Shown: positions 1 through 64,000 of the stretch, in pieces
How positions within the stretch are numbered: the first letter of the stretch is position 1
Layout: each line of letters starts with the position of its first letter
Source: Reclinomonas americana ATCC 50394
Lineage: Eukaryota
DNA length: 64,000 nucleotides
NCBI GenBank assembly: GCA_048213135.1
Contig: PS015009.1
Coordinates: forward strand, 1,364,001-1,428,000
Reading direction: 5' to 3'
The notes under the pieces: generated by a model
The model's database searches: none
Told to the model about the DNA's origin: nothing
The model's input: the letters and a program-made list of their open reading frames with translations, nothing else
Program-made: the position numbers and the translations under genes

Positions 1-3
1 TTT

Positions 4-348
4 ATGAACGGACTAAAGAACAAAATACAGCTGATCGGGTTTCTCGGAAATACACCCGAGGTGAAAAACACCGAAAACGGGAAGAAATTGGCCAATTTCC
101 GCATGGCTACCAACGAGGTTTATTATAATGGCCAGGGTGAAAAAGTAACGGAGACCACCTGGCACAACGCCGTTGCCTGGGGGAAACTGGCAGATATTGC
201 CGAAAAGTACCTTACCAAAGGAAGCGAAGTGATCGTTGAAGGCAAACTCGTTAACCGGAGTTATACCAATAAGGACGGTGCTAAAAAATATTTTTCGGAA
301 GTACATGTAAACGAGTTAATGATGCTGGGTAGTAAGGCCGACGATTGA
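4..348 (+). CDS. ssb: single-stranded DNA-binding protein (short, no acidic tail)
   Basis: OB-fold SSB motifs NKIQLIGFLG, TWHNAVAWGKLA, KGSEVIVEGKL. Confidence 0.93.
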   Translation: MNGLKNKIQLIGFLGNTPEVKNTENGKKLANFRMATNEVYYNGQGEKVTETTWHNAVAWGKLADIAEKYLTKGSEVIVEGKLVNRSYTNKDGAKKYFSEVHVNELMMLGSKADD

Positions 349-372
349 CAGAGCGGTTTTTGTTTAATGAAG

Positions 373-428
373 CCGGGTGTCGTGCGACGGGAGGTTGGAA
401 CCCGCTCGTGCTGACGCCCGGTACTTTT
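373..428 (+). terminator. long G-U-containing hairpin followed by T-tract after ssb
   Basis: ccgggtgtc (373-381) pairs with gacgcccgg (413-421); inner arms gtgcgacggg/cccgctcgtgc; then tactttt. Confidence 0.6.
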
Positions 429-577
429 AACCCATTCATTAAAAGCAACGCCTGTTATTATTATTTTAAATCTTCATTCGTATTCCTGTATTTTTTACAG
501 GGAATATTTTCCTTCCTTTTCTTTTTTGAACGGGAAAACTATTCATTGTATTTTTAAAGTTTTCATCATACTGATAA

Positions 578-3055
578 GTGAAGAACCCTATAGATATTAA
601 TGAACGTTTTCAGCTGGCCGCGGATTTCATTCAGTTCAGCAGTATGCCTGTTTTTCTTACCGGTAAGGCCGGAACGGGTAAGACCACATTTTTAAAATAT
701 ATCCGCGATAACTGTACCAAGAATATGGCGGTACTGGCGCCTACCGGTGTGGCCGCCATCAATGCCGGTGGAACAACCATCCACTCTTTTTTCCAGCTTC
801 CCTTCACGCCTTTTATTCCGCATGGTAACGGGAAACATGAATTGCTGGGCAGGCTGCGTTTCAACAGCGATCGCCGCAAATTGTTCCAGCAACTGGAGCT
901 GCTGGTGATCGACGAGATCAGTATGGTAAGGGCAGATGTGCTTGACGCCATAGATACCATCCTTCGCTGGGTAAGGAACCAGGCCGGCAAACCTTTCGGC
1001 GGTGTACAGCTTTTATATATAGGAGATGTATTCCAGTTGTCGCCGGTTGTTAAGAATGAAGGATGGGAACTGTTATCAGGGTTTTACAGGAGTCCTTATT
1101 TTTTCGACAGCCTGGTTATAGAGCAGCAGCCACCTGTTTATGTTGAACTGGACAGGATATACCGCCAAACGGATATTCATTTTATTGAACTGCTCAATTG
1201 CATCCGCAATAACCGGCTTGACGACAAGAATCGCCAACTGCTCAACAGCAGGTTCCTGCCCGACCAGCAGGTTGATACCCGGGACGGCTACATTACACTG
1301 ACCACACATAACCATACCGCCGAGGAGATCAACAAAAAAGAACTGGCGCAGTTGAAAGGAAAGGAATACAGTTTTAAAGCCGCGGTGCAGGGCGACTTCA
1401 GTGAGAAAGCCTATCCTGCCGATGCCGAGTTGTTGGTGAAGGTTGGCGCACATGTTATGTTCCTGAAAAATGACACGGAAAAAGTACGGCGGTATTTTAA
1501 TGGGAAGATCGGTGAGGTCACCAGCATTGGGGATGATAAGATCATGGTGCAATGCACCGGCGATGATAAAGCCATAGAGGTAAAAAAAGAAACCTGGGAA
1601 AATATCCGTTATGTGCACGATAAAACCACCAACCAGGTAGAGGAAGAAGTGATCGGCTCTTTCAGTCAGTACCCGCTCAGGCTGGCCTGGGCTATTACCA
1701 TACACAAAAGCCAGGGACTTACATTTGAAAAAACAGTGATTGATGCCGGTGCCGCTTTTGCAGCCGGGCAGGTATACGTGGCGCTGAGCCGCTGCACCAG
1801 TCTTGAAGGCATTATTCTCAAAAGCAGGATCAGCGAACAAAGCCTGAAAACCGACCAGCGGATCATTAATTATATCTCCGGGCAATCTCAGCAAGCCGCC
1901 ACGCTGCCCGATTACCTGGAAACTTCCAAATCAGCTTTCCAGCAGGAGACTATTCTCCGGCTTTTTGATATGTCGGCCATAGCTGTTGAAATGCAAACGA
2001 TCATCAGCTGGTTTGGTGATCATAAAAAAAGTTTCAGTACAGAAACCGAAAACTGGCTGAAAGAGATCTCTGAACGCATTCATGTGCTGGATACGCTGAG
2101 CATCAAATTCGAACCCATACTCCGTGGCTATTTCAATAACCAGGTACAACCACAACACAACCCGGAACTGGTAAAAAGGCTGGCCGCGGCGGCGGAACAT
2201 TATACCGGTCACCTCGACTTTATAAAAACGCTCTTCCGGCAATCGCCCGCTTCCACAGACAGCATTACGGATGCCCGTGAGTTTTACGAAAAACTGTCTT
2301 CGGTCTTTGAACAGCTGGATCTGCTTACACATTCCATGGGTTGCTGCAGGCAGGGCTTTTCGCTGGAGTCACTACAGGCAACACGATCTTCTTACCAGGG
2401 CACAGCATTAAAGAATACTTTTTATGCCGGTAAGTTTTCTCCCGTAAAAAATGCCAGCAGGAACCCGGAGTTATACAACACGCTCAAACAAATACGCGAT
2501 CATATTTGCGACACAACAGGATTGCCCGTTTATATGGTGTGTTCTTCCGCGGCACTTACAGACATGGCCGACTATCTGCCACAAACACCTGATGAACTTT
2601 TGAAGATAGACGGGTTTGGTAAGATAAAAGCAGAGCGCTGGGGTAAACAATTCCTGGAACCTATCCGCTCCTATTGCAGTGATCATAACCTGGAAACAAC
2701 GATCGGCGATAAACCGGCAAAGCCAGGTAAAGAAAAGGCAGTCAAAAAAGATAAAAAAGCCGATACCCGTTCAGAAAGCCTGCGCCTGTTGCAATCCGGC
2801 AAAACGATCGCGGAAATTGCAGCGGAAAGAAATCTTACCCAGGGAACGGTTAAAGGACATATGGCCTTACTGATCACCGGCGGACAAGTAAACATCGATA
2901 CCATCATCGCGGTTAAGGGCCAGTTAGCCATCCGGAAAATCCTTGAACAATATCCGGATGAAAACCTGTCCGGCATCATGCACCATATGCCCGCGGAATA
3001 TGATTATGGAGATGTACGCATGGTGATTGCGGCCATGGAAAAAGAACAGCAATGA
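578..3055 (+). CDS. PIF1/RecD-like SF1B helicase with C-terminal HRDC and HTH domains
   Basis: Walker A GKAGTGKT, DEISM, TIHKSQGLTF, YVALSR; HRDC-like segment (LLKIDGFGKIKAERWG); HTH (TIAEIAAERNLTQGTVKGH). Confidence 0.9.
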   Translation: MKNPIDINERFQLAADFIQFSSMPVFLTGKAGTGKTTFLKYIRDNCTKNMAVLAPTGVAAINAGGTTIHSFFQLPFTPFIPHGNGKHELLGRLRFNSDRRKLFQQLELLVIDEISMVRADVLDAIDTILRWVRNQAGKPFGGVQLLYIGDVFQLSPVVKNEGWELLSGFYRSPYFFDSLVIEQQPPVYVELDRIYRQTDIHFIELLNCIRNNRLDDKNRQLLNSRFLPDQQVDTRDGYITLTTHNHTAEEINKKELAQLKGKEYSFKAAVQGDFSEKAYPADAELLVKVGAHVMFLKNDTEKVRRYFNGKIGEVTSIGDDKIMVQCTGDDKAIEVKKETWENIRYVHDKTTNQVEEEVIGSFSQYPLRLAWAITIHKSQGLTFEKTVIDAGAAFAAGQVYVALSRCTSLEGIILKSRISEQSLKTDQRIINYISGQSQQAATLPDYLETSKSAFQQETILRLFDMSAIAVEMQTIISWFGDHKKSFSTETENWLKEISERIHVLDTLSIKFEPILRGYFNNQVQPQHNPELVKRLAAAAEHYTGHLDFIKTLFRQSPASTDSITDAREFYEKLSSVFEQLDLLTHSMGCCRQGFSLESLQATRSSYQGTALKNTFYAGKFSPVKNASRNPELYNTLKQIRDHICDTTGLPVYMVCSSAALTDMADYLPQTPDELLKIDGFGKIKAERWGKQFLEPIRSYCSDHNLETTIGDKPAKPGKEKAVKKDKKADTRSESLRLLQSGKTIAEIAAERNLTQGTVKGHMALLITGGQVNIDTIIAVKGQLAIRKILEQYPDENLSGIMHHMPAEYDYGDVRMVIAAMEKEQQ

Positions 3056-3072
3056 TTAAATGGTAAGATATT

Positions 3073-3588
3073 TTACCTCCCAAAATCATCCTGCACCCTT
3101 ACAATATCACTTTCATCGCTTGGGTTTTCAGTGTCGGTGTGGCGCCAGATCTCGGCTACTATTCCCCAACCATCAAGACCAATCAGGCGGTGCCTTTCGC
3201 CCTGCGCCAGTTCCACGATATCGCCGGGCTGCAGGTTGCGGATATCTTTTTCCTCATCGGTATCACTCGTAATAACACCGGCAACGCCGCCAATGAGTTT
3301 CCATATTTCCGCACGGCGGTGATGGAACTGCCAGCTCAGTCTTTTTTCAGGGGCTACTACGAGTATTTTGGGGCTGAGTTTCCCGGAAATATTAAGGTCG
3401 CCAAAAGTGAGATGTGAAAAATACTGGCTGATGAATTTTTCCGATTGTTCTTCACTGATCACGAAAAAACCGCCCCAGGGCCTGTTGTGATCCTGGCTGG
3501 CAATGGTATAACCCTGTTCGTGAAGATAATTCGCTGTTTTTTCAAAAACGCTTTCGCGTGATGTATCGGTCGAAAATGAAAGTTGCAT
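3073..3588 (-). CDS. cupin protein, mannose-6-phosphate isomerase type II C-terminal-like
   Basis: RPWGGF, RLSWQFHHRRAEIW, GERHRL, SDESDIVRVQDDFGR. Confidence 0.8.
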   Translation of the reverse strand: MQLSFSTDTSRESVFEKTANYLHEQGYTIASQDHNRPWGGFFVISEEQSEKFISQYFSHLTFGDLNISGKLSPKILVVAPEKRLSWQFHHRRAEIWKLIGGVAGVITSDTDEEKDIRNLQPGDIVELAQGERHRLIGLDGWGIVAEIWRHTDTENPSDESDIVRVQDDFGR

Positions 3589-3614
3589 TGTTCTTGTTTA
3601 TTACCTGTAAAATA

Positions 3615-5483
3615 TTACCTGCCCATAAATACCATCAGTATCTGCACATCACTTGGGTTAACACCCGATATGCGGGATGCCTGGCCCAGTGTACGCGGCC
3701 TTATCTTGTTGAATTTCTGGCGGGCTTCATTGCTTAAAGAAACCAGTTTATCGTAGTTGAAATGGTCCGGTATCAGCAGGTCTTCCAGCTGGCTCATCTT
3801 CTGTACCAGCTCTCTTTCCTTTTCAATATAAGAATCATACTTGGTTTGTATTTCCACCTGTTCAATCACTTCGCGGCTGAAGCCTTCTGTTGCCGCCTTT
3901 ACTTTTGGCAAGTGATAGATCATATCTGCAAAACCAATCATGGGGCGAAGCAGCAGTTGCGCCGCTTTTTGTTTCATTACTAACGGTGACGATTGTACGC
4001 TTTCAAGATACGACTTCGCCTCATCCGGTTCAATGCTCAGCTCACTTATGATGGTCCTGAGTTTTTCAACATCAGCCTGTTTATTTTTTACCCTTTCCAT
4101 CCTTTCCTGTGAAGCCAGGCCCAGGCGGTAACTTTTTTCCGTCAGCCGCAGGTCGGCATTGTCCTGCCGCAGCAGGGTGCGGAATTCCGCCCGGCTGGTA
4201 AACATGCGGTAAGGTTCATCGGTTCCTTTATTGATGAGGTCATCAATAAGTACGCCTATATAAGCTTCACTCCTTTTCAATATCAGCGGCTCCTCTTCTT
4301 TTGCTTTCTGGTGGGCGTTGATGCCGGCCATTAAACCCTGGCAGGCCGCTTCTTCATAACCCGTGGTGCCGTTGATCTGCCCCGCGAAAAAGAGGTTCTC
4401 TATTAATTTCGTCTCCAGGCTGAATTTCAGCTGCGTTGGCGGGAAAAAATCATATTCAATGGCATAACCCGGGCGGAACATGCGGCAGTTCTCAAAACCC
4501 GGAACCATTCTAAGTGCCTGATATTGAACACTTTCTGGTAATGAGGAGGAAAATCCGTTCACGTAGATCTCAACTGTATTGAAGCCTTCCGGTTCTACGA
4601 AAAGCTGGTGCCGGTCTCTTTCGGCAAAGCGGCTGATCTTATCTTCTATACTGGGGCAGTACCTGGGGCCGGTGCCCTGTATCCTTCCCTGGAACATGGG
4701 GCTTTTTTCAAAACCCGTTCTCAGGATATCGTGTACCTGGTTGCTGGTATAGGTGATCCAGCAGCTGCGTTGTTCAGCAGCGGTTATTTTCGGAACATCC
4801 AGGTAGCTGAAGCCAACAATGTCATCATCTCCTTTTTGTTCTTCCATTTTAGAATAATCCAGGCTGCGGCCGTCGATACGTGGCGGCGTGCCTGTTTTAA
4901 GGCGGTCGCTTTCAAAGCCCAGTTCAACCAGTTGTTCGGTTATGCCCGTCGCGGCCTTTTCAGCCATACGGCCACCGCCCAGTTGTTTTTCACCAATATG
5001 GATCACACCGTTGAGGAAGGTACCATTGGTAAGTACCACGGACTTTGCTTTTATTTCGTGACCCAGGCCGGTCTTTATCCCGTAAGCCCTGCCATCTTTA
5101 ACAAGCAGGCCGTGTACCATGTCCTGGTAAAAATCAATGTTGGGGGTTTGTTCCAGCATCTCCCGCCATTTGGTGGCAAACAGCATCCTGTCGCTTTGGG
5201 CCCGGGGGCTCCACATGGCGGGTCCTTTAGAGCGGTTGAGCATCCTGAACTGGATCATGCTCTGGTCGGTAACAATACCGCTGTACCCGCCCATGGCATC
5301 TATCTCCCTCACAATCTGTCCCTTGGCTATACCTCCCATGGCGGGGTTGCAGCTCATCTGGGCAATGGTTTGCATGTTCATGGTGATCAGCAATACCTTA
5401 CTACCCAGGTTGGCAGCCGCGGCCGCGGCCTCACAACCGGCATGCCCGGCCCCTACCACTATTACATCATAATCTGGAAACAT
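3615..5483 (-). CDS. mnmG: tRNA uridine 5-carboxymethylaminomethyl modification enzyme MnmG/GidA
   Basis: GAGHAGCEAA, MSCNPAMGG, RLKTGTPPR, GPRYCPSIEDK, AGQINGTTGYEEAA; start placed at ATG 5483. Confidence 0.98.
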   Translation of the reverse strand: MFPDYDVIVVGAGHAGCEAAAAAANLGSKVLLITMNMQTIAQMSCNPAMGGIAKGQIVREIDAMGGYSGIVTDQSMIQFRMLNRSKGPAMWSPRAQSDRMLFATKWREMLEQTPNIDFYQDMVHGLLVKDGRAYGIKTGLGHEIKAKSVVLTNGTFLNGVIHIGEKQLGGGRMAEKAATGITEQLVELGFESDRLKTGTPPRIDGRSLDYSKMEEQKGDDDIVGFSYLDVPKITAAEQRSCWITYTSNQVHDILRTGFEKSPMFQGRIQGTGPRYCPSIEDKISRFAERDRHQLFVEPEGFNTVEIYVNGFSSSLPESVQYQALRMVPGFENCRMFRPGYAIEYDFFPPTQLKFSLETKLIENLFFAGQINGTTGYEEAACQGLMAGINAHQKAKEEEPLILKRSEAYIGVLIDDLINKGTDEPYRMFTSRAEFRTLLRQDNADLRLTEKSYRLGLASQERMERVKNKQADVEKLRTIISELSIEPDEAKSYLESVQSSPLVMKQKAAQLLLRPMIGFADMIYHLPKVKAATEGFSREVIEQVEIQTKYDSYIEKERELVQKMSQLEDLLIPDHFNYDKLVSLSNEARQKFNKIRPRTLGQASRISGVNPSDVQILMVFMGR

Positions 5484-5524
5484 GCTGCAAAGGTACAAAG
5501 AGAGTAAGGCTAAACGAATAGTTT

Positions 5525-6142
5525 TTAGGACCCGTACTTTTTGAGTATTTCCCTTTCCAGGAAAATGCCGTCCAGGGTCATTCCGGAGTTGAGGCTGTTG
5601 AATTCTTCGTGGGTAAGTGTTTCCAGCCTTTCGAGATCAGGCTTATTCTTAATGATGAAGTCTTCAATATGGGGTTCGCTGATGCTATTTGATGCTTCTA
5701 CGGCATTGATCTTATCGAGCATTTTCACGCAAAGCCGGTACCCGGTCTTATCATACAATTGCCGGAAATAGGTTTTCACGGCCAGCAGATCCACCCGGTG
5801 GCCCCGGCTTTTATTGGGGTCAAGTGTTTCAACCCGGATATTGATAAAGTTCCAGCAGAGCCTGAGGTCTTCCTCTATAGCATAATCGAAGTAGGCGACA
5901 GGTACGATATGATCGAATTGCCATTCGGTACCGAAGTTTTCCCAGTTCAGGTTACCATTGAACTGTATCTCAATCCATTTCCGGTATTCTTCAATGGGCA
6001 GTCCGAAATAAGGAGCATATTGCTGGCTGGGTTGTTTTTCCAGTACATACCGCCTGAATGCCAGCTGCCACTTTCTTTTTTCCCGGAACTTAAGGTCTGC
6101 ATCGGTCACTTCTTCTTTTGGGGTCCATTTCTTTCTTGCCAT
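5525..6142 (-). CDS. hypothetical protein with HNH-like (viral endonuclease VII-type) motif
   Basis: QFNGNLNWENFGTEWQFDHIVPVAYFD...CWNFINIR resembles phage/giant-virus HNH nucleases (recognised by eye). Confidence 0.65.
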   Translation of the reverse strand: MARKKWTPKEEVTDADLKFREKRKWQLAFRRYVLEKQPSQQYAPYFGLPIEEYRKWIEIQFNGNLNWENFGTEWQFDHIVPVAYFDYAIEEDLRLCWNFINIRVETLDPNKSRGHRVDLLAVKTYFRQLYDKTGYRLCVKMLDKINAVEASNSISEPHIEDFIIKNKPDLERLETLTHEEFNSLNSGMTLDGIFLEREILKKYGS

Positions 6143-6156
6143 AAGCTAAAGGTAGA

Positions 6157-6379
6157 ATGTTTCCTGGAGAAACTGGGATACGTGGAACATTCGGCACCGC
6201 ACCAGTTGAGTCATACCGAGTTAACGAGGTATCTGTCACCACGAAAAAGAGATTCCTTCCCGATATCGTTCCTCATCGGGACAGGCTCTATCCTCGGAAT
6301 GAAACGATTATGCTTCCGGTTATTCTATTTAGGAGATTACACTGATGTTTCCTGGTGAAACTGGGATACGTGGAACATT
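6157..6379. repeat. 35-bp direct repeat, two copies (6157-6191, 6345-6379), parS-like
   Basis: atgtttcctggWgaaactgggatacgtggaacatt; copies differ at one base; contains ACGTGGAACA parS half-site. Confidence 0.85.
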
Positions 6380-6380
6380 A

Positions 6381-6803
6381 TTAGCTGAAATACCTGCTTA
6401 ACCAGAGGTCTTCCGCCTTTCTCATCTTCTTCTCCTCCGCCGGTGTCTTATCCTTATACCCGCACAGGTGAAGTACGCCATGAAAGATCACCCGGTGCAA
6501 TTCCTGCTGAAAGGATACGCCTTGTTGCCCCGCATTATCCACTACCCGGTCGATACTGATATAGATCTCCCCTTCTACAGGTTGCCGGGGTTCGGCCAGG
6601 TTGAAGGTGATGATGTCGGTATAATAGTCGTGCTGGAGGAAGTCGCGGTTCACCTGCAGCAGGTAGTCATCTGTACAAAAGATATAGGTAAGGGAAGAAA
6701 GGGGTTTACGGGAGGACTGGAACATCTCTTCCAGGAACTGTTTGAGCCGGTTCCTGTTACGGAAGGGAAACCGGACATCGTTATAAAAGAATTGTACAGG
6801 CAT
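6381..6803 (-). CDS. ybeY: rRNA maturation endoribonuclease YbeY
   Basis: HDYYTDIITF, GEIYIS, HGVLHLCGY; start at MPVQFF (6803). Confidence 0.95.
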   Translation of the reverse strand: MPVQFFYNDVRFPFRNRNRLKQFLEEMFQSSRKPLSSLTYIFCTDDYLLQVNRDFLQHDYYTDIITFNLAEPRQPVEGEIYISIDRVVDNAGQQGVSFQQELHRVIFHGVLHLCGYKDKTPAEEKKMRKAEDLWLSRYFS

Positions 6804-6893
6804 GAGGCTTATTTCTAAAATCGAAATTAGATAACAATTGCGAAACAGTAATTTTGTATTCCTGTAAGGTACAGGAGGATATAAACCAGTTAA

Positions 6894-7130
6894 ATGAAAA
6901 AAAGGCTTTCGGAAATCGGGGTTGGACAATCGGCAGTGATCAGTTCATTTGACAATGACGACATATTTCTCAAACTGATGGAAATGGGCTGCGTTCCGGG
7001 TGAGCAGGTGAAGGTTGACCAGGCAGCTCCCCTGGGTGATCCCATTTCAATAACGGTGGCAGGCTACCAGCTGAGCCTGAGGCTTGATGAAGCAGAACTC
7101 ATTTGGGTGGAAGAAACCCTGACAATATAA
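6894..7130 (+). CDS. feoA: FeoA family protein
   Basis: KLMEMGCVPG, APLGDPI, LSLRLDEA. Confidence 0.88.
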   Translation: MKKRLSEIGVGQSAVISSFDNDDIFLKLMEMGCVPGEQVKVDQAAPLGDPISITVAGYQLSLRLDEAELIWVEETLTI

Positions 7131-7135
7131 GCAGC

Positions 7136-7732
7136 ATGAAAATAGGTTTGTATTTCGGTTCCTTTAACCCGGTGCACATTGGCCACCTTATCATTGCCAG
7201 CCACGTGGCCCAGCATACCGGTCTTAAGCAGGTATGGTTTGTGGTTTCTCCTCAAAATCCTTTTAAAAAATCGGCCGGGCTCCTTAATGAATACCACCGG
7301 CTCCATTTAATACGCCTGGCCATTGAAGGAGAAAATAACCTGCGGGCCAGCAGTGCCGAGTTCAAATTGCCCAAGCCTTCTTATACGGTTGACACCCTCG
7401 CCTATTTAAAGGAAGCACATCCTGATCATGAGTTCTCTATTATTATGGGAAGCGATGGTTTTCAGAACCTCGACAAATGGAAGAACTACGAAGTGATCAC
7501 CGCCAATCATACCATCTACATTTATAAAAGACCGGGATTTGAGATCACGAAAGATCATGGGGCCAGGATAGAAATACTCGATGCGCCATTGCTAGAAATT
7601 TCGTCTACCCGTATCCGTGAGCTTATTAAAAACAAAGACTCCATCCGTTTCCTGGTGCCCGATGTAGTAAAAGAAGAGATTGAACGCAACGGTTATTACC
7701 GCGGTTCATCAGAACAGCCAGCCCAGCAGTAA
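7136..7732 (+). CDS. nadD: nicotinate-nucleotide adenylyltransferase
   Basis: [31 protein letters not shown]. Confidence 0.96.
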
Positions 7733-8959
7733 ACAAAACAAAACAATAAAAGGCGGGGGAATTTTTGTAAACTGGAGCAGTAAAAAAGTTACGGCGATGA
7801 CGCCGATATTGAAAAAGCTAACCGCATTCCAGGAAATAATGGAAACATCTTTCAGGAGGAAAAGAATGGCCGCCAGCATAATACCGACCACGGCCGCGTT
7901 GATGCCTTCTAGCGAACGGTAGACGACGACGAATTTTTTAAGCAATTGCCATACAGGGAAAAAGAAAAGAACAAGTAAAGCGCTCGGCAAAAAAATAGCG
8001 ATGGACCCAATTACGCATCCCAGTAATTGCATACTCTTCCCTCCTTTTTTCAGCGCGATGCCCCCGGTGAAAGAAGCAATTGAAAAAACAGGACCGGGTA
8101 TAGCCCGGACGATTCCGGCGCCGGTGAGCAGTTCGTTTCTTTCAATTTTGATCATATCCGGGTTCTTCTCCCGGATACGGGGTTGTGCGGGCCGAACCAC
8201 GTACTGGTCCAGCATTAACGGTATCAGCACATCACCACCGCCAAAAACAAAACTTCCGAAACGATAAAAATTCTCAAACAGGTTAAAGGGTTTTTTATTT
8301 TCCCAGTTCTGCTTCCGCGCTGTTTCACTTAGAAATCCTGCCACTATAAATATTAAAACAAATAACCATATATTAGTCCACCTGATCTGCCTGGGCCTGA
8401 TCACTTCTTTTTCCGGGATCCTCTTATTACTAAAATTAGTAGCTATACCCCCGAGTACAATCAGCGAAGGAAATACCCAGGGCGTTTTAAAAAGAAAATA
8501 AGTCACCAGCAGGGCTACAGCCATAATCACTTTGGTAATGATATTGGTGATCGATAATTGGTAAGCTCTTGCAGCCGCATAAGCCAGGAACCCGATGGCC
8601 ATGGGTTGAATGAACTGGAAAATATTGGTATTCAATTTTTCGCTTCCCATACCCGCCACCAAAAAAGAAAGTGCTCCCATTAAAGTGCATGCGGGCAGTA
8701 TCCATATAATAAGCGTGATAACTGCAAGCGGAACTCCTCCGCGTTTGTAACCTATTAGTGTAAGCGTTTGGGAAGAAGAAGCGCCGGGCAGCAGCTGGCA
8801 GAACGAGATGTATTCCATCAGTTCTTCTTTCGTGATATCCCGCCGCCGGTCAACAAAAGTTTTCATCACCATGCCGGTATGTCCCTGCGGGCCGCCGAAA
8901 GCCGTGATACTGTGCAAGAAGACTGCTTTTAGGAATGGTATGTGTCGAAGCAACGTCAA
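7709..8959 (-). CDS. chrA: chromate efflux transporter (CHR family)
   Basis: [33 protein letters not shown]; multiple TM segments. Confidence 0.88.
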
Positions 8960-8978
8960 AGCCTTGCTAAATTATAAT

Positions 8979-9010
8979 AAAAAAAGCGATTTCATAAGAA
9001 ATCGCTTTTA
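8979..9010 (-). terminator. intrinsic terminator
   Basis: aaaagcgatttc-ataa-gaaatcgctttt hairpin with A/T tracts. Confidence 0.8.
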
Positions 9011-9031
9011 TCGTGAAGGGCTGATGTACAC

Positions 9032-9487
9032 TTACTTATACTCCAGTTTGAAGCCCTTGTCTTTCGCGAATTTTCGCTGCTGCTCCAGTACCTCGTTGTC
9101 GTAGGTATTGATCTTGGTAAGCAGTTGCTGTTGTTCTTCCTGCATTTTGGTAGCCGCTTCAGGTGTAACGGAGGCGTCTTCCAGTTTAACCGCAATCTCG
9201 TAAACCTGGCTCAGTGCTTTTATGTCATCCACCATAGCGCTTTTAAAAGCCTCTCCTCCTTTAACCGGTTCCACTTTTTCCAGCTCTGCCAATTTTTGTT
9301 TGATAAAATCATTGGCTTTGATCTTGTTCGCCTTTTGATCGGGACCTTTCATGATGGCCTGTGCCTCATTAATGATCTCTTTCTGAATGCCTACCAGTTT
9401 GTCATTAAAGTCTTTTGCTTTTTTGGTGTCGCAGGAGGCCAGCAGAAGGGTTACCGCAGACAAAAGCAGGATGGTGATTTTTTTCAT
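9032..9487 (-). CDS. hypothetical helical lipoprotein
   Basis: signal peptide with lipobox LLASC; charged alpha-helical body. Confidence 0.75.
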   Translation of the reverse strand: MKKITILLLSAVTLLLASCDTKKAKDFNDKLVGIQKEIINEAQAIMKGPDQKANKIKANDFIKQKLAELEKVEPVKGGEAFKSAMVDDIKALSQVYEIAVKLEDASVTPEAATKMQEEQQQLLTKINTYDNEVLEQQRKFAKDKGFKLEYK

Positions 9488-9515
9488 TCGAGTTGATTTT
9501 TAGGTGTTGTTGATG

Positions 9516-10457
9516 TTATTTTTTTAACCCTATCTCTCTCAGCCTTTCGTCCAGGTACTCACCCGCGGTAGCATCATCATAAGCTTTCGGGTGTTCCGCG
9601 TCGATGCAGGTATCCAGGCAGCGAAGACTCATACTGCTTTTGGGATGGAGGAAGAACGGGATAGAGAAACGGGATGTATGCCACAACTCACGTGCCGGGT
9701 TTACCACACGGTGCGTGGTACTTCTCAGTTTATTGTTGGTGAAGCGCTGCAGCATATCGCCTACATTTACTACAATCTGCTCCGGAAGCGAAGTTACTCC
9801 TACCCATTCACCCTGCTTGGTGAGGATCTGTAAACCATCGGCTGAAGCACCTACCAGTAAGGTAATGAGGTTGATGTCCTCATGCTGTTCGGCCCTGATC
9901 GCACTTTTAGGTTCGTGTGTGATGGGCGGGTAATGTATGGCCCTCAGGATAGAGTTACCATTATACACATACTGGTCAAAATAATGCTCATCCAGTCCCA
10001 GGTACAGGGCAATGGCCTGCAACAGGGCGGTGCCGGATTTTTCAAAAGCCCGGTAAGCGTTGGCAAAAGTGGTATTAAAAGCCTCTACCTCATTGATACT
10101 CACATTCGGCGGGTATTCTTCTTCTTTATAATTATCCCTGGGTGTTTGCCCGTACTGGAAAAATTCCTTCAGATCTGGTGCGTCGCTGCCCTTGGCATGT
10201 TCTTTTCCGAAAGAAGTATAGCCCCTTTGCCCGGCCAGTTCTGGTATCTCGTAATGCTTTTTCTGCTCCAGCGGAAGAGAAAAGAATTGCTGAACATATT
10301 TATACAGGTCCCCGATCAGTTCATCGGGAACACCATGGTTTTTAACCGCTACAAAACCAACTTCTTCATAGGCTTTACCCAACTCCTGCACGAACGCGTT
10401 TTTACGTACCGGGTCGCCTGATAAAAATTCTGCTAAATCTACTGATGGAATGGCCAT
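9516..10457 (-). CDS. isopenicillin N synthase-family 2OG-Fe(II) oxygenase
   Basis: HEDINLITLL (HxD), VNVGDMLQ, STTHRVV, RFSIPFF. Confidence 0.92.
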   Translation of the reverse strand: MAIPSVDLAEFLSGDPVRKNAFVQELGKAYEEVGFVAVKNHGVPDELIGDLYKYVQQFFSLPLEQKKHYEIPELAGQRGYTSFGKEHAKGSDAPDLKEFFQYGQTPRDNYKEEEYPPNVSINEVEAFNTTFANAYRAFEKSGTALLQAIALYLGLDEHYFDQYVYNGNSILRAIHYPPITHEPKSAIRAEQHEDINLITLLVGASADGLQILTKQGEWVGVTSLPEQIVVNVGDMLQRFTNNKLRSTTHRVVNPARELWHTSRFSIPFFLHPKSSMSLRCLDTCIDAEHPKAYDDATAGEYLDERLREIGLKK

Positions 10458-10489
10458 ATTTTTTTTATTTAAGATGAACGAATGTAGAT

Positions 10490-11554
10490 TTGTTTATGAA
10501 AATTTACAAAATATCTTTTTTATCCAATAACATCCGGAGCCTCATTTTGTTCTTTTTCTTTCCGGCCCTGCTGCAGTCCTGTTCCAATAAAAATTATTCT
10601 TCTCAATCGCAATACCAGTTCACCAATACAACAGCTGTACCCGATTACAGCCGTTTGCAGTATTGGGCAGCTCATCCGTGGAAAAAAGACCCGTCAGACA
10701 GTATACCCGCCCCGTTAAGAAATGGTCATGTGGCAGACAGTACAGTTGATGTGTTTTTTATTCATCCTACTACCCTCACTTCAAAAAATGATAACCGCTG
10801 GAATGCCGACATCAACGATGCCAAACTGAATGCCGAAACTGATTACTCCACCATATTATACCAGGCCAGTGTATTTAATGAGGATTGCCGCGTATTCGCT
10901 CCCCGTTACCGGCAGGCCAATCTCAAAGCTTTTTTTATTGAAGACAGTATAGCCGCTCCATATTTTGACATCGCGTACGAGGATGTGAAAAACGCGTTTG
11001 AATATTACCTGTCACATTACAATAGCGGAAGACCAATTATTATAGCTTCACACAGTCAGGGTACCCGGCATGCCGCCCGCCTGCTTAAGGAATATTTCGA
11101 GAACAAACTTTTATACAACAAACTGGTATGTGCCTATATTATTGGTATGCCCGTACCGGAAAATTATTTAACAGGTATTCCTGTTTGTGATGATCCCAAT
11201 AAAACCGGTTGCATCGTCAGCTGGCGTACTTTTAAATCGGGGTACGAAGGCCCGGATTATGTAACGAAAGAAAAAAATAAGATCGTAGTGGTGAACCCGC
11301 TTACCTGGACGACAACGGAAGCGTATGCGTCAGAAGATCTGAATAAAGGAGGTGTGCTTCGCCGCTTCAACCGGGTAATACCGGGAGTGGTATCCGCCCA
11401 GGTACATGGTAATATTCTCTGGACGAGTAAACCTGATATGCCGGGAAAAATACTACTGGTGCAAAAGAATTATCACATTGGTGATATCAACCTGTTTTAT
11501 GTCAACATCAGGGAAAATGTAAAAGCCCGTATCGCTGCTTTCTGGAAAAGATAA
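10490..11554 (+). CDS. DUF3089-like alpha/beta-hydrolase lipoprotein
   Basis: lipobox LLQSC; DVFFIHPTT, APRYRQ, SHSQG nucleophile motif, YHIGD. Confidence 0.8.
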   Translation: MFMKIYKISFLSNNIRSLILFFFFPALLQSCSNKNYSSQSQYQFTNTTAVPDYSRLQYWAAHPWKKDPSDSIPAPLRNGHVADSTVDVFFIHPTTLTSKNDNRWNADINDAKLNAETDYSTILYQASVFNEDCRVFAPRYRQANLKAFFIEDSIAAPYFDIAYEDVKNAFEYYLSHYNSGRPIIIASHSQGTRHAARLLKEYFENKLLYNKLVCAYIIGMPVPENYLTGIPVCDDPNKTGCIVSWRTFKSGYEGPDYVTKEKNKIVVVNPLTWTTTEAYASEDLNKGGVLRRFNRVIPGVVSAQVHGNILWTSKPDMPGKILLVQKNYHIGDINLFYVNIRENVKARIAAFWKR

Positions 11555-11556
11555 AA

Positions 11557-12102
11557 TTACTTTCCGTGGGCCATCACAAAACTGTTGTTCGTGATCTGCT
11601 GACCGAGTTGCCAGAAACGGATACTGTCTGTTCCCTTGCGGCTGGTACTTTCCAGTGTAACTTTCATCCAGCCCTGGTCAGAGAATTTATCCCATTTTTT
11701 ATTCTTGTAGCGATATTGTGTAATGCGATAGTAAGTACTGTCGATGGTATAATTACCCGCCATCTCAATTTGTAACTTGCGGGTATTGGCCGGCGTATCT
11801 TTTCCTAATTCACTGAGCGGTTTATAAAAAAGTATGCCGGGGTGGTCTTCATCATCCAGGTAATTGAATGAACGGATATCCAGTTGGTTGTCTTTGTAAA
11901 ATGTGGCCTTGTAGTTGATGTTCTTCTCCAGTATTTTTTTTACCGTATCAATACTGTTCACGATCTCCACGTAGCAGGTATTCGATACATTCATTTTTTT
12001 ATCCTTATTACTATTGCTGCCTGTGCAACTGCTCAGCAGAATAGCTAAAAAAAAGACAGCCGGTAAAGGCATCCGTGAATGTGTTACTTTTTTATAATCC
12101 AT
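11557..12102 (-). CDS. hypothetical lipoprotein (start uncertain, 12072 or 12102)
   Basis: hydrophobic stretch ending LLSSC; follows nadA on same strand. Confidence 0.6.
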
Positions 12103-13096
12103 AACGAGCGCTGATTTCAAGCATTTTATCGATGGGTTTCCGTGCAGCCAGTCTCAACTCTTCTTCCATCTGTAATTCAGGGGTTTCGTATTCCAGGCAC
12201 AAATATAACTTCTCCAGTGTATTCAGTTTCATGTGCGGGCAATCGTTACAGGCGCAGCTGTTATTAGGCGGTGCCGGGATGAAGGTTTTGCCGGGATTAC
12301 TTTTCTGCATCTGGTGAAGGATGCCTGTTTCCGTTACCACGATAAATTCTTTGGCATCATCCTTTGTAGCGAAGTTGAGCAGACCGGTGGTACTGCCAAT
12401 ATAATCAGCCAGTGCCAGTACCGGTGTTTCACATTCCGGGTGGGCGATCACTTTGGCCTGGGGATGGCGGATCTTCAGTTTGGTGATCTTTTCCACACTG
12501 AAAATTTCATGCACCATACAGGCACCGTTCCACAGCAGCATATTACGACCCGTCTTTTTGTTGATATAAGCCCCAAGGTTCTTGTCAGGTGCAAAAATGA
12601 TAGGTTGATCAGCCGGAAGACTTTCCACGATTTTTTCGGCATTAGAAGACGTACAGATGATATCGCTGAGCGCCTTCATACCTGCAGAGCAGTTGATGTA
12701 GGTGATCACCATATGATCGGGGTGTTTATCCCGGAACATTTTAAACAGTGCCGGCGGTGCGGAGTCGCTCAGTGAACAACCGGCTTTCAGGTCGGGCAGC
12801 AATACCTTTTTGGAAGGGTTCAGTATTTTGGCGGTTTCGGCCATAAAGTGAACACCGGCAAAAACAATAACGTCCGCATCAGTCTGTGCCGCCTTTTGGG
12901 CAAGGCCCAGGCTGTCGCCAATATAATCCGCCACATCCTGTATATCGGGCTCCTGGTAATAGTGCGCCAGGATGATCGCATTCTTTTCTTTTTTCAGTCT
13001 TTCAATTTCCGCGAAAAGATCCAGGCTGGGATCAATGTCAATATCCAGGAAGCCGGCGGCCTCAACGTGCTGTTTTGCCCTGTTAATATCTGCCAT
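12092..13096 (-). CDS. nadA: quinolinate synthase
   Basis: [38 protein letters not shown]. Confidence 0.97.
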
Positions 13097-13099
13097 AAT

Positions 13100-13520
13100 A
13101 ACTATTAATACTATTTATTTAAATAATCACCTATTACTATTAGGGGTGTGAATATGTGGAAAGAACAGGTGAATGTTATTTGCAAAATTAAAACCTTTAG
13201 CTTATTCACCTTCATCCACAAATAATTAACATCCAAATATTTGAATAGGTTCTGTTTTATCCTTTATCAACAGTGATTACAGCCACAGCTGCCTAATAAT
13301 TATGAACACCTGTTGATAATACCGGACGGGGAAACATTATTAAGCAATTGTTACGTACCCCCTGTGGACGAACCGGGGTATAAAATTGAATTATACACCC
13401 AACCCTCCCGGGCAACCCGCCCATGTGATAATCTGTTACCATTTTACCCCGGCTTTCCGGGCCCGGAAACGCGGTTTTTCAACAGCCAATTACCGTTATC
13501 CACATACCCGTGTTAAGAAC
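13100..13520. other. probable chromosomal replication origin (oriC)
   Basis: perfect DnaA box TTATCCACA 13496-13504; near-consensus boxes at 13147-13155, 13155-13163, 13202-13210, 13212-13220, 13264-13272, 13311-13319; DnaA-trio-like run 13131-13142; AT-rich tract 13097-13130. Confidence 0.8.
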
Positions 13521-13690
13521 CGCTGCGATCCTTTACCAGCGTAACAAATGAGGCTTTTTATTAAAATATGCCGGGGAAAGGCCTGTAAAACCCAGCGAAT
13601 ACGCAATTTTTGCCGGTTTTTCCGTTGGGTAATGTAATGGATTCACCCGGTTTCCCCTATTTTTGCCGTCCATTTTAACTCAAATCAGAT

Positions 13691-15856
13691 ATGCAAATTA
13701 TCCAGAGTATTCGTGAAAAAGGCGCTGCAATAGTAATTGTGGTTATTGCGCTTAGCTTAATCGGCTTTATATTAATGGATGCCAAACAAGGTACAGGAAG
13801 AATGTTTGGCTCCCGCTCCTCTACAATCGGCAAAGTGGATGGCCGTTCTATAGAAGTGGATGAGTTCAACAAAAAAGTGCAAATGCAGGAACTGCAGGAG
13901 CAGCAACGCAACGGCGGACAAAAACCTACCGGTGCCCAGGCCGCCCAGATCAGGGAACAGGTTTGGAACCAGCTGGTTGCCGAAAACGTATTTTATGCCG
14001 AAGCGGATAAACTGGGTATCAACTTTACCGCCAAGGAATTGTCTGCTGTTCTTTCTTCAGATGATCCGGGCAACCCGCTCACCCAGGATAAAAATATGCT
14101 GGACCCTATGAGTGGTAAATTGGACCAGGCTAAAGTAGCCCAGGCACTTAATAATATTAAGAAACTGAAAGGAGAAGAAAAAGATTATGTAAACGCACAG
14201 GTGATAGAACCACAAAAACTCACCAGTATTTCTCAAAAATATTTCGCCCTGCTCAACGCCAGTGCTTACTATCCTTCCTGGATGGAAGAGAAAGACAATA
14301 AAGATAATGAGCAGTTCGCCACCATTTCTTATGTTAATATAGGATTTGGTGTAATCAGCGACAGCGCTGTTACCGTTTCTGATGCGGAAATTAGCGCTTA
14401 TGTTCAAAAACACAAATCGCTTTTCAAACAGGAAGCAGGCCGTACCATTTCTTATGTTACATTCAGCCAGCAGGCAGATGCCAGCGACAGCGCCCGCACC
14501 CTGGAAGCTGTAGCCTCCCTGAAAGAAAGCTTCAGCACAGAAACCAATACCCGTGCCTTCCTGGCCAGGAACAGTTCCGCGGTGGAATTTGACACCAACT
14601 ACCTGCCCAAATCAAGGATCAGGAGCACAATGGTGGATACACTTATCAAACAACCAACAGGCGTTGTATTCGGCCCCTATTTAGATGGCGCCAATTTTGC
14701 ACTGGCCAAAGTACTGGGTACCAAATCAATGCCCGACAGTGTTAAAGCCAGGCACATACTCGTTTCCGTAAGCGACCCGCAAAGTGGTCAGCAGATACTG
14801 CCCGACAGTACAGCTAAGAAAACTGCCGACAGCATCCTGAACGCGATTAAAGGCGGTGCCGATTTTGCAGCACTCGCTCAAAAATATAATACCGATGCCA
14901 CCAAAGAAAAAGGCGGCGACCTGGGTACTTTCGGTTATGGCGCCATGGTGCCTGAGTTCAACGATTTCTGCTTTAACAAACCTGTTGGCAGCCGCGACAT
15001 TGTAAGAACACAATTCGGCTACCATATAGTAGAGGTAGTGAGCCAGAAAGGTTCTTCACCCGCTTATAAAGTTGCCATCATGGCCAGGGAGATCCAACCC
15101 AGCGATGCCACCATCAACAAAGCCAACCTGGAAGCAACCAAACTGTCTGCCGAAAAAGATCCCAAATCTTTCGACGCTTATGTAGCTAAAGCCGGTCTTA
15201 AAAAAATCACCTCTTCTATCCTTATCAAAGAAAACGACGCGTCCATCGGCGATAAAACCATGACCATGATGGGACAAAGTCCTGCCATCTTCCAGGATGC
15301 CCGTGCCCTGGTACGCTGGTTGTATGAAGCTAAAAAAGGAGACGTGAGCGAACCTTTCAACATCGACCAGCAATTTGTGGTAGCTGTTGCAGACAATATT
15401 TATAAAGAAGGAACACAGGATGTTAAAACAGCAAGGCCAATGGCTGAAGCCGCAGTGCGCAACGAAAAGAAAACTGCCGAGATACTGAAAAAGCTGGGTA
15501 CTGCTCCTACACTGGAAGCCGCCGCCGCCGCTTACAACAAAACCGTACAAACAGCCGGTGAAGATTCCAGCATTACTTTCAATGCGCAGATCATCAACGG
15601 CATTGGCCCCGAACCCCTGCTGATAGGCGCCAGCTTCAATAAAGACTACCAGTCTAAAGTATCTGCCCCAATTGTAGGTAAACAGGGAATTTATGTGATC
15701 AAAGTGAACGGTATTTCACCCAAAACCGTACCGGCCGATCAACTGGCGCAGCAACGCACCACCAGGATCACCGCCCTAAAAAATCACCTGAATGCCTGGT
15801 TCAACGGCCTGAAAGAACAAGCCACCATTAAAGACAAACGTTCCGAATTCTTCTGA
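13691..15856 (+). CDS. PpiD/SurA-like membrane-anchored peptidyl-prolyl isomerase
   Basis: N-terminal TM anchor; parvulin motifs VKARHIL, GGDLG, TQFGYHIVEV. Confidence 0.9.
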   Translation: MQIIQSIREKGAAIVIVVIALSLIGFILMDAKQGTGRMFGSRSSTIGKVDGRSIEVDEFNKKVQMQELQEQQRNGGQKPTGAQAAQIREQVWNQLVAENVFYAEADKLGINFTAKELSAVLSSDDPGNPLTQDKNMLDPMSGKLDQAKVAQALNNIKKLKGEEKDYVNAQVIEPQKLTSISQKYFALLNASAYYPSWMEEKDNKDNEQFATISYVNIGFGVISDSAVTVSDAEISAYVQKHKSLFKQEAGRTISYVTFSQQADASDSARTLEAVASLKESFSTETNTRAFLARNSSAVEFDTNYLPKSRIRSTMVDTLIKQPTGVVFGPYLDGANFALAKVLGTKSMPDSVKARHILVSVSDPQSGQQILPDSTAKKTADSILNAIKGGADFAALAQKYNTDATKEKGGDLGTFGYGAMVPEFNDFCFNKPVGSRDIVRTQFGYHIVEVVSQKGSSPAYKVAIMAREIQPSDATINKANLEATKLSAEKDPKSFDAYVAKAGLKKITSSILIKENDASIGDKTMTMMGQSPAIFQDARALVRWLYEAKKGDVSEPFNIDQQFVVAVADNIYKEGTQDVKTARPMAEAAVRNEKKTAEILKKLGTAPTLEAAAAAYNKTVQTAGEDSSITFNAQIINGIGPEPLLIGASFNKDYQSKVSAPIVGKQGIYVIKVNGISPKTVPADQLAQQRTTRITALKNHLNAWFNGLKEQATIKDKRSEFF

Positions 15857-15875
15857 TCGGATCAATAATAAAGAG

Positions 15876-15901
15876 AAGCCCGGCCCGCAGCCGGGTTTTT
15901 T
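15876..15901 (+). terminator. intrinsic terminator
   Basis: aagcccggc-ccgca-gccgggtttttt. Confidence 0.75.
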
Positions 15902-15972
15902 CTTGCCCCGATTTTCCGCTTTTCGCCAATTATGACCGGGCGGCAGGCCCGAATATTGATTAATTTTGCAGT

Positions 15973-16497
15973 ATGAGTGAAGAGATCATCAACAGGGTAT
16001 CGGAAAGCCTGCTTACCACCATTGACCTGGAGACTTACTATCCGTCCGGGGAAACGGCTGTTTTTGATATGAAGGATCACCTCTTTATGGGCCTGATCCT
16101 GAAAGAGAAAGATTTCAGGGAAGCACTGAAGCAACTGGATTTTTCCGTTTACCAGGATAAAAACGTTGCGCTGACCTGTTCTGCCGATGCCATTATACCC
16201 ATGTGGGCTTATATGCTGGCGGCCAGTTACCTGCAACCCGTCGCGAAGAACGTGATTTTTGGTAACGAGGATTTCCTGCACAAAACACTCTTCCTGCAAA
16301 ACCTTTCACAGATAGATCCTGAAGTGTACCGCGATAAAAGAGTGGTGATAAAAGGATGCGGCGATCTGCCCATTTCTGAAAGCGCTTACGTGGAAATTAC
16401 CCGCCTGCTCAGGCCGGTGGTAAAAAGCATCATGTACGGAGAACCCTGCAGTACGGTACCCATTTACAAACAACCACCTGCGCCCCGTCAGGTTTAG
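15973..16497 (+). CDS. DUF2480 family protein
   Basis: EIINRV, ILKEKDFR, CSADAIIPMWAYML, VVIKGC, SIMYGEPCSTVP. Confidence 0.85.
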   Translation: MSEEIINRVSESLLTTIDLETYYPSGETAVFDMKDHLFMGLILKEKDFREALKQLDFSVYQDKNVALTCSADAIIPMWAYMLAASYLQPVAKNVIFGNEDFLHKTLFLQNLSQIDPEVYRDKRVVIKGCGDLPISESAYVEITRLLRPVVKSIMYGEPCSTVPIYKQPPAPRQV

Positions 16498-17585
16498 AAC
16501 CAGCCGCGTTTGCGGAACATCCTGATCATCATAATGGGAATGAACAGCATGAGGCCTACTGAAATAAAGAAGCCCCATTTGTTGTGCAACAGGGGTATGG
16601 TTTCGAAGTTCATACCAAAAATACCACCGATCACCGTGGCCGGCGCCAGCAGGCAGGTAACCACTGCCATCACTTTCATTACCTCGTTCATTTTCAGGTT
16701 CACATTGCTGAGGTAAAGGTCATTTAAGTTCATCATCATATCGCGGTAGTTCTCTGCCAGGTCATTGGCCTGCACAATATGATCATAAATATCCTTGAAA
16801 TATTTTTCAGTTCGTTCCTCAATCAGTTCGCTCTCGCTGCGCAATATACCATTGATCATTTCACGAACAGGAGCCACACTCCTTTTCAGGATGATCATTT
16901 CTTTACGCAGCATATTGATCTTGGCCAGGCTGCGGGTATTGGCATTCCGGGCAATGTCTTCTTCCAGCGTCTCAATCTTTTCTCCCAGTTTTTCCATCAC
17001 CACATAATAATTGTCCACAATCATATCAAGCAGGGAATAGAAGAGGAAGTCGGCTTTATTTTGACGGATCTTTGACCCGGCGAGTTTTAATTTTTCACGG
17101 AGCGGATTGAACACATCGCGGTCGGGGTCTTCCTGGAAACTGATGACAAAGTTTTTGCCCAGCACAATACTGATCTGCTCCGTTTCCACCGCCGATTCTT
17201 TTTCATTGAAGTAAAGCATGTTCAACAGGCAGAACAGCAGGTCGTTGATCTCATCCATTTTGGGGCGCTGGCCCAGGCTAAGTATATCTTCCGTAATAAG
17301 GTTGTGAATACCGTAATGATTGCAAATGGCTTCCACATCTGCTTTGCGCAGCCCGTCAACATTAATCCAGCTTACCGACGGGCTGTCGATAAAGGGAAAA
17401 CACTCCGGTACCGACTGCAATTCCCGGGTTTCCAGCTTCTCAATGTTGTAATCATATACAATGATCTTCACTGTTTCCGGTTCGGGCCTCGGTGCTGTAA
17501 CGGTAGGATTTACCTGCAGTACTTTTTTGGTACGCAATATCTGTAACGGGTCGAGCAGGTAACTGAAAATGCTGCGTACTTGCAT
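16494..17585 (-). CDS. corA: magnesium/cobalt transporter CorA
   Basis: QRPK motif, NEVMKV, GMN signature (GIFGMNF), two C-terminal TMs. Confidence 0.95.
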   Translation of the reverse strand: MQVRSIFSYLLDPLQILRTKKVLQVNPTVTAPRPEPETVKIIVYDYNIEKLETRELQSVPECFPFIDSPSVSWINVDGLRKADVEAICNHYGIHNLITEDILSLGQRPKMDEINDLLFCLLNMLYFNEKESAVETEQISIVLGKNFVISFQEDPDRDVFNPLREKLKLAGSKIRQNKADFLFYSLLDMIVDNYYVVMEKLGEKIETLEEDIARNANTRSLAKINMLRKEMIILKRSVAPVREMINGILRSESELIEERTEKYFKDIYDHIVQANDLAENYRDMMMNLNDLYLSNVNLKMNEVMKVMAVVTCLLAPATVIGGIFGMNFETIPLLHNKWGFFISVGLMLFIPIMMIRMFRKRGWF

Positions 17586-17762
17586 AAATTGAATTTGTAG
17601 CGAATGAAATTAAGGAAATGTTTGGTTAATGAGAAAATGTGCGAATGTACAGATGTGAAAATTTTTAATTTTTGTCTACGGTAAATATTGACTGAAAAGA
17701 ACAGGATTTCAAATACAGGTACAATTGGCTAATTGTTACATCTTCAAATCAGCTCATTGGCA

Positions 17763-18563
17763 TTACCAGCTTCCGCTGGCGCCACCACCGCCAAACTTAC
17801 CGCCCCCATAGCCTTCAAAGCTGTCGTTGCTGCTGCCGGAGCTTGAAGAAGACTCAGAATTGGTTTTGGGTTCATCATCATTGGCAGCAGGTGTGTAAGA
17901 ATAATCATAATCCCGCCGCCTGCTTTTAATTTTCTTACCCGATATCTTTTCATACAACCAGCGAATGAGCAGGGGTATGCCAATGAATGCGCCATTAATA
18001 CCAACAATAAGCAGCAATATGATCAGCCACCGGGGCATTCCCTTACTGCTACTGCCATATGAACCGGATGAAGTATACTTGCCCCGGGTGGCGTCAATAA
18101 TGGCAGTGGTAGCTTTATCGAACCCGGAATAATACAGTCCCTGTTTAAAATCGGGCGCCATTTCATTAGCAATGATCTCCTGGCAGGTTACATCGGGCAA
18201 TGCCCCTTCTAACCCGTACCCGGTAGAAATATTGGCTTTGCGGTCGGATATGGCCACAACCAGCAACACACCGTTGTTTTTTCCTTTACGGCCAACCTCC
18301 CATTTGTTGCCAATGGCGATGGCGTAATCGGCAATATCGGCCCCATGCAGGCTGTCGACAGTTACAATACATATTTGTGTGGAGCTTTCTTTGTCAAAGG
18401 CTACCAGCTTATCTTCCAGCCACTGTGTTTCGGAATAGGAAAGCGCTTGGGCAAAATCGTTTACCAGTTTGGGGGGCGACTGTGGTTCGGGCACGGACAG
18501 CGTTTGCGCCGCAACCCATACGGGCAACAGGAAGAGGATGTATACCAGTAAGGCTTTCTTCAT
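17763..18563 (-). CDS. TPM domain-containing protein
   Basis: LVNDFA, NNGVLLVVA, TGYGLEGALPD, Gly/Ser tail FGGGGASGSW. Confidence 0.9.
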   Translation of the reverse strand: MKKALLVYILFLLPVWVAAQTLSVPEPQSPPKLVNDFAQALSYSETQWLEDKLVAFDKESSTQICIVTVDSLHGADIADYAIAIGNKWEVGRKGKNNGVLLVVAISDRKANISTGYGLEGALPDVTCQEIIANEMAPDFKQGLYYSGFDKATTAIIDATRGKYTSSGSYGSSSKGMPRWLIILLLIVGINGAFIGIPLLIRWLYEKISGKKIKSRRRDYDYSYTPAANDDEPKTNSESSSSSGSSNDSFEGYGGGKFGGGGASGSW

Positions 18564-18746
18564 TGGATGAAATGAGAAAGTAAAATACAAAACCCGGGAT
18601 TAATATGAAAATGCTGGTACCGACAAAATGATAAAGCCGGGTTTCCATAGTCTGTTGCCTGAGGTTTACCGCAAAGTAACTAAGAACGCAGAGGCTACGC
18701 GAAGAGATGTTCCGGCGGGGTCTTGTTCCAAAGACCCCGGTGTATA

Positions 18747-20012
18747 TCAACTCCTGGTTTCTTTTCTTTTGGCGTGAAATCCTTTTTTATTGTTGTTACC
18801 AAATCCGCGTGACCGCTTTTTTTGCTGTTGTTGCGGAGGTTTGGGTGCGGCAACCGGTTGTGCCAGTTCTTCGGCAGTAGGAAGAAAAGGATGCTCGGGT
18901 ATAACGGGTACCGTTTTGTTAATCAGCTTCTGAATATCTTTCAGCAGCGGCATTTCTTCCGGATCACAAAAAGCAATGGCCTTGCCTGTTTTACCCGCCC
19001 TGCCTGTACGACCAATGCGGTGTACATAGGTTTCCGGCACTTCGGGAAGATCATAATTGAATACATGCGACAGTTCGTCGATGTCGATACCCCTGGCCGC
19101 GATATCCGTTGCAACGAGTGCTCTTATGGACCCGTTTTTGAAATTGCCCAATGCATTCTGGCGGGCATTCTGCGATTTGTTGCCATGAATGGCCGCAGCG
19201 GTGATATTGGCTTTTTGCAACAGCCGCACTACTTTATCGGCCCCGTGCTTGGTACGTGTAAATACCAGCGCGGTGGCAATAGACGGATCCTTAAGCAGGT
19301 GGATAAGCAATTGTGGTTTGCTTTTTTTCGAAACGAAATATAATACCTGGTCAATAGACTCCGCGGTGGAGGAAACAGGCGTCACTTCCACTTTGGCCGG
19401 TTTGGTGAGGAGTACATCCGCCAGTTTTTGTATTTCAGGCGGCATGGTAGCTGAGAAAAATAAGGTTTGTCTTTTAGCCGGCAGTTTGGTGATCACGCGT
19501 TTTACATCGTGAATAAAACCCATGTCGAGCATACGGTCGGCCTCGTCAAGTACAAATATCTCGAGATATTTCAGGTCAATAAATCCCTGGGAAATAAGAT
19601 CAAGCAGGCGGCCGGGTGTTGCCACCAGTACTTCCACACCACGGCGCAGGGTGTTAACCTGGTTGTGCTGCGAAACACCGCCAAAGATCACGGTATGAGA
19701 AATGCCGGTGTACTTGCCATAAGCGGCAAAACTTTCGTCTATCTGTATAGCCAGTTCACGTGTGGGTGTAAGGATCAGCGCTCTTATGGGAGCGGGACCA
19801 CGGCGGTCGGGCCGGCTGGCGCTCAGCAATTGCAGCATAGGAATAGCAAAGGCCGCGGTTTTGCCGGTGCCGGTTTGGGCGCAACCCAGCAGGTCGCTGC
19901 CTTCAAGTATATGCGGAATGGCCTGGGCCTGTATGGGCGTAGGTTGTGTGTAGCCTTCTTCCTGAAGGGCTTTGAGGATCGGGTCGATCAGTTCTAACTT
20001 CTTGAATGCCAT
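18747..20012 (-). CDS. DEAD-box RNA helicase (RhlE-like)
   Basis: [36 protein letters not shown]. Confidence 0.95.
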
Positions 20013-20195
20013 TTGAAAATGGTTGTGTAAATGCTGGCCAGATGTTGTAAAGTTCTAAATCACAGCGGGAAAAATCTACTCAAAGGCTTACAACAGCCTG
20101 GTTAATTTGAGGTAGCAGAAACACAAAGGTAGGCTTTTGTTTGTTAATGGTTCCGGGACGGCTGTTTACCATCTATTATTCACTACTTTCGTTGC

Positions 20196-20990
20196 ATGTC
20201 GTCCCTTACACTCACTTTTATCCAGGCTAACCTTTCCTGGGAGAATAAAATCGCCAACCTGGACATGCTGGAGCGCAAGATCATGTCCATTGCGGGCAAA
20301 ACAGAGCTGGTGCTTTTACCCGAAATGTTCAGTACCGGTTTCAGTATGCGCCCGGAAATATTCGCAGAACCCATGAGCGGGGAAACCGTGAACTGGATGA
20401 AAAGGGTAAGCCGGGAAAAAAATGTGATCCTTACCGGCAGCGTGATCATTGAAGAGAACGGCAACTATTTCAACCGGCTCATATGGATGCTGCCCAACGG
20501 CGTTCATGGTTATTACGATAAACGTCACCTGTTTGCTTATGCCGGTGAAAATGAGCATTACGAACCGGGCCATAAAAGACTGATCGCTTCTGTAAATGGC
20601 TGGCGGGTAAACCTGCAGGTGTGTTATGACCTTCGTTTCCCGGTGTGGGCACGGCAGCAAATACACGGCAGCCATACAGAATATGACCTGCTCATTTATG
20701 TAGCCAACTGGCCGCAGCGCCGCAGCCATGCCTGGAAAACGCTGTTACAGGCCAGGGCCATAGAGAACCAGTGTTATGTAGCGGGTGTAAACAGGGTGGG
20801 CTACGACGGGAACGATATCTACCACAGCGGCGACAGTATGCTGGTAGACGGACTCGGACAGGTATTGTACCATAAAGCCGATGCCGATGATATACATACC
20901 ATCACCATTCACAAATCAGACCTGGACGATACCCGTTCAAGATTTCCTTTTTGGAAAGACGCGGATGATTTTTCGCTGACGGGATTCTGA
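20196..20990 (+). CDS. nitrilase-family amidohydrolase (YafV/omega-amidase-like)
   Basis: LPEMFSTGF, YDKRHLF, VCYDLRFP, RAIENQCY. Confidence 0.9.
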   Translation: MSSLTLTFIQANLSWENKIANLDMLERKIMSIAGKTELVLLPEMFSTGFSMRPEIFAEPMSGETVNWMKRVSREKNVILTGSVIIEENGNYFNRLIWMLPNGVHGYYDKRHLFAYAGENEHYEPGHKRLIASVNGWRVNLQVCYDLRFPVWARQQIHGSHTEYDLLIYVANWPQRRSHAWKTLLQARAIENQCYVAGVNRVGYDGNDIYHSGDSMLVDGLGQVLYHKADADDIHTITIHKSDLDDTRSRFPFWKDADDFSLTGF

Positions 20991-21042
20991 GGAGGGAGTA
21001 TAAAGTAGTTAGTATTAAATATCAAGAAAGCAGGTGCGTGAG

Positions 21043-22602
21043 TTAGTTTTTGGTGCCGGGTGTTTTTTTGTTTTTGATCATTTCCATCACCACCAGCATT
21101 TTCCTGTCCTGCCCTTTCATGAGCGCTTCATAACTGGTGCCCACATATACATCGGGCATTACGCCCAGCCCATTCTTAGGAACATGATTGTACTGTACCA
21201 GCCTGAACAGGGGCAGCCGTACACGAAGATGTGTATTGGGTAAAGTGATGTCGGGTATCATCACGCCATTATTACCATGCCAGCCACCACCGGCGGGTTC
21301 GCCCACCAGCTGTATGCCGGGTTGCCCTTTTATAACGTTGCAGAATAAAGTAGATGCGGAGAACGTTGGGCCGTTGATCAGCACGTACAGGTCACCGTTA
21401 TAGTGATTCTGTTTTTTGGGCTGGTACATTTTCCGCTCCCAATGCCCGAAGTGGTACATGCCATCGCTTTTCCTTCTGCTGCTGAAGAACAGCCCCAGGT
21501 TATTAAGGAATTTGCCTTTGATGTAACGGGTATACCTGCCGAGGTTTTGTGTTTTGGCATAACAGGTATCCACCACGCGAAAGGGTGTACGGGAAACATA
21601 GCGGGTGAGCAGGGTAGACAGGTTGATGCGCCCGCCGCCATTGGTTCGCAGGTCAATCACCACGTTGTTGATCTTTTGTTTTCGGATGTATTTAAAAGAC
21701 TGCCTGAAAAATTTGCGTAAGCCACCATTTGAAAAAGTATTGATGGTCATGATGGCGGTATTGGCTGCCGTATCAATACTCAGCGAGCGCATAATGCGCA
21801 GACGTTCCTGCCTGGTGAGTTTGGGTCTTTTCGCGACAGCGGAATCGCGGGTAGGTCTTTTAGTGCTGTCTTTTTTTATTTCGAAAACGGGAATGGTCAT
21901 TTTCTGTTCTGTCCCCGATGCATCGAGGTAGCCCACGGTATATTGCCTGCTTATGCCCATAATATTGCGATGGAAATAAGGGAAATTGCTGCTGAGGCGG
22001 ATGTAATTCACATTATCGGCCTCACCGTCTTCCGGCATATAGTCAAACAGGCTGTCGATGAGTTGCCGGTTGCGGTAGCCGTTGATGGAGGTAATGAAAG
22101 TGCCTCTTCTTAAAACAGAATCCCTGCGGTTCATATTGGAAGTAACCACCATGGTATCGTTCCATATTTTCATATTCAGCGGGAAACCCGGGTATCGTTT
22201 ACCCTGCACCCAGTGATTGTAGGCCTTGCTCATACCAAAGCTGGTATGGCCGCAATGTATTTTTTCGATCAGTGGTGCAACCACCTTCCAGCCAAACTGC
22301 AACTCGGTCATGCTGTCGGAAATGGAACGGCTGTACTGCTCAAAATACATATCCATGCTGTCTTTGGACGTGTACCAGTACAGGGAAGGGTGTTTTTTTT
22401 CGAGTATCTCCCGCAGCAAACCATAATCTTCCTTCAATTGGTTGCGGGAGTATTTTTTTGCGGGATCGAAATTTTTATGGGAAGCTGTGCAGGAGCTCAA
22501 TAACCAGGACACTAAGAAAAAAAGGGTAACCATCTGTTCATTCCGGCAACTGCGTTTTTGATAAAGGTAAGCTGCAAACGCCGAATACCGGGCGGCAGCC
22601 AT
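21043..22602 (-). CDS. S41 family peptidase, lipoprotein (start may be 22533)
   Basis: HPSLYWY, IHCGHT, IDLRTNGGG, TFSAST, GVMPD; lipobox LLSSC. Confidence 0.85.
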   Translation of the reverse strand: MAAARYSAFAAYLYQKRSCRNEQMVTLFFLVSWLLSSCTASHKNFDPAKKYSRNQLKEDYGLLREILEKKHPSLYWYTSKDSMDMYFEQYSRSISDSMTELQFGWKVVAPLIEKIHCGHTSFGMSKAYNHWVQGKRYPGFPLNMKIWNDTMVVTSNMNRRDSVLRRGTFITSINGYRNRQLIDSLFDYMPEDGEADNVNYIRLSSNFPYFHRNIMGISRQYTVGYLDASGTEQKMTIPVFEIKKDSTKRPTRDSAVAKRPKLTRQERLRIMRSLSIDTAANTAIMTINTFSNGGLRKFFRQSFKYIRKQKINNVVIDLRTNGGGRINLSTLLTRYVSRTPFRVVDTCYAKTQNLGRYTRYIKGKFLNNLGLFFSSRRKSDGMYHFGHWERKMYQPKKQNHYNGDLYVLINGPTFSASTLFCNVIKGQPGIQLVGEPAGGGWHGNNGVMIPDITLPNTHLRVRLPLFRLVQYNHVPKNGLGVMPDVYVGTSYEALMKGQDRKMLVVMEMIKNKKTPGTKN

Positions 22603-22627
22603 TTATTTAACAGATCAACAGGGATAA

Positions 22628-23395
22628 TTATTGTTGCTGTTCCTTTTTAATCCGCCAGGCCTCCCTGGTTTTGGTATATTTTACGAAATGATAGAACGAT
22701 TGAAAAGCTGACCAGTAAAAACCCTGTATGCCGTTAAGGAAATTGAGTTCGAAAAAATAATAACGGAAAAAATAATAAGGCACAGCGATCACTTCAACGA
22801 TCAGTGGTTTTTGTTTATTCTTTTCTACCGCCAGCTGGGCGCCCAGCGAAGAGTACCGGTTGAATTTTTCAAAATAATGAGCGATGCTTTTATAGCTGTA
22901 GTGCAGGATCTTCCCTTTCATCTTTTTCACGGTACCCTGCAGTTCCAGGCTTTCATGTACTTTATCGCTGTTGTAAGTGCCTTTGCTTTTATTGAACAGG
23001 CGGATGTAGCTTTTGCTGCTTTCTTTCCCGTACTTAAACACCCGGTTGATGAATACAAACTCCATCTGCATCAGGTAGGCATCTGCAGCAGGATTCTTCA
23101 TTTCTTCCTGAATCTCCTGCACCAGTTCATCAGTCAGTACTTCATCAGCGTCAATGCAAAGCACCCAGTTGTTTTTAGCGAGGGAAACCGCATATTGTTT
23201 TTGTGTGCCGTAACCATCAAACTGCCGCTGAAATACCTGGCATCCTTTGTTCACGCAAATAGCCACGGTATCATCGCTGCTGTAACTGTCCACAATGATC
23301 ACCTCATCGCACCAGCCCAGCTTATCGACCGTTCTGCCGATATTGTCCGCTTCGTTGAGCGTTATGATGACTGCGCTGACTTTAGCGGGGATCAT
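22628..23395 (-). CDS. GT2 glycosyltransferase (WaaE/KdtX-like)
   Basis: IITLNEA, VDSYSSDDT, IDADE, VHE, LHYSY. Confidence 0.9.
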   Translation of the reverse strand: MIPAKVSAVIITLNEADNIGRTVDKLGWCDEVIIVDSYSSDDTVAICVNKGCQVFQRQFDGYGTQKQYAVSLAKNNWVLCIDADEVLTDELVQEIQEEMKNPAADAYLMQMEFVFINRVFKYGKESSKSYIRLFNKSKGTYNSDKVHESLELQGTVKKMKGKILHYSYKSIAHYFEKFNRYSSLGAQLAVEKNKQKPLIVEVIAVPYYFFRYYFFELNFLNGIQGFYWSAFQSFYHFVKYTKTREAWRIKKEQQQ

Positions 23396-23396
23396 T

Positions 23397-23448
23397 AATT
23401 ACGAATTATTAATTACGAATTACGAATGAAGCAAGCTTGCTTCATTCG
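23397..23448. repeat. AATTACG heptamer tandem repeats abutting a perfect 26-bp palindrome
   Basis: AATTACG-AATTATT-AATTACG-AATTACG, then cgaatgaagcaagcttgcttcattcg (23423-23448). Confidence 0.85.
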
Positions 23449-23468
23449 CACATTTGCATATTTTCAAA

Positions 23469-24494
23469 TTACTTTAAGTGATTCCATCCCTGCGCTACCA
23501 GCTCATGTTTATTGCCGCCACGGGTAATGATGTGTTTGCCTTCCGCCGGTTCGGTAATATAACCAATGATGCTGAGCCCGTTGTTGGCATTGATCTTTTC
23601 ATAATCGGCCTGCGAAATGGTGAAGAGCAATTCATAGTCTTCGCCGCCGCTGAGCGCACAGGCGGTAGGGTCCAGTTCCAGCTTATAGGCAAAGGCTTTC
23701 GATTCTTCGTTGAGCGGCAGTTTATCTTCATAGATCACGCAGCCGGTATTGCTTTGTTTGCAAATGTGCATCAGTTCGCTGCTGAGGCCGTCGCTGATGT
23801 CCATCATACTGGTGGGAACAATATCGTGTTTGGCAAAATATTCTATAACATCTTTCCTGGCCTCGGGTTTCAGCAAGCGGCCAACAATATAGGCCTGGTT
23901 CTCCAGGTCGGGCTGGGCGCCGGTTTCAGCGAATATCTTTTTCTCTCTTTCCAGCAGGGTAAGTCCCAGGAAAGCACCGCCCAGGTCACCGCTTACGCAA
24001 ATAAGGTCATTCGGTTTGGCACCGTCGCGTTTTACATAGCTGTCGGGCGCTACTTCGCCAATAGCCGTTATACTGATGATGAAGCCTTTCTGCGAAGATG
24101 TAGTATCACCCCCCACCAGGTCAACCTGGTAATGTTCGCAGGCGGCATATACGCCCTCATAAAATTCGTCGAGCGCTTCCACGCTGAATTTATTGCTGAT
24201 GCCGATGCTCACCACTACCTGTGTAGGTGTGGCATTCATGGCATAGATGTCGCTCAGGTTCACAATCACACTTTTATAACCCAGGTGTTTGAGCGGGGTA
24301 TAACCCAGGTCGAAATGGATGCCTTCCACCAGCAGGTCGGTAGTGATCACCGTTTGCCTGCCGAAATGATCGATCACAGCGGCATCGTCGCCTACGCTTA
24401 ATACAGTAGAAGTGTTGCGGGTTTCGTTGTTCCTGGTGAGGTGATCGATAAGGCCGAATTCGCCCAGTGACGCTATTTCTGTTCTTTCTTCCAT
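23469..24494 (-). CDS. thiL: thiamine-phosphate kinase
   Basis: GEFGLI, GDDAAV, NLSDIYAMNA, GGDT, DISDGL, GGEDYELLF. Confidence 0.96.
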   Translation of the reverse strand: MEERTEIASLGEFGLIDHLTRNNETRNTSTVLSVGDDAAVIDHFGRQTVITTDLLVEGIHFDLGYTPLKHLGYKSVIVNLSDIYAMNATPTQVVVSIGISNKFSVEALDEFYEGVYAACEHYQVDLVGGDTTSSQKGFIISITAIGEVAPDSYVKRDGAKPNDLICVSGDLGGAFLGLTLLEREKKIFAETGAQPDLENQAYIVGRLLKPEARKDVIEYFAKHDIVPTSMMDISDGLSSELMHICKQSNTGCVIYEDKLPLNEESKAFAYKLELDPTACALSGGEDYELLFTISQADYEKINANNGLSIIGYITEPAEGKHIITRGGNKHELVAQGWNHLK

Positions 24495-24514
24495 GTTACT
24501 TTTTTTTCGGCAGG

Positions 24515-25300
24515 TCAGGCCAGCACCTTCCTGTTGTGAATGATGTCGAGCATTTCTTCGTGTATTTTTCCATTGGTGGCCAGTATATGCGGCTGGTAAG
24601 GGGAATACGGGTTGCCTTCAAAATCGGTAACCTTACCGCCTGCTTCTTCCACGATAAGAAAACCCGCGGCGCTGTCCCAGGCCTGCAGCTTATGTTCATA
24701 AAAGCCATCAAACCGGCCAGCGGCCACCCAGCACAGGTCTATGGCAGCGCTGCCCAGCCTGCGTACGGGCACACCCTTGCGGATAAAACGCTCGAATACC
24801 TGCAGCGGACCGTTCTCTGTATCGAGATAAGTATAGGGAAAACCAGTGACCAGGCAGCTGTGAAGCGCTTCCGTCTTCTGGCTTACGCTTATTTTTTTTT
24901 CGTTGAGCGAAGCGCCGAAACCCTTCTGAGCGAAGAAAAGCTCTTCGATGAAAGGGTTGTATACAGCGCCCAGTAACATTTTCCCGTCTTTTTCCAGGCC
25001 AATGCTTACACAGCAAATGGGAATACCACTGGCGAAATTGATGGTACCATCAATAGGATCAATGATCCACTTGTACTCGCTGTTGCTGCTGAGCTCTCCT
25101 GTTTCTTCGCTTAAAATGAAATGATCGGGATAGTCTTTGCGGATCACTTCAAAAATGGCTTTTTCCGATGCGTGGTCGGCTTCCGTTACCCAGTTGTTGA
25201 TCCCTTCTTTATTGCTGATCTTAAGATCGGCGTTGTTGAAATACCGCCGGAGTTCCTTTGCCCCGGCCTCTACCGCATTGAGCAGCGTTGTTTTTAACAT
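24515..25300 (-). CDS. suhB: inositol monophosphatase family protein
   Basis: VTEAD, WIIDPIDGT, GSAAIDLCWVA, WDSAAG. Confidence 0.9.
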   Translation of the reverse strand: MLKTTLLNAVEAGAKELRRYFNNADLKISNKEGINNWVTEADHASEKAIFEVIRKDYPDHFILSEETGELSSNSEYKWIIDPIDGTINFASGIPICCVSIGLEKDGKMLLGAVYNPFIEELFFAQKGFGASLNEKKISVSQKTEALHSCLVTGFPYTYLDTENGPLQVFERFIRKGVPVRRLGSAAIDLCWVAAGRFDGFYEHKLQAWDSAAGFLIVEEAGGKVTDFEGNPYSPYQPHILATNGKIHEEMLDIIHNRKVLA

Positions 25301-25367
25301 GCCGCAAAGATAGAGCAGGATTTCCGTTTTCGGATTTTAGTTCCGACATTTATAGACCACTGATACT

Positions 25368-26792
25368 ATGGAAAAGAAATACAAACGCAAAGAGTTCCTG
25401 AAGATGGCCATACTGGCCAACGCCGCCCTGTATGCCAAACCCCTGCTGGGTTTCGGCCATTCCTTTTTATCTGAACCCGCGCAGGCCGATGGTGTGATCT
25501 ATTACCGCAAAGGAGAAGCCCTTTATGAAGAATTACGTAAAGGATTCAATAAACGGATTGATAAATTTCCGCAGGTGATCGCCCTCTGCACCAGTGCTGT
25601 GGGCGTTTCGGAAGCGGTAAAATACGCCGCGGCCAATAAGCTGGCCGTAACCGTAAAAAGCGGGGGGCATTGCATGGAAGGTTTTTCCTGCAACGATGGC
25701 GGTATGGTGATCAACCTTTCGGGCATGAATACCGCCACGCTCAACGGCGAAACACTCAGTACCGGCCCCGGCGCCACGCTGGCCAGCCTGTACGATATAA
25801 TGCTGCCCAAGGGAAGGATCATACCCGGCGGGTCCTGTGCCGGCGTGGGTATTGGCGGACTCACCCTTGGCGGCGGCTATGGTTTGCTGGCCAGGAAATT
25901 TGGCCTTACCTGCGACAGCCTGCAGGAAGTGACCATGGTGGATGGCCGCGGAAATATCGTAAGCTCGGCCAGTAATAAAGAATTACTCTGGGCCTGCAAA
26001 GGCGGCGGCAATGGCAATTTCGGCGTCATCACTTCCATGAAATTCAAAACACACCCCGCGCCTGCCACCCTGCAGAGTTATCGTTTCAAATCATTTAAAG
26101 TAAATACCGAAAAAGCGAAAAGCATATTGCAGCAATGGTTCTCTGTATCCGCAAAACTGCCGCCGTCCTGCTTTTCAGCCTATGTGCTGAATGGGAAAAC
26201 GGTGTACATCCTGCTGACCAACGCCGATAAAGAAGACGCTGTGGTTGCAGACGCGGTGAAGCTGTTGTCGGGTATTTCCGAAAAAACGACGAAAACAAAA
26301 CCACAACCCCTGTCACCAGCATTGAAGGTTTTTTATGGCAGAAGAGATCCGCTGTATTTTAAGAATGCCTCGGCGGGATTGTATAAAAACTTTGAACAGG
26401 TGGCGCCGTGTATTGATAAGGTAATTGATATCGTGCTGTCCACACCCGGCATGATCTACCAGGTGAATACGCTGGGTGGTAATATCCAGCGCCCCGAGCT
26501 GGAACCCACATCCGCATTTCCGCACCGGGCCTTTCCCTTTTTCTCCGAATTGCAGACCTACTGGGACACACCCAAACAGGCGCCGCGGTTACTGGAACGT
26601 TTCCAGCAGGTACAATCCATTTTTACAGCGCAGGGCATTACAGCACAATACCGCAATTACCCCGATGTTAATTTCAGCAACTGGGAAACGGCTTATTACG
26701 GCAATAACTACCGCCGCCTGCAACAGGTGAAGAACAAATTTGACCCCGACAACCTGTTTCGTGGTGATCAGGCCCTGCGGAATGGAAAATGA
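25368..26792 (+). CDS. FAD-binding oxidoreductase (berberine bridge enzyme-like), probable Tat substrate
   Basis: VKSGGHC FAD motif, GLTLGGG, GGNGNFGV, YRNY...KFDPDNLF; N-terminal KRKEFLK. Confidence 0.88.
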   Translation: MEKKYKRKEFLKMAILANAALYAKPLLGFGHSFLSEPAQADGVIYYRKGEALYEELRKGFNKRIDKFPQVIALCTSAVGVSEAVKYAAANKLAVTVKSGGHCMEGFSCNDGGMVINLSGMNTATLNGETLSTGPGATLASLYDIMLPKGRIIPGGSCAGVGIGGLTLGGGYGLLARKFGLTCDSLQEVTMVDGRGNIVSSASNKELLWACKGGGNGNFGVITSMKFKTHPAPATLQSYRFKSFKVNTEKAKSILQQWFSVSAKLPPSCFSAYVLNGKTVYILLTNADKEDAVVADAVKLLSGISEKTTKTKPQPLSPALKVFYGRRDPLYFKNASAGLYKNFEQVAPCIDKVIDIVLSTPGMIYQVNTLGGNIQRPELEPTSAFPHRAFPFFSELQTYWDTPKQAPRLLERFQQVQSIFTAQGITAQYRNYPDVNFSNWETAYYGNNYRRLQQVKNKFDPDNLFRGDQALRNGK

Positions 26793-26888
26793 GGAATAAA
26801 GTATAAAAAGGAGATTTACTACTCTGGTAAACAACGGGTTGCATGTTCTCATTTTTTTTAGCGTATTTCGTGTACATAACCAGCCAAT

Positions 26889-28835
26889 TTGCAGCTATCG
26901 GTCATTATAGTGAATTACAACGTGAAGCATTTCCTGGAACAGTGCCTGTATTCTGTTCAGAAAGCCTGCCAGGGAATAGCCGCCGAAATTTTCGTGGTAG
27001 ACAACTGCTCCACCGATGGCAGCCGGGCCCTGCTGGAACCCCGGTTTCCCGGGGTACAGTTTACCTGGAACACCGCCAACACCGGTTTTGCGGCGGCCAA
27101 CAACCAGGCTGTAGCCAAAGCCAAGGGCGATTATATTCTTTTCCTGAACCCCGATACCATATTGCCGGAAGACTGTATACAAAAATGCATAGCCTTCTTT
27201 TTGAAAACACCACAAGCCGGCGCAGTGGGCGTGCGCATGATCGACGGCAGCGGAAAATTTCTCAAGGAAAGCAAACGGGCCTTTCCTTCACCGGCAACTT
27301 CTTTATATAAACTCTCCGGGCTGGCGCAACTTTTCCCGCGCTCCAAAACATTTGCCCGCTATCATCTCGGCCATCTGTCACAGCACTGCAATCACGAAGT
27401 GGATGTATTGGCAGGAGCGTACATGATGATCCCCAAACCCGTACTGGACAAAACCGGCAGCTTTGACGAAACCTTTTTTATGTACGGCGAAGACGTAGAC
27501 CTGAGCTACCGGATACAGCAGGCTGGTTACAGGAACTACTACCTCGCCGAAAGCACCATCATACATTTCAAAGGAGAAAGTACTAAGAAGGGCAGTTTGA
27601 ATTATGTACGGCTTTTCTATAAAGCGATGAGCCAGTTTGTGCGAAAACACTACAGCGGCAGTAAGGCCAGCCTGTTCATTTTACTGGTACAGCTGGCTAT
27701 CGCCGGCAGGGCTGTGCTGGCAATATTGGTAAAGCTGCTGGAACGGGCCGGGCTGTTCCTGCTCGACGCGGGCCTGATATTCATGAGCTTTCTTTTATCT
27801 AAATATTACTGGAGCCATGTGATACGCAATGATGTGAATTATTCTCCTAATGTACTCATCATCGCTTTTCCGGCCTTTACTCTTTTATTCCTGGTAGCTG
27901 CGTACTATGCCGGTCTTTACGACAAGGGATATCACCAGCGTCAGTTGGTGCGTTCTGCGGGAATTGCAGCACTTGTACTGCTGAGCAGCTATGCCCTGCT
28001 GCCGGAGCACCTCAGGTTCTCAAGGGGTATACTTGTGCTGGGCATAGTACTGTCCGTTCTGCTGATGAATTTTATGCGTATCATTTTTATCCGCGCCAAA
28101 CTACTGGAAACGACAGAAGGGTACGACGAAAAGAGGCAGACGATTATTGTAGCCAGTCAGCACGATTTTGAAGTGGCAAAAGGATTGATGAAAGGTGCAG
28201 ACATGCAGGAGCGAGTGCTGGGAAGGGTACATAATAATAATGACCGGGATGCGGAACAGGCGCTTGGCAGTATTGATCAGCTGCCTTACCTCATCAACCA
28301 TTATCCTGTTAAGGAGGTGGTGTTTTGCGAAGACGGGCTCAGCTTCAAAGAGATCATCGATGTAGTGGAGGAGTTACCGGAGGGCATCCGCAATAAATTT
28401 CATGCCTCGGGCAGCACCAGCATTGTGGGCAGCGACAGTAAAGATGTGGCGGGAGACTATGTCAGCGCGACAAAAAAATATGCGCTTGCCAAACCCATCA
28501 ACCGGCGCAATAAAAACCTGTTTGATGTATTACTTGCCCTTATCTTTCTTGTCCTGTTCCCTGTTCTCCTGTTTACTCAAAAAAAACCGGGCCGCTTTTT
28601 CCTGAACCTGTTGTCTGTTTTATTTCGTAAAAAGACATGGGTAGGGTATGCAGTAACACCCAGCCACCTGCCCCCGGTAAAAGATGCTATACTCACATCC
28701 ACCTCTTTGCCCGCCCGGCTGAATGAATTGCCCAGGGAAAGTCTCCTCATCACCGACGAGTGGTATGCCGCTAATTATTCCGTATATATAGATCTGCAAA
28801 AAGTATGGCGGGGATATCGCTACCTGTCTTACTGA
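26889..28835 (+). CDS. GT2 glycosyltransferase fused to membrane and sugar-transferase-like C-terminal region
   Basis: LSVIIVNYN, FLNPDT, FFMYGEDVDL, HFKGES; TM helices and FDVLLAL...TWVGY tail; TTG start. Confidence 0.85.
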   Translation: MQLSVIIVNYNVKHFLEQCLYSVQKACQGIAAEIFVVDNCSTDGSRALLEPRFPGVQFTWNTANTGFAAANNQAVAKAKGDYILFLNPDTILPEDCIQKCIAFFLKTPQAGAVGVRMIDGSGKFLKESKRAFPSPATSLYKLSGLAQLFPRSKTFARYHLGHLSQHCNHEVDVLAGAYMMIPKPVLDKTGSFDETFFMYGEDVDLSYRIQQAGYRNYYLAESTIIHFKGESTKKGSLNYVRLFYKAMSQFVRKHYSGSKASLFILLVQLAIAGRAVLAILVKLLERAGLFLLDAGLIFMSFLLSKYYWSHVIRNDVNYSPNVLIIAFPAFTLLFLVAAYYAGLYDKGYHQRQLVRSAGIAALVLLSSYALLPEHLRFSRGILVLGIVLSVLLMNFMRIIFIRAKLLETTEGYDEKRQTIIVASQHDFEVAKGLMKGADMQERVLGRVHNNNDRDAEQALGSIDQLPYLINHYPVKEVVFCEDGLSFKEIIDVVEELPEGIRNKFHASGSTSIVGSDSKDVAGDYVSATKKYALAKPINRRNKNLFDVLLALIFLVLFPVLLFTQKKPGRFFLNLLSVLFRKKTWVGYAVTPSHLPPVKDAILTSTSLPARLNELPRESLLITDEWYAANYSVYIDLQKVWRGYRYLSY

Positions 28836-29935
28836 AAATGGATTAATTCCTCAATCGCTTCTTTGTGCTTCTCCGTAAAAGAAAAGCGCTCCGCAGTAAA
28901 CGGGAAATGTTGTATGCTTTCCTGTATCGTATGAAGTGCCAGGTTGTTTTGTGAGATGGATGCAAACCATCCCTTCTGCTGCAGGGTAAACGCCAGGTAT
29001 TCCTGTTCCGTTTGCCCGGGCGTAGGTATCAGGATGGCTTTTTTACCCAGCAGGACCAGGTCCATTACAGTGGTGTAACCGCTGCGGCAGATGACCATAT
29101 CCGCCGAAGCCAGCGCCATGCTTAACTCCTGTGAGTTGAGATGGTTATGAATGTTGATGTTCTTTCCGTAACCCGTAAGTGTTTCACTGCTGCCGGGCAG
29201 CCCCCGGATGAACAGGCAATTACCCGGGAATGCTTCCAGCTCTTTCAGCAGGATGCGCTCAAAAACCGAACGCTGCGGTTCCGGTCCGGAGATTAGCACA
29301 CAAAGGTCAACACTTCCGGGTGCTTCTTTTTTCTCCAGTCTCGAAAGCGGGCCCAGGTATTTTACAGGAATACGCGGAAGTTGTTCAGGATGAGAAAGTC
29401 GGCCGGCCAGGTTATCTGCCCCTTCAGCATCGGGCACCCAGCATTGCCGGAAACGGTTAATGTAACGGTAATTGATCTTTTGCAGTAGCCGGTTCAGCAG
29501 GCGGTTGCCTGTTTGTATGGATAACTGGTGGGTTATAAAAATACAGGGAAGCCCGCTGAGGTAAAGACCATACCGGTTATCGGAAATAACGGCGTCAATA
29601 CGAAGCAGCGCCGCGTTTTTTCGCAGCCATTTTTTTTCCCGGGAAACAGAACGCAGTATGCCGGGTACCTGCAGCAGCATAGCGGACACAAGACCGGCTT
29701 TTGTTTTACTGTACCGAATACGATAACCCCTGAGCGGAACGAATTCGGCGGTGGGAAACTCCTGCTGCAGCAAGGATTGAACAGCGCCTTCAGCAGCTAT
29801 AACCACTTCCACATTTCGGCTGAGCAGCTCCCTCACCAGGGGTATACAGCGGGTGGCATGGCCCAGGCCCCAGTCCAGCGGAGCCAGTAAAATCCTGCTT
29901 TTTTGAGGTTTTATGTTAAAATTCCCGCCATTCAT
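28829..29935 (-). CDS. GT28-like glycosyltransferase
   Basis: PLDWGLGHATRCIP, ISDNRYG, CRSGYTT, PTPGQTEQ. Confidence 0.87.
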   Translation of the reverse strand: MNGGNFNIKPQKSRILLAPLDWGLGHATRCIPLVRELLSRNVEVVIAAEGAVQSLLQQEFPTAEFVPLRGYRIRYSKTKAGLVSAMLLQVPGILRSVSREKKWLRKNAALLRIDAVISDNRYGLYLSGLPCIFITHQLSIQTGNRLLNRLLQKINYRYINRFRQCWVPDAEGADNLAGRLSHPEQLPRIPVKYLGPLSRLEKKEAPGSVDLCVLISGPEPQRSVFERILLKELEAFPGNCLFIRGLPGSSETLTGYGKNINIHNHLNSQELSMALASADMVICRSGYTTVMDLVLLGKKAILIPTPGQTEQEYLAFTLQQKGWFASISQNNLALHTIQESIQHFPFTAERFSFTEKHKEAIEELIHFQ

Positions 29936-29990
29936 CCCAACAGAACAATATTTATTTGTGAAAATAGTTTAATTTGGTAACGGAAAACAT

Positions 29991-30116
29991 ATGCAAAAAC
30001 TATTTAAAATCACATTACTGCTTACACTGCTGGTTAGTTTGATCGCTACCGGTTGTTCTTCATCCAAGAAAGGACAATGCGGTTGCCCGAACAAGCAGGG
30101 AATGGTAGGATATTAA
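29991..30116 (+). CDS. small 41-aa lipoprotein with CGCP motif (not in ORF track)
   Basis: MQKLFKITLLLTLLVSLIATGC-SSSKKGQCGCPNKQGMVGY; signal peptide and lipobox IATGC. Confidence 0.78.
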   Translation: MQKLFKITLLLTLLVSLIATGCSSSKKGQCGCPNKQGMVGY

Positions 30117-30142
30117 GCAGTACAAAGAAAGGAGCCCTAACC

Positions 30143-30391
30143 ATGAACAATGCCAACCGGGACCTGCTCGTGTTGTTCAACCAGGAGTTGATGACTCCCC
30201 AAGCCATCGAACATGAAGTAGAAATGCTTCACCAGTTGTTGTATACCGTAGAGCGTATCGACAACCTTGTTATTGCACATGAAGTAATAGACCTCAACCG
30301 GTACCGTATCATTCACGCCCCCTTCCACATCCGTAATGTTTTCAGGCAGAGAGAACTGAAACCTTTTGTATTCCTGAACTGCAGGAACTGA
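30143..30391 (+). CDS. small hypothetical protein (82 aa)
   Basis: ORF MNNANRDLLVL...KPFVFLNCRN fills the gap after the small lipoprotein; AAAGGAG upstream. Confidence 0.7.
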   Translation: MNNANRDLLVLFNQELMTPQAIEHEVEMLHQLLYTVERIDNLVIAHEVIDLNRYRIIHAPFHIRNVFRQRELKPFVFLNCRN

Positions 30392-30404
30392 TCCCCTTTT
30401 TTAT

Positions 30405-31670
30405 TTATTTGAGTTTTTCGAGTGCCGACCGGAGCATGCCCAGCATTTCATCAATCTCTTCTTTTTTGCAGGTACCCACACTCAGCCTGTACCAGCTGCT
30501 GTCTGCCGCTGCGCCGAATGCATAAAAAGGTACTACCGCCAGTTTGGCTTCGTTGAGTATATAAGAAGTAACATCAGCCTGGTCTTTGAGTAAAGAACCA
30601 TCAGCTGTTGTTTTGCCGGCATAATCAATTTGTATGGTGAGATAAATAGCTGCTTCCGGCGATACGGCGTCTACCCTGAACCCGTCGCGTTTCAGTTGCT
30701 GGAACCCGTCGGCGATCCTTTGCAGGCGTTCTTCAATCTCTTTTTTGAAAGAGAGGAAATAGTTGTCAATGGCTTCTGTTTGTTTCAGGTAGGCGGCCAC
30801 GGCTATCTGCTCGGCCATAGGTGCCCATGCGCCAACGTGGCTGTTAATGGAACGCATTTTTACCAGAACGTCTGCAGGGCCTAAAGCCCAGCCCACCCTT
30901 ACACCGGTAGCGGCAAAAGCTTTGCTGATGCCATCTATAAAAATGGTGTAGGCTTTCATTTCGGGGCGCAGCGACACCGGATCGGCATGATGCGTATCAC
31001 CGAAAGTAAGCGTCCAGTAGATCTGGTCATACATCAGGTACAACTTCTTTTCTCCTTCTCCCCTGTTCTTATTCTCTTCAATTACCAGGTCGCATATTTT
31101 ACCCAGCTCTTCTTTACCAAACGTAGTACCGGTTGGGTTGAGCGGCGAACACAGCGACAGCAGGGATGCGCCTTTGATATGCGGGGCGATCTGCTCAGCG
31201 GTAAGCATGAATTTATTTTCGGGAAGAGCTTCCAGCATAACATGCTGCCCGTCGGTAAAATGAACGTAATGATTATTATTCCAGCTGGGCGCGGGGTAGA
31301 TCACTTTATCACCCGGGTCAACAATGGCCCGGTACAGGGAATAAATAAGCGGGCGGCCACCTGCGGCAATCAGTATTTCGGCGGGACTAAAGTGAATACC
31401 CTGGCGGGCTTCAATAAAAGCACTTACCGATTCACGAAGGGCAAGGTTACCTTCAGCTGCGGGGTAATTGGTATAACGGTTTTTATAAGCATCCACAATG
31501 GCGGCTTCCAGCTCGGCAGGTATGGGAAATAAGGCCGAGTCGAAATCACCGATTGTAAAATTATATATCCTTTCGCCCTGCCTGATCTTTTCTTTAATCG
31601 TAGCCCCCAGTCTCACGATCTCTGAGGCTTTCAGGGTTTCTGACAACTGACTTAATTTGCCGGAGCTCAT
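30405..31670 (-). CDS. PLP-dependent aminotransferase class I/II (aspartate aminotransferase-like)
   Basis: CSPLNPTG, YDQIY, DGISKAFAATGVRVGW, YRLS; start MSSGKL. Confidence 0.9.
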   Translation of the reverse strand: MSSGKLSQLSETLKASEIVRLGATIKEKIRQGERIYNFTIGDFDSALFPIPAELEAAIVDAYKNRYTNYPAAEGNLALRESVSAFIEARQGIHFSPAEILIAAGGRPLIYSLYRAIVDPGDKVIYPAPSWNNNHYVHFTDGQHVMLEALPENKFMLTAEQIAPHIKGASLLSLCSPLNPTGTTFGKEELGKICDLVIEENKNRGEGEKKLYLMYDQIYWTLTFGDTHHADPVSLRPEMKAYTIFIDGISKAFAATGVRVGWALGPADVLVKMRSINSHVGAWAPMAEQIAVAAYLKQTEAIDNYFLSFKKEIEERLQRIADGFQQLKRDGFRVDAVSPEAAIYLTIQIDYAGKTTADGSLLKDQADVTSYILNEAKLAVVPFYAFGAAADSSWYRLSVGTCKKEEIDEMLGMLRSALEKLK

Positions 31671-31926
31671 AACGTTTTGAATTGTGCTGCAAAAGTAGAG
31701 GTAATGTGCGAATATCCCAATGCGATAATTCGCTAATGTGTTCACCTTAGAAAGGCCTGTAACCGGGGCTGAGCAACAATGCTTTATGAAAGACCCAGGC
31801 CATATGATGTTGATTATTGACCAGAAATGACACTTATCGGCTGCAGGGCGCACCTGTTAAACAATTCTCCGCATCAACTGATTTATTTATTAAATTGTTT
31901 GCCAAATCAGCAAAACCGCTCTCTTT

Positions 31927-33981
31927 ATGAAGAAAAAGATGATGGTCCTGCTTTCGGTGCTCTTCCTGCTGGCCACCGAAAACAGGGCACAGGTAGTCAG
32001 TGATGATGATGAAACCCTGGCTTACCAGCTCAAGAAAAAATATCCTGATGAAAGGACCGCCTGTGTCAGCAGTATTGAAGAATACGATTTCGACGTCAGC
32101 AAAGGCGATGGCAACGGCCCGGTAGTAACCGCCACCATGAACAAGAAGATCCAGTTCATTTCCCTTCGGGAAGCCTCCATGCAGCAATACGGCGAGTTCT
32201 ATGATAAGTTCTCCAGCATCAGCAGCATCAAACAGTTTTATAAATCGGGCCGTGGCTTTGCTGTTTACAAAACAAAAGCGCTGGATAAGTCAGCCACTTC
32301 GGGTGATATTTTTTATGACGACAGCCGCGTGAAATTTTTCAACATCATTATGCCCAAAATGGGACTGGTGTCGATGGTGGAAACAGAAAAAAAGATCAGG
32401 GATATCAAGTACCTCACGCGTACTTCGTTTCACAGTTATTATCCCATCAAGGAAAGGATCATACGTTTTAAAGTACCTTCTTATATCACCCTCGATCTGC
32501 GGGAGATCAATTTTGCCGGGTATAAAGTGGAGAAATCCACAGATACCGAAGGCAAGAAAACGGTATATACATTTAAGATGACCGATCTGCCGCCCATCCC
32601 CGGCGAAAGCAACGCCCTGCCGGTAAGCTATACAGCACCGCATGTGATCGTACTGCTTAAATCTTTCCAGGCAGAAGGACAGCAGCAAAAAGGTTTTCAG
32701 AATTCCGGCGACCTTTACAACTGGTACAACTACCTCTACAGCAAATGCGATAACCAGCCTTCGGTTTTCAAAAGCAAGACTGATGAACTCGTACGTGGAA
32801 AAAGCAACGACCTGGATAAAGTAAAAGCGATTTTCTACTGGGTGCAGGATAATATCCGTTATATCGCTTTTGAAGATGGTTATGCCGGCTTCATTCCGCA
32901 AACCGCACAGGAAGTGTATAAAAACAAATATGGTGATTGTAAAGGCATGGCCAACCTGACCACGGAAATGCTGAAGCAGGCTGGTCTTGATGCACACATG
33001 ACCTGGATAGGCACACGTCACCTGCCCTACGATTATTCTATCCCTTCACTTTGTGTGGATAACCACTGTATTTCTACCGTGTTTGTAGGCGGCAAACCCT
33101 ACTTCCTCGACGCTACAGAAAAATATGTGCCGCTGGGAGAATATGCCTACCGCATCCAGGGTAAGGAAGCGCTGGTTGGTAAAGGCAAAGACCACGAAAT
33201 ACTCAAAGTGCCTGTTGCCGATAAATCGCAGAACAAAATCCTTACCCAGGCCAGCTTTTCGCTGAACGATAATATCCTTAAAGGTCACCTGAAAGTAACC
33301 CTTACAGGAGAAGAGCGCACCGGGTTTCACCAGTATTACCACGACCTGCCCACCGACCGTAAAAAAGAATTCCTGCAAAGAGTGCTGGAATTTGGCAATG
33401 GCAACCTGGTGTCGACCAATGTAAAAACATCAGACCTCAACAATCGTGAAATACCCGTTGTAATTGAAGGCGACATTGACCTGAGCAATAATGTGATCAC
33501 CGATGAAAAAGAAGTATATGCCGGTATCGACTTCTTTCCGCGTAAGCTCACCAGTTTTATGCCCGATGATAAAAGGGTGAACCCATACGAATTCAACAGC
33601 GTTTATGTTGCCGAAGATGAAATAGAATTGAAAGTTCCCGGTTTCCGGATCAAGGATATACCCGAAGCAATTGACCAGCAAAGCGCCGATTATGGTTTTA
33701 AAGGCTCCTATTCCCAAACCGGGTCAACCATCCTGCTGAAAAAATCGCTCAGCATCAACACCGGTACCGTAAAGAAAGCGGACTTTGCCAACTGGAAATC
33801 GTTCCTGAAAAAACTGAAAGACTTCAACAACAATATTGTTACCGTGGAAAAAGACCCTAACTACGTAGCTCCCACGGAACAGCCGGTTAAAACAACCGCC
33901 CCGGCCAAAACAACAACCAAACCCGCCACCGCACCGGTAAAGAAGCCCGTGGCCAAACCAGCACCCGCTAAAAAACCCTGA
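31927..33981 (+). CDS. DUF3857/transglutaminase-like domain protein
   Basis: signal peptide; WVQDNIRYIAFEDG, GDCKG, DNHCI, FLDAT triad motifs; Pro/Lys/Ala tail. Confidence 0.88.
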   Translation: MKKKMMVLLSVLFLLATENRAQVVSDDDETLAYQLKKKYPDERTACVSSIEEYDFDVSKGDGNGPVVTATMNKKIQFISLREASMQQYGEFYDKFSSISSIKQFYKSGRGFAVYKTKALDKSATSGDIFYDDSRVKFFNIIMPKMGLVSMVETEKKIRDIKYLTRTSFHSYYPIKERIIRFKVPSYITLDLREINFAGYKVEKSTDTEGKKTVYTFKMTDLPPIPGESNALPVSYTAPHVIVLLKSFQAEGQQQKGFQNSGDLYNWYNYLYSKCDNQPSVFKSKTDELVRGKSNDLDKVKAIFYWVQDNIRYIAFEDGYAGFIPQTAQEVYKNKYGDCKGMANLTTEMLKQAGLDAHMTWIGTRHLPYDYSIPSLCVDNHCISTVFVGGKPYFLDATEKYVPLGEYAYRIQGKEALVGKGKDHEILKVPVADKSQNKILTQASFSLNDNILKGHLKVTLTGEERTGFHQYYHDLPTDRKKEFLQRVLEFGNGNLVSTNVKTSDLNNREIPVVIEGDIDLSNNVITDEKEVYAGIDFFPRKLTSFMPDDKRVNPYEFNSVYVAEDEIELKVPGFRIKDIPEAIDQQSADYGFKGSYSQTGSTILLKKSLSINTGTVKKADFANWKSFLKKLKDFNNNIVTVEKDPNYVAPTEQPVKTTAPAKTTTKPATAPVKKPVAKPAPAKKP

Positions 33982-33983
33982 TC

Positions 33984-36188
33984 ATGACCAACCGATATAT
34001 AAGACTATTGCTATTCATTATTGCCGCATCGTGGAGCTGCGTTGTACAGGCGCAGGTGATCAAAACAGAACTGGCGTATAAGCTGCAGTCCAATATGGAC
34101 AATATATGGCGCAGCGCCGAACCTGAATTTACCAGCAACCAGGTGCCTGAAAAATGGCTCGGCTTTTCTGCCGTGATCATCGCACAAAAAACAAAATTCG
34201 TTTTTGATAAAGCCTCTGCCGACAAGCTCAATGTGTATGAAACCGGCCACCGCAAGATCAAACTGCTTGACCGCGATGCTGTAAACAGTTTTAGTGAATT
34301 TTATTTCCGTCGTGGTCATGATAATGACGGCTTTGCCCTGCACATCATCAAACCCGATGGCACCACCGATACCGTTTCGCTGGAGAATGCCATTTATGTG
34401 GAAGACAATGATGATGTACCGCAATTGTTCAGGCCTTATTTCGAAAAGCAGAGCTCCATCAAGAATAAATCGAAAAGCGCCGACCTGTATTTTAAACTTG
34501 CCGTTTCGAATCTCGAACCCGGCGACATCATCGATTATGCTTACACCGTTTTCAATGATAACGATGTGGCCCGTATGAATTCGCTGGAGTTTGATCCTGT
34601 ATATTATCTCTGTTACCGCGAATACCCGGTGGTGAGTCATAAATTCGAGATCAACACAGACGATAAGTCGTATGTGAACAGCAAATCCCTCAACGGGGCG
34701 CCCGAGTTCCGCGAAAGCAGCGCCAACGGCTACAAGGTATTTACCTGGGAAGACCGCGACAGGGAAAAACTGAAAGATACCCGCTGGGTGAATGAATACA
34801 TGGTATTGCCCCTGGTTAAATTCCAGATCATTTATTCCAAAGATAATGACGCGGAAGACCTGTTCATTAATGACCGTGGTGAACTGAAAAAGTCCATCAC
34901 ACCGGATGAAATGGCCCGCAAGGTGAACCGTATTTATGAAAAAATGGATGCCAGCGCCGGCCGCCGGGTAACGCAGGACAACATCATCGCGGCGTATACC
35001 ACCGAGCTGCTGAATACCACGGAGTATTACTTAAAGAAGGGCGAAGCCTATGATCTCAGCGACGAGGAATTTATTAAAAGAGTGTACTATATTTTGCGTC
35101 ACACCAATGGTATTTATGGCAAACGCCTGGGCAGCCAGTTTTTTGCATATGTAATGATGGAAAAACTGAAGAAGAAAAAAGTACCCGCGGAACTCATCAT
35201 CACCACCAGCAACAGCACTACCGATATGGAGAACGTAATATTCGGTACAGAACTGGAATGGCTGGTGAGGGCAAAGAATAAATACCTGTTCAACTTTCAG
35301 TCCAACTCCAACGTATTTGACCTGAAAGAAGAATACCTGGGCAACCCTGCTTATGTGATCACACTGGGTAAAACGCCGTCTGCTGCGCCCATGACACTGC
35401 CGCTTACCAATTCTGAAGAGAATGGTTCTATCACTACAATTGATGCCGCTTTCAGCGATGCTACCAATGAAAATATGAAGATTACCGCGGTGACTTCTTA
35501 TAAGGGTATGACCAAGGAAGATAACAGCGGCCCGGCACTGCAGTATACCAATGTGTATGATGTAGACTACCAGAGTTACTATGGTGATAACGAGATTGAC
35601 CTGCTGCCCCCCAAAAAGCAGGATGAGATCATGCGCCTGATACAGGCCCGTAAGGATGAATACAAAAAGCGCAAACCCGATTATATGAAACAGCGCCTGC
35701 AGGATGAGTACGGTAATGTGGTGAGCTATGATAATTTTACCCTGGTTACCGATGGCCGCACTTTCAATAAACAGGAACTGAAGTACAGCGAAACTTTTGT
35801 GCTGGGCGAAATGGTGAAAAATGCAGGTAAGAATTATTTGCTCAACATACCCGGTCTTATGGGCGGACAGGTGCAGGTAAAACCGGAAGACAGGACACGT
35901 AAGTATGACGTGGATGTACGCTATCCCAAGATCTTTGTGTGGAATATTACTTATGCCATACCCGCAGGATACACGCTGAAAGGCCTGGCCGGCCTGAACC
36001 AGCAGGTGGAGAACGAAGCCGGTTCATTCATCAGTAAAGCGGTGGTGGAAGGCAGCACACTTAAACTGAGCATAAAGAAAACTTACAAACAGGTGAAGGT
36101 AAAGAAGGAAGACTTCGGAAAAATGCTGGAGTTTATTGACGCTGCATACAACTTCTCACAAAAATGGATTCTGCTTAAAAAAAGCTAA
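33984..36188 (+). CDS. DUF3857 family protein, apparently non-catalytic partner
   Basis: signal peptide; IKPDG, NLEPGDIIDY, IPAGY; no GDCK motif seen. Confidence 0.75.
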   Translation: MTNRYIRLLLFIIAASWSCVVQAQVIKTELAYKLQSNMDNIWRSAEPEFTSNQVPEKWLGFSAVIIAQKTKFVFDKASADKLNVYETGHRKIKLLDRDAVNSFSEFYFRRGHDNDGFALHIIKPDGTTDTVSLENAIYVEDNDDVPQLFRPYFEKQSSIKNKSKSADLYFKLAVSNLEPGDIIDYAYTVFNDNDVARMNSLEFDPVYYLCYREYPVVSHKFEINTDDKSYVNSKSLNGAPEFRESSANGYKVFTWEDRDREKLKDTRWVNEYMVLPLVKFQIIYSKDNDAEDLFINDRGELKKSITPDEMARKVNRIYEKMDASAGRRVTQDNIIAAYTTELLNTTEYYLKKGEAYDLSDEEFIKRVYYILRHTNGIYGKRLGSQFFAYVMMEKLKKKKVPAELIITTSNSTTDMENVIFGTELEWLVRAKNKYLFNFQSNSNVFDLKEEYLGNPAYVITLGKTPSAAPMTLPLTNSEENGSITTIDAAFSDATNENMKITAVTSYKGMTKEDNSGPALQYTNVYDVDYQSYYGDNEIDLLPPKKQDEIMRLIQARKDEYKKRKPDYMKQRLQDEYGNVVSYDNFTLVTDGRTFNKQELKYSETFVLGEMVKNAGKNYLLNIPGLMGGQVQVKPEDRTRKYDVDVRYPKIFVWNITYAIPAGYTLKGLAGLNQQVENEAGSFISKAVVEGSTLKLSIKKTYKQVKVKKEDFGKMLEFIDAAYNFSQKWILLKKS

Positions 36189-36199
36189 GCGATCTCAAC

Positions 36200-36238
36200 A
36201 TAAAAAAGGCCTTCATTATTCGTGAAGGCCTTTTTTAT
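36200..36238. terminator. bidirectional intrinsic terminator
   Basis: ataaaaaaggccttca-ttattcg-tgaaggccttttttat between convergent genes. Confidence 0.85.
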
Positions 36239-36242
36239 GCGG

Positions 36243-36800
36243 TTACTCTTTTTCTTTAAAATCTTTTTCCGCCGCCTGTGCCTTTTCAAAATCAAGGATC
36301 ACCGAGTTGATGCAGTAGCGCAAACCGGTGGGTGGTGGTCCGTCTTCAAATACATGACCCAGGTGGGCTTTGCACCTGCCGCACATCACTTCGGTACGGC
36401 GCATGCCATGTGTGTTGTCGGGGGCGTAAATGATGCTGCCCTTGCTGATGGGCTCAAAAAAACTGGGCCATCCGCAACTGCTTTCAAACTTTCCATTGCT
36501 GTTGAACAGTGGATTGCCGCATGCCGCACAGTAATAGGTGCCCACTTCTTTATGATCCCAGAATTTGCCGGTAAAAGCACGCTCGGTTCCTTTTTCGCGG
36601 GCAATGTTGTATACGTCGGCCGGCAGCACTTTTTTCCAGTCCGTATCGCTGGCATTTACTTTATTGCTGTCGGTAACGGAATAATAGGGGTTGTCTTTTT
36701 TATTGTCCATATGAGTTGATTTGCTGCTGTTTGATCCACGGTCTCCGCACCCTGCCATCAGGGCCGTTAGTATGGTGGTATAAAAAATGAGGCGTATCAT
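36243..36800 (-). CDS. msrB: peptide-methionine (R)-S-oxide reductase, lipoprotein
   Basis: KGTERAFTG, CxxC pairs, GWPSF, HLGHVFEDGP, RYCINS; lipobox LMAGC. Confidence 0.95.
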   Translation of the reverse strand: MIRLIFYTTILTALMAGCGDRGSNSSKSTHMDNKKDNPYYSVTDSNKVNASDTDWKKVLPADVYNIAREKGTERAFTGKFWDHKEVGTYYCAACGNPLFNSNGKFESSCGWPSFFEPISKGSIIYAPDNTHGMRRTEVMCGRCKAHLGHVFEDGPPPTGLRYCINSVILDFEKAQAAEKDFKEKE

Positions 36801-36944
36801 AGTAATAACAAAACTGGTTAAAATTAGTTGTTTAATGTACGAAACCGTGACAATTGCGGGTTTTCCAACAGATTATTCGCGCTGTTAAAGGAAAATTAAA
36901 GTTCGTACGTTATATTTGCTAACCTTACCAGGACTTTACTCATT

Positions 36945-37529
36945 ATGTTTAATCTTATTTTATTTGGCCCCCCGGGAAGTGGCAAAGGAACGCAGAGCGA
37001 AAAGCTGATTGCGAAATACGGTTTGAAACACCTGAGTACCGGTGATTTACTGAGGAGCGAAATTACCCGCCAGACGCCGTTAGGACAGGAAGCACAGAAT
37101 TTTATGGACAAGGGTCAGCTGGTACCGGATGAAGTGGTGATCGGTATGATCAGTTCGGCACTGGAAGCTAATCCCCAGGCCCGAGGTTTTCTTTTCGACG
37201 GTTTTCCCCGCACTTCCGCCCAGGCCGAAGCGCTTGACAAATTACTGGAGCTGAAAAAAGCACCCATCTCTGTTATGCTGGCACTGGAGGTATCGGAAGA
37301 GGAGCTGGTAAAAAGACTTTTAAAAAGAGGCGAGACCAGTGGCCGCAGCGACGATACCAACGAAAGTGTGATCAGGGCCCGCATCACTGAATACAGGAAT
37401 AAAACAGAGGCCGTGGCCGACTACTACCGTGAATTTGATAAAGTGGTCATGGTAAAAGGTGAAGGAACGGTTGATGATATTTTCGACCGGCTATGTAAAG
37501 AGATCGATCAGCGTAAAGAAGAAATATAA
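36945..37529 (+). CDS. adk: adenylate kinase (short lid)
   Basis: GPPGSGKGTQ, HLSTGDLLR, FDGFPRT, GRSDD. Confidence 0.96.
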   Translation: MFNLILFGPPGSGKGTQSEKLIAKYGLKHLSTGDLLRSEITRQTPLGQEAQNFMDKGQLVPDEVVIGMISSALEANPQARGFLFDGFPRTSAQAEALDKLLELKKAPISVMLALEVSEEELVKRLLKRGETSGRSDDTNESVIRARITEYRNKTEAVADYYREFDKVVMVKGEGTVDDIFDRLCKEIDQRKEEI

Positions 37530-37530
37530 G

Positions 37531-37553
37531 GGAAGCAACAGCTTCCTTTTTTT
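37531..37553 (+). terminator. intrinsic terminator
   Basis: ggaagc-aaca-gcttcc followed by T7. Confidence 0.75.
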
Positions 37554-37586
37554 GTTTTATATCTTATTCCCTTTCCCGCTCTTTAA

Positions 37587-38570
37587 TTGAAAACCCACTT
37601 TTATATCCTGCTTCTTTTGCTGGTGACCGGTGATTGTCTTTTCGGCCAGGCCCCGGCATTTGTTCATTATGAAACCGGCAACGGGTTACCCGCCAATGAA
37701 ATATATGAAATGAAGCAGTACAGGACAGGCTTCCTGTGGATGGGCTGCCAAGCCGGGCTGGTACGTTATGATGGCAACCAATTCCGCCTGTTGTTGTGCA
37801 GCAGGAACAGGGGAACCGCCATCAGCAACTTGCAGGAAGACAGTTATGGCAGGATACGGTGCATCAACTTCAGCGGGCAGGTTTTTTATACGGAAGGAGG
37901 TTCACTCCGGCTGTTTGAACCCAGGGAAAAGAACTACCGTTCCGGTTTTGCCGACATTGCCATTGACGGGAATGACCAACTGTACACCTGCAACCAGCAA
38001 AATAGGATCTACAAGTATGATATCAGGAGTGGCAAACCGGTCATTGCTGTTGGCGACAGTCTTTTTAAACGTTCTCTCTTTATAGCTGCCGATTTCCCTG
38101 ATATAGAAATGCCCGGTTACAATGGGTTCCAGTTGCTGGAGTTTTTCGACGGCATCCGTTTTGAAGTGGTCTTTGTTACCGCCTACAGTGAATTTGCCCT
38201 CAAGGCTTTCCGGGTGAGCGCTGTCGATTACCTGCTGAAACCATTGCAGATCGACCAGTTGATCAGGGCCGTGGAGAAGGCGGAAAAATACAGGGCCACT
38301 CCTTCATCCGCGAAAGGCTGGAAACACTGAAAGCCAACCTGGAGGAACAAAATACTGGTCAGCAGGAATATCAGGGACTATGAGAACCAGCTCACCACAG
38401 AAGAAGGATTTTTTCGAACACACCGGAGTTTTCTTGTCAATATAAGATATGTCCGTTCCATTTCACCTGATGGTAATGAAGCGGAACTCATCCATAAACA
38501 GGTAGCGGCTGTTGCCAGGGAAAGAAAGCAGGAATTCAGCCAGTTTATGCGGAAGAATACAACGAACTGA
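37587..38570 (+). pseudogene. collapsed sensor kinase (beta-propeller N-terminus) + LytTR response regulator remnant
   Basis: GLPANEIY/GFLWMG/GLVRYDG joined in frame to partial REC (DIEMPGYNGF, VTAYSEFA, DYLLKP); LytTR fragment FFRTHRSFLVN...VARERK after frameshifts, stop 38570. Confidence 0.85.
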
Positions 38571-38623
38571 CCCGATTCCTTAACTGTTTGAATAGTACTC
38601 CCGGGATTCTTTACCTTTATTTC

Positions 38624-39091
38624 ATGGACCAGGAAAAACTTCATTTCATTCAGATAACATTTCCGCAGCTGCTCAATAATCTTGAACCGGGCGCACAGGC
38701 AAAATGGGGAAAGATGAATGCGCAGCAAATGGTGGAACACGTGGCCGACTTCTTTGGCCTGTCAGTAAATAAGATACAGTTTGACCTGGTAACACCGGAA
38801 GAACACCTGCCTAAATACATGGCCTTTCTTTACAGTGATAAAGAGTTCAGGGAAAACACCAAAGCGCCTGAAGGCGTAATGCCCGAAGAGCCTGCACCCG
38901 AACGTTATGCCGCGTTGCCAGAAGCTGTGGCGGCTCTTAAAACAGAAGTGAATGATTTTATCGTGTATTTCAGCGAAGACCCGGCTAAAAAAACAACACA
39001 CCCTGTTTTCGGATCTTTGGATTATAATGAATGGGTACTCCTGCATTACAAACACGTACAGCATCACCTTAAACAGTTCGGGATTTTATAA
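38624..39091 (+). CDS. DinB/DUF1569-like protein
   Basis: WGKMNAQQMVEH, HPVFG, KHVQHHLKQFG. Confidence 0.82.
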   Translation: MDQEKLHFIQITFPQLLNNLEPGAQAKWGKMNAQQMVEHVADFFGLSVNKIQFDLVTPEEHLPKYMAFLYSDKEFRENTKAPEGVMPEEPAPERYAALPEAVAALKTEVNDFIVYFSEDPAKKTTHPVFGSLDYNEWVLLHYKHVQHHLKQFGIL

Positions 39092-39326
39092 CAGCAGACA
39101 CTTCAAATAAAAAAGGGCTCCCCCAGGAACCCTTTTCTCACATTAATCGCTCTGCCTCATGCAACATTTGTCAGCAATACTACAATGAAACGGCAGGCAA
39201 ACTCAGCACGGGTGTGTAAGTGCCTCGTATCCGGAACAACTGTATCTTTTTTATCATAACTGCTGCATTGTCCCGGGTGTCCGGCACCTTTATTTCAGTT
39301 AACTTCGCCCATAAACGGCTTAACAT

Positions 39327-41402
39327 ATGAAACTGGAAAACTACGTCACCGGGCAGTGGATCATGGGTGATGGTGAAGGACAGCAATTGTACAACGCGGT
39401 TACAGGCGAGGCCATCGCTGCCGCTTCTACCAACGGATTGGATTTCAAAAGTATACTCGATTACGGAAGGAATGTAGGCAATCCCGCACTTCGTAAAATG
39501 ACGTTTCACCAGCGGGGCAATATGCTTAAAGCGCTGGCCCTGCACCTTCGTCAGCACCTTGATAAATTTTACCAGCTGAGTTATAAAACCGGCGCCACCA
39601 GGGCCGACAGCTGGGTGGATATAGAAGGCGGCATCGGTAATTTGTTTGCCAACGCGTCGCTGCGCAGGAAATTCCCCGACGAAGTTTTCTGTATCGACGG
39701 CGAAAGTCATAACCTGAGCAAGAACAGCACATTCATGGGCACGCACATACTGGTACCACGCGAAGGCGTGGCTGTGCACATCAACGCGTTCAACTTTCCC
39801 GTGTGGGGCATGCTGGAAAAAATTGCCGTAAACCTGCTGGCCGGTATGCCGGCAATTGTAAAGCCCGCCACCGTTACCTCCTATCTTACAGAAGCGGTGG
39901 TGAAAGAGATCATCGCGTCGGGTATCCTGCCCAAAGGCGCACTGCAGCTGCTTTGCGGCAGCGCCGGAGACCTGCTCGATCATGTAAATGCGCAGGATGT
40001 GGTTACTTTTACCGGCTCTGCAACAACAGGGCTTAAACTCAAATCCAACCCCAACATCCTGGCCAATAATGTTCCTTTTACCATGGAAGCCGATAGCCTT
40101 AATTGTATTGTGCTGGGTAAAGATGTGGAACCGGGTATGCCCGAGTGGGATGTGTTTGTAAAAGAAGTACGCCGGGAGATGACACTTAAAGCCGGTCAGC
40201 GCTGTACCGGCATCCGCCGGATATTTGTTCCGGAAAATAAAATGGAAGACATGTGGCAGGCCATTGCGGCAGCGTTGTCTCAAACCACTATCGGCAACCC
40301 GCTGAATGAAAAAGTACGCATGGGCAGTCTCGCCGGGCAAACACAAAGGGAAGAGGTGAAAGAACAGGTGCAGAAGTTATTGGCCACATCACAATTGATA
40401 TACGGATCGCTCGACAGCGTCAATGTAATTGATGCCGATGCGAAAGAAGGCGCATTCATGAGTCCGCTGCTGCTGAAGAACGACAAACCGTTTGAAACAA
40501 AAGAAGTGCATGATGTGGAAGCCTTCGGGCCGGTAAGTACCATTATGCCATATACCAATACCGATGAAGCCATAGCGCTGAGTAAGCTCGGCAAAGGGTC
40601 GCTGGTAACAACCATTGTTACGGCAGATGACCGCATTGCCCGGCAATATGTAATTGGCGCCGCCACGCATCATGGCCGTATACTGGTGCTGAATAATGAA
40701 TGCGCAAAGGAAAGTACGGGACATGGTTCGCCCCTGCCCCTGCTGGTGCATGGTGGCCCGGGACGTGCGGGCGGAGGAGAGGAAATGGGCGGCATCCGCG
40801 GTGTAAAGCATTACCTGCAACGCACGGCTTTACAGGGCTCTCCCACCAGCCTTACAGCTATCACCAGCGTATACCAGCCTAATGCCCAGGGAAAGGATCC
40901 GGGCGTACATCCGTTCAAAAAATACTTTGAAGAACTGCAGGTGGGCGACCAGATCCTCACGGAAAAAAGACTGATCACCAGCGAAGACATTGACCGGTTT
41001 GCCAACCTGAGCGGCGATCATTTTTATGCGCATATCGCCACTACCGATTTTAACGGTACCATGTTTGAACGCCAGGTTGCCCACGGTTATTTCATCATGA
41101 GTGTGGCGGCCGGACTTTTTGTGGACAGCTACGAAAAGAACCCCGTGCTGCTTAATTATGGTATCGACGAACTGCGTTTTACCAAACCGGTATACCCCGG
41201 CGCCGAAATACAGATACGCTTTACCTGTAAAGAAAAACTGCCTAACGACAAACGTGTAGTGGAAAAGCCCGAAGACATGAAACGCGGCGATGATATAGAA
41301 AAAGGTATTGTAAAATGGCTCGTTGAAATGCTCGACGGAACAGAAGAGCCTGTTGTTGGCGTTGCCACTATTCTTACCATGGTAGAAAAGAAACAGCAGT
41401 AA
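39327..41402 (+). CDS. paaZ: phenylacetate degradation bifunctional protein (aldehyde dehydrogenase + MaoC hydratase)
   Basis: [52 protein letters not shown]. Confidence 0.93.
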
Positions 41403-41492
41403 GGATTTTTTTTCAGCCGTTCAACTCTTTGCAGATATGCTGAAATCTCCCGAAATTCGTAGAGACAAATTCAATAAATAAAAACCAGACAG

Positions 41493-42269
41493 ATGACGAC
41501 AGCAGCAATAAAAGAAGATTACGTAAAAGTAGAAACACACAATGGTATTACCACGATAGAATTTCATCACCCGCAAAGCAATTCTCTGCCCGGACATATA
41601 CTGGAAGAGCTGGCCAAAGAAATACACTTTGCCGGCATTCATGATGAAACCAAAGTGATCATCCTGAAAAGTGCGGGAGAAAAAACATTTTGCTCGGGCG
41701 CCAGTTTTGATGAACTGGTAGCCATAAAGAACGCGGAAGAAGGGTTAAAATTTTTCAGCGGCTTTGCCAACGTGATCAATGCCATGCGTAAATGTCCCAA
41801 GTTCATTATCGGACGTATACAGGGTAAATGCGTGGGTGGTGGTGTAGGCCTGGCGGCATCTGTAGATTATGCTATTGCAACGGATAAGGCTGAGATCAAA
41901 CTCAGTGAACTGGCGGTAGGCATAGGCCCCTTTGTTGTTGGCCCGGCTGTAGAAAGAAAGATAGGCATGGCGGCATTCAGCGCCCTGTCAATTGACGCTT
42001 CCATGTGGCGGAACAGTGATTGGGCCAGGAGAAAAGGCCTGTTCGCGGAAATGCACGAGACCGTGGAAGGCATGGATGAATCCATTTCCCGCCTTTCGCA
42101 TACACTGGCACACTCCAACCCCGAAGCCATGGCCGAACTGAAAAAAGTGTTCTGGAAAGGAACCGAACACTGGGACGAATTGCTGAAAGAAAGAGCAGCC
42201 ATCAGCGGCAGGCTGGTGCTGAGCGAGTTCAGTAAGAAAGCGATCGAGAAGTTCAAGTCAAAAAAATAA
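41493..42269 (+). CDS. enoyl-CoA hydratase/isomerase family protein
   Basis: FCSGASFDEL, GKCVGGGVGL, LSELAVGIGP. Confidence 0.9.
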   Translation: MTTAAIKEDYVKVETHNGITTIEFHHPQSNSLPGHILEELAKEIHFAGIHDETKVIILKSAGEKTFCSGASFDELVAIKNAEEGLKFFSGFANVINAMRKCPKFIIGRIQGKCVGGGVGLAASVDYAIATDKAEIKLSELAVGIGPFVVGPAVERKIGMAAFSALSIDASMWRNSDWARRKGLFAEMHETVEGMDESISRLSHTLAHSNPEAMAELKKVFWKGTEHWDELLKERAAISGRLVLSEFSKKAIEKFKSKK

Positions 42270-42283
42270 GCGAAAAATCTTTG

Positions 42284-42322
42284 TACAAAAAGTTGGCAAA
42301 TTGCCAACTTTTTGTATTTTTG
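42284..42322 (+). promoter_or_regulatory. 33-bp palindromic operator overlapping the higBA promoter
   Basis: tacaaaaagttggcaa-a-ttgccaactttttgta (42284-42316); TATTTTTG -7 element at 42315-42322. Confidence 0.75.
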
Positions 42323-42400
42323 GGAATCACCTATTCAACACTGGCACAAGTGATATTGTGCAATACTTTATTATGAAAACCCGAATTAAACGAAAGAGTA

Positions 42401-42706
42401 ATGAAAATTCTCAACTCGCTTCTGTTATTAGACTTTTCTAAAAAGCATACAGATGCGAAAAAAAGTATCCACGTTTGGCAAAGGATCGTTGTAAACGCCA
42501 ACTGGAAAAGCAGGTCTGATGTTTTATTTGATTTCCCCCGGGCAAAAATGCTAAAAGGAAAAAGAGCAAGGTTTGAGATCGTTCATAACAAGTACCGTCT
42601 TATTGGCGAGATCTTATATGAAGAACAGATCGTGGTTGTCCGGTTTATTGGTACGCATAAAGAGTATGACAAGATTGATCCTGTCACGGTTAGTATGCGA
42701 CCCTAA
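42401..42706 (+). CDS. higB: type II toxin HigB (RelE superfamily)
   Basis: ANWKS, RFEIVHNKYRLI, RFIGTHKEYDKID. Confidence 0.9.
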   Translation: MKILNSLLLLDFSKKHTDAKKSIHVWQRIVVNANWKSRSDVLFDFPRAKMLKGKRARFEIVHNKYRLIGEILYEEQIVVVRFIGTHKEYDKIDPVTVSMRP

Positions 42707-42717
42707 TTTTTAAAAAA

Positions 42718-43095
42718 ATGAAAACCCAACAAGTTTGGTACAAAATTGAAACAGAATCAGATCACAAAAAAGCGATGGACCGCTTTGATGAGATCATTGA
42801 TGCTAAAAAAGGCACAGCATTGTATAAAGAAAAAATGCTGCTTGCACTCCTTATCAATGAGTATGAATTAACAAAATGGAATCTTCCGGAAGTTGATCCT
42901 GTTGAAATGATAAAAATCAGGATGGAAGAGTTTGGTTATAAACCCGCAGACCTGGCAAAAGTGTATGGTGATAAAGGAACAATAAGCAAGGTTCTGAATT
43001 ATAAGCAGGCGCTTTCTCTTAGTATGATCAGAAAATTCAGTGAATTACTGCGGATACCTCCCGGCGAATTGATAAAGGAATACCAATTGAATTAA
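42718..43095 (+). CDS. higA: antitoxin HigA (HTH)
   Basis: LLINEYE, DPVEMIKIRMEE, HTH GDKGTISKVLNYKQALSLSMIRK. Confidence 0.9.
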   Translation: MKTQQVWYKIETESDHKKAMDRFDEIIDAKKGTALYKEKMLLALLINEYELTKWNLPEVDPVEMIKIRMEEFGYKPADLAKVYGDKGTISKVLNYKQALSLSMIRKFSELLRIPPGELIKEYQLN

Positions 43096-43096
43096 A

Positions 43097-43126
43097 CAAA
43101 AGCCCGGAAACATTTCCGGGCTTTTG
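43097..43126. terminator. bidirectional terminator
   Basis: caaaagcccggaaa-ca-tttccgggcttttg. Confidence 0.82.
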
Positions 43127-43151
43127 CTTTTAATATAATCTGCGACAACAA

Positions 43152-43787
43152 TTAAATATCGTCATACACATACAGCGGATCGATCTCTGAATTCGCTTTC
43201 ATTTCAAATACAGGGTTGATGATGCCGTCTTTCAAACCATATACCCATCCGTGCAGATCGGGCCGGTTCTCGTTTTTCCATGCTTTTTGTATGATGGAAG
43301 TTTTAGCCAGGCGTTGCACCTGCTCTATCACGTTCAGCTCCGTCAGGCGGTCGGCACGGGTATCGAAATCAGCGATATTATCCAGTTCGGTACGGTTGTG
43401 CCTGTATACATCCTTAATATTACGCAGCCACATGTTCAGTACCTGTTTGAAATCGTGGTTACCCATAGCGGCTTTGATACCACCGCAGCCATAGTGGCCG
43501 CAAATGATCACGTGTTTTACTTTCAGGTGCGTAACGGCGTATTCCAGTACGCTCAGCAGGTTAACATCGGTGTGTATCACCAGGTTGGCGATGTTGCGGT
43601 GTACAAAGATCTCTCCGGGCTGCGTTCCGGTGATCTCGTTCGCCGGAACACGGCTGTCGCTGCAGCCGATCCACAGGAATTCAGGGGTTTGCACTTTTGC
43701 CAGGCTTTCAAAGAAGGAAGGATTTTCTTCTACTTTTTCGGCGGCCCAGGCTTTGTTTTCCAGTAATAATTTTTCGTATGATTGCAT
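43152..43787 (-). CDS. can: beta-class carbonic anhydrase
   Basis: WIGCSDSRV, FVHRNIAN, CGHYGCGG, HGWVY. Confidence 0.95.
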   Translation of the reverse strand: MQSYEKLLLENKAWAAEKVEENPSFFESLAKVQTPEFLWIGCSDSRVPANEITGTQPGEIFVHRNIANLVIHTDVNLLSVLEYAVTHLKVKHVIICGHYGCGGIKAAMGNHDFKQVLNMWLRNIKDVYRHNRTELDNIADFDTRADRLTELNVIEQVQRLAKTSIIQKAWKNENRPDLHGWVYGLKDGIINPVFEMKANSEIDPLYVYDDI

Positions 43788-43801
43788 TGTTATTGTTTTA
43801 A

Positions 43802-45421
43802 TTAGTTATCAGTTGTTGTTGCCAGCGCCCGCATATTGCTGACCGCTGTTCTTTGTGAATTATTCAGTTCCAGGGCTTCTATCAGTTTGTCGGAAAACCC
43901 CTGGTTTTTAAAAAGGCTCCTTTTTACCTCTACGCGTATGTTCTTGAGATGAGCGTGCTTGGTAAAGTCCTCGATCACTTCAAGGATATCTTTATCAATA
44001 AAGTCTGCCCTCGACGCGTCGATCAGTACAAAACCATTCTCCGGTACTTTTTCCAGCTTGTGTTTGATGATCGGTTTGTTAAGAAAAGATACGTCTTTTC
44101 TTAATCTGAACAGGTACCTGTTCTCATCATTGATCACAAAAACGGCGGTCCTGAAATTGCTCCTCAGTATGTAGAATAATCCAAGGCCGATGCCTACGAG
44201 TACGCCTTTCAGCAGGTCGGTCAGCAGTATGGCAACGATTGTAATTACAAACGGTACGAACTGGTCCCACCCCTTCCTGTAAAAAGCCATGAAAAGCGAA
44301 GGCTTCGCCAGTTTGTAACCGGTGAAGATGAGGATAGCGGCCAGCGCTGCCTTGGGTATGAGGTTCAATATAGCAGGGATGAAAGCCACACAAAGTAACA
44401 GCAGGGAGCCATGCATAATGGTAGACATTTTTGACCTGGCGCCGGCATTCACGTTCGCGGAAGAACGAACGATAACACTGGTTACGGGGAGACCGCCCAC
44501 CATACCGGAGATAAGGTTACCAACACCCTGCGCTTTCAGTTCGCGGTTAGTGGGTGTTACTCTCTGGTAAGGGTCAAGGTCGTCCACCGCTTCAATACTC
44601 AGCAGGCTTTCGAGGCTGGCCACAATGGCGAGCGTAATACCGCATATGATCACATTCTTATTGGCCAGGTAGCTCCAGTCGGGAGCGCTGAAAAAGGAGA
44701 AGAAATCCTCTGCCGATTTTGCTACGGGCAGCCTTACCAGGTGTTCGCCAACCAGCGCGCTGGAAGAGCTGTAAGCATTGAAAGCGGCGTTGATGCCCAC
44801 GGCAATGAGTACTACCAGCAATGGTGCCGGTACCAGCTTGATGAAACCTTTTTTGCCGGTTGTGAATTTTTCCCAGATAAAGTGAAAAGCCAGGCAAAGT
44901 CCGCCGATGAGTAAAGCGGTACTGTTGATGTGCCCGAAAGCATTGAAGAAATTGTAAAAGATATTGCCTTTCTGCACAACGCCTTCATCGGTCTCAAAAC
45001 TGGAATCGTCGCCCAGCAAATGAGGGAACTGGTTCAGGATAAGAATAAGGCCGATGGCGGCGAGCATGCCTTTGATAACAGAGTTGGGTACATAGTCGCC
45101 GATGATACCCGCCCTGGCAAAACCCAGGCCTATCTGGATAACACCGCAGATAACCACGGCTACCAAAAAGCCTTCGAATGAAGCAATACTGATGATGGCC
45201 GCGGAAACAATAGCAGTTAAACCGGCAGCAGGACCGCTTACGCTCAGCGGGGATTTACTTACCATTCCCACAACAATACCGCCAACAATACCGGCGATAA
45301 GTCCGCTGAAAAGCGGCGCCCCCGATGCCAGGGCAACACCGAGGCAAAGGGGCAGGGCAACAAGAAAGACGACAATCGATGCCGGAATGTCGGCAGCGGC
45401 AGTTTTGAAAATTTTTTTCAT
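43802..45421 (-). CDS. SulP family inorganic anion (probably bicarbonate) transporter
   Basis: VFLVALPLCLGVALASG, VSGPAAG, NRELKAQG, VIVRSSAN; adjacent to can. Confidence 0.92.
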   Translation of the reverse strand: MKKIFKTAAADIPASIVVFLVALPLCLGVALASGAPLFSGLIAGIVGGIVVGMVSKSPLSVSGPAAGLTAIVSAAIISIASFEGFLVAVVICGVIQIGLGFARAGIIGDYVPNSVIKGMLAAIGLILILNQFPHLLGDDSSFETDEGVVQKGNIFYNFFNAFGHINSTALLIGGLCLAFHFIWEKFTTGKKGFIKLVPAPLLVVLIAVGINAAFNAYSSSSALVGEHLVRLPVAKSAEDFFSFFSAPDWSYLANKNVIICGITLAIVASLESLLSIEAVDDLDPYQRVTPTNRELKAQGVGNLISGMVGGLPVTSVIVRSSANVNAGARSKMSTIMHGSLLLLCVAFIPAILNLIPKAALAAILIFTGYKLAKPSLFMAFYRKGWDQFVPFVITIVAILLTDLLKGVLVGIGLGLFYILRSNFRTAVFVINDENRYLFRLRKDVSFLNKPIIKHKLEKVPENGFVLIDASRADFIDKDILEVIEDFTKHAHLKNIRVEVKRSLFKNQGFSDKLIEALELNNSQRTAVSNMRALATTTDN

Positions 45422-45547
45422 GATCAAAATAATTATGACACCAGTACAGCCGGGCAGGAGCATAAATGCCAGTGCCGGACATACGGGTTGTAGTTTATAA
45501 ATGGTGTGGTGACCCGGGTTATACCCGGAAGAAAAAACAGGTTATGA

Positions 45548-45859
45548 TCAGGACCTGTTGGGAGGGGGTGTCATAATATCCGCGGAGCAGTGTTCCGGAA
45601 GCATTTCTGCGTAATGGAAAGCGGAGGAATTGTCAATGAGTGTATACTGATGAAAAAGATGATCCATGCAGTGCATGAGTTTGTGATCTTCATCAAGTAA
45701 TATACGGGGATTCTTGGTGGCGCCTTTACTGGTTTCTACCAGTTCTTCAGTGAGGGGATAGTCGATAAGAAAATACTTGATCACCTGCTTTACAGGCAAT
45801 ATCTGGATGGCCAGTACCATAACCAGGAAACAACTTACTATCTTATTCCTCAGCTTCAT
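45548..45859 (-). CDS. small membrane-anchored His-containing protein ending TPPPNRS; putative leader of sulP-can
   Basis: N-terminal hydrophobic helix, His-rich middle, C-terminal polyproline; TATCTTTG promoter just upstream. Confidence 0.65.
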   Translation of the reverse strand: MKLRNKIVSCFLVMVLAIQILPVKQVIKYFLIDYPLTEELVETSKGATKNPRILLDEDHKLMHCMDHLFHQYTLIDNSSAFHYAEMLPEHCSADIMTPPPNRS

Positions 45860-45966
45860 TAAGGTTGCAAAGATAATCGATAACAACAAAAAGAAGAAGA
45901 AAGTTAAAACGATTAACAATAATATGACTTATCAGCGTTGTGCCATTGATTATGAAGGAGATGGGA

Positions 45967-46524
45967 TTACTTCAGCAGCTGGCTTATTAACGGGGAGATC
46001 ATTTCGCGGTAATAAGCGGGAATGTCTTGCCACAACAGGTTTTCCGCGTGTTTTATATAGCCGTTACGATCCAGTATGATGTTGAAAGGGAATCCATTGG
46101 AAAGGTTGAGGCGATAACATTCTTTACGGGAAATAGGAAAAACCGGGTAACGGAAATTATATTTTTTCCTGGAGGAATCTACTTCTTCCGGGCTGTCGAA
46201 TGTAAAGGACAGGAATACAAAACCACTGTCGGCACTGAATTTATCGTATAATTTATTGAGGTCATCCATCTCTTCGATACAGGGATGACATTGGGCAAAC
46301 CAGAAATTGATGAACACCACTTTTCCTTTCAGCGATTCATTGGAATAAACAATATTGCCCGACCGTACTGAAAATGCCGGGTAGGGCGTATTAATGGCTT
46401 TTGCATTTCTTTCCCCGATTTTTTCCATCAGGGAGTCGGTATTGATCACTTTTCTGCCAGGCCCCGGCTGGCTGTAAACACTACACCCAATGCAGGTTAT
46501 AATGAGTAAGAGCAGGTATCGCAT
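45967..46524 (-). CDS. TlpA/ResA-like thiol-disulfide oxidoreductase
   Basis: signal peptide; LKGKVVFINFWFAQCHPCIEE; FPFNIILDRNG. Confidence 0.88.
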   Translation of the reverse strand: MRYLLLLIITCIGCSVYSQPGPGRKVINTDSLMEKIGERNAKAINTPYPAFSVRSGNIVYSNESLKGKVVFINFWFAQCHPCIEEMDDLNKLYDKFSADSGFVFLSFTFDSPEEVDSSRKKYNFRYPVFPISRKECYRLNLSNGFPFNIILDRNGYIKHAENLLWQDIPAYYREMISPLISQLLK

Positions 46525-46630
46525 GGTGGTGTAATTACTATCCTGAAACTAAGAAAATTAACAGTCTGTAAAATTATTTTTATAAATACGTGTACATTTT
46601 TGTTGTGTTTTTTGGATATTTGCTTTGCCC

Positions 46631-46915
46631 ATGCGGAAATTCATCCTCCATATGATCATGGCCCTTGCGCTTTTTTCTTTTACGGCAGAGACCGTACAGG
46701 GGCTCATTGTACCAGATAAGGAAGAGCTGGTATTGAAAGAAAAAGAAGCCGAGGAAAAATGTGAAGCAGATAAATCGGGCGATAATAATTTCGTCCTTAC
46801 TATAGGTTATACGGAACATCCCGTAATGGCTGATCAGCCTTATGCGCTTTCGCCAGCCTACCTTTTACCTCCGGCACATACGCTTTTACCGGAGTTGCCT
46901 CCCAAACAGATCTGA
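46631..46915 (+). CDS. small membrane-anchored protein with acidic linker ending PELPPKQI
   Basis: MRKFILHMIMALALFSF, EKEAEEKCE, C-terminal LPP motifs. Confidence 0.6.
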   Translation: MRKFILHMIMALALFSFTAETVQGLIVPDKEELVLKEKEAEEKCEADKSGDNNFVLTIGYTEHPVMADQPYALSPAYLLPPAHTLLPELPPKQI

Positions 46916-47084
46916 TCCTGCGCATCGCTGATGTGCTGTACTGGTGTTGAGTAACACCGGTGTTTCCTTTTATCATTAACTGAAAATAACGGCGAGCCAT
47001 TCCGTCGTTGATACAGGTCTTTAACGACCCCCGATCATATTGCCCTTAGTGGTACAGCTTAGTAGTTTTGGGTGGCGGTTATCT

Positions 47085-47111
47085 AAAAAGGCCCCGGTGT
47101 CTACCGGGGCC
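47085..47111 (-). terminator. intrinsic terminator of fabG
   Basis: ggccccggt-agac-accggggcc followed by T5 on minus strand. Confidence 0.8.
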
Positions 47112-47133
47112 GCATTATTTCTGGAAGTCACTG

Positions 47134-47889
47134 TTATATATTCAAACCGCCGCAGGCGCTGATCACCTGGCCGGTAACATAGGCGCCCAGCTCACTGGCC
47201 AGGAAAAGCGATACATTGGCAATATCTTCCGCAGAGGCAAACCGCCCCAAAGGAATATCCGCTTTATATTTTTCCGCACCATCGCCATCTTTCAGGTAAT
47301 GTGTCATATCGGTTTCCACAAAACCGGGCGCAATGGCATTGGAACGGATATTGCGGCTGCCCAGCTCCTTGGCCACACTCTTGGTAAAACCGATGATGCC
47401 TGCTTTACTGGCGGCATAGCTGCTCTGGCCTGCGTTACCCATTTCACCAATGATGCTGCTCATGTTGATGATGCTGCCGCTTTTGGCTTTCATCATCGGG
47501 CGGATCACCTGCTTGGTCATATTGAAAACACTTTTCAGGTTCACCGTCATTACCTCGTCCCATTGCTCGGGTGTCATACGCAGTAAAAGATTGTCTTTGG
47601 AAATACCGGCATTGTTCACACAGATATCAATTTTCTCAAAACCGGACAACACCTCATTTACGAGTGTTTCACAGGCAGCGAAATCGGCGGCATTGCTTTG
47701 GTAGGCTTTCGCTTTTACACCCATACCGGTAAGCCGGTCTTCCAGCGCTTTGGCCCTGTCGGCGCTGCTGTCGCTCACATAAGTAAAAGCCACGCTGGCG
47801 CCATGTTCCGCAAATTTCAACGCAATTCCTTCGCCTATACCGCGTGCCGCACCGGTTATTATCGCTGTTTTTCCTTCCAGTAATTTCAT
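47134..47889 (-). CDS. fabG: 3-oxoacyl-ACP reductase
   Basis: TGAARGIG, NNAGISKD, YAASKAG, PGFVETDMT. Confidence 0.93.
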   Translation of the reverse strand: MKLLEGKTAIITGAARGIGEGIALKFAEHGASVAFTYVSDSSADRAKALEDRLTGMGVKAKAYQSNAADFAACETLVNEVLSGFEKIDICVNNAGISKDNLLLRMTPEQWDEVMTVNLKSVFNMTKQVIRPMMKAKSGSIINMSSIIGEMGNAGQSSYAASKAGIIGFTKSVAKELGSRNIRSNAIAPGFVETDMTHYLKDGDGAEKYKADIPLGRFASAEDIANVSLFLASELGAYVTGQVISACGGLNI

Positions 47890-47970
47890 ATTGTATCGTT
47901 TAGTTAAGTTGAACAAAGGTAATTCTATTCGTCATTTACTTATAACGCTGCCATGATGACGACCATGAAT

Positions 47971-49485
47971 TTATAAACCGGGGTTTTGTGATAATATCTC
48001 TTCCAGGATAGTACGTTCGTTACTCAGCCGGGGAACTTTATGCTGACCGCCCAGCTTTTCCTTGCTCCTGAGCCATGCCGCGAATGCGCCTTTGGGTAAT
48101 ACCCTTACAATGGGCTCGCGGAGAGCAATACCCTTGTGCCGTTTGGCTTCATAATCACTGTTGATGTTCTTCAGTTCTGTATCCAGCGCCTCAATGAACA
48201 GGCGGATGTCGGCAGGTTCTTTTTCAAACTCTACCAGCCATTCATGCGCCCCGTTGCTGTTGCTGCTGAAGTATACGGGCGCCGCGGTATAATCATTTAC
48301 AATAGCATTGGTTTGTGCCGCGGCAACGGAAATGGCTTTGTCGCTGTTGTCCACCATAACCTCTTCACCAAACGCGTTCATGTAATGTTTCAGCCTTCCG
48401 GTTACCCGGAGTTTATATGGATTAAGAGAGGTGAATTTTACCGTATCGCCGATCAGGTACCGCCACAAACCGCCGGTGGTACTGATCACCAGGGCATAGT
48501 TTTTCCCTGTCTCCAGGTCTTTAAGGCCAACGGTTACAGGATTGGCTTTGCCATATTCTTCCACGGGCATGAACTCATAAAAAATAGCGTGATCGGTGAA
48601 CAACAGCATGCCGTCATCATCGGGACTTTGCTGCCCGGCAATGAAGCCTTCGCTGGCGTTATAGATCTCGAGGTAATTGACCTTTCCGCCGATGATGTGA
48701 TCGAATTGTTCTTTATACGGGACAAAAGACACACCGCCATTGATGTACAGCTCCAGGTTGGGCCATACTTCTTTAATATTGTTCTTGCCTTTTATTTCGA
48801 GTATGCGTTTCAGTAAGATGAGTGTCCAGGTAGGTACACCGGCCAGCGAGGTCACATTTTCATCGGCTGTGATCTGCGCCAGTTTTTCAATTTTATCCTC
48901 CCACTCGTCCAGCAGCGCCACGCTCAGTTCGGGTGTACGTATCCACTGGCCCCAGAACGGAGAGTTCTGCATCAGCACAGCGCTCAGGTCGCCATATTGT
49001 ATCTCCTCGTTTACTTTACTGATCTGGTGAGATCCGCCCACTACCAGTCCTTTGCCGGTAAGCAGTTCACTGGAAGGGAAGTTATTGTAATAGCTGGTCA
49101 GCACATCTTTACTGGCCTTGAAATGATTGTCCTGCAGGCTTTCTTCGCTGATGGGAATGAACTTGCTTTTGTCGGATGTGGTGCCCGATGATTTGGCGAA
49201 CCAGTTAATGGGAGTGTTCCAGAGTACATTCTCCTCCCCGGCCATCATCCGGCTGATATAAGGCTTCAGGTCCTCGTAATCATGAATGGGGACCGCTTTT
49301 TTGAATTCCCTCACCGAAAAAAGCTTTGAAAAACCATGTTTTTTACCAAACTCTGTATACTGGGCTGAAGTAACGAGGTGCTGCAGCACTTCCCGTTGGG
49401 CGGCCACCGGGTTGCTGCTCCAGTTTTCGATACGCCAGAAGCGCATCCTGGCCAGCTTCGATATGGCGGGAGAGAGTAACTTCAT
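47971..49485 (-). CDS. GH3 auxin-responsive promoter family protein
   Basis: AKSSGTT, YNASEGF, LWRYLIGD, GGQHKVPRL. Confidence 0.92.
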   Translation of the reverse strand: MKLLSPAISKLARMRFWRIENWSSNPVAAQREVLQHLVTSAQYTEFGKKHGFSKLFSVREFKKAVPIHDYEDLKPYISRMMAGEENVLWNTPINWFAKSSGTTSDKSKFIPISEESLQDNHFKASKDVLTSYYNNFPSSELLTGKGLVVGGSHQISKVNEEIQYGDLSAVLMQNSPFWGQWIRTPELSVALLDEWEDKIEKLAQITADENVTSLAGVPTWTLILLKRILEIKGKNNIKEVWPNLELYINGGVSFVPYKEQFDHIIGGKVNYLEIYNASEGFIAGQQSPDDDGMLLFTDHAIFYEFMPVEEYGKANPVTVGLKDLETGKNYALVISTTGGLWRYLIGDTVKFTSLNPYKLRVTGRLKHYMNAFGEEVMVDNSDKAISVAAAQTNAIVNDYTAAPVYFSSNSNGAHEWLVEFEKEPADIRLFIEALDTELKNINSDYEAKRHKGIALREPIVRVLPKGAFAAWLRSKEKLGGQHKVPRLSNERTILEEILSQNPGL

Positions 49486-49596
49486 TCGCCGGCAAAGTAA
49501 ATAAAAGCCCTGAAAGATGGAAAGGAAATGTAGTGTTAATTAAGGAATTTGACAGTACCGCGATGATACAGCGTAAAGAATGCCGTGTTGTTTACC

Positions 49597-50245
49597 CTAT
49601 TCGGAACTGTTACCAAGGGTTGACTGGGCCTCGTCATGCAGGTAATCCTTACGCTTCAGCTCAAAATTACGGCCCAGGTACAGTCGCCTTACCTGTTCGT
49701 CGGAAGCCAGTTCTTCGGCTGTACCGTGTTTGAATATTTTACCGTCGATAAGCAGGTAAGCCCTGTCGCAAATAGAAAGGGTTTCGTTTACGTTATGATC
49801 GGTGATGAGGATACCGATATTACGGAATTTGAGTTTGGCCACAATGGCCTGTATGTCTTCCACGGCAATAGGATCCACGCCGGCAAAGGGTTCATCCAGC
49901 AGTACAAACTTGGGATCAACCGCCAGGGCCCGGGCAATCTCAGTACGCCTGCGTTCGCCACCGCTCAGGGTATCACCGTTATTCTTCCTTACATGCTGCA
50001 GCCTGAATTCGTCGAGCAGTTCTTCCAGTTTGTTCTTTTGCTGCACCTTGCTGAGTTTGGTCATTTCCAGTACGGCACTGATATTGTCTTCCACGCTCAG
50101 TTTCCTGAATACGCTGGCTTCCTGCGGCAGGTAGCCAATACCCATTTGCGCCCTTTTATACATGGGCAGTTTGGTAATGTCAATGTCATTCAGGAACACT
50201 TCGCCGCTGTCGGGTTTTACCAGTCCCACCACCTGGTAGAAAGAG

Positions 50246-50277
<32 letters not shown>

Positions 50278-50379
50278 GCCAACAATCTCTCCCTGTTTCA
50301 CATTAAAGGAAACATGGTTCACCACGGTGCGGCTGCCATACGTTTTAACGAGATCCTTGGTATGAATGGTAAGACTCAA
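49597..50379 (-). CDS. lptB: LPS export ABC transporter ATP-binding protein
   Basis: [43 protein letters not shown]. Confidence 0.96.
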
Positions 50380-50496
50380 AATTCAGGTTTAAGGCAAAAA
50401 TAAAGGAAACGCTCAAATACCACGGCATGCTATTTTATATTAACAGCAGTTTGTGCTTACCCTTACTTGCTTTAAGTTTGCATCAATTTAGCAGAA

Positions 50497-51450
50497 ATGA
50501 AAGTAACCGACCATATCAAGCAGGCCAAAAATACACTGATCTCTTTTGAAATACTGCCCCCGCTGAAAGGCAAGGGCATCCAGTCGCTTTACCAGCACCT
50601 CGATCCGCTGATGGCGTACAAACCATCATTCATCAATGTTACCTATCACCGGAGTGAGCACGTATTCAAGAAAAATGCCGATGGCAGCTTTCAGAAAGTA
50701 GTGGTACGTAAGCGCCCCGGAACAGAAAGTATCTGTGCTGCCATTATGAACAAGTACAGCGTAGACACCGTTCCCCACCTGATCTGCGGTGGATTCAGCA
50801 TTAATGAGACAGAAGACGCCCTTATCAACCTCAACTACCTGGGCATTGATAATGTACTGGTGCTGAGGGGCGATGCCGCGAAAAACGAAACGGCCTTTTT
50901 GCCGGAACCCGGCGGTCATAAATACGCGACTGACCTGCTGAAACAGGTGGTTGACCTTAATTCAGGCATATACCTGGAAGAAGACCTGAAGAACACCAGC
51001 CAGACCAAATTTTGTATTGGTGTGGCGGGCTACCCGGAAAAACATTTTGAGGCGCCCAACATGGACACCGATCTGCATTACCTGAAACAGAAGATAGATA
51101 TGGGGGCCGATTATATCATTACCCAAATGTTCTTCGACAATGAAAAATATTACTCGTTTGTAAAAGCCTGCCGTGATGCGGGGATCACCGTTCCCATTAT
51201 TCCCGGGCTGAAACCGGTATATAACCTGAAGCAGCTGACGATGTTGCCCAAGGTATTTCACATTGACCTGCCTACCGATCTTTCCAATGCCATGATGAAA
51301 TGCAAAGAAGACAAGGATGTGGAGAAGGTTGGCGAAGAATGGTTATTGCACCAGTCGCAGGAGCTCATCAAATTCGGTGTGCCGGTATTACACTACTATA
51401 CACTTGGCAAACCGCATATTGTAGGCAATGTGGTAGAAAAGATCATTTAA
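50497..51450 (+). CDS. metF: methylenetetrahydrofolate reductase
   Basis: SFEILPP, PHLICG, LRGD, AGYPEKH, TQMFF, HYYT. Confidence 0.95.
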   Translation: MKVTDHIKQAKNTLISFEILPPLKGKGIQSLYQHLDPLMAYKPSFINVTYHRSEHVFKKNADGSFQKVVVRKRPGTESICAAIMNKYSVDTVPHLICGGFSINETEDALINLNYLGIDNVLVLRGDAAKNETAFLPEPGGHKYATDLLKQVVDLNSGIYLEEDLKNTSQTKFCIGVAGYPEKHFEAPNMDTDLHYLKQKIDMGADYIITQMFFDNEKYYSFVKACRDAGITVPIIPGLKPVYNLKQLTMLPKVFHIDLPTDLSNAMMKCKEDKDVEKVGEEWLLHQSQELIKFGVPVLHYYTLGKPHIVGNVVEKII

Positions 51451-51459
51451 CTGAAATGC

Positions 51460-51487
51460 AAACGCCCCGACGAAAACCGGGGCGTTT
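51460..51487. terminator. bidirectional terminator
   Basis: aaacgccccg...cggggcgttt between convergent genes. Confidence 0.75.
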
Positions 51488-51513
51488 ACTATTCATCATT
51501 CGTATTGCTGTGT

Positions 51514-52218
51514 TTACCTGCCGAGGGGAATACCCACGGTGAAGCTCAATGTCCTGTACTTGTTCTTTTCATTTTCGGAATTGTCTTCCTGTTTGGAATT
51601 GATCTTCGCGAAACCGATACCATAGTTCACCTTAAACATAACCGGGCCCAGGTCAATACCACCGCCGATATTGGCGCCATAGTCGAAACGTTTCAGTTTG
51701 TCGTAGGCGGCATCTTCCTGTTGTGATGTGGTGGGGTCGTCGTCGTTAAACTTCACATCTTTAGTAGAAGTGGAAGTTACACCCAGGAATTTACTTTCCA
51801 CTCTTGATTTACCGGTAACACCCATCGCTACATAAGGACCGGCGTGAAAAAACACATTGGATTTTCCGCTTGGCGTCAGTGGTAATTTCACCACGGCGTT
51901 CAGTGGCAACTCAACGTAGTAAGCGTTGAATTTTGATTTTACATAGTTATCATCCTTGTTGCTGGTGAAATAGGTTTCCGATTTGGAACCGCGTCCTGTG
52001 AAGAGCAGCCCCGATTCCAGATCAAACATTTTTGAAATACCAAAACGAACCATGGCTCCTGCATTGAAAGTGGCCAGCATATTATTGTCCTCTGTTTGTC
52101 CGTCTTCACTTTTTGTAATGTTAGACAGGTTAAGGCCACCTTGTACATACACTTCCTGCGCCTGGGCGCTCATTGCCGCTGCGGAACCTACCAGCAGCAT
52201 AATCAGTAGTTTTTTCAT
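51514..52218 (-). CDS. outer-membrane beta-barrel (porin family) protein
   Basis: signal peptide; GGLNLS, YYVELPL, AGPY, FDYG, C-terminal LSFTVGIPL. Confidence 0.85.
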   Translation of the reverse strand: MKKLLIMLLVGSAAAMSAQAQEVYVQGGLNLSNITKSEDGQTEDNNMLATFNAGAMVRFGISKMFDLESGLLFTGRGSKSETYFTSNKDDNYVKSKFNAYYVELPLNAVVKLPLTPSGKSNVFFHAGPYVAMGVTGKSRVESKFLGVTSTSTKDVKFNDDDPTTSQQEDAAYDKLKRFDYGANIGGGIDLGPVMFKVNYGIGFAKINSKQEDNSENEKNKYRTLSFTVGIPLGR

Positions 52219-52355
52219 GTCGATTTTTTTTAATTAATAATTCGCCTATTTAACTATAGCCGATGATATTGTATTTTATTAACCAGTAAAAACAAAAAGC
52301 CTGCCAACACAAAGTGAAGACAGGCTTTTGACTATAAAAAAACTTTAGTTATACG

Positions 52356-54293
52356 TTATTTCAGCAGGGATTTGAATACAGACTCATTGATCACAATGGG
52401 GTATTTTTTCTTCAGTTGTGCTACCCACTGGTCTTCCAGCAGGGTTTGATAATCATTTATCACCAATCCGCGGGCCTCTTCAAAACTCCTTTGCATACCA
52501 CCGTTGAAAATCTGTAGCACTTTCGCGAAAGAGGTTGATCCGTCTACGGCGTTAACCACAGGTTGTGTAATGGTTCCCGCGGGTGATTTGGGATCGATAC
52601 CAATAGGTACCTGCGCCAGTTCATACCTGCCCGAATCGGCCTGTATATTGGCACCGCCTTCCTCAACAATCTTACGCCAGTCTTTACCTGCCTGCAATGC
52701 AGTAATGGCCTGTGCGGCTACCGTTTTATTGCTGCAGCTGAAAATGAGCAGGCTGGCACTGGGCGCCCACTGGTATTTTGATTTGTTGGCTTCGTAATAT
52801 TTTTTCAAACCGTCCACATCCTGTGCGGCGCTGCTCCACACATTGCGCTCCATGATCTCGAAAAGGATGTTGCCTTCCCTGAACTCATCCATCTGGTAGC
52901 GGAACTCGGTGTTGTATTCCTCCAGGTGTTTTTTATAATATTCCATGGCGGCGCTGGCAATGAACTTATCCATTACCGATGCATTGCCTTCGCCTTTATA
53001 TAACTCCGCATTGGTTTTAAGGTTACGGGCGAATGTAAGCCACTCGGCACCTGTAACGCTTGTTTTACCAAAACTGAAAATGGGTTTATTGCTGATGGGA
53101 TAACTGTTCACATCGGCATCATAGTGTAAGGCGGCACTGTCGGCATAGCGGAATACATCTGCATCTTTTACAGCCGTATTCTTTTTATAACCCACCAGCC
53201 TGATCACTTCCTGGTTGAAAGCTTCCCTGGCGCTTACGATTCGGGAATCGCCCTGTATCTTTTGTTTGAGATCGTATTGATAAGCCGTTTCGCTCTTATC
53301 GGATGGCGTGGGTGTATAACCCAGGCGTTTGATGATATGATAACCGTACGGCGAAGCAAAGGGCTTGCCGATCTCGCCGTCTTTTTTCAGTTTAAACACT
53401 TCATTCTCGAAAGCCATTTCGTATTTGCCGGTGCCGAACTCGGGCATTTCTCCGCCCACCATATAGGTCATTTTATCGTCGCTGTAGCTTTTAGCCATTT
53501 CGGAAAAGTCTTCGCCCGACTGCAGTTTACTGTAAATGGTATTGGCTTTCTCTTTCAGCTGTGCCATGTTTTGCACTGTATCGCCGGGGGGCAGGGACAG
53601 CAGGATCTGGGCAATGCGCCAGCGTCCGGCGCTTTTACGTTCTTCCACGAGTTTAAAAGCGTGAATACCGTTCTTGTTGCGGCGGGGTTTGCTGATCTCA
53701 CCAACACCGAGACTATAAATGATATTCTCGTATTCGTAAGGAAGAGAAAAGGCGGTTACAAAACCGATATCACTTCCCCTCATTTTAAATGTTTTTGCAG
53801 AAACCGCTTCCGCGATGGACGACCAGTTATTGGACGACTTACCCGCGGCAACCGCTTCGTTGATGGCTTTCCAGGCCAGCGCGGTATCGGCGGGACTCAT
53901 TACTTCACTGTTAACAGGAACAAAGAAATGCAGGATGTGCAAATCTTTCTGGCTGCGGCTGAAGGCCTCATCCACCAGGGTGTTCATGGCCTTTTCGTTG
54001 TTGAGGTAGTTCCCTTCTATCTGGGTACGGAATCCTTCCAGGTCGTATTTGATCTGCGGAAGTGTATCGAGGTGCATCTCCTGCGCCGCTTTTACTTTCA
54101 GTTTGAAACGGGTGTACAGCTCCAGGTATTCCCGCAGCGATTTTTCCTTGTCGTTAACAGGAGTTTTGTTCTTGTTATAGGCACGCAGAAATTCGTCTTT
54201 ATCAACGGAGATGCCGCCGTAGGTGAACAGCGTTTGCGAAGATGCCGCCAGCCCTGAAAAAGCCAGGGCCAGCAATAAGCCGGTTTTTTTCAT
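52356..54293 (-). CDS. SurA-like periplasmic peptidyl-prolyl isomerase
   Basis: EFLRAYNKN, KLKVKAA, parvulin SPYGYHIIKR, GLVINDYQ. Confidence 0.85.
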   Translation of the reverse strand: MKKTGLLLALAFSGLAASSQTLFTYGGISVDKDEFLRAYNKNKTPVNDKEKSLREYLELYTRFKLKVKAAQEMHLDTLPQIKYDLEGFRTQIEGNYLNNEKAMNTLVDEAFSRSQKDLHILHFFVPVNSEVMSPADTALAWKAINEAVAAGKSSNNWSSIAEAVSAKTFKMRGSDIGFVTAFSLPYEYENIIYSLGVGEISKPRRNKNGIHAFKLVEERKSAGRWRIAQILLSLPPGDTVQNMAQLKEKANTIYSKLQSGEDFSEMAKSYSDDKMTYMVGGEMPEFGTGKYEMAFENEVFKLKKDGEIGKPFASPYGYHIIKRLGYTPTPSDKSETAYQYDLKQKIQGDSRIVSAREAFNQEVIRLVGYKKNTAVKDADVFRYADSAALHYDADVNSYPISNKPIFSFGKTSVTGAEWLTFARNLKTNAELYKGEGNASVMDKFIASAAMEYYKKHLEEYNTEFRYQMDEFREGNILFEIMERNVWSSAAQDVDGLKKYYEANKSKYQWAPSASLLIFSCSNKTVAAQAITALQAGKDWRKIVEEGGANIQADSGRYELAQVPIGIDPKSPAGTITQPVVNAVDGSTSFAKVLQIFNGGMQRSFEEARGLVINDYQTLLEDQWVAQLKKKYPIVINESVFKSLLK

Positions 54294-54333
54294 CTGTTTA
54301 TTTCTCATTTTTATCAGTCAGCAATGGTCGTGA

Positions 54334-55782
54334 TCAGTTACGTGTCGTTTTCCACTTTACTTCCAGTAATTCATTCATCTGGTCGAGGGTCAGTTTTTTT
54401 CCAACGATCCTCTTCTCTTTATCAAGCAAATACAATGTTGGGGTTGAAGAAATATCATACAACTGGCGGAAGCTGGGCTTTTGAGCATCGCGGGATGCTT
54501 TTTCCATTTGTACGCTTTCATATACATGTGTCCATTCGCCCAGGTTGTTGGCGTCAATGAATTTTATCCATTCGGCCTTCACCGCGTCGGGCCCTTTTTC
54601 AGGTGTGAGTACGGCATATATTTTTACCCCGTGCTGTTTCCAGCCAGCCCGGTAAAAAGAATCGAGGCGGGGTATTTCCAGCTTGCAATGTCCGCAATTG
54701 GGATCCCAGAACGCGACAATGGTATAAGCCGCGTCAAGATTATATAAAGGCGCCACTTTCTCGCTCCTGTCCAGGAATTCCAGGTTGGCGGCGGGCTCTC
54801 CCACCAGGTTGGCCATCAGCATGTACGCCCTGCGGGTAATGGCTTCCATCTGTTTTTCGTTCAGCCATTTGCTGAGTCCCTTGCTGTGGTATTTTTCAAA
54901 AAGATGTACAAATACGGCATCCTGGCCCATGTACCTGGGGTTGATGTATTCATCGGTGAACCAGTTCAGCAAAAACTTGTACAGTTCCGGCGAACTGCGG
55001 GCCAGCAGCATTTTATAATCAAGGTCTTTGATGATGGTGGCCGCGTCCTGTTCCAGTATTTCGTGGTAATAATTATCGAGTTTGCGCAGGAAGAACGGTG
55101 TATTGATGATGCGTTCGTCCATAAAAGTAACGCCGTCCCAGTAGTGGGCCTTATAGTAGTTGTAATTGTTCAGCGAATCTTCGCGGGTGACCGGCTTTTT
55201 ATTGGGCACAATAGGCTCCTTCATAGCCTTGAGCAATGCCGTAAGCATGGCATTGGGATATTTTTTGATGAGGTCCTCCCGGTAAGCATTCAGCTCGCTA
55301 TTATAGGTATTGTACTGCTTTTCATGAAGCAGGGAGTCGGCCTTTGTTTTTGACGCGGCATAGGCATCCCTTTCCGCGTTGAGCAGCGTGCCCTTGGTGG
55401 CCACATATTTCTGGTATTCCTGGTAAAGAATATTCTCTTTGGAGCCGGTGATTACGGTCTTGTTCACCAGGTCGGTAAGATCGGGTGCTTTGATATTGAT
55501 CTTCTGTTCCTTGTCGATCAAAAATTCGATGCGGGACTGTTTACCGGGAAACACCAGCACATAAATACCGGGTTCGAGTTTCCCCGGCCCCTTAAAAACA
55601 GCTGTTCCGGCACTGCTGAAAGCCGCGGAATCGGCAATATTAAGATTGGCGCCCCTGTAATAAGTAAGGTAAGCGATACCATTCCTGTAAGCCGGGGCCT
55701 GCAGGTTTACCTGGTAGCCCTGGGCAGACATACTGCTGCAGGCGAGCATAAAAAGCAGGAAGGAGAGAAGTCTGTTCATCAT
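54334..55782 (-). CDS. DUF5106/thioredoxin-like domain protein
   Basis: signal peptide; YKAHYWD, MGQDAVFVH, FWDPNCGHCK, TPTLYLLD. Confidence 0.82.
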   Translation of the reverse strand: MMNRLLSFLLFMLACSSMSAQGYQVNLQAPAYRNGIAYLTYYRGANLNIADSAAFSSAGTAVFKGPGKLEPGIYVLVFPGKQSRIEFLIDKEQKINIKAPDLTDLVNKTVITGSKENILYQEYQKYVATKGTLLNAERDAYAASKTKADSLLHEKQYNTYNSELNAYREDLIKKYPNAMLTALLKAMKEPIVPNKKPVTREDSLNNYNYYKAHYWDGVTFMDERIINTPFFLRKLDNYYHEILEQDAATIIKDLDYKMLLARSSPELYKFLLNWFTDEYINPRYMGQDAVFVHLFEKYHSKGLSKWLNEKQMEAITRRAYMLMANLVGEPAANLEFLDRSEKVAPLYNLDAAYTIVAFWDPNCGHCKLEIPRLDSFYRAGWKQHGVKIYAVLTPEKGPDAVKAEWIKFIDANNLGEWTHVYESVQMEKASRDAQKPSFRQLYDISSTPTLYLLDKEKRIVGKKLTLDQMNELLEVKWKTTRN

Positions 55783-55905
55783 ATTTTAAGGATAGCAAAT
55801 GTATTTAAAATCGTTGGTTATCGGGAAAGGGCCCTGTTCCGGGTTTTAACAATTACAAATCATTAACAAAACAATATTGAGGATTAATAAGGTATTTTTG
55901 CTGCC

Positions 55906-57312
55906 GTGAGCAGAAAAAACAAGCAACAATTACTGGAAGACGTCGCGGTTACTGATTATGCGGCAGAAGGCAAGGCACTGGCCCGGGTAGACGGGAAAGT
56001 GATTTTTATATCCGGCGCCGTACCCGGCGATGTGGCGGATGTTATGCTTACCAAAAGCAAAAAGGACTGGGCCGAAGGCCGGGTTACACAAATAAAAAAG
56101 ATGGCGCCCGACCGCCAGGAACCCTTTTGCCGGCATTTTGGGGTATGCGGCGGATGTAAATGGCAGATGCTGCCTTATAGCAAACAATTGCAATATAAAC
56201 AGCAGGAAGCTGAACAGAACCTGCGCCGCATTGGTAAACTGGAGTTTCCGGATATGCTGCCCATTGTTGGATCAGACCTTACCACCGCTTACCGCAACAA
56301 ACTCGAATTCACCTTTTCCAACAAACGTTACCTGCTGCCCGGTGAAATAGTAGCTGGAGAAACACCGGTAAACAGCCCCGCGCTGGGTTACCATGCGCCC
56401 CGCATCTTTGACAAGGTGATCGATATACAAACCTGCTACCTGATGGATGATGTGAATAACCGCATCCGCAACAGCGTTCGCAGTTTTGCGCTGGACAATG
56501 ATTTTGAATTTTATGATGTGCGCCAGCATACCGGCTGGCTGCGCAATATTATTATACGGTACTGCACCACCGGCGAACTGATGGTGAACATTTGCCTGAA
56601 CCACGAAGCGGAGGACGACAGGAAACGCTTGCTGGACCACCTGTTGCAACAGGTACCGGAGATCAGCACCCTGCTGTATACCATCAACCCCAAATGGAAC
56701 GATACCATTTACGACCTGGAACCACAGGTATATTACGGTAAGGGGTATGCGCTGGAGAAACTGGAAGAATTCCAGTTCAAGATATCGCCCAAATCGTTTT
56801 TCCAGACCAATACCCGGCAGGGAGAAAAGTTGTACAGCATTGCCCGGGATTTTGCAGGGCTAACCGGGAATGAAATTGTATACGACCTGTACTGCGGCAC
56901 GGGCAGCATTGGTATTTTTGTAAGTCCGCTGGCGAAAAAGATCATTGGCGTGGAAGTGATTGCCGATGCCATAGAAGACGCGAAAGAGAATGCGGCGCTG
57001 AATGGCATTACCCATGCGGAATTTTTCGCGGGGGATGTAATCAAGATCTGCGATGATGCTTTTTTTGCCCGTCATGGCCGCCCCGATGTAGTGATCACCG
57101 ATCCTCCCAGGGCGGGTATGCATGAAAAACTGGTCAACAAACTGCTGGAGATGGAAGCGCCGCGTATTGTATACGTAAGTTGCAATACCGCTACCCAGGC
57201 CCGCGACCTGGCATTGCTGGCAGAAAAATACCGGATCGTAAAAGTGCAGGCCGTGGATATGTTCCCGCATACGCATCATATTGAGTGCGTGGCCCTGCTT
57301 GAACTGAAATGA
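55906..57312 (+). CDS. rlmD: 23S rRNA (uracil-C5)-methyltransferase RlmD
   Basis: TRAM domain, CRHFGVCGGCKWQ, SFFQTN, DLYCGTG, DPPRAG, YVSCN, DMFPHTHHIE; GTG start. Confidence 0.94.
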   Translation: MSRKNKQQLLEDVAVTDYAAEGKALARVDGKVIFISGAVPGDVADVMLTKSKKDWAEGRVTQIKKMAPDRQEPFCRHFGVCGGCKWQMLPYSKQLQYKQQEAEQNLRRIGKLEFPDMLPIVGSDLTTAYRNKLEFTFSNKRYLLPGEIVAGETPVNSPALGYHAPRIFDKVIDIQTCYLMDDVNNRIRNSVRSFALDNDFEFYDVRQHTGWLRNIIIRYCTTGELMVNICLNHEAEDDRKRLLDHLLQQVPEISTLLYTINPKWNDTIYDLEPQVYYGKGYALEKLEEFQFKISPKSFFQTNTRQGEKLYSIARDFAGLTGNEIVYDLYCGTGSIGIFVSPLAKKIIGVEVIADAIEDAKENAALNGITHAEFFAGDVIKICDDAFFARHGRPDVVITDPPRAGMHEKLVNKLLEMEAPRIVYVSCNTATQARDLALLAEKYRIVKVQAVDMFPHTHHIECVALLELK

Positions 57313-57332
57313 TTATCAAAAATTAAGGTACC

Positions 57333-58037
57333 ATGTCATATTACGGCTCAGGAAATTCCATTCAAAGGAGCAGCCCCGTGGTTTTTAATCTCATTATCAT
57401 CAATGTGCTGGTGTTTGTTGCCCAGCTCATGATCACTTCTTTTAATGTTACGGAATGGGGTTCACTGCATTATTATAAGTCTTCCCTGTTTTACCCGCAC
57501 CAGCTGATCACCAGCTTTTTTATGCATGATACCGGTAACTACGGGCATATCATTTTTAATATGATCTGTTTGTTCACCTTTGGTACGATGCTGGAAAGAC
57601 ACTGGGGTTCAAAACGCTTCCTGATCTTTTACCTGGTATGCGGTATCGGTTCCAGTATCATTGTTGAGCTGTCTATACCTTTCAGTGCCCAGCAGTTTGC
57701 CAAAAGCGCTGAAGCATTGCAATATGGTGGCAATACCGCCGAAGTGATTGAGGCCTATAAACAACAATACAGCGCACTGGGCGCATCAGGCGCTATTATG
57801 GGGCTGGAAGCCGCCTTTGTTTATCTTTTCCCGAATACACTGTTGTATGTTATGTTCATTCCCGTGCCGGTTAAAGCCAAATATGTAATCCCCGCATTTA
57901 TGCTGATCGATCTCTTTGGTATTTCTTACCGTATTGCGGGTGATAATATCGGGCACTTTGCCCACCTGGGGGGTGCTTTGGTCGGGTTCATTATCGTCAT
58001 TATCTGGAACCGAACCAATAAAAAAACTTTCTATTAA
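57333..58037 (+). CDS. rhomboid family intramembrane serine protease
   Basis: FMH, HIIFNM, GASGA, AHLGGA. Confidence 0.92.
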   Translation: MSYYGSGNSIQRSSPVVFNLIIINVLVFVAQLMITSFNVTEWGSLHYYKSSLFYPHQLITSFFMHDTGNYGHIIFNMICLFTFGTMLERHWGSKRFLIFYLVCGIGSSIIVELSIPFSAQQFAKSAEALQYGGNTAEVIEAYKQQYSALGASGAIMGLEAAFVYLFPNTLLYVMFIPVPVKAKYVIPAFMLIDLFGISYRIAGDNIGHFAHLGGALVGFIIVIIWNRTNKKTFY

Positions 58038-58091
58038 CGCTAACACCGTATTGCCGGTACGCGTTGTACATTAGCAGGGCAAAAAATTATT

Positions 58092-59024
58092 ATGGGGATC
58101 TCCGACAGGCATATTGAATACAAGGACAAGTACGAACAGCCGGGCATCAGGTTCAGTATCAACAGCCCGGTGGTGATGCTGATCATCATCAATTTCAGCG
58201 TATTCCTGTTTGTGCAGTTTCTTGCTTTTGGTAATGCGACAGGTGATACTTCCATCAGTCCCTACCTGACGCAGAAGCTGAGCGCTTTCCTGGTACCTTC
58301 CGGGTGGAGCCAGCTGGGATCACAACCCTGGAGTGCACTCACCTACAGCATATTCCATTACAGCTTTCTGAATATTGTAAGCAATATGCTTTGGCTCTGG
58401 GCATTTGGCACCCTGCTGCTCACCGTAGCCGGCGAGCGTACGGTTTTCCCGGTCTATATTTACGGTGCTATTGGCGGCGCCCTGGTATTTGTTACCGTTG
58501 CTTCGCTCATTGGCGGAGGGCCCTGGCTGCCCATGAACGCTTCCAATGCCGCGGTAATGGCAATAGCCGTTGCGGCCACCACCCTGGCACCCAATTACCG
58601 GATATTGCCGCAACTGGGCAGGGGCATACCCATTTGGACAATCACCGTGCTGTACCTCATCATTGACTTTGCCGGTATGGGCCTGGCCGACAAAAGGCCT
58701 TACTACGCTGCGCACCTGGGCGGGGCGGTAACCGGTTTGCTGTTTATGCTCAGCTATAAGAACGGGTACGACTGGGGTGCCTGGATGAACCGTTTGTACA
58801 ACTGGTTTATGGACCTCTTCAGTCCTGAAAAAAATAAAGAAGGTAACGGCGTGAAAGAAAAAGTGTTTTATGATGCCGGCAACCGGAACCCTTACACCCG
58901 GACCGCCAATATTACCCAGCAGCGTGTAGACGAGATCCTGGATAAGATCAGCCAGAAAGGATATGATAAACTGACAAAAGAAGAAAAAGATATCCTGAAA
59001 AGAGCCAGTGAAAGCGATCAATAA
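58092..59024 (+). CDS. rhomboid family protein with C-terminal helical domain
   Basis: SNMLWL, NASNAAVMA (atypical GxSG), AHLGGA, VDEILDKISQKGYDKLT. Confidence 0.85.
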   Translation: MGISDRHIEYKDKYEQPGIRFSINSPVVMLIIINFSVFLFVQFLAFGNATGDTSISPYLTQKLSAFLVPSGWSQLGSQPWSALTYSIFHYSFLNIVSNMLWLWAFGTLLLTVAGERTVFPVYIYGAIGGALVFVTVASLIGGGPWLPMNASNAAVMAIAVAATTLAPNYRILPQLGRGIPIWTITVLYLIIDFAGMGLADKRPYYAAHLGGAVTGLLFMLSYKNGYDWGAWMNRLYNWFMDLFSPEKNKEGNGVKEKVFYDAGNRNPYTRTANITQQRVDEILDKISQKGYDKLTKEEKDILKRASESDQ

Positions 59025-59081
59025 ATTATCACCAGGCTAATGCGAACGTAATCATTAGTAATTAGTAATTCGTAATTATTC

Positions 59082-60206
59082 ATGGCCAGCATCTTCCGGA
59101 AACTGACGAAAAAATTCTTCATCATCAGCAACCTGGTGGTGTCGGTGCTTTTCCTGCTGGGCTGCTATGCTTATTATTTCAACCCGCAACACTGGTGGTT
59201 CCTTGGGTTACTTACGCTGGGTGCTTTTTACCTGTTGCTGTTATTGCTGCTGTTCCTGTTTTTCTGGTTGTTTGTAAAACCGGGCTGGACGCTCATCTCC
59301 CTGTTGACTATTGCCCTGGCTTACCGCCCGGTAACACAGATGCTGCCCTTGCGCTTTTCAGCAAGTTTTGAAAAGAAGAAAAGCCGCGACGCACTCCGTG
59401 TTATGACCTGGAACGTAGAGCACTTTGATATACTCGAACACAAAACACATCCCGAGACCAAGGAAAAAATGCTGAACCTGGTAACGGAATACCAGCCCGA
59501 TGTTGCCTGCTTCCAGGAAATGGTAGGCGGCGATAAGAGCCCAGCGGCCATTAACTATGTGCCCGATATGGCTCCCCGCCTCGATTTTACCGGGTACTTT
59601 TATTCCTACAATCCCAAACTGGATTTTGACGGCGATCACCACTTCGGTCTCATCACATTTTCGAGGTACCCCATCATCAATAAACAAACGGTGAGTTATT
59701 ATCCCCACGACTATAACTCTATTTTCCAGTATACTGATATTGTAAAAGGAAGCGATACCATAAGGGTGTTCAATATTCACCTGCAATCGCTTAAGTTCAG
59801 TGCCGATAACCTGCAGTACATTGATAAGCCCAGCGTGGGCGAGGAGGGCGATATGCAAAAATCGAAAAACGTGCTGGTGAAACTGAAAAGGGGATTCCTG
59901 AAACGGCAGGTGCAGGCCGACCGGATAAGGGAAGCCATTGACCAGAGCCCTTACCCGGTGGTGGTTTGCGGCGACTTTAATGATGTGCCCAACAGTTATG
60001 CCTACCATACCATTGGCAAGGGATTGAAAAACGCGTTTGCCGAAAGCGGCATCGGCCTTGACCGTACATTCAGCGGCATCAGCCCTACCCTGCGGATAGA
60101 TAATATTTTTACCTCCGGCCGGTTCTCCATACAGCAATACACCCGGGTGAATAAAAGACTGAGTGATCACTTCCCGGTTTTCGCGGATGTGCAATTGAAA
60201 AAGTGA
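59082..60206 (+). CDS. endonuclease/exonuclease/phosphatase family membrane protein
   Basis: N-terminal TMs; MTWNV, CFQE, HLQS, GDFNDVP, RIDNI, SDHFPV. Confidence 0.9.
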   Translation: MASIFRKLTKKFFIISNLVVSVLFLLGCYAYYFNPQHWWFLGLLTLGAFYLLLLLLLFLFFWLFVKPGWTLISLLTIALAYRPVTQMLPLRFSASFEKKKSRDALRVMTWNVEHFDILEHKTHPETKEKMLNLVTEYQPDVACFQEMVGGDKSPAAINYVPDMAPRLDFTGYFYSYNPKLDFDGDHHFGLITFSRYPIINKQTVSYYPHDYNSIFQYTDIVKGSDTIRVFNIHLQSLKFSADNLQYIDKPSVGEEGDMQKSKNVLVKLKRGFLKRQVQADRIREAIDQSPYPVVVCGDFNDVPNSYAYHTIGKGLKNAFAESGIGLDRTFSGISPTLRIDNIFTSGRFSIQQYTRVNKRLSDHFPVFADVQLKK

Positions 60207-60306
60207 TAAGTATAAAGTAGCAAGACACTCCTTTTTTAACTCGTTACCCTTTATACACGCTACCTGCTACCCCACTTTCAAAAAAAAGAATATCTTTACC
60301 GCCTCA

Positions 60307-60360
60307 ATGAACAACAGCTACACATACCGGTTTCTTTGTTGCCCTTGCGGCATATGCTGA
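60307..60360 (+). CDS. putative cysS leader peptide MNNSYTYRFLCCPCGIC
   Basis: 17-aa ORF with 4 Cys in last 7 codons, 153 nt upstream of cysS; TATCTTTA at 60291-60298; hairpin and T-tract at 60377-60397. Confidence 0.7.
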   Translation: MNNSYTYRFLCCPCGIC

Positions 60361-60513
60361 TATTTTCCATCCCCGAAAGCCTGATAGGCTTATTTTTACA
60401 AACGATTTTACGGTGATAGTCCTGCCCAATAAGGAGATGAAGCACAAGAGTGCGACGCCACAGAAGCTACAGCGCAGTACTACAGCCCGGATCATAAAAA
60501 ACCAAAACCTACC

Positions 60514-62001
60514 ATGTCATTAAAAGTATATAACAGTTACAGCCGCGTCAAGGAAGAGTTTACGCCCATTACGCCTGGCCATGTGGGCATGTATGTGTGC
60601 GGCCCCACGGTAAGCGGCGAAAGCCACCTGGGTCATGCCCGCCCATACATCACCTTTGATTATGTGTACCGCTACCTCACCTACCTGGGGTATAAAGTGC
60701 GCTATGTACGCAATATTACCGATGCCGGGCACTTTGAGGAAGAAGGCCGTGAGGCGGAAGATAAAATCTCTAAAAAAGCGGTGCTGGAAAGACTGGAACC
60801 AATGGAGCTGGTGCAGAAATATACTAACCTGTACCATTGGGCCATGCTGCAGTTCAATTGCGTGGAACCCAGTATTGAGCCCACCGCAACGGGACATATT
60901 GTGGAACAGATCAACATGATCGAGAAGATCATATCGGAAGGGTATGCCTACGAAGTGAATGGTTCCGTATATTTTGATGTAAAAAAATATGCCGCCGGCC
61001 ATGATTATGGCAAACTGAGCGGCAGGGTGATCGACGACCTGCTGGAGACCACGCGTGAGCTGGACGGGCAGGAAGAGAAACGCGACAGGGCCGATTTCGC
61101 CCTGTGGAAGAATGCCGCACCGGAACACATTATGCGCTGGAAAAGTCCGTGGGGCGAGGGTTTCCCGGGATGGCACATCGAGTGCTCGGCCATGGCGACC
61201 AAGTACCTGGGCGCTGAATTTGATATTCACGGCGGTGGTATGGACTTGCAGTTCCCGCATCACGAAAGCGAGATTGCCCAGAGTACCATCTGCAATCATT
61301 CCGCACCGGTACGCTACTGGATGCACAACAATATGATCACCATCAACGGTAAGAAGATGGGCAAGAGTTACAACAACGTGATCAAGCTGACAGAAATGTT
61401 CAGCGGTACGCATCACCTGCTCACGCAACCCTTTCATCCCATGGTGATCCGTTTCTTCATTTTGCAAAGTCATTACCGCAGCCCGGTCGACTTCAGCAGC
61501 GAAGCACTGGAAGCGAGTGAAAAAGCATTGAAGCGTTTGTGGGAAGCGTATGAGCATTTGCAAAAACTGCCTGCCGGTACCAACGCAGAAGCTTCGGACA
61601 AAGAACTGGATGAAAAAGTGAACAAATGGATAGCGGAGTTTGATGAGTTTATGGATGATGACTTCAGCACGGCGAAAGTGCTGGCCAATATGTTTGAACT
61701 GGCGCCGGTGATCAACTCCCTGAAAGACGGGCTGATACCTGCTGACAGCCTTTCCGCCTCCACGCTGGACCTGCTGAAAAAGCAAATGAAAGCCTTCCTG
61801 GAAGATATTTTCGGACTGAAGAGCATGACGGAAAACAGCAGTAAGTTCAATGAAGTGATGCAATTGCTGATCGACATCCGCAAGGAAGCGAAGACCAAAA
61901 GGGACTTTGCCACTTCCGACAAGATCAGGAACCAGCTGTCGGAACTGGGTATACAGCTGAAGGATGAGAAAGGGGGAGAGATGAGTTGGAAAATAGATTA
62001 A
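60514..62001 (+). CDS. cysS: cysteine--tRNA ligase
   Basis: [39 protein letters not shown]. Confidence 0.98.
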
Positions 62002-62123
62002 TTAATGAATATGCGGATGCGGGAATGTGCGGATTGAAATTCACTGCCCACTGACTTTGTTTACTTTTCATGTAGCTGGTCCCATTGGCACATCTGCATA
62101 TCGTTTAATTCACACATTCACTT

Positions 62124-62735
62124 ATGCCGCACATTGCACACCTGACCAAAGACAAAAAACTCGCTGCAGTTGTTCTTCAGCAGGAAAAATATATACTCAG
62201 GAAAAGAAAGAATATTCACCTTCACCTGTGCAACTCCATTATGAGCCAGCAACTGAGTACAAAGGTGGCGGATGTATTCCAGCAGCGCTTCCTGGACCTG
62301 TATGGCGGAAAAACACCAACCGCTGAAGCCGTGGTGGCCACACCTTTTGAAACCTTGCGTGGAATAGGTTTGAGCAATGCCAAAGCGAATTATGTATTGA
62401 ATGTATGCCGGTTTTTTATTGAGAAAAAAATAACCGATGCGCAACTGCATAAAATGGAAAACGAAGAGGTGATCGCTTTTTTGACACAGATAAAAGGCGT
62501 GGGCCGCTGGACAGTGGAAATGATACTCATGTTCACGCTGGGCCGGGAAGATATTTTTGCCGTGGATGATTTGGGTATACAACAGGCGGTATGCAAACTC
62601 TATAAAATTGATCCCGCCGATAAAAAAGCCATGAAGGAAAAGATGCTGAAAGTATCTGCCAAATGGAGCCCCTACCGTACTTATGCCTGTAAATATCTAT
62701 GGGGATGGAAGGACAATACGCCTGCTGGTAGTTAG
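62124..62735 (+). CDS. DNA-3-methyladenine glycosylase II family (HhH-GPD)
   Basis: SIMSQQLS, IKGVGRWTVEM, DDLG, WSPYRT. Confidence 0.9.
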   Translation: MPHIAHLTKDKKLAAVVLQQEKYILRKRKNIHLHLCNSIMSQQLSTKVADVFQQRFLDLYGGKTPTAEAVVATPFETLRGIGLSNAKANYVLNVCRFFIEKKITDAQLHKMENEEVIAFLTQIKGVGRWTVEMILMFTLGREDIFAVDDLGIQQAVCKLYKIDPADKKAMKEKMLKVSAKWSPYRTYACKYLWGWKDNTPAGS

Positions 62736-62815
62736 TATTGAGTATCAAGAGAAGTTTTCCTGTATTGATAAACTCATCTTGCTACCTGCTACTCGCTACT
62801 GATCTTCTTTGGAGA

Positions 62816-63289
62816 TCAAAATACAATTGAGTCTGCGATCCTTTCAAGATAACGCTGATCGGTTTCATCAAACTGATCCAATAGTTCACTGTCAACATCC
62901 AGCACACCGATCACTTCACCATTGCGGATAACAGGTATCACAATTTCCGACCTGGATAAACTGCTGCAGGCGATATGCCCCGGGAATTTTTCCACGTCGG
63001 GTACAATGAGGGTGCGTGCCTGTTCCCAGCTGGCGCCGCAAACACCTCGTCCCTTTTTAATTCGGGTGCAGGCCACCGGTCCCTGGAAAGGTCCCAGCAC
63101 CAGTTCACCTTCTTTTACGAGGTAAAATCCCACCCACAACCAGCCGAACTGTTCTTTAAGCGCCGCCACGGTGTTGGCCAGGTTGGCCACGAGGTCGGGT
63201 TCGCCTTCAATCAGCGCGTTAACCTGCGGAATGAGGGATTCGTAGATTTCTGATTTGGTACCCTGTATGATGTGGAGGTCTTCTGCCAT
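62816..63289 (-). CDS. GAF-domain free methionine-(R)-sulfoxide reductase (MsrC-like)
   Basis: WVGFY, LGPFQGPVAC, GVCG, FPGHIAC, SEIV, VLDVDS. Confidence 0.9.
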   Translation of the reverse strand: MAEDLHIIQGTKSEIYESLIPQVNALIEGEPDLVANLANTVAALKEQFGWLWVGFYLVKEGELVLGPFQGPVACTRIKKGRGVCGASWEQARTLIVPDVEKFPGHIACSSLSRSEIVIPVIRNGEVIGVLDVDSELLDQFDETDQRYLERIADSIVF

Positions 63290-63310
63290 ACCACAAAGAT
63301 AGATAATGAT

Positions 63311-64000
63311 CTATTGCAGCCGCACCACATTACCTATTTGTACAGGCTGGGGAGGCATAAACTGTCCATTGGGCAGCATTTGTGGCTGAAAGGCGAAAAT
63401 GCCACCCTGCGGAGTGACCGCGTACATAAAATTCGGGGTTTGATAGGTCCATGCCGCAATATTATCACGTGGCGGAGTGCTCCATCCTACCTGCATTGAC
63501 TGACCATTCACCGGGTCTACCGCCATAATCCTTCCCCTGTTGGTAACCAGGTACTGAACCGGGTATTGGTCATGCCAGAAAAAACACTGGATGGTATAGG
63601 TTTCCGATGGCTGGGACGGAGCAGTACTTGCCAGAGAAGCATCATCTGTTTGTTCCTGCGACTGGATATGGAACCTGTCTGCTTTCTGTGTTGCTTCCCG
63701 TTCAATACCATTATAATCGCGGGCATAATTGTAGGCAAACATTTCAACTCCCATTCTTTCATATTGTTCCACATGTGTCAGCTCATGCACCCACCAGGAA
63801 GTGGCATAAGGCGGCGGCTGGTTATTAAATACAATAATATCATCGACAGTTACAGCGAAATAATCGTTGCCAAACAGTTTTTGTCCCTGGCCGATAAAAT
63901 TGGGTAAAGTGATCTCTATATTACCGACGCAGTATTTGGCCCGGTTAAGTGTAGAGGGCGAAAAGTAACCGGCTAAAGCCTGTTTGATATTGGCCGGAAG
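63311..64000 (-). CDS. DUF4157 (HExxH) domain protein, 5' end truncated by window edge
   Basis: frame open from 64000: LPANIKQALAGYF...AVTVDDIIVF...WWVHELTHVEQY...IEREA. Confidence 0.75.
   Translation of the reverse strand, partial: LPANIKQALAGYFSPSTLNRAKYCVGNIEITLPNFIGQGQKLFGNDYFAVTVDDIIVFNNQPPPYATSWWVHELTHVEQYERMGVEMFAYNYARDYNGIEREATQKADRFHIQSQEQTDDASLASTAPSQPSETYTIQCFFWHDQYPVQYLVTNRGRIMAVDPVNGQSMQVGWSTPPRDNIAAWTYQTPNFMYAVTPQGGIFAFQPQMLPNGQFMPPQPVQIGNVVRLQ

Follow-up and report, generated by a model that had tools for sequence, protein, structure and literature searches.

Does a short frame rich in cysteine codons, located just upstream of the gene for cysteine–tRNA ligase, occur there by chance, or does it encode a leader peptide through which cysS perceives the supply of charged tRNA-Cys? 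This question is raised by one locus of the window, i.e., the whole stretch of 64,000 nucleotides that was analyzed. The gene itself was identified as cysS by its score of 453.8 bits against the NCBIfam equivalog TIGR00435 (cut-off 340). On the 5′ side of the leader, a gene encoding an endonuclease/exonuclease/phosphatase (EEP) family protein was located (59082–60206). A gene of the EEP family appears to precede the cysS locus in many relatives too, with conserved C-terminal coding sequence in the flanks.

The sequence-only reading of the locus had described a −7 element followed by a 17-codon ORF with four Cys codons, and on re-checking of the sequence, every coordinate of the two was correct. 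The hairpin with its ATTTTT and the start of cysS, which it had also reported, were found exactly where it had placed them (Table 1). Four Cys residues fall among the last seven codons of the frame, so that four of the 17 codons ahead of cysS are cognate to the synthetase gene, i.e., the frame is enriched in them.

Table 1. Features of the leader region and of the cysS gene, with positions in the window.
Feature	Position	Strand	Remarks
−7 promoter box TATCTTTA (P1)	60291..60298	+	Recognized from the sequence; 8 nt 5′ of the ATG of the sORF
Leader ORF MNNSYTYRFLCCPCGIC with stop codon	60307..60360	+	ATG at 60307; stop codon at 60358–60360; Cys codons at 60337–60342, 60346–60348, and 60355–60357
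Predicted hairpin within the ORF, UGUUGC-CCUU-GCGGCA	60337..60352	+	The Cys codons themselves make up the stem
Weak hairpin AAGCCT-GAT-AGGCTT, then ATTTTT	60377..60397 (stem 60377–60391)	+	6 pairs, 3 of them G-C
Second −7-like box TATTTTTA (possible P2)	60391..60398	+	Overlaps the T-run after the hairpin
Untranslated spacer from leader ORF to cysS, 153 nt	60361..60513	+	
Conserved distal-leader block, limits approximate	60440..60500	+	nhmmer matches in relatives
cysS, cysteine–tRNA ligase, presumed regulated gene	60514..62001	+	TIGR00435

The window was also analyzed by itself. Nine other short Cys-rich frames beginning with ATG were present in the 64 kb. One terminator-like site was counted, as against 0.7 ± 0.8 in shuffled sequences, i.e., the hairpin was no more than chance would give, and the leader was not unusually structured (z-score of +0.40). 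No convincing further leaderless ORF with an amino acid run was seen among 17 candidates in the window. An Rfam scan of positions 59900–60800, with E values of up to 10, revealed neither a T-box nor any other family apart from two microRNA matches (E values of 4.9 and 9.6), which bears out the earlier statement that no T-box is visible.

Related loci were taken from the best 80 of 551 confirmed cysS matches in species-representative genomes, together with their flanks. They had 70–84% CysS identity and were nearly all titled Chitinophagaceae or Chitinophagales; the closest were Ferruginibacter MAGs. An ORF was regarded as a Cys-run ORF if it began with ATG, had no more than 45 codons with at least three Cys among the last ten, and lay no more than 250 nt upstream of cysS. 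Such ORFs were found at 25 of these best 80 loci. They were rare in the controls, where the opposite strand gave 1 in 80, the regions ahead of other long ORFs of these loci 2 in 346, and random windows 14 in 1479. Three consecutive Cys codons were present at 20 of the 80 cysS loci and in 0/80, 0/346, and 2/1479 of the same three controls, respectively. Thus, conserved short Cys-rich ORFs, for which the sequence-only reading had suggested a search upstream of cysS across the Chitinophagaceae, do exist there, and the ORF of the window is not a product of chance, because Cys-run ORFs recur upstream of cysS in 25/80 loci against about 1% in the controls.

Three more loci (L003, L013, and L034) carried ORFs with two Cys codons and with the same layout and promoter geometry, and in one locus (L074), a frame ending in CCC and a stop codon, lacking an ATG, was located upstream of cysS. 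In an independent set of metagenome contigs, 16 of 75 cysS loci were flagged and 13 were judged clear; 5 of the initial 80 loci, having less than 150 nt of upstream sequence, were left out. Loci L206, L221, and L279 were not placed among the clear positives, as they had ORFs with two Cys codons or long ORFs far upstream. As judged from these comparisons of sequence, it is well supported that the ORF of the window belongs to the unannotated functional ORFs of the kind that gene callers miss.

In total, 45 distinct leader peptides were collected, e.g., MKKYFYTCCCSCCC, MNHSYTYCCCCC, and MFFLSHTCCCCCCC, and the Cys run was their sole common feature. At 32 loci, the length of the sORF had a median of 15 codons (range 12–33), and the number of Cys residues had a median of 4 (range 2–7). 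The usual end was formed by 3–7 Cys codons directly ahead of the stop codon; the last Cys codon directly adjoined it in 22 of the 32 sORFs. At least seven codons preceded the first Cys pair in the 45 listed peptides. The remainder of the peptide was not conserved apart from a His/Tyr-Thr pair, which often stood just before the Cys run (8 of the 45 peptides have HT there and 2 have YT). Among the Cys codons of the sORFs, 80 were TGT and 58 TGC, whereas the cysS genes of these loci contained 22 TGT and 94 TGC.

The distribution of the trait was analyzed on a FastTree phylogeny of 80 CysS proteins with 29 carriers; L022, with a CysS frame of less than 440 aa, was left out, and the sister locus L007 was scored as a non-carrier on merely 106 nt of upstream sequence. 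The carrier trait required 17 changes on the tree, compared with 23.9 ± 2.0 after shuffling of labels (none of 300 shuffles was as low), and at least 12 of the 17 changes were forced by well-supported branches. The trait therefore clusters on the CysS tree and is inherited within clades. Seven of the eight rows of the Sediminibacterium clade and all five members of the clade L005/L008/L013/L017/L018 carried the leader ORF. It was missing from 51 of the 80 related loci, about two thirds, and is therefore dispensable and was frequently lost or gained.

A sample of the whole phylum comprised 121 genomes, all with CysS, and the upstream DNA of 90 was examined. Its carriers (L113, L114, L115, and L117) all had at least 73% CysS identity; L117 is the same locus as L058. 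The latter carrier is Sediminibacterium roseum SYL130, recorded under the strain name. Among more distant genomes, a single carrier was found (L137, 52% CysS identity, with MIKFKKVSDKIFVTTIICCCCTCCC). Beyond the Chitinophagaceae, one Cys-run case was counted among the 81 genomes examined. We failed to find a poly-Cys ORF in 60 genomes at 46–53% CysS identity; three frames with scattered Cys codons among them resemble noise.

A −7-like box ending 4–8 nt before the ATG was found at 27 of the 32 sORF loci, compared with 525 of 22,639 ATGs overall (2.3%). The spacer between the box and ATG measured 4 nt at three loci, 5 nt at seven, 6 nt at five, 7 nt at eleven, and 8 nt at one, the window itself. 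A sigma-70 promoter scan of the window was set aside as not relevant to this phylum. According to the available text of a transcriptome study of Flavobacterium psychrophilum, the Bacteroidota −7 box sits at positions −12 to −5 (PMC9723704), and with the box 4–8 nt from the ATG, transcription would therefore start 0–4 nt before the start codon. The leader ORFs are thus predicted to be leaderless or nearly so, with at most about 4 nt ahead of the ATG, and in the window, transcription should start at about 60303. Leaders as short as this are rare in the available parts of two transcriptome papers, one of them PMC9723704: 5.5% of transcripts were leaderless and about 3.7% had leaders of less than 10 nt.

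RNA-library contigs from two metatranscriptome runs of one study, derived from a strain about 95% identical to the window, both began at 60315, each with its own first letter. This position is 8 nt inside the ORF and 12 nt past the predicted start; contig ends cannot mark a 5′ end. Both contigs crossed the spacer into cysS, one reaching 61100 (the end of the stretch compared) and the other 60779. They are compatible with initiation at P1 and with RNA that extends beyond the hairpin; coming from one study and not being proof of a single transcript, they are less than a weak hint. Runs X19 (RNA by guess only) and X20 (probably DNA) were not counted as RNA evidence, and no weight was given to the missing coverage 5′ of 60315 in X17 and X18. 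One run, probably DNA, covered the whole stretch.

A strict TAnnTTTG box was present between the sORF and cysS at 12 of 26 sORF loci, and a TAYTTTTA block 3′ of the ORF was recognized by eye in the window (60391–60398) and in L001, L201, and L035. The box after the ORF may be a second promoter of cysS, although sequence alone cannot separate a U-tract from a promoter box. With a second promoter-like box at 12/26 loci, and perhaps in the window, cysS may thus in part be expressed independently of the leader ORF. Further downstream, the distal block of the leader gave nhmmer matches in L007, L005, L010, L020, L206, and L212 and a weak one in L075; no consensus structure was found in the block (60440–60500).

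In most relatives, the predicted partners of the last Cys codons are bases immediately 3′ of the stop codon, which is thus placed in or near the loop, e.g., GCUG-UUAAUU-CAGC or GUUGCUGA-UUUUU-UCAGCAAC. The predicted optimum contained a stop-spanning stem of 4 bp or more at 37 of 44 loci, whereas shuffling of the downstream sequence predicts 27.1 (simulated P of 0.00025, relatedness ignored); L078, a near-copy of L072, and L117 were left out of these counts. With sequence from 30 nt further on, the stem was formed in 15 of 34 cases. The energy of the stop-spanning hairpin had a mean z-score of −1.2 to −1.3. A control with swapped partners was marginal (−6.41 vs. −5.80 kcal/mol; 203 of 5000 permutations as low), as would be expected of tails that are uniformly of the (UGY)n type, which also keep this control from being a clean one.

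No stop-spanning hairpin was found in the window (folding z-score of +1.74). Here, the tandem Cys codons are placed in the stem of the hairpin within the ORF, as they are in the relatives across the last Cys codons and the stop codon (37/44). The intra-ORF hairpin has a predicted energy of −5.4 kcal/mol and a probability of 0.58 on free RNA, which is predicted to fall to 0 with a ribosome on any of the Cys codons. The spacers of 26 loci contained 12% G and 61% C+T, compared with 16–18.5% G and 51–52% C+T upstream of sORF-less cysS and other genes. Their length ranged from 49 to 153 nt; the spacer of the window is long (153 nt), and its composition is milder (C/G of 1.4, just mildly G-poor).

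Thus, with a probability of about 0.75 for the explanation as a whole, the 17-codon ORF is the window's representative of a leader ORF found at the head of the cysS mRNA in roughly a third of the Chitinophagaceae. A leader peptide that senses Cys-tRNA is well supported because of the conservation of the ORF, its promoter geometry, the Cys codons before the stop, and the hairpin over the stop. The sensor half of this reading is supported because the cognate codons are the sole conserved coding feature of an ORF tied to cysS. Judging from sequence and from analogy with known leaders, the leader ORF very probably acts in cis as a Cys-tRNA sensor for cysS.

Transcription from P1 would start a few bases ahead of the ATG, and translation of the ORF would begin at the very 5′ end of the messenger. 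A shortage of charged tRNA-Cys would make the ribosome stall on the Cys codons, where it would cover about the first 40 nt of the transcript and prevent these codons from folding into their small hairpin. The presumed result is more full-length cysS mRNA. The stalled ribosome would most likely shield the G-poor, pyrimidine-rich spacer from Rho-type termination or the 5′ end from decay. Such control of elongation or stability is our tentative choice for the output, at somewhat less than an even chance. It is favored because the alternatives fail and because of the composition of the spacer. It fits an ORF that is leaderless and reaches its Cys run early, and a spacer that is short, poor in G, and rich in pyrimidines, and it leaves the role of the hairpin unexplained. 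More specifically, the proposal that a 5′-terminal leaderless poly-Cys ORF raises cysS expression with neither a terminator/antiterminator switch nor unmasking of the ribosome-binding site is doubtful as it stands; the short naked leader might be shielded from Rho loading or from 5′-end-dependent decay. An output of some other kind, being neither elongation or stability control nor intrinsic attenuation nor translational unmasking, is unlikely. We think that elongation or stability control ranks ahead of a classical terminator/antiterminator switch, which in turn ranks ahead of occlusion of the cysS start.

Leader-peptide attenuators of the classical type, such as trpL, hisL, and pheL before pheST, belong to Proteobacteria. 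They share with the locus studied here a short ORF rich in cognate codons ahead of the controlled gene, the position of the ribosome being the signal. However, they have ORFs led by a Shine–Dalgarno (SD) sequence, a set of 1:2/2:3/3:4 hairpins, and a strong terminator, and neither the hairpin set nor a strong terminator was found here. Following this model, the sequence-only reading had supposed that the weak hairpin after the ORF, with its ATTTTT, terminates transcription unless a ribosome is stalled on the Cys codons. Its first part, a Cys-codon leader that senses Cys-tRNA, is favored by the conserved Cys-run ORFs. The read-through part was not supported by the analysis: the hairpin, although present in the window with its T-run, is predicted to form with a probability of 0.93–0.94 in all five ribosome states (free RNA, ribosome on the Cys codons, and ribosome on the stop), and no antiterminator was found. 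The hairpin begins 17 nt past the stop codon, beyond the assumed span of a ribosome positioned there (to about 60371). Its energy of only −5.4 kcal/mol and the lack of a predicted ribosome-dependent competitor agree with the caution, voiced earlier, that the terminator is weak and no antiterminator is clear.

Data on the family as a whole were mixed. Terminator-like sites were counted in 9 of 26 sORF leaders, compared with 9 of 55 sORF-less loci, 171 of 1040 shuffles, and 1 of 26 reverse complements, but this enrichment (9/26 against a background of 16%) is slight. Fair terminators built on the Cys codons were present in a few relatives (e.g., L030, L231, and L238), and a cysS motif of Rhodobacterales is described with a terminator in the available text of PMC8632094. 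However, the 12 nt after stop-spanning hairpins contained 4.97 T on average, close to the background of 4.47. The T-run of the window also reads like a −7 box, with comparable blocks in three relatives. The RNA-library contigs were unbroken over 60315–61100, which is weak evidence. A strong default terminator is, moreover, unlikely, because P1 is the only promoter-like box in many loci and cysS is presumably essential. Classical attenuation is therefore a quite unlikely explanation of the output.

Another explanation, modeled on mycobacteria, is translational attenuation: the free Cys tract would hide the start of cysS, and a stalled ribosome would free it. The architecture is the same, i.e., leaderless with a C-terminal poly-Cys run, and at four loci (L002, L030, L056, and L080), the Cys tract is predicted to pair with the start region of cysS with a share of 0.44–0.74. 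However, over 26 loci, the pairing of the Cys tract is divided into shares of only 0.11 with the start region, 0.35 inside the ORF, and 0.47 within 30 nt past the stop codon, and the predicted unpaired probability of the start region changes on stalling only from 0.61 to 0.64. For the window, the two values are 0.80 and 0.86, and the share of pairing with the start region is 0.01. To our knowledge, Bacteroidota do not use SD pairing for the initiation of translation, and on this general knowledge, there would be no SD to hide. Thus, control by unmasking of the cysS start is improbable.

The window's copy is atypical of the family, its Cys run being broken (CCPCGIC). This interruption, together with the missing stop-spanning hairpin and the frequent loss of the trait among relatives, would suit an ORF that has lost its function and is decaying, or one that lies at a promoter by chance. 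The closest forms of the Cys run were CCPCGIA (L001), CCCLCGIA (L201), and CCLCGRQ (L035). Against a remnant, the block TGTTGCCYTTGCGGCA, with a single difference in the loop, is common to the window and these three loci, and the frame is kept in them, including L001 with 84% CysS identity; the geometry from promoter to ATG is intact in the window as well. We therefore regard decay or chance as very improbable.

The least probable explanation is that the ORF encodes a Cys-rich peptide with a function of its own (metal binding, redox, or a precursor of a modified peptide) and is merely a neighbor of cysS: the frequent His/Tyr-Thr ahead of the Cys run and a possible separate cysS promoter after the ORF in some loci would suit it, but nothing beyond the Cys run is shared among peptides of 12–33 codons, the link is specific to cysS (the flanking genes checked were those of the EEP-family protein and cysS), and the TGT bias of the Cys codons is unlike that of coding genes.

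Literature on related systems was compared with the Cys-tRNA-sensing leader ORF proposed here. A study of 2005 by Seliverstov et al. is said to deal with cys operons. The comparisons below are limited to the available parts of each paper. In Deinococcus deserti, an ORF of 10 codons with two Cys starts at the mapped transcription start of the cysS mRNA (2014, PMC4007540). The order of elements is alike, i.e., a Cys mini-ORF at the transcription start, an untranslated stretch, and then cysS, and a leader peptide for attenuation was proposed (PMC4007540). However, phylum and promoter type are different, cysS has an SD there, the start was mapped by dRNA-seq, whereas here it is predicted, and there are two Cys codons instead of runs of up to seven. 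Brewer et al. (2021, PMC8632094) reported motif uORFC-8-2 from Rhodobacterales, where it occurs exclusively ahead of cysS. It also has tandem Cys codons in a stem before cysS and was read as ribosome-mediated sensing of Cys-tRNA (PMC8632094). By its description, on which alone the motif was compared, it contains two prominent stems and a terminator with a U-run, whereas in our loci a terminator is not a conserved feature, the Cys run is C-terminal, and the ORF is predicted to be leaderless.

Leaderless sORFs of mycobacteria (Ms5788A and others) have as many as eight Cys codons at their end (Canestrari et al., bioRxiv 10.1101/834739). There, the Cys tract masks the SD of the gene that follows, and the response to cysteine was shown by mutation (bioRxiv 10.1101/834739). 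They resemble the ORFs described here in being leaderless, in their consecutive C-terminal Cys codons, and in the approximately 100 nt of untranslated RNA before the regulated gene (bioRxiv 10.1101/834739). At the same time, the Cys tract pairs with the SD region there and locally here, where access to the start is predicted to be unchanged; the mycobacterial sORFs are longer (90 nt), and their targets are cysteine-metabolic operons, the available text not containing the word "cysS". For Bacteroidota, the F. psychrophilum paper mentions structured 5′ UTRs of aminoacyl-tRNA synthetase genes (PMC9723704).

In the full-text literature, supplements not covered, we failed to find an ORF of this kind before cysS in Bacteroidota or any paper describing the full layout. 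The sequence-only reading had likewise known of no description in Bacteroidota, and its opinion agrees with this search, while leaders of this kind have been published from other phyla. The kind is thus known. New are the phylum and the layout, in which a −7 box precedes a leaderless start, the Cys run is C-terminal, and the stop codon lies in a hairpin, without a clear terminator or SD.

A pattern of four Cys codons plus a stop codon was also sought in five whole Chitinophagaceae genomes. It gave 30 matches, compared with 2 for the reversed pattern, and most of the 30 were located in longer frames or had no ATG. A box 4–8 nt before the ATG (judged by eye in the 25 nt upstream) was present only at two cysS sites and at one candidate before a gene of a PhyH-family dioxygenase. 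A wider Cys regulon is thus not supported in these five genomes, the form with box and ATG being confined to cysS and the single PhyH candidate. Mini-ORFs encoding MFCCSIG and MVCCSIG (L128 and L132) were found in two genomes only and were not counted. Their site is probably the terminator of the upstream gene, because it lies inside a hairpin just after that gene, which we take to be folE from its C-terminal residues.

The control of aminoacyl-tRNA synthetase genes is well worked out in Firmicutes (T-boxes) and for a few proteobacterial genes and hardly so in Bacteroidota, whose promoters and translation initiation depart from the textbook. The leader ORFs of cysS provide some 45 natural versions of a tiny sensor, in which a −7 box is followed by a leaderless ORF with a Cys run and with its stop codon inside a hairpin. 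They represent a tractable case of how the stalling of a ribosome becomes gene expression without an SD or a clear terminator. If the proposed reading is true, the hairpin spanning the stop codon would be a new functional part, and further genes related to sulfur may be controlled in this way in Bacteroidota (cf. the PhyH locus).

A Cys-rich ORF upstream of cysS was also found in a distant member of Bacteroidota, locus L137 of the phylum sample, whose CysS was 52% identical to that of the window. This ORF consists of 25 codons, seven of them for Cys (…IICCCCTCCC), and lies 66 nt upstream of cysS in an AT-rich genome; no other such ORF was seen in the 81 examined genomes with CysS identity below 62%. 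A poly-Cys ORF was likewise encoded ahead of a different gene in Chitinophaga sp. (genome G005, L103:1400-2408): 26 codons with a CCCCC end, 89 nt upstream of a gene for a PhyH-family dioxygenase. It was followed by a pyrimidine-rich spacer and by a stretch, GCAACAAC, complementary to the Cys codons. The ATG of this ORF was located approximately 33 nt downstream of the -7 box (the Bacteroidota promoter element), and thus the ORF is not leaderless.

Other short Cys-containing frames were not regarded as leaders. The mini-ORFs MFCCSIG and MVCCSIG of phylum-sample loci L128 and L132, about 120–145 nt upstream of cysS, were set aside, since each is enclosed in a 14-bp hairpin with a T-run immediately 3' of the upstream gene, which appears to be folE, judging by a reading of its C-terminal residues; the hairpin is probably the terminator of that gene. 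The alternative frame within the gene preceding cysS in the window was considered to have arisen by chance inside a coding region.

Features of the cysS region and loci with -7-like boxes (L001–L080, the best 80 of 551 confirmed CysS matches)
Feature	Position in the window	Strand	Details
Alternative frame inside the gene upstream of cysS	59167-59277	+	36 codons, Cys-rich end (…TCCCYCCCSCFSGCL)
Second -7-like promoter box, 3' of the leader ORF	60391-60398		TATTTTTA
Shared sequence block, distal cysS leader	60440-60500 (approximate)		nhmmer
Second box between leader ORF and cysS			L001, L002, L005, L008, L017, L021, L035, L064, L065, L071, L072, L078
-7-like box directly ahead of cysS ATG			L032, L036, L055, L059, L060, L073, L079

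Between the leader ORF and cysS, a strict TAnnTTTG motif was present in 12 of 26 loci. This second box might serve cysS as a bypass promoter, or it might belong to a U-tract. Seven of the 52 loci without a leader ORF had a -7-like box 4–8 nt before the ATG of cysS itself, so that in these loci cysS would be leaderless. The distal-leader block of the window was shared with L007, L005, L010, L020 and the metagenome loci L206 and L212 (nhmmer E-values from 1e-14 to 6e-9), with weak matches in L075 and L068; it occurred in matched cysS loci both with and without the leader ORF. No consensus pairs were found in this block by RNAalifold.

Across 32 loci, Cys was encoded by 80 TGT versus 58 TGC codons in the leader ORFs but by 22 TGT versus 94 TGC codons in cysS, indicating either a preference for the wobble-read codon in the sensor or intergenic base composition showing through. 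Among 45 leader peptides, the first Cys pair immediately followed His-Thr in eight and Tyr-Thr in two, while in four further peptides (L005, L013, L064, and L236) His-Thr was located 1–5 residues upstream of this pair. His-Thr, frequently encoded by CATAC, might act ahead of the Cys run through a nascent-chain effect or as an RNA-level signal.
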